This document shows, in pieces, positions 1 through 20,000 of a DNA stretch of 20,000 nucleotides. The position numbers were made by a program, and so were the translations under genes. Position 1 is the stretch's first letter. Each line of letters begins with the position of its first letter. The stretch is taken from contig PS015401.1 in the NCBI GenBank assembly GCA_048213135.1, positions 45,229-65,228 of the forward strand, written 5' to 3'. This DNA comes from Reclinomonas americana ATCC 50394. Its lineage: Eukaryota. The notes under the pieces are model-generated. The model saw nothing but the letters and a program-made list of their open reading frames with translations, ran no database searches and was not told where the DNA came from.

Positions 1-202
1 CAGCCACTTTCATCATGACTGTCACAAGTGACACTGGCGAATCGCACCACTCGATCGCGATGACGGCGACGAGCTGCACACACAGACACACACACACACA
101 CACACACACATACAAGAAAGAGAGAGAGAGAGTGAGATGACAACTCACCGCAGCATCACCCATCACGGCAGCAGCCGACTCAGTTGGCGGAGACTCAGAC
201 AT
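1..202 (-). CDS. 5' end of an unknown protein-coding gene (partial; runs off the window start)
   Basis: ATG at 202; exon 202-149 (MSESPPTESAAAVMGDAA), GTGAGT donor, microsatellite-containing intron ending in GCAG, then exon 73-1 open in the same frame (LVAVIAIEWCDSPVSLVTVMMKVA). No recognisable homology. Confidence 0.45.
   Translation of the reverse strand, partial: MSESPPTESAAAVMGDAAVSCHLTLSLSFLYVCVCVCVCLCVQLVAVIAIEWCDSPVSLVTVMMKVA
77..132. repeat. (CA)n followed by (AG)n microsatellite, intronic
   Basis: Seen directly. Confidence 0.9.
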
Positions 203-519
203 CGAGAGGGAGAGAGAGAGAGAGCGGCACAGTTACGGCGCGTAAGGAACGAGTGAGCAACCACAAAGGAGGTTGTCAGTGCGTGTGACTGGAANNNNNN
301 NNNNNNNNNNNNNNNNNNNNNNNNNNNNNNNNNNNNNNNNNNNNNNNNNNNNNNNNNNNNNNNNNNNNNNNNNNNNNNNNNNNNNNNNNNNNNNNNNNNN
401 NNNNNNNNNNNNNNNNNNNNNNNNNNNNNNNNNNNNNNNNNNNNNNNNNNNNNNNNNNNNNNNNNNNNNNNNNNNNNNNNNNNNNNNNNNNNNNNNNNNN
501 NNNNNNNNNNNNNNNNNNN

Positions 520-647
<128 letters not shown>

Positions 648-875
648 ACTCAGGCACTCTTATCTCCTCTCACACTACACTTCGTGATGATGAGATGGGA
701 CGCGGACCGACGTCCATCACCTTCACCGCCCACGAATCCGCTCATTTCGCCATCCGAGACCTTGTTGTTCGACTTCCAAGTTGCAGACCTCTCCACACAC
801 GCCACTCTGCCTTCCTCACCTCCCCACTGCTTTGATCATGGCCGCCGCACCTCACGCCACCATGGGTCGTGATTC

Positions 876-958
876 GCGTCGGTGGCCGAGTGGTTAAGGC
901 GTTGGACTTGAAATCCAATGGGGGTGACCCCGCGCACGTTCAAACCGTGCCCGACGCG
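876..958 (+). tRNA. tRNA-Ser, anticodon TGA, intronless
   Basis: Full cloverleaf: acceptor stem GCGTCGG/CCGACGC, discriminator G, D arm GCCGAGTGGTTAAGGC, anticodon arm TTGGA-CTTGAAA-TCCAA, long variable arm GGGG-TGA-CCCC, T arm GCACG-TTCAAAC-CGTGC; no encoded CCA. Confidence 0.96.
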
Positions 959-963
959 CTCTC

Positions 964-986
964 TTTTTGTTTTTTTTTTATTTTTC
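964..986 (+). terminator. RNA polymerase III oligo(T) terminator
   Basis: Three T runs starting 5 nt after the tRNA 3' end. Confidence 0.85.
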
Positions 987-1922
987 TCTCCAACGCCATT
1001 GCCTCATATCCCGCTCACACAACTCACCGCAACACATGTACAGAAGAAAAGAGAGAAAGCGATTTTGATTTCGACGATGATATCTTATCGATATCGATGT
1101 GTTGTANNNNNNNNNNNNNNNNNNNNNNNNNNNNNNNNNNNNNNNNNNNNNNNNNNNNNNNNNNNNNNNNNNNNNNNNNNNNNNNNNNNNNNNNNNNNNN
1201 NNNNNNNNNNNNNNNNNNNNNNNNNNNNNNNNNNNNNNNNNNNNNNNNNNNNNNNNNNNNNNNNNNNNNNNNNNNNNNNNNNNNNNNNNNNNNNNNNNNN
1301 NNNNNNNNNNNNNNNNNNNNNNNNNNNNNNNNNNNNNNNNNNNNNNNNNNNNNNNNNNNNNNNNNNNNNNNNNNNNNNNNNNNNNNNNNNNNNNNNNNNN
1401 NNNNNNNNNNNNNNNNNNNNNNNNNNNNNNNNNNNNNNNNNNNNNNNNNNNNNNNNNNNNNNNNNNNNNNNNNNNNNNNNNNNNNNNNNNNNNNNNNNNN
1501 NNNNNNNNNNNNNNNNNNNNNNNNNNNNNNNNNNNNNNNNNNNNNNNNNNNNNNNNNNNNNNNNNNNNNNNNNNNNNNNNNNNNNNNNNNNNNNNNNNNN
1601 NNNNNNNNNNNNNNNNNNNNNNNNNNNNNNNNNNNNNNNNNNNNNNNNNNNNNNNNNNNNNNNNNNNNNNNNNNNNNNNNNNNNNNNNNNNNNNNNNNNN
1701 NNNNNNNNNNNNNNNNNNNNNNNNNNNNNNNNNNNNNNNNNNNNNNNNNNNNNNNNNNNNNNNNNNAAGCCACTTGTCTTCTTCTTCTGGAGAGTGTGAG
1801 GGCGTGCAAGCGCCGATTATTGTTGTTTTTCAACGGTGGCCGTGATGGGTGTCGGTGGCGCCCATCGTGGCGTGCATTCGACGATTGGAATATCAGCCAC
1901 TTTGAGAGAGTGGCATGAGAAT

Positions 1923-1955
1923 GTGTGCAAGGGTGTGTGCAAGGGTGTGTGCAAG
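1923..1955. repeat. short tandem repeat, 12-bp unit GTGTGCAAGGGT, about 2.7 copies
   Basis: Seen directly. Confidence 0.8.
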
Positions 1956-2534
1956 TGACTATGTGCCATGAGCGTGTGTGTGTGTGGAGAGAGAGAGAGA
2001 GAAGAGTGATATCGACGCGGTGTCACATGCACGCATCAGCATCAAAGATGACTGGCAGCGAGCTGCACACGGGTGTGCGAGAGGGTGAGAGGAGAAAGGA
2101 AGGAGTGCACTCTGTCGAGCACCGCTGCGGATGAACACCCATGAGCAACGAAAGGCTGCAGAATTCACNNNNNNNNNNNNNNNNNNNNNNNNNNNNNNNN
2201 NNNNNNNNNNNNNNNNGGAGAGCAGTTTCTTCTGATCAGTGGTGATTGGTTGTGTTTTCGTACCGCGCTTGATCGTTGTTGGGAGAGCCATCGCGCGAGG
2301 ACGACGAGGGACGCGGTGGCTTGGGATGACTCATCAAAGATCGATCGTCTCACGTCCTCCGCCCACCACNNNNNNNNNNNNNNNNNNNNTCACTCACCCA
2401 CACTCACACTCCTCTCTCACTCACTTCACTCATTCTGTCTCTCATGATCATCTATTCACCCTCTCTCTCTTCTTCTCCTTCTATCCTCATGTCCGACTTG
2501 CTCACCGTGCCTTTCCCTCTTCGCTCTCCCACAG

Positions 2535-5500
2535 TCGCGCACTGGCCAGCTACCTGCTCCAGTCAGTGGACAGCGTGACCGCGGGATCATCCTCAGCAGC
2601 AGTCGCACCGCCACACTCCCGATCGCAACGCTCGCCCTCGCCGCCTGCGCTGCTGGTCACCACCAACTCACAGACGAACCTCGCCCGAGCCTACAAGGCG
2701 TTTGGGCAGACCACGTCCAATGTCATGCCGCAAAAGTTTCGTAACACCCTTGCGATCGTCGTGATATCGGACAGTCGCTGCGGGTTCGGAGACAGAGAGA
2801 CCGAGAAGAAAGCATCCTCTGATCTGTGTGTTCCGACCTCTTTTGGGTCTTGCACTGACCGTGTATTCGTGTCACGCAGACGACAGCGTCCAGTGTCCGC
2901 AGTGACTGCTGCGGCACCTGCAGCTGGCACGGCGAATGGCCTCACCGACAGTCGAGTTCGTGGGGCTGGCGGTGCTGCGGCCTCGCGGTACCATCGTCCC
3001 GGCAGTGCGGTCACGTCGGCATCGTCGGCCAGTGGCAAACGATCGCCTGGTTGCGTCTTTCCCCTTTCCCCCCTCGTTCTCCTCACCGACGCCGTGTCTC
3101 ACTTTTCACACCATTCGCAGCTCCGTCGATGCTCTTTCACGGATCGTCGCTCTCGGCGACCTCGTCGTCGTCATCGTCGATGCCCGTCAGTCGTGCACGT
3201 GCGAAGCGAGCACGAGAAAAGGCCGAGCAACGCATCGCTAGTTATAGTGCGCGGGGTGCCGAGACTGCAACAGCAGCGGCAGCAGCAGCGGGTGCGGAGC
3301 AGGAGAACACGCAGCCAGAGGTAAGCCATGCCTCTTTGTCGTCCATGATCATGCTCGTTTTTCTTTGTGTTGGCTGACGCCGCACGCATGCAGTCGACCG
3401 CCGTCACCAAGGCAGCGAGTCCAGCGGCTGCTGTCGCTGCGGCCGCGCTGGACGAGGCATTGAAGATTGGAGGGACGAGCTCCGAATCCGAGTCGTCGTC
3501 CGACGATGAGTCCGACAGCGACAAGGGCAGTGAGAAGCGACGGACGTCGGTCACGCCGCCAGCGCGTGCGCCAAGTTTCACCGCCATGCGGCCGGCCGAC
3601 ATTGTTGTGGACACACCGACACCCGTGGCTGCACCGCCAGCAGCAGTGGCGGAGAAGGAACAACAGCAGCAGCAGCAGCAGGCCGCTGCAAGTGATAAGC
3701 GCCGCCGACCGGTACGCACACACTACTGCCTCTTTCATTATGCCCACCTGTGCATCTGATTGACTCTCTTTCTCTTTCCCGTGGCCAGCAGTCGCGACAG
3801 GAGCGTCATCGGTCGCTGAGTGTCGACTCGCTTGGCGTGCACTTTGCGGAGCCGACCGCCAACGGCAAGGCCAACAACGGCGCACAGTCGCCGAGTGAGA
3901 CCACCACGGCCAGTGGATCGCAAAAGGGCACACAAAAGACAAACGAGCGCACCTTTGAGGATGTGACACTGGCCACTCGGCAACGCAGCGCCAGCGCCTC
4001 GTCCGTGCTTTCATCACCGACCGTAGGGCAAAAGGTCATTCCTGTGGTGAGTACGCGTGCACGTGCGCGCGCCCCGGCCGTGTCTGCGTTGCTCATTCTC
4101 GTACACAGCCGCAACATCGACCGAGCTCGCGAGGGAGCAGCACTGGAGGGGATCATTCGCGCCGTGCGAGCGTGCAACGAGACGACATTGAGCGCGAGTT
4201 TACCTTGCGCCTCGGTGCCGGCGGTGGCACCGGTGGTAACATTCCGTGGCTTGAGTCCTCACCCAGTGGCACTGGCGAGGCGGGCGGTGTGCCCCGCCTG
4301 CATCGCATGACGCCATCTCCTGAACGTCGTGGTGCGTCGAGTTATTCTCGCCACTTGCACTCATCGCCGCCGCTCATTTCTTTCGCTTCTGCGAGAACAG
4401 GCCGGAGCCGCACGCGTGATGTGATTGAGCAGTCGAGTCATCCACGCACCGCCTCGCGGTCACACAGTCCGCTCGACTCACCCGGACAGCACTACTCCAG
4501 CCGCTTGGGTCGTCTGGTCAACAGTTTGTCGGTGTTCGATCCCGAGTTCATGGAGACGCCACTGGAGAAGATTGTCAAGCGCCGCAAGCGTGTGGTGCAG
4601 CAACAGGCTCCTTCGCAGCAACAGCAGTTTTACACGGCCTCACACACACCGAAAGCCGCCAGCCGCACTGATTTCGACACCGACAACAAGTCGTCTGTAT
4701 CGTCGCAACCAGGCGATGGTGCGTGATTCTTGCCTGGTTGACAGCGCATGCATGAGGTACTCATTGCACCGTGTTGCAGAAACAACGCCCGATCTGCTCT
4801 CCACCTCACCCGCCCCTCGATCGCGCAACAAGTCGTACGGTGACTCGGGATTCACATACGCGTCGTCCATTTTGTCGCCGCCCTCCAGCGTTGCGTTCTC
4901 CGCAGTCAGTCTCTCTCTCTCCTCCTGTCTGTTGACAGTTTCCTGTGATATCGATTGCAGCAAACAACGCAGCGAGGGCCAGCCGCGGGACGTCCCCAAG
5001 TGGTTTATGAGGAGACCACGGACTGGACGCAGACCAAGAAGGCCGACGTGCTGGGCGTCTTTGAGGCTTTCTGCAATCAGCCGCTCGAATTCATGGCCGA
5101 GTGTGGCATCTACATTCCCCACACGTGCCTGTTTTCTCAGGGACAGGTCGGTTTCTTTCTTTGTTTCGAAGCTCATTCCGTCGTCAGTGTCTCATCCGGC
5201 TGGTAGATTGTTGTGTGGTACCACATGGAGGGCAAGATGATCAACCGTGTGCTCGGATCCACCGTCAATCGGCGCGACATTTACCAGGCGTTTGTGCCGA
5301 AAGATCTGGCCTCGGACGACGAGATTGTTGCTGTGCTCTTGCACCAAAAGGAGACCGACGGCGCCGAAGGACAGGCACACTCGACGTACCTCACCGCCGC
5401 CCAACTCGGTGCGTCTTTCCGTGTGTCACGTGATTGCTGTATGTTTGTGTCTGTGCGATATTGACCGTGTACGCACAGAGTCGCTGCTGAAGACCGGCTG

Positions 5501-6529
5501 GAGCATCACTGGTCTCTTGCAAAAGTTTATCCGCGGCAAATCCGGCCGAGCTGGTGCGTGCTGCAGCGATGCTGATGCTGTTCCCCCGTGCTTCACTCCT
5601 CACCTTTGATACCGATGCACCGCAGCCGTCATTCGATGTGTGGCCGTCAACGGAGAGATGCGCAGCGTCAGTCGTCGCATCAACTTGCACTCGTTGTACG
5701 ACACGCGCATCGATCCGACAGAGCGAGCGGTGCGTCTCCATGAGCCAGGACCCACTTCGTCTTCTTCTTCTCCATCTCTCTGTCCGCTCATTTGTGTTGC
5801 ACCAGTGCACTTTTGATGGTCCCGACCGCCTGTCCGTGGAGAGCGACGTGAATCAGCCGATTGTGCTGCGCATCCTCGAGCGTGCCTGCCGCAATCTCTC
5901 CACTCGCCTGGCCTACGATGGTGCGCGTGTGGTTCGCCTGGTGGCCTATTTCAAGACAACGCAGAGCCGAGTGTGGTTCATGTGGCCGGAAACGATCAGC
6001 ATGACGTACTCGCTAGGAGTGAGTGGATCTGCCTCTCTGCCGCTCTGCCCTCTTTTGTTTTGCTGATCATAGTGCCTTCTGATAGGTCTCGCTGAAGCGT
6101 CCGGTGCTTGCGCCCTCCATCATGATGCAAAAGGTGCTCACACACAAGGACCCGTTCCTTGATGGCGATGGTCGAGAGCGTCGGTTTGTGTTTCGAATTC
6201 GGTGAACTCTCTTGCATGCTGGACTGCTGACGACTGTGGCATACGCAGCGGTTTCGTGGCATCACCGCCGAAGATGGAGACGTCACCGACAAGGGCCAGC
6301 CGCAAGGAACTGCGACTCGATCGCAGTTTCAAATGCGCTGTGTGCGACTGCGTCGCTGGTTTGTGCACGCCACTCGCACATCCTTCCCCGAGATTACTAA
6401 TTTGGACGTGCGTGCATAACAGACATTCGGAACAGTTACGAGGTCAGCTACAAGACCATCATTGTGTACGATTACCTGAAGCGACACCGGACGCTGCCGC
6501 GACTCCGACACAACATGCCACCGAAGGAT
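2535..6529 (+). CDS. large multi-exon uncharacterised protein: long Ser/Ala/Arg-rich N-terminal region plus a globular domain and a CxxC motif (start not defined; 3' exons appear on the minus strand at 6636-8977)
   Basis: Chain of about 16 exons separated by short GT-AG introns; junctions checked at 3050-3120, 4890-4960 and 6359-6422 keep frame. Globular part: ...GIYIPHTCLF...WYH...GLLQKFIRGK...RRINLHSLYDTRIDPTERA CTFDGPD...RVVRLVAYFKTTQSRVWFMW...FKCAVCDC...SYKTII. From memory this resembles an unnamed family of hypothetical proteins in oomycetes and alveolates (unverified). Confidence 0.75.
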
Positions 6530-6635
6530 GTTGCGTTCTGTTCTCTCGCCTGCCGACCTTCTGCTGATNNNNNNNNNNNNNNNNNNNNNNNNNNNNNNNN
6601 NNNNNNNNNNNNNNNNNNNNNNNNNNNNNNNNNNN

Positions 6636-7286
6636 TGCTCGGGATCTTTACAGAGAAGGAAGAGGTGTATGTGTGTGAGTGCATGCACGTTCAATGGCAC
6701 CACGTGCAGTGCCAACAACAACAACACAAACCTCGAGTTAGGAGTCGCACTGGAGGCGCGAGGTTTCGGCTCCTCCACCGCCACTGGAACCGCTGGTGGT
6801 TGTCTCTTCTTGAACAGACTGGAGGGGCTGTCGGCGCCCTTGATGAAGTCGATAAAGACGTCGGATGCCACGTACTTGAGGTTGCTGTGTTGCGAGATGG
6901 TGAGCGCTTCGAACACCAACAACACATGCATACATATGCTCGACTCACCTGTCGTTGTACTCAAGACAACACGAGATGCACACGGGCACCGTCTTGCGCA
7001 AAAAGTCGTTCTGTCCACGCAGACGGTAGTATTCTTGTGGGAACTCGGCCAGATCCTTTTCTGCCTTCAGAATGAGAGCAGGTGGTGGTGTGCGGTCGCG
7101 TGGATCCGTCGACCGGACGCGTCGTACTGGAGTTCGACTGCTGGCGGCTCGTGACGACGTGCGAGACGAGTGCTGAGCAGACTGTGTCGACGACGCATGA
7201 TGCTGGTCCGGTAGGTGTGGTACGTGCATCTTCAAGTTGCCCGAGTGACTCGATCGTGCCGAGGATGCCCCAGATGCCTCGGAGGA
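6636..7286 (-). CDS. internal exons (copy A: 7286-6949 and 6884-6732), probably continuing the 2535-6529 gene
   Basis: TTAG acceptor, phase 0; SSEASG...PPPALILKAEKDLAEFPQEYYRLRGQNDFLRKTVPVCISCCLEYND, GTGAGT..CAG intron, SNLKYVASDVFIDFIKG...PNSR, GTTTGT donor. Confidence 0.7.
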
Positions 7287-7334
7287 CTAATGTGTGTGTG
7301 AGAGAGAGAGAGAGAAGGGAGGGTGAGTACGATT

Positions 7335-7820
7335 CTACGCAGTCGAATGCAGTACAGAGGTCGCAACATCGGCGGTGTTGCGCTTGCCCGGTGTGAGGAA
7401 ACCAGAAGCATCAGCGCCACTGGGAACTGCCAGCTCTCGCTCCTCCTGCTGCAGCGCGGCGGTCTCGTCGGCCACGCGGCGTCGACGCTCTTCCAGCATG
7501 GCGGCCGTGCGTTGTGCGCGTGGGGAGAACGGCTTGGACGTCAGGCTGAGGTGCATGAGGGTGAGGTCCTTGCCGGCCACGGGATCGGCAGAGGCCTCTG
7601 ATCGCGCGCTGCTTGAAATGTGCGGCAGCGTGTCGGCGACGGCGGTGCTGCTCTTGGCATTGGCTGTCGACGGTCTCCGTATGGAAGCTGCACTCTGCCG
7701 CCGAGAGCCATTCACCGAGCGATTGGCGTCGCCCTCGACTGAACTGCTGGACAGGTTCGGATCGGCGGCAGCGTCGGTGGCCGCCTTCCATTCCGACAAC
7801 CGGTGATCATGCGCTCGACT
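7335..7820 (-). CDS. terminal exon (low complexity and coiled coil), probably the last exon of the same gene
   Basis: CACAG acceptor, open frame SRAHDHRLSEW...MLEERRRRVADETAALQQEERE...VLHSTA, TAG stop. Confidence 0.6.
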   Translation of the reverse strand, partial: SRAHDHRLSEWKAATDAAADPNLSSSSVEGDANRSVNGSRRQSAASIRRPSTANAKSSTAVADTLPHISSSARSEASADPVAGKDLTLMHLSLTSKPFSPRAQRTAAMLEERRRRVADETAALQQEERELAVPSGADASGFLTPGKRNTADVATSVLHSTA

Positions 7821-8325
7821 CTGTGCGACCATCAACACAACGTGAGTGAGCGGCNNNNNNNNNNNNNNNNNNNNNNNNNNNNNNNNNNNNNNNNNNNNNN
7901 NNNNNNNNNNNNNNNNNNNNNNNNNNNNNNNNNNNNNNNNNNNNNNNNNNNNNNNNNNNNNNNNNNNNNNNNNNNNNNNNNNNNNNNNNNNNNNNNNNNN
8001 NNNNNNNNNNNNNNNNNNNNNNNNNNNNNNNNNNNNNNNNNNNNNNNNNNNNNNNNNNNNNNNNNNNNNNNNNNNNNNNNNNNNNNNNNNNNNNNNNNNN
8101 NNNNNNNNNNNNNNNNNNNNNNNNNNNNNNNNNNNNNNNNNNNNNNNNNNNNNNNNNNNNNNNNNNNNNNNNNNNNNNNNNNNNNNNNNNNNNNNNNNNN
8201 NNNNNNNNNNNNNNNNNNNNNNNNNNNNNNNNNNNNNNNNNNNNNNNNNNNNNNNNNNNNNNNNNNNNNNNNNNNNNNNNNNNNNNNNNNNNNNNNNNNN
8301 NNNNNNNNNNNNNNNNNNNNNNNNN

Positions 8326-8977
8326 TGCTCGGGATCTTTGCGGAGAAGGAAGAGGTGTATGTGTGTGAGTGCATGCACGTTCAACGGCACCACGTGCAGT
8401 GCCACACAACAACAACACAAACCTCGAGTTAGGAGTCGCACTGGAGGCGCGAGGTTTCGGCTCCTCCACCGCCACTGGAACCGCTGGTGGCTGTCTCTTC
8501 TTGAACAGACTGGAGGGGCTGTCGGCGCCCTTGATGAAGTCGATAAAGACGTCGGATGCCACGTACTTGAGGTTGCTGTGTTGCGAGATGGTGAGCGCTT
8601 CGAACACCAACAACACAAGCGTACATATGCTCGACTCACCTGTCGTTGTACTCAAGACAACACGAGATGCACACGGGCACCGTCTTGCGCAAAAAGTCGT
8701 TCTGCCCACGCAAACGGTAGTATTCTTGTGGGAACTCGGCCAGATCCTTTTCTGCCTTTAGAATGAGAGCAGGTGGTGGTGTGCGGTCGCGTGGATCCGT
8801 CGACCGGCCGCGTCGTACTGGAGTTCGACTGCTGGCGGCTCGTGACGACGTGCGAGACGAGTGCTGAGCAGACTGCGTCGACGACGCATGATGCTGGTCC
8901 GGTAGGTGTGGTACGTGCATCTTCAAGTTGCCCGAGTGACTCGATCGTGCCGAGGATGCCCCAGATGCCTCGGAGGA
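8326..8977 (-). CDS. internal exons (copy B: 8977-8640 and 8575-8423), near-identical to copy A
   Basis: Same exons and splice sites as copy A; one amino-acid difference seen (RRVRST vs RRGRST). Confidence 0.7.
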
Positions 8978-9671
8978 CTAATGTNNNNNNNNNNNNNNNN
9001 NNNNNNNNNNNNNNNNNNNNNNNNNNNNNNNNNNNNNNNNNNNNNNNNNNNNNNNNNNNNNNNNNNNNNNNNNNNNNNNNNNNNNNNNNNNNNNNNNNNN
9101 NNNNNNNNNNNNNNNNNNNNNNNNNNNNNNNNNNNNNNNNNNNNNNNNNNNNNNNNNNNNNNNNNNNNNNNNNNNNNNNNNNNNNNNNNNNNNNNNNNNN
9201 NNNNNNNNNNNNNNNNNNNNNNNNNNNNNNNNNNNNNNNNNNNNNNNNNNNNNNNNNNNNNNNNNNNNNNNNNNNNNNNNNNNNNNNNNNNNNNNNNNNN
9301 NNNNNNNNNNNNNNNNNNNNNNNNNNNNNNNNNNNNNNNNNNNNNNNNNNNNNNNNNNNNNNNNNNNNNNNNNNNNNNNNNNNNNNNNNNNNNNNNNNNN
9401 NNNNNNNNNNNNNNNNNNNNNNNNNNNNNNNNNNNNNNNNNNNNNNNNNNNNNNNNNNNNNNNNNNNNNNNNNNNNNNNNNNNNNNNNNNNNNNNNNNNN
9501 NNNNNNNNNNNNNNNNNNNNNNNNCCACCAGCACGTGCTCAGTCGGCGAAACCCGCACGACGCGTGCAGTTGGATACCACAGCCTCCAGCTCGTTCTTCT
9601 TGACACAGATGAACACGTGAACAGTGGGGAAACGGGGGAGAACGGAGAGTGAATATGTGTTTTGCAGTGTT

Positions 9672-12584
9672 TCACTTTTTCTGCTTCTTCAGCGGCGGTC
9701 CAGTGTCCGCAGCTCCAGCACTGTTTTCACATGCACGAGCACCACACGTCAACGGTTGATGGAAACACAACAGAGATCACGACACGCAAGGCACGCAACG
9801 CTGGTCTCTTGCCACCGCCACCGAGCGCAAACGAAATCTTGGCCTTGCTACTGGAAACCGCACCTCCGGCAGCAGAGGCAGTAACAGCAGCAGCAGGAGG
9901 CTTGGGTGCGCCACCACTGTCGGCCACTCTCCGCTCATCGGGACCGGTGGCACCACTGATGGCGGCCGCTGCGGCCGCAGCAGCAGTAGCAGCCGCGGTG
10001 GATGCACCAAGTGACGACACCGCCGACGACGGCATGTACNNNNNNNNNNNNNNNNNNNNGATGAACCCGAGCCACCCAACACATCATGCTCCCAGTGTAC
10101 GACAGCGGCGTCCACCGACGCCGTCATGGGATTGATGAGCGGGAGCATGAGACCGCCTTGGCCGGCGGGGACACTTGCACGCAGCAGACGGAGTTTCTCC
10201 GTCATTTCCTTCTTCAGCGCCTCGTACAGCTTGCTGGCCTGCACACGCATGATCGTGAGACACGTAAGGGGAAGTAGCGAGAGGCACTTATTTTTTGGCC
10301 TGCACCTTTTCCGTACGTCCACTGGTGACAGCCATCCAGTAATGCCGCAACAACTCGGAGCACATGCGAAACACCTTGTGCACAGTCTTCATGAACTTAC
10401 GATCGGCCTCGTCGGTGGACTCTGCCGCAGCGGCTGCACGCTTGCCGAGACCAGCCAGTGCCTGCTCCTCTTGCGACTGTCGGTACAGCGCCGACAGCGA
10501 CGACGCGCAACTTGCGGTGTGCAGCAGATTCGTGCGCAGCATCTGCGTGCGCTCGGCAGTGGAGCGCAGATGCACGCCCAGTCGCGTGCATGCCGCCAGG
10601 CAAGCCTGTCATCCGAATACACTAGTTGAGCAACACGCATGCACTCTGTCAAGAAATAAAGCGCGTACCTGTCGCGTCTGGAACCGCTTGGCTCGACTCT
10701 GTGCCAGCATGGGCGCAATGGTCGCCGAGTTGGAGACCACGGCCGAAGCAGACTTTTTTGGTGTCTGTGACGACGATCCAGAGGCAGTGGTCGTTGTGGT
10801 CGTTGTCGACGATGATGCAGAGTCGTACGCACTGGAGCCACTGCCTTCGAAATACATGGAGGGGTTCTCGATGTTGAGCACTTGGAAGCGTGCCGAGTCG
10901 TCGTGACGCACCAGGTCGTCGATCACCGGCGCCAGTTTGCTTCTGTGACCCAAGCGAAGAATTGAATGAGCACCACACATCCTTCCTACTCGCGCGCACA
11001 CACACACGACGACTCAACTGTTCCGGGTGCTTCTCCTCCTGATGGGCACTGTTGATGACCAGCGATGACGAATGATTGTAGAGCGCAAACAACTCGGTAG
11101 TGAACTCGTCGGACGCTGCGGCCGAGCTGGCCGATGTGGCTTGCGAGCCGATTCCCATCATCTGCTCCTTGTTGAACTCGCCGCGAAGACCATATCCCTG
11201 CGAGAAGCAGAAAAGTGAGCTTGTATGTGTGGGTGTGCATCTTGAGTTGAAAGCAATCGCACCGGTCCAAGTGACTCCTCGCGCAGAATGTCAACACCCG
11301 GGCGCACCTCGCCCGGTTTGGCCTCCAGATGACGATCTGATGATCCACACACACACACATGTGAGTGTGCAGTCGTCGACGACAGACAGCAGACGCAAAA
11401 CGCGTGGATGCCCAACGCAACGGTGCTTATCGGCTGTCGATTGCACGTGCGTGCCGCCGGCTTCGGAACGAGCACGCTTCGACAGTCGATCGAAATCCTC
11501 CACACTCAAGTTGTCGGGCAGGAACCAGAAAAAGTCGACCTTGAGGGCCGACTGCCAGAACTGTTGCTCGCTCATCTGCGCATGCATTCACACACGGTGG
11601 GGTGGGTGGGTGGCAGGACGATGAATATCAGGCGACCGACAATGACACACACCACCAGCGGTACTTTCTGCTCATAGTCCTTCTTCAACTGCGGCTTGCG
11701 GGCGAAAATGTGCTGAATGACCGCCGGGCTGATGGACAGGCGCTTCTGGATGATGGTGTTGGGCGTGCCCACACGAGCCGAGGTCACCACACCGTCGGGT
11801 CCCACAGTGACCGAGGACCCGGCGGTCGTTCTGGTGGTCGTGGTCGTTGTCGCTGCAGCCGACGACTGCCCCGATGACGACGACTGTGGCGCGACACCGC
11901 GCGCCTGATCGTGACTCTCCTGCGCCTCCACCATGCGCCAAAACTCGTCCTCAGTCATGGCCTGCGACGACACCAGTTGCTCATGCATCTCCCGCAGCGA
12001 CCGATCCGAAGCCAGACGATACGCTCGCACTCCCACAATGTCTTTCTTCTCCTTCTCCTTGTCAGCACTCGCAGCAGCAGACGACGACGGCGCTGTCGCT
12101 GCAGCCAAGGCCGGTGTCGGAGGATGCCGCTTCCGTCCGAGTCGAATGCTCTCCTTTAGTCGCTCCCGGTCGGCCAGCGTCAGAAACGCAATCACAAACG
12201 AAGGTCCGGCATTCAGCGTCATCTTCATGCGAAGATCCGAGTCCTTTTTCGCCACCGAGTGCGCTGCGCACATGTCAAAAACAGAGAACAGAGTGAGACA
12301 AGTCAAACCTGCAATGGAATTCTCCAATGAGCGCGCACGCAACTGTTCAAATCCGCAAACAACACACGCGTGGAGTGCCCCGCCGGCGACAGCTTGTTCC
12401 CCATGGTGGCTGCAATGCGTGCAGCGGCGGCGCCCATGGCGCCCATGTCGTTCACCTCCACCTGCTCTCCATTCGCGTGCACCAAGGCCGACTGCCGCAC
12501 AAACGTCACATCGGCGTCTCGCACGACCAGCGCACCCTCGACCCCGTCACGCGTGCACGGCGCCGTGTCGAGAGCCTCGCTCAT
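9672..12584 (-). CDS. GTF2H1: TFIIH subunit p62 / TFB1-like protein (PH-like N-terminus, two BSD-like domains), about 9 exons
   Basis: N-terminal PH-like segment (GALVVRDADVTF...VLFADLN/THSVAKKDSDLRMKMTL); BSD motifs LREMHEQLVSSQAMTEDEFW and IQHIFARKPQLKKDYEQKVP..MSEQQFW; GYG, YNHSSSLV, IDDL..LNIENPSMYF and ELLRHYW motifs typical of p62; ends PPLKKQKK-TGA. Confidence 0.88.
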
Positions 12585-12656
12585 CAAAGTGTGATTGATT
12601 GGATTCAATGTGCCAATCAGTCCGTCGACGCGGCGCTTCACACACAGCTCATCAGC
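12585..12656. promoter_or_regulatory. candidate bidirectional promoter (72 bp between divergent ATGs)
   Basis: p62 ATG at 12584 (-) and next gene ATG at 12657 (+); contains TGATTGATTGG and GCCAATCA, i.e. CCAAT boxes in both orientations. Depends on both start codons being right. Confidence 0.5.
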
Positions 12657-15600
12657 ATGTCTGCGCCGGCGCCAGCGGGCTCCGTGGTGGCATCGGCGAC
12701 TGCGGATGCGGGCGAGCGAGAGGGCGCGTCACCGGTGGCAGAGATGGCCGAGTTGAGCGTGACCGACACCTCGGTGGAGTCGGAGGAGGCAGGCGATGTG
12801 CTGAGTGGAGGCGGCGCAGCGTCGGCATCCGCTGCGTCGGTGCTGAGTCCGCTGGCGGCTGTGGTGGCTCCGCAGGTGCGTTTCCCGAACATGGCAAACA
12901 GGCAGAGCGTGAAAGACGAGCAGCGTGCTCCTTTTGTGTGCGAGTGAGTGGCGTGTCTCTGTGTGTCACATTCGTGGCGTGAGATCAAGTGCATGCATGC
13001 ATGTGTGTGTATCTCACGTTGCTGGGGTCGTTGTGTTTTTTTGTTTGTGTGTCATGGGCATGTCCGTGTTGCGCTCTGTCTCCTGTGTGCTCTCTCTCTC
13101 TCTGTCGTCCTCGCTCCCTCTCTTGCTGTGTTCATGAGCATGCGGTTGCGATGTGGCCGTCTGTCGATAGAGGGGGCTATTTTCCGACGACGTATCCACG
13201 AATCTTCCTGATTGCCACAGCTGCCCGACGGTACTCGGATCTATCTGACGTCGTTTGCACATCCGGTGGTGAAGCGATCGCGTGGTGGTCCCGGCAGGGC
13301 GTCGGCCGCTGCTTCTGCTGCTGCTGCCGCAACTGCTGCTGCCCCTGCATCGTCATCATCACATGGAGCAGCAGACGAGGGATCATCTGCACCAGCATCG
13401 TCGTCGGGGGAGGGGGAGTTGCCGGTGAATGCACCATGCGACTGCACATTCAACATCATCAAGAAGAACATGATGTCGGATGGGAGCGCGGTGGTGTACG
13501 TGCCGTCGCCGAACCGCGTGTCGACGTTTGGGTGGAGTCTGTCGCGCGACTCGTCGTTGCGATCTCGGCACATTATTCAGTGGCTGTTTGAGAACCAGCA
13601 TGTGGCGCGCCTGAAGGATCGGTGTCTGCGTGACCTGCTGGCACACATCAGCGCACGAGTCGGGAGCAAGACGGTCTTCAACTTTGGCTTCTGCTGCAGC
13701 AACGGAGGGCAGCGCTCGGTGGCGTTCGCCGAGCGCATCAGGGCGGATCTGGAGGCACTCTTTGTGGGTCAGAATGTGCGTCTGCCTGTCGAACGTGCGT
13801 GTATGTGTGCAAGTCGTAGTGACAGTGCCGGCGCAACCAAACAGGTGCATGTGGTGTCGCGTCATCGTGATGTGTTCGAATACGAAAGACGGCAGAATGA
13901 GTCGTCGGGGAGCACACGCCCACGCGGCAAGTACATTTGGCAGTACGCGGAGCCAGTGGAGTACGAGGTGGGTATGGAGACAGCGGCGGCCGCGGCGGCG
14001 TCGACACAGTCATACACGCCGACCAACAGGGGCTCCAGCTCCACACCAACTTCAGCAGCAGCTGCATCAGCCGTGACCTCTCCCACGTCAGCATTGTCTC
14101 CCACCTCGACATCTAGTAGCCACTACAATCCACACTTGCCGGATCCATCATGGAGCCACCCGGCGTCTCCGCACTGCCCGATATGGCACGACATGTCGGC
14201 CGCGGACTCGGCTGCGTTGGAGCGCGCCTTTGAGCAGAATCCGATTAACAGGAGTGCCACAGTCCAGCTGTCGNNNNNNNNNNNNNNNNNNNNNNNNNNN
14301 NNNNNNNNNNNNNNNNNNNNNNNNNNNNNNNNNNNNNNNNNNNNNNNNNNNNNNNNNNNNNNNNNNNNNNNNNNNNNNNNNNNNNNNNNNNNNNNNNNNN
14401 NNNNNNNNNNNNNNNNNNNNNNNNNNNNNNNNNNNNNNNNNNNNNNNNNNNNNNNNNNNNNNNNNNNNNNNNNNNNNNNNNNNNNNNNNNNNNNNNNNNN
14501 NNNNNNNNNNNNNNNNNNNNNNNNNNNNNNNGAGACGCACCTTGTAGGCACTGAAACTGCTCCAGCAGTGCGCCGTGTGCATCAGCTGTCCCAGCAACAC
14601 GCGACATATTGTGCCATGTCGCGAGTCGTCAAACGCGTACAGCATCACGCCCGCGCTCTCAAACGAGTGTGCGATATCCGACGACGCAAAGACACCGCGC
14701 TCCACGTGCAGCACCGCTCGCCGTGTCGGATCAAATCGGAACAGTGGACGCACCACCAGCACCGCTTCGCCACCCGTCTCCAATGTGACGTAACCCGTCG
14801 TGAAATCCACTCTACACATCTGTGTTGCCGTGTGCACAGGTGAGAATGCATCGCCACCAACACACATGCGCACACACATTGCACTGCAGCCACGCGGACC
14901 TTTTCTTCGCCACTTGCTTGNNNNNNNNNNNNNNNNNNNNNNNNNNNNNNNNNNNNNNNNNNNNNNNNNNNNNNNNNNNNNNNNNNNNNNNNNNNNNNNN
15001 NNNNNNNNNNNNNNNNNNNNNNNNNNNNNNNNNNNNNNNNNNNNNNNNNNNNNNNNNNNNNNNNNNNNNNNNNNNNNNNNNNNNNNNNNNNNNNNNNNNN
15101 NNNNNNNNNNNNNNNNNNNNNNNNNNNNNNNNNNNNNNNNNNNNNNNNNNNNNNNNNNNNNNNNNNNNNNNNNNNNNNNNNNNNNNNNNNNNNNNNGTTG
15201 TGGTGAGACTTTTCTCTGCAGGCATGCTGCTCACCTCGTGGAGCAGCACGCGTCGGAGTCGCCACCGGCCACGGCACTGAGAGCATACTACGAACAGTCG
15301 CTGGGAGTGCTGATGTACGACATGCCACGCATGCTCAAGGCCTACGACGCAAATGGCGTGTACCGGGTCTACGACATTACGAACAGCTCTGTGTTGTACT
15401 TTGTACGAGTACCTTATGTGCCGGAGGTGGTGGATGCTTACCAATCGAGCGTCACTTACTATCGGTACGCGTGTCTCTCTCGCCAACCTGCGCGGTAATC
15501 CACATGGTCGCTGATATCCTCGCGTCGCAGACAACACGGTTACCGAACGGACATTGCCAAGCTCACGTGGTACAAGTTGTCGCAGATCCGACGCAGCTTG

Positions 15601-15928
15601 CGTGAGGTACACCCCGATGTTTTATGCGTGCGTGTGTGGTTGGGGATGACGGTGCGCTGACTCTTGTGTGCTGCAGGCCATGGCGGTCGGCGAATTGCAC
15701 GGCGTGTGTGTGGGCTGTGAACGCTCGCATCGCGAGCATGCGTTGCTCGGTCGGCCACTGGCGGAGGTGCTGGCCGTGGCAGAGGTTTGTCGGGGAGACT
15801 TCGTTCCCTTGCTTATATCGGCAACTCACTGATTGTTGGTGATGACGTAGGAGGGTGGCATTCTGCAAGCACTCGAGGTTTCAATTGGGTCTCACGGGCA
15901 GCTGCAGGGCAGTGTGGAGTACACATAG
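12657..15928 (+). CDS. multi-domain protein: RapZ C-terminal-like domain (CX5R), WWE-like domain, unknown C-terminal region
   Basis: Exons 12657-12875, 13221-13775, 13845-14273(gap) and several after 15197 ending ...GSVEYT-TAG. RapZ-C-like motifs: IYLTSF, VPSP, FGFCCSNGGQRSVAFAERI, SRHRD. WWE-like: YIWQY...WHDMSAADSAALERAFEQ. Joining across the N gaps is inferred. Confidence 0.7.
14541..14920 (-). CDS. two exons (14920-14900, 14819-14541) on an inverted contig, probably internal to the 12657-15928 gene
   Basis: QASGEEK, GTCCGC..CAG intron, MCRVDFTTGYVTLETG...FSAYK, GTGCGT donor; RVDF..TG fits the second half of a WWE domain. Confidence 0.6.
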
Positions 15929-16129
15929 CGCGCGTGTGTGGAGGCTAGTGCTTACTTTTTTGGGGGGTATAGATTTATGTGTATCGAGTGGAATTTGTTG
16001 TTGGTGTGTGTGTGTGTGTGTGTGTGAGGAGGTTGAAGCGAAGAAGAATAAGTGTGGAGTGATGGCGGTTGTCACTCTTTCGTCTTCCGTCCTTTTTTTA
16101 AAAAATTGAAAGCGTTGTTTGTTGGGCAA

Positions 16130-18099
16130 CTATGCGGGATACAGGGCGGCCCAGTTGCGCGAACGCACCACGGCCAGCAGTTCGTCTATCGTGATTCGCT
16201 TCTGGGTCATGGAGTCTCGCTCGCGCACAGTGACGCTATTGTCGGCGAGGCTCTCAAAATCGACGGTGACACAGAACGGGGTGCCGATCTCATCTTGCCG
16301 CCGGTATCGCTTGCCAATCGATTGTGTCACGTCAAAGTCGGTGCGCACCACGTCGACCATGGACTGGAAGAGTGAATTCGACAGCTGCACCAGCGGCTGA
16401 GCCAGAGGAGCAGGCGACAGCAAGTGAGTGAGGCAGACGGTAACGAATCTCCACATCATTCACCCTGCTTTGCCAAACCTCTTTCTTGGAGAGCGGCAGC
16501 ACGGCAAACTGGAACGGAGCGACCTCGGGGCGGAGGCAGAGTCGGATGCGACTGGTGCCGTCTTTGGAGGCCTCGACTTGGTCGACTCGGTACGCGTCCA
16601 GCAGAGTGGCGTACAGCAGCCTGCACGCATGTTTTGTCCTCGCTCAGTTCAACTACAGACGCAACTCGTGACCGCTGCGACTCACCGATCGAGTCCAACC
16701 GCAGGTTCGATGCAGTGCGGATAGAACGGCTCACTAGTGGCACCGGAGCGGAAGCGCAGATCCTGACCCGAGTGCGTCGCGTGTGCCTTCAGATCGTAAT
16801 CGGTGCGATTCGCAATGCCCCACAGTTCGCCCCATCCCCACGGGAACAAGAACTCAATGTCCGTGGTGCCCGCCGAGTAGTGCGCCACCTCCTGCACACA
16901 ATCACATGCACGCGCACGTACGTGAGTGCGGTGACGCCTTGCCACCTTCTCTCGTGCAACGCAACTCCAGGGCCGAATTCTCGCATCCGGAAGCTCTCCG
17001 GCCGCAGGCCCACCACGTTCTTCAACCAATCCACACAGAACGTGATCCAATACCGATACCATGTGGGCGACGACTCGGGCGCACAAAAGTACTCCATCTC
17101 CATCTGCTCAAACTCACGCGTGCGGAAGAGCAGGTGTCCCGGCGAGATCTCGTTGCGGAACGAGCGACCGGTCTGCGCCATGCCAAACGGCAGCTGCGGT
17201 CGCTCCGTCTGCACCAAGTCCGCAAAGTGTGTAAACATGCCTTGCGCCGTCTCCGGGCGCAGCGGCAGCACATCACTCGAGTCCTCGGTGCAGCCGAAAC
17301 GCGTCTCAAACAGCAAGTTGAACAGGCGTGGCGGAGACAACTGGCACTTGTTGGCCTTCGCATCGCCACACCCGCCGTGCAAGCCACGCGAGCGTGCAGC
17401 ATCCACAAAGAACTCACGGAACTCGTCCAGCGAGAGACCGGCAATCTTCTTGCCGGCCTCGTCGCCCAGTTGCTCCTCCACCAGCTTGTCCGCACGCGAT
17501 CGGCGACCGCATGTCTTGCACTCGACCAGTGGATCGGTAAAGTGCTCAATGTGGCCGGTTGCCTCCCACACTGCATGGGGCGGAAGTGAGACACGCAGCA
17601 GCAGCAGTGTCACATGCTTAAAGGAAAAGCACCCTTGCGCGACATCAAAATGCACGTCTCCACGCCAAACACATCGGGTCTGCGCTCCACAAAGTGTCGC
17701 CACCACAAGTCACGCAAGTTCTTCTTCATCTGCGTACCTGCGCGGTGTCTCGAGAGAGTCAGACGGGGCAGGGAGAGAGTGTGTGTGATGCGATGTATGC
17801 ATGCTTGTGTGTACCCAGTGGGCCATAATCAATCAGGCTCTCCACGCCACCGTAGATGCTGCTGTTGGCCATCACAAAGCCGCGGCGACGCAAGAGTCGT
17901 TCCACGGCTCCTGGTCCCTCGGCAGCCATCTTATCGTCGCCCTGCGCGCACACAAAGCACATCACTGATTACAGGCATGCATAACTCACTCGCGCTGTGT
18001 TCTCTCTACCACTGAAGCTGCGGGTAATGAGGTCGACCATCGCGCAGTGACAGGTGGCGAGAACAGTAAGCGCCCGCCACGGCGTGCAAGCAGCAGCAT
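16130..18099 (-). CDS. glyQS: glycyl-tRNA synthetase, bacterial-like homodimeric (alpha2) type, probably organellar; about 7 exons
   Basis: [41 protein letters not shown], motif 2 [51 protein letters not shown], motif 3 IEPAVGLDR, anticodon domain [22 protein letters not shown]. First exon uncertain. Confidence 0.95.
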
Positions 18100-18367
18100 T
18101 AATTCGTCGAGACCAAGAGGACAGGACTGATTTCAGCGTTTTTGTGTTTACTACTCTCTCACTCTCACTCTCACTCTCACTCTCTCGCTCGTTTTCCTCA
18201 TTCTTGTTGGTTATTCGACAATCACCGGCAAAAACAGTCATCCACTCCACACATACACACATGCAGACTCGCCTCACCCACATAGAACCAGATATACAAA
18301 ATCACACACGATGCAGCTGGATAGACGCCTGCTAAGTGCCGACAAGTGCGCAACGTGGTGCCAACTA

Positions 18368-20000
18368 TTATGCGACGTAATGGTAGAGACTCGAATCTGT
18401 GACGAGCGGGCACGCAGTCAGCAAAAAAAGAGGAGAACCCGCACACAAGCGCACACACACGCACCAGAGTCATCACGCCGCAGGAACTCGCGCAGAATGA
18501 GATCCTCGATACGAGTCTTGACTTGGCGCGGCTGTGGCCTGAACAGGTTGAGCTGTTGCAGGGTCTCCGCCACCAGCGCCTGATGAGAGAGCGTTCGTCG
18601 GGCCTTCATCACACGCACAATGCAGGCGTCAATCATGTAGCGCCGCTCCTGCTCACGCTCCTCCGGCTGACCGCCAGGCCCAGCCTTCTTCACCGTGATC
18701 TTCGGCAGCGGGATGCTGATCTTCAGTCGCTTGGTCTCGAACGCCTCGTTGAATACAACAGTCTCCTCCGCGCCCAGATTCTTGGCGCTGTTGATGCGCG
18801 TCAGGATCTGGAACTTGCCAGCACACAGACCCATGATGGCGCGCTTGACTTCGTCGAGCGGGATTCTGCAAGCGACAGGGCGGTCACAAAACGAGTGCAC
18901 GCAGCGAGCGACGGCAACGACGACGACGACGACGCAACTGTGTCATCTCGTGAATCTGCTGTACAGTGAGCTCGGCGTGCGTGTTGAAGAGGAGGCACAC
19001 GGATGCTTGGTGACCCGTCATGGACAACTCGCGCTTGCCAATGGTGAANNNNNNNNNNNNNNNNNNNNNNNNNNNNNNNNNNNNNNNNNNNNNNNNNNNN
19101 NNNNNNNNNNNNNNNNNNNNNNNNNNNNNNNNNNNNNNNNNNNNNNNNNNNNNNNNNNNNNNNNNNNNNNNNNNNNNNNNNNNNNNNNNNNNNNNNNNNN
19201 NNNNNNNNNNNNNNNNNNNNNNNNNNNNNNNNNNNNNNNNNNNNNNNNNNNNNNNNNNNNNNNNNNNNNNNNNNNNNNNNNNNNNNNNNNNNNNNNNNNN
19301 NNNNNNNNNNNNNNNNNNNNNNNNNNNNNNNNNNNNNNNNNNNNNNNNNNNNNNNNNNNNNNNNNNNNNNNNNNNNNNNNNNNNNNNNNNNNNNNNNNNN
19401 NNNNNNNNNNNNNNNNNNNNNNNNNNNNNNNNNNNNNNNNNNNNNNNNNNNNNNNNNNNNNNNNNNNNNNNNNNNNNNNNNNNNNNNNNNNNNNNNNNNN
19501 NNNNNNNNNNNNNNNNNNNNNNNNNNNNNNNNNNNNNNNNNNNNNNNNNNNNNNNNNNNNNNNNNNNNNNNNNNNNNNNNNNNNNNNNNNNNNNNNNNNN
19601 NNNNNNNNNNNNNNNNNNNNNNNNNNNNNNNNNNNNNNNNNNNNNNNNNNNNNNNNNNNNNNNNNNNNNNNNNNNNNNNNNNNNNNNNNNNNNNNNNNNN
19701 NNNNNNNNNGAAACCGTTCAGCGTGGCCTTGCCGAGGCTGTGGATCCATTGCAGAATGCGATTCGTGGTGCTGCTGTTGTAGAACTCGCGGAAGCGCTCC
19801 AAACAACTGGCCAACTCCTCCGGTGGCGTGAGCACATCCACAGGGAAGTGCGGCCAACTGCCGGTGGTGAGAACCTGCCGCCGCAAAAATCAACCCGTGT
19901 GAGGAGATCGCATGTACACATCAAGGCACACAATCCCCCACAAAAACGGCACCCACCAACGCCTGGAACTCCTTGATGGGTAGCCGCACAGCCTTGTCAG
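18368..20000 (-). CDS. cullin (cullin-1-like), 3' part
   Basis: VLTTGSWP, FREFY..RILQWIHSLG, QASVCLLFN, neddylation domain RRYMIDACIVRVMKARRTLSHQALVAE..VKTRIEDLILREFLRRD, end SLYHYVA-TAA. Confidence 0.96.
19049..19709. other. assembly gap (one of many N runs in the window)
   Basis: Run of N inside the cullin gene. Confidence 0.99.

Follow-up and report, generated by a model that had tools for sequence, protein, structure and literature searches.

Candidate shifted-register 5' splice sites beginning with GTTGCGT or GTTGAGT in a 20-kb window of the Reclinomonas americana genome

RESULTS

Genes and motif copies in the window

The window, a 20,000-nucleotide stretch of contig PS015401.1 from the GC-rich microbial eukaryote Reclinomonas americana ATCC 50394, holds eight genes or gene pieces. 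Gene models were assembled manually and verified by translating them, giving 37 donors in total; a dynamic-programming gene finder run with a small codon table and no donor model was dropped because it over- or under-spliced. The heptamer GTTGMGT occurs 10 times in the window, counting both strands. All nine sites named in the earlier note were recovered at their exact coordinates, three on the plus strand and six on the minus strand (where the start is the higher coordinate), together with a tenth copy at 16665 (-) that it had not listed. The copies, with the last three exon bases (lowercase) and the modelled intron ends, are as follows.

3050..3120, plus strand: gene A intron, 71 nt; exon end ctg, donor GTTGCGTC, acceptor TCGCAG; frame change needed
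4890..4960, plus strand: gene A intron, 71 nt; exon end agc, donor GTTGCGTT, acceptor TTGCAG; alternative acceptor at 4972
6530..6568, plus strand: gene A, probable intron start; exon end gat, donor GTTGCGTT; acceptor lost in the run of N at 6569-6635
9721..9799, minus strand: gene C (TFIIH p62-like), last intron, 79 nt; exon end agc, donor GTTGCGTG, acceptor AAACAG
10943..11018, minus strand: gene C intron, 76 nt; exon end aca, donor GTTGAGTC, acceptor TCACAG
11337..11421, minus strand: gene C intron, 85 nt; exon end acc, donor GTTGCGTT, acceptor CATCAG
12264..12343, minus strand: gene C intron 1, 80 nt; exon end aca, donor GTTGCGTG, acceptor GCGCAG
16659..16665, minus strand: tenth GTTGCGT copy, 20 nt inside GlyRS intron 16685-16621; not a donor
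16892..16965, minus strand: GlyRS intron 3, 74 nt; exon end gga, donor GTTGCGTT, acceptor GTGCAG; homology-anchored
18866..18938, minus strand: cullin intron, 73 nt; exon end aca, donor GTTGCGTC, acceptor TTGCAG; homology-anchored

The placement of these copies, not their number, is far from random. As a raw count, 10 copies do not exceed chance (7.08 +/- 2.66 in shuffled sequence, with 36 of 200 shuffles reaching 10). Every copy, however, lies on the sense strand of its host gene (10/10), whereas the sister words GTTGMG[AC] are found 3 times in sense and 10 times in antisense orientation (Fisher p=3.6e-4). The same holds for GTTGCGT by itself, which is sense in 9 of 9 cases against 3 sense and 7 antisense for GTTGCG[AC], and this difference indicates that the T at +7 belongs to the signal. 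Nine of the ten copies stand at modelled intron starts: of the 844 GTs on the sense strand, 37 are modelled donors, and 9 of these carry the motif. A hypergeometric test exaggerates this coincidence, since the motif was in view when some of the donors were modelled. The exception, at 16665, lies within an intron whose GTGAGT donor at 16685 (-) is fixed by the protein match to P0013; paired with the acceptor of that intron, the copy would give a 45-nt intron and a broken frame.

The 37 modelled donors therefore comprise 9 that carry the motif (GTTGCGT 8, GTTGAGT 1) and 28 others, in line with the earlier estimate of about 9 of roughly 40 introns across four genes (gene A, gene C, GlyRS, and cullin). 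The motif share is 24% (95% confidence interval, 12 to 41%), a figure from a single 20-kb window picked for the motif, which may overstate it. From position-wise base frequencies, 0.14 motif donors would be expected among 37. The word is nearly invariant, with eight of the nine class donors identical over 7 bases, and the remaining 28 donors are spread over 12 different hexamers: GTGCGT (6), GTTTGK (5), GTGAGT (4), GTACGC (3), and rarer forms. Class introns are also longer by about 8 nt (mean, 76.1 versus 68.3 nt for non-class introns; p=0.006).

Protein homology and donor-agnostic scoring of individual introns

Eight complete class introns could be modelled. All have the GT..AG termini of U2-type introns and lengths of 71 to 85 nt; each donor is followed at that distance by a strong, in-phase YAG acceptor, and removal of the introns restores the frame, leaving spliced models without stop codons.

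Protein homology fixes eight junctions in the window without any donor model (five in GlyRS, two in the cullin, and one in p62), and two of them belong to the motif class. At 16965, the GlyRS product ...REFGPG/EVAHYS... (the slash marks the junction) is gapless against three homologues, including P0013 (HSPQELSHYS) and P0050 (HGPDEMSHYS). At 18938, the cullin product ...IHEMTQ/IPLDEVKRAIMGL... is gapless against residues 628-650 of P0121. Both protein anchors on which the earlier note had relied (EFGPG/EVAHYS and EMTQ/IPLDEVK) are thus colinear with homologues. At these two sites colinearity puts the junction at the GU; a shift of both borders by 1 base would leave the protein unchanged, and the exact phosphate is therefore assigned by the GT-AG rule. 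The second GT of the heptamer, tried as a donor at +5, breaks the frame as had been claimed: it sits 5 nt downstream and pairs only with other acceptors. The nearest cullin match has 53% identity and the next, from Chromera velia, 47%; the cullin assignment was confirmed in an Atlas look-up, and a metagenome scan with the cullin exon returned no genomic DNA from relatives.

For genes A and C, the only Pfam hit was a BSD match below threshold in gene C; the five exons of gene A gave none. A word-indexed protein search with the 214-amino-acid p62 exon found no match, and no p62 was among the PDB matches to two p62 exons. A full HMMER scan recovered five weak p62 relatives, which fixed the non-class junction at 11652 and left all four gene C class junctions unanchored.

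The introns were scored with a donor-agnostic model in which every GT is weighted equally. Its components are a codon model, a length prior, and, both trained on the 27 non-class introns, a Markov model of intron sequence and an acceptor matrix. The prior is centred on the non-class mean and so disfavours the longer class introns; the codon model was trained on exons delimited by the same introns, which introduces a mild circularity. The motif donor ranked first at 8 of 8 complete class sites, with posteriors of 0.81 to 0.995. When the same scoring was applied to non-class introns in a leave-one-out design, the modelled donor was recovered in 22 of 25.

Other ORF-compatible GT..AG pairs exist at seven class sites, with 4 to 26 options each. 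A frame change forces a splice at 3050, 12343, 11421, and 11018, and there the motif donor has a posterior of 0.93 to 0.99. The 3050 intron, which has no homologue anchor, scored 0.97 among 4 options, and that at 11421 scored 0.986 among 22. For 12343 (0.99), read-through meets 4 stop codons, and the alignment to P0127 begins at the junction residue, N80, lending the junction slight support. The exons flanking 11018 (0.93) both align to p62 homologues, with a 4-residue gap that leaves the junction unanchored. A frame change is likewise needed at 4890, where 25 options are compatible with the ORF; the donor is assigned at about 0.81 (0.455 + 0.356 over two acceptors), and the acceptor is ambiguous. 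The frame does not force a splice at 9799, where read-through also gives a short tail, and the motif donor there reached 0.995 among 26 spliced options. Posteriors at the anchored sites were 0.98 (16965) and 0.995 (18938). At the candidate donor 6530, the exon model ends at 6529 without a stop codon and the frame stays open up to the run of N.

Register of U1 pairing at the class donors

Ordinary and class donors differ most clearly in the last exon base. A G occupies position -1 in 25 of the 28 ordinary donors but in only 1 of the 9 with the motif (Fisher p=3.5e-5), a statistic that rests on the modeller's donor choices for non-class introns, 3 of 25 of which were not the top choice in the donor-agnostic score. 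Within the homology-anchored subset the counts are 6 of 6 non-class and 0 of 2 class donors. The class -1 bases (A4 C3 T1 G1) resemble instead those found at -2 in ordinary donors (A10 C8 T7 G3), and at three class sites aCA/GTTG reads as CAG in the shifted frame. Since the exonic G is lost, the motif appears to be the local G/GTGCGT moved by one base, its first G acting as the usual exon-end G. This agrees with the earlier description of the class as the common GTGMGT signal with one extra T: the signal is displaced by one base and includes the T at +7.

Pairing counts point the same way for either of two assumed U1 5' ends (the standard ACUUAC, or ACGUAC). In the canonical register the class makes only 2 to 3 of 9 pairs with U1; moved one base downstream, it gives the canonical CAG/GUGCGU pattern minus the C8 pair, so that complementarity is restored under these assumed sequences.

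On balance, GTTGCGT and GTTGAGT are probably genuine GT-AG 5' splice sites that form a discrete class of about one quarter of donors, with a displaced consensus read in a shifted U1 register. We infer splicing at the class sites in vivo, the U1 register, and the organism's U1 sequence. In the mechanism we propose, the heptamer would be exon-G/GTGCGT or exon-G/GTGAGT displaced by one base, such that the usual last exon G becomes the first intron base and U takes the place of the usual +1 G. U1 C9 would pair with intron G+1, a single mismatch would fall at C8, and the usual pairs would resume at +3 to +7. The spliceosome would then cut at the only available GU, one base upstream of the junction defined by U1 pairing. 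With one U1 pair lost, all other positions would have to be optimal, which could explain why the word is nearly invariant.

Alternative explanations

The earlier note had proposed a bulged register instead. Canonical U1 would then pair at -1, +1, and +2, with the U at +3 (or +2) bulged and GCGU paired. The motif can indeed be written as GT + T + GCGT, its in silico pair count in this register equals that of canonical GTGCGT plus one bulge, and the accessible text of PMC4856993 describes human sites that bulge at +3 (or +2). A bulge would nevertheless keep U1 C9 opposite exon position -1, so these weaker sites would be expected to retain the exonic G, or even to show more of it; the opposite was observed, and class -1 bases look like ordinary -2 bases. 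Within the window, the discrete and frequent donor class in that proposal stands, accounting for 9 of the 37 modelled donors and for 2 of 8 homology-fixed junctions, while the bulge itself fits poorly and we regard it as unlikely. Of the two registers, the one shifted by +1 agrees better than a bulged U with the loss of the -1 G at the class donors. The note's further suggestion of a major donor class in this lineage, perhaps through a variant U1 or U6 snRNA or altered U1C/Luc7-type factors, would extend from one 20-kb window picked for the motif.

It is improbable that the class is largely a product of modelling or chance, with several unanchored junctions lying elsewhere and a true share much below 24%. 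The unexceptional raw count, the alternative frame-keeping pairs at seven sites, and a window selected for the motif all leave room for such an error. Against it stand the two homology-fixed sites (16965 and 18938), the exclusively sense orientation of a word whose sister words are mostly antisense, the first rank of the motif at 8 of 8 sites despite a length prior against longer introns, and the in-phase acceptor downstream of each.

The class might also have a recognition RNA or factor of its own, either a second snRNA resembling U1 or a U1 whose 5' end has changed, with complementarity to GUUGCGU in the canonical register. U1 5' ends co-evolve with donors in some protists, as in Entamoeba (donor GUUUGU, U1 ACAAAC) and Mastigamoeba (donor GUGCGC, U1 ACGUAC), according to the available text of bioRxiv 10.1101/2022.06.08.495308. 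The rigidity of the word beside loose ordinary donors would suit a dedicated RNA, and the additional intron length hints at a separate population. Near-invariance, however, is also expected of a weakened shifted site, and the GCGT and GAGT variants mirror the two commonest ordinary hexamers, as if one U1 read both classes; Rfam found tRNA only, and no snRNA genes, in the 20-kb window. We consider this explanation very improbable. The same slender chance applies to its extension, in which the major spliceosome would hold two parallel 5'-splice-site systems, with loose GTNNGY read by the ordinary U1 and rigid GUUGCGU (about one quarter) read by a U1 paralogue or factor; if true, it would amount to this lineage's own counterpart of the U11/U12 split.

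The remaining candidates were rejected: U12-type introns (no RTATCCTT-like donor, the donors being GTTGCGT and GTTGAGT); an introner or repeat-derived family (mean local alignment score of intron bodies, 9.0 among class introns, 7.7 among non-class introns, and 8.2 across the two groups); a border of the GC-AG type placed 3 nt downstream (GTT/GCGT), which adds one residue relative to all homologues at both anchored sites and would need the exons to end invariably in GTT although all three codon phases occur (1,2,1,1,2,2,0,2); and a G/TT...AGN border, which is non-canonical and has G as the post-acceptor base at only 1 of 8 sites.

DISCUSSION

The donors described here would be of a known kind, and what appears to set them apart is that a single word accounts for about a quarter of the sampled introns. 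Human 5' splice sites that use a "shifted" U1 register, with the cut still at GU, were reportedly described by Roca and Krainer in 2009. The class donors resemble such sites in matching U1 poorly in the canonical register and well one base over, and in following GUU with the normal +3 to +6 signal. They differ in the core, which is GCGU or GAGU here and AAGU in human. They also differ in abundance: one word supplies 9 of the 37 modelled donors, whereas the accessible text of PMC4856993 gives an estimate of 1.5% of human sites for the validated non-canonical registers taken together. Human donors in which a single base bulges out at +3 (or +2) are attributed there to Roca et al. 2012; they share with the class an extra U after GU followed by a normal downstream signal, but the bulge register keeps the -1 G pair that the class has lost.

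Among protists, atypical donors can be lineage-wide, with a co-evolved U1, as in Entamoeba and Mastigamoeba, or without one, as in Thecamonas and Mamiellales, which have +4C donors and a standard U1 (accessible portions of bioRxiv 10.1101/2022.06.08.495308, PMC3879977, and PMC2483917). Like such GC-rich protists, in which GTGCGY is the main donor, the window uses GTGCGT and GTGAGT as its main donors, and 5 of 37 are GTTTGK. Unlike the window, these protists have, in the portions of the reports available, a changed consensus in the normal register and no second, displaced class beside the main one. The terms "guug," "shifted," and "bulge" are absent from the text of bioRxiv 10.1101/2022.06.08.495308. 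Literature searches for GTTGCGT, GUUGCGU, GTTGAGT, or GUUGAGU returned nothing relevant, and those for shifted-register splice sites and snRNA returned no lineage with a major shifted class; both covered the main texts of a limited collection of papers. U12-type introns offer a looser parallel, as a minority class with a 5' word far more rigid than that of the majority, but the class here lacks the RTATCCTT donor and shares its termini and downstream core with the local major class.

If confirmed by RNA, the class would provide a natural system in which the U1 register is uncoupled from the cleavage site in a large share of introns, a situation seen in human only at rare sites. It would make testable how the scissile bond is fixed after U1 leaves (by U5, U6, and Prp8) and how far U1 mispairing is tolerated. 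Gene finders trained on a GTNNGT matrix would mis-splice about one quarter of introns here, a share taken from a window picked for the motif, and would produce frameshifted models.

Genes, introns and donors

The window comes from the nuclear genome of a GC-rich eukaryote (GC 51-62% across N-free kilobases), with 11 runs of N totalling 3,246 bases. All results presented here are based on these 20 kb, homologous proteins and the literature. Genes are densely packed along the 20 kb and rich in introns; their models were built by hand and checked by translation:

~2500-6568 (+), gene A, no known family
6636-7854 (-), gene B, partial second copy at 8326-8984, 98% identical
9670-12584 (-), gene C, TFIIH p62-like (weak BSD match and p62-like relatives)
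13200-14273 (+), gene D
14532-14920 (-), gene E
15197-15930 (+), gene F
16130-17929 (-), gene G, bacterial-type glycyl-tRNA synthetase (GlyRS)
18460-20000 (-), gene H, cullin

These models contain 37 donors, 28 of varied sequence and nine beginning GTTGMGT (GTTGCGT or GTTGAGT), a share of 24% (exact 95% CI 12-41%). An earlier note had proposed such a donor class from nine coordinates; the motif is present at all nine, which confirms the observation.

Donors other than GTTGMGT (n=28)
GTGCGT, 6; GTGCGA, 1; GTGAGT, 4; GTGTGT, 2
GTTTGT, 4; GTTTGG, 1
GTACGC, 3; GTACAC, 2; GTAAGC, 1
GTCGGT, GTGCAG, GTGCTT and GTGGGT, 1 each

The +3 position of a donor is normally a purine; T was found there in 14 of the 37 (the GTTG class together with GTTTGK). 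GTTTGT or GTTTGG accounts for five of the 37, at 6184, 6359 and 15785 (+) and at 6731 and 16478 (-). In Entamoeba, the near-universal donor is GUUUGU (bioRxiv 10.1101/2022.06.08.495308).

On average, class introns exceed the others in length by about 8 nt (71-85 nt, mean 76.1, versus 54-82 nt, mean 68.3; Mann-Whitney p=0.006). A branch-like CTNAY motif, where present, lies 20-32 nt from the 3' end in class introns and mostly 13-30 nt from it in the others. The bodies of class introns are no more similar to each other than those of any two introns, which rules out a repeat-derived intron family.

Evidence for the GTTGMGT donors

Counted across the window, GTTGMGT is not enriched above chance (10 copies against 7.08 +/- 2.66 expected; 36 of 200 shuffles reach 10). 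All 10 copies lie on the sense strand of the host gene, the tenth at 16665 (-) within the GlyRS intron 16685-16621. In contrast, the control words GTTGMG[AC], which differ in the last base, fell 3 times in sense, 10 times in antisense and 4 times between genes (Fisher p=3.6e-4; duplicated gene copy counted once), indicating that T at +7 is part of the signal. Among the 37 donors, position-wise base frequencies predict 0.14 GTTGMGT donors, and nine were observed.

Protein homology fixed eight junctions (a slash marks the exon border). By tblastn with bacterial GlyRS, homologue coordinates were contiguous to within 0-2 residues across each of the five GlyRS introns; at 16965, REFGPG/EVAHYS aligned without gaps to HSPQELSHYS and HGPDEMSHYS. 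Both cullin introns were colinear and gap-free against P0121, a cullin homologue of 784 aa (53% identical), with IHEMTQ/IPLDEVK facing VIDILG/LPPSETK at 18938. The non-class donor at 11652 was fixed by p62 relatives (KVPLV/MSEQQFW versus NVPHKMDEKEFW). GTTGCGT starts two of these eight junctions (25%), in agreement with the 9/37 modelled.

The other seven class sites each offer 4-26 frame-keeping GT..AG alternatives. We scored all frame-keeping GT..AG pairs without regard to donor sequence, giving every GT equal weight. The score combined a codon model derived from 2,786 codons, an acceptor matrix and a second-order intron model (both trained on the 27 non-class introns), and a prior on intron length; this prior is centred on 68 nt and so penalises class introns, which are longer. 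At all eight complete class sites the motif donor ranked first; at the ninth, 6530 (+), the acceptor falls in an N run. In a leave-one-out control, the modelled donor was recovered in 22 of 25 non-class introns (median posterior, 0.95). Taken together, the sequence evidence makes it very probable that GTTGMGT is a genuine donor class.

Posterior of the motif donor at complete class sites
3050 (+), 0.97
4890 (+), about 0.81
9799 (-), 0.995 (terminal intron, splice not forced by frame)
11018 (-), 0.93
11421 (-), 0.986
12343 (-), 0.99
16965 (-), 0.98
18938 (-), 0.995

U1 pairing register

The last exon base (-1) is G at 25 of 28 non-class donors but at only one of nine class donors (Fisher p=3.5e-5); among homology-fixed junctions, the counts are 6/6 and 0/2. 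The -1 bases of the class (A4 C3 T1 G1) are instead similar to what ordinary donors have at -2 (A10 C8 T7 G3); the sequence aCA/GTTG occurs at three class sites. xGTTGCGT would thus correspond to the consensus G/GTGCGT with G+1 changed to U and the border one base further upstream. Tallied against an assumed U1 5' end, either the standard ACUUAC or the ACGUAC of Mastigamoeba, neither necessarily that of this organism, the class pairs at 2-3 of 9 positions in the canonical register; moved one base downstream, it shows with either end the canonical GTGCGT pairing pattern minus one pair. We infer the shifted register, rather than observe it, because these U1 sequences are assumed.

The earlier note had proposed a bulged register. 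Its displaced motif holds. A bulged U, with canonical pairing kept and the extra U looped out, appears unlikely: it leaves U1 C9 opposite exon -1, so that the loss of -1G would have no reason. Since the bulge does not explain this loss, we prefer the one-base shifted register, although with moderate confidence. The class is best read as this register at unusually high frequency in the window sample.

Comparison with other lineages

Shifted and one-base-bulge registers are established in human at a small share of sites, and the validated non-canonical registers combined are estimated at 1.5% (PMC4856993). GTGCGY is the main donor in other GC-rich protists, namely Mamiellales (PMC3879977, PMC2483917), Thecamonas and Mastigamoeba, and the U1 of Mastigamoeba co-evolved with its donor, having the 5' end ACGUAC (bioRxiv 10.1101/2022.06.08.495308). 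The available text of that preprint contains none of the words "guug," "shifted" and "bulge." Within the main texts of the papers covered, a whole-word search found no related report of GTTGMGT as a donor, and a second search found no lineage with a major shifted-register class. Mastigamoeba resembles the window in its published GC (60.7%) and in its +4C donors; however, its mean intron (137 bp) and intergenic distance (1.3 kb) are both larger (PMC8136499).

Further features of the window

The spliced GlyRS model encodes 479 aa without stop codons, of the short bacterial dimeric type. Among the best 120 of about 8,000 matches, homologues span 410-576 aa at 42-49% identity, and those named are bacterial, none eukaryotic. 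A bacterial-type enzyme encoded with five spliceosomal introns hints at ancient acquisition from bacteria or at an enzyme targeted to an organelle. The RapZ C-terminal domain family is known from bacteria, and gene D has a sub-threshold match to it at 13470-13778 (+) (PF22740, E=4.7e-4, 20.8 bits versus a cut-off of 27); on this weak match, gene D may likewise be bacterial in origin.

The 3' part of gene B occurs twice (6636-7304 and 8326-8984, ~98% identical), each copy bounded by N runs. Their alignment spans 659 columns, with 12 differences and a single 1-base indel; the pair resembles either two alleles duplicated by the assembly or a tandem duplicate of very recent age. Outside the 37 donors, gene B (-) has a further probable intron, 7287-7367, with acceptor CATTAG at 7287. 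Two in-phase donors could serve this acceptor: gat/GTTGCGAC at 7367 (81 nt), which falls just short of the class in having A at +7, and tct/GTACTGCA at 7355 (69 nt).

In genes A and C, the coding exons contain homopolymeric runs of Q, A, S and T. A tRNA-Ser(TGA) gene at 876-959 (+), flanked by N runs, lies upstream of gene A. Microsatellites of (CA)n, (GA)n, (CT)n and (GTC)n are abundant (61-120, 541-644, 1977-2000, 16001-16026 and others).
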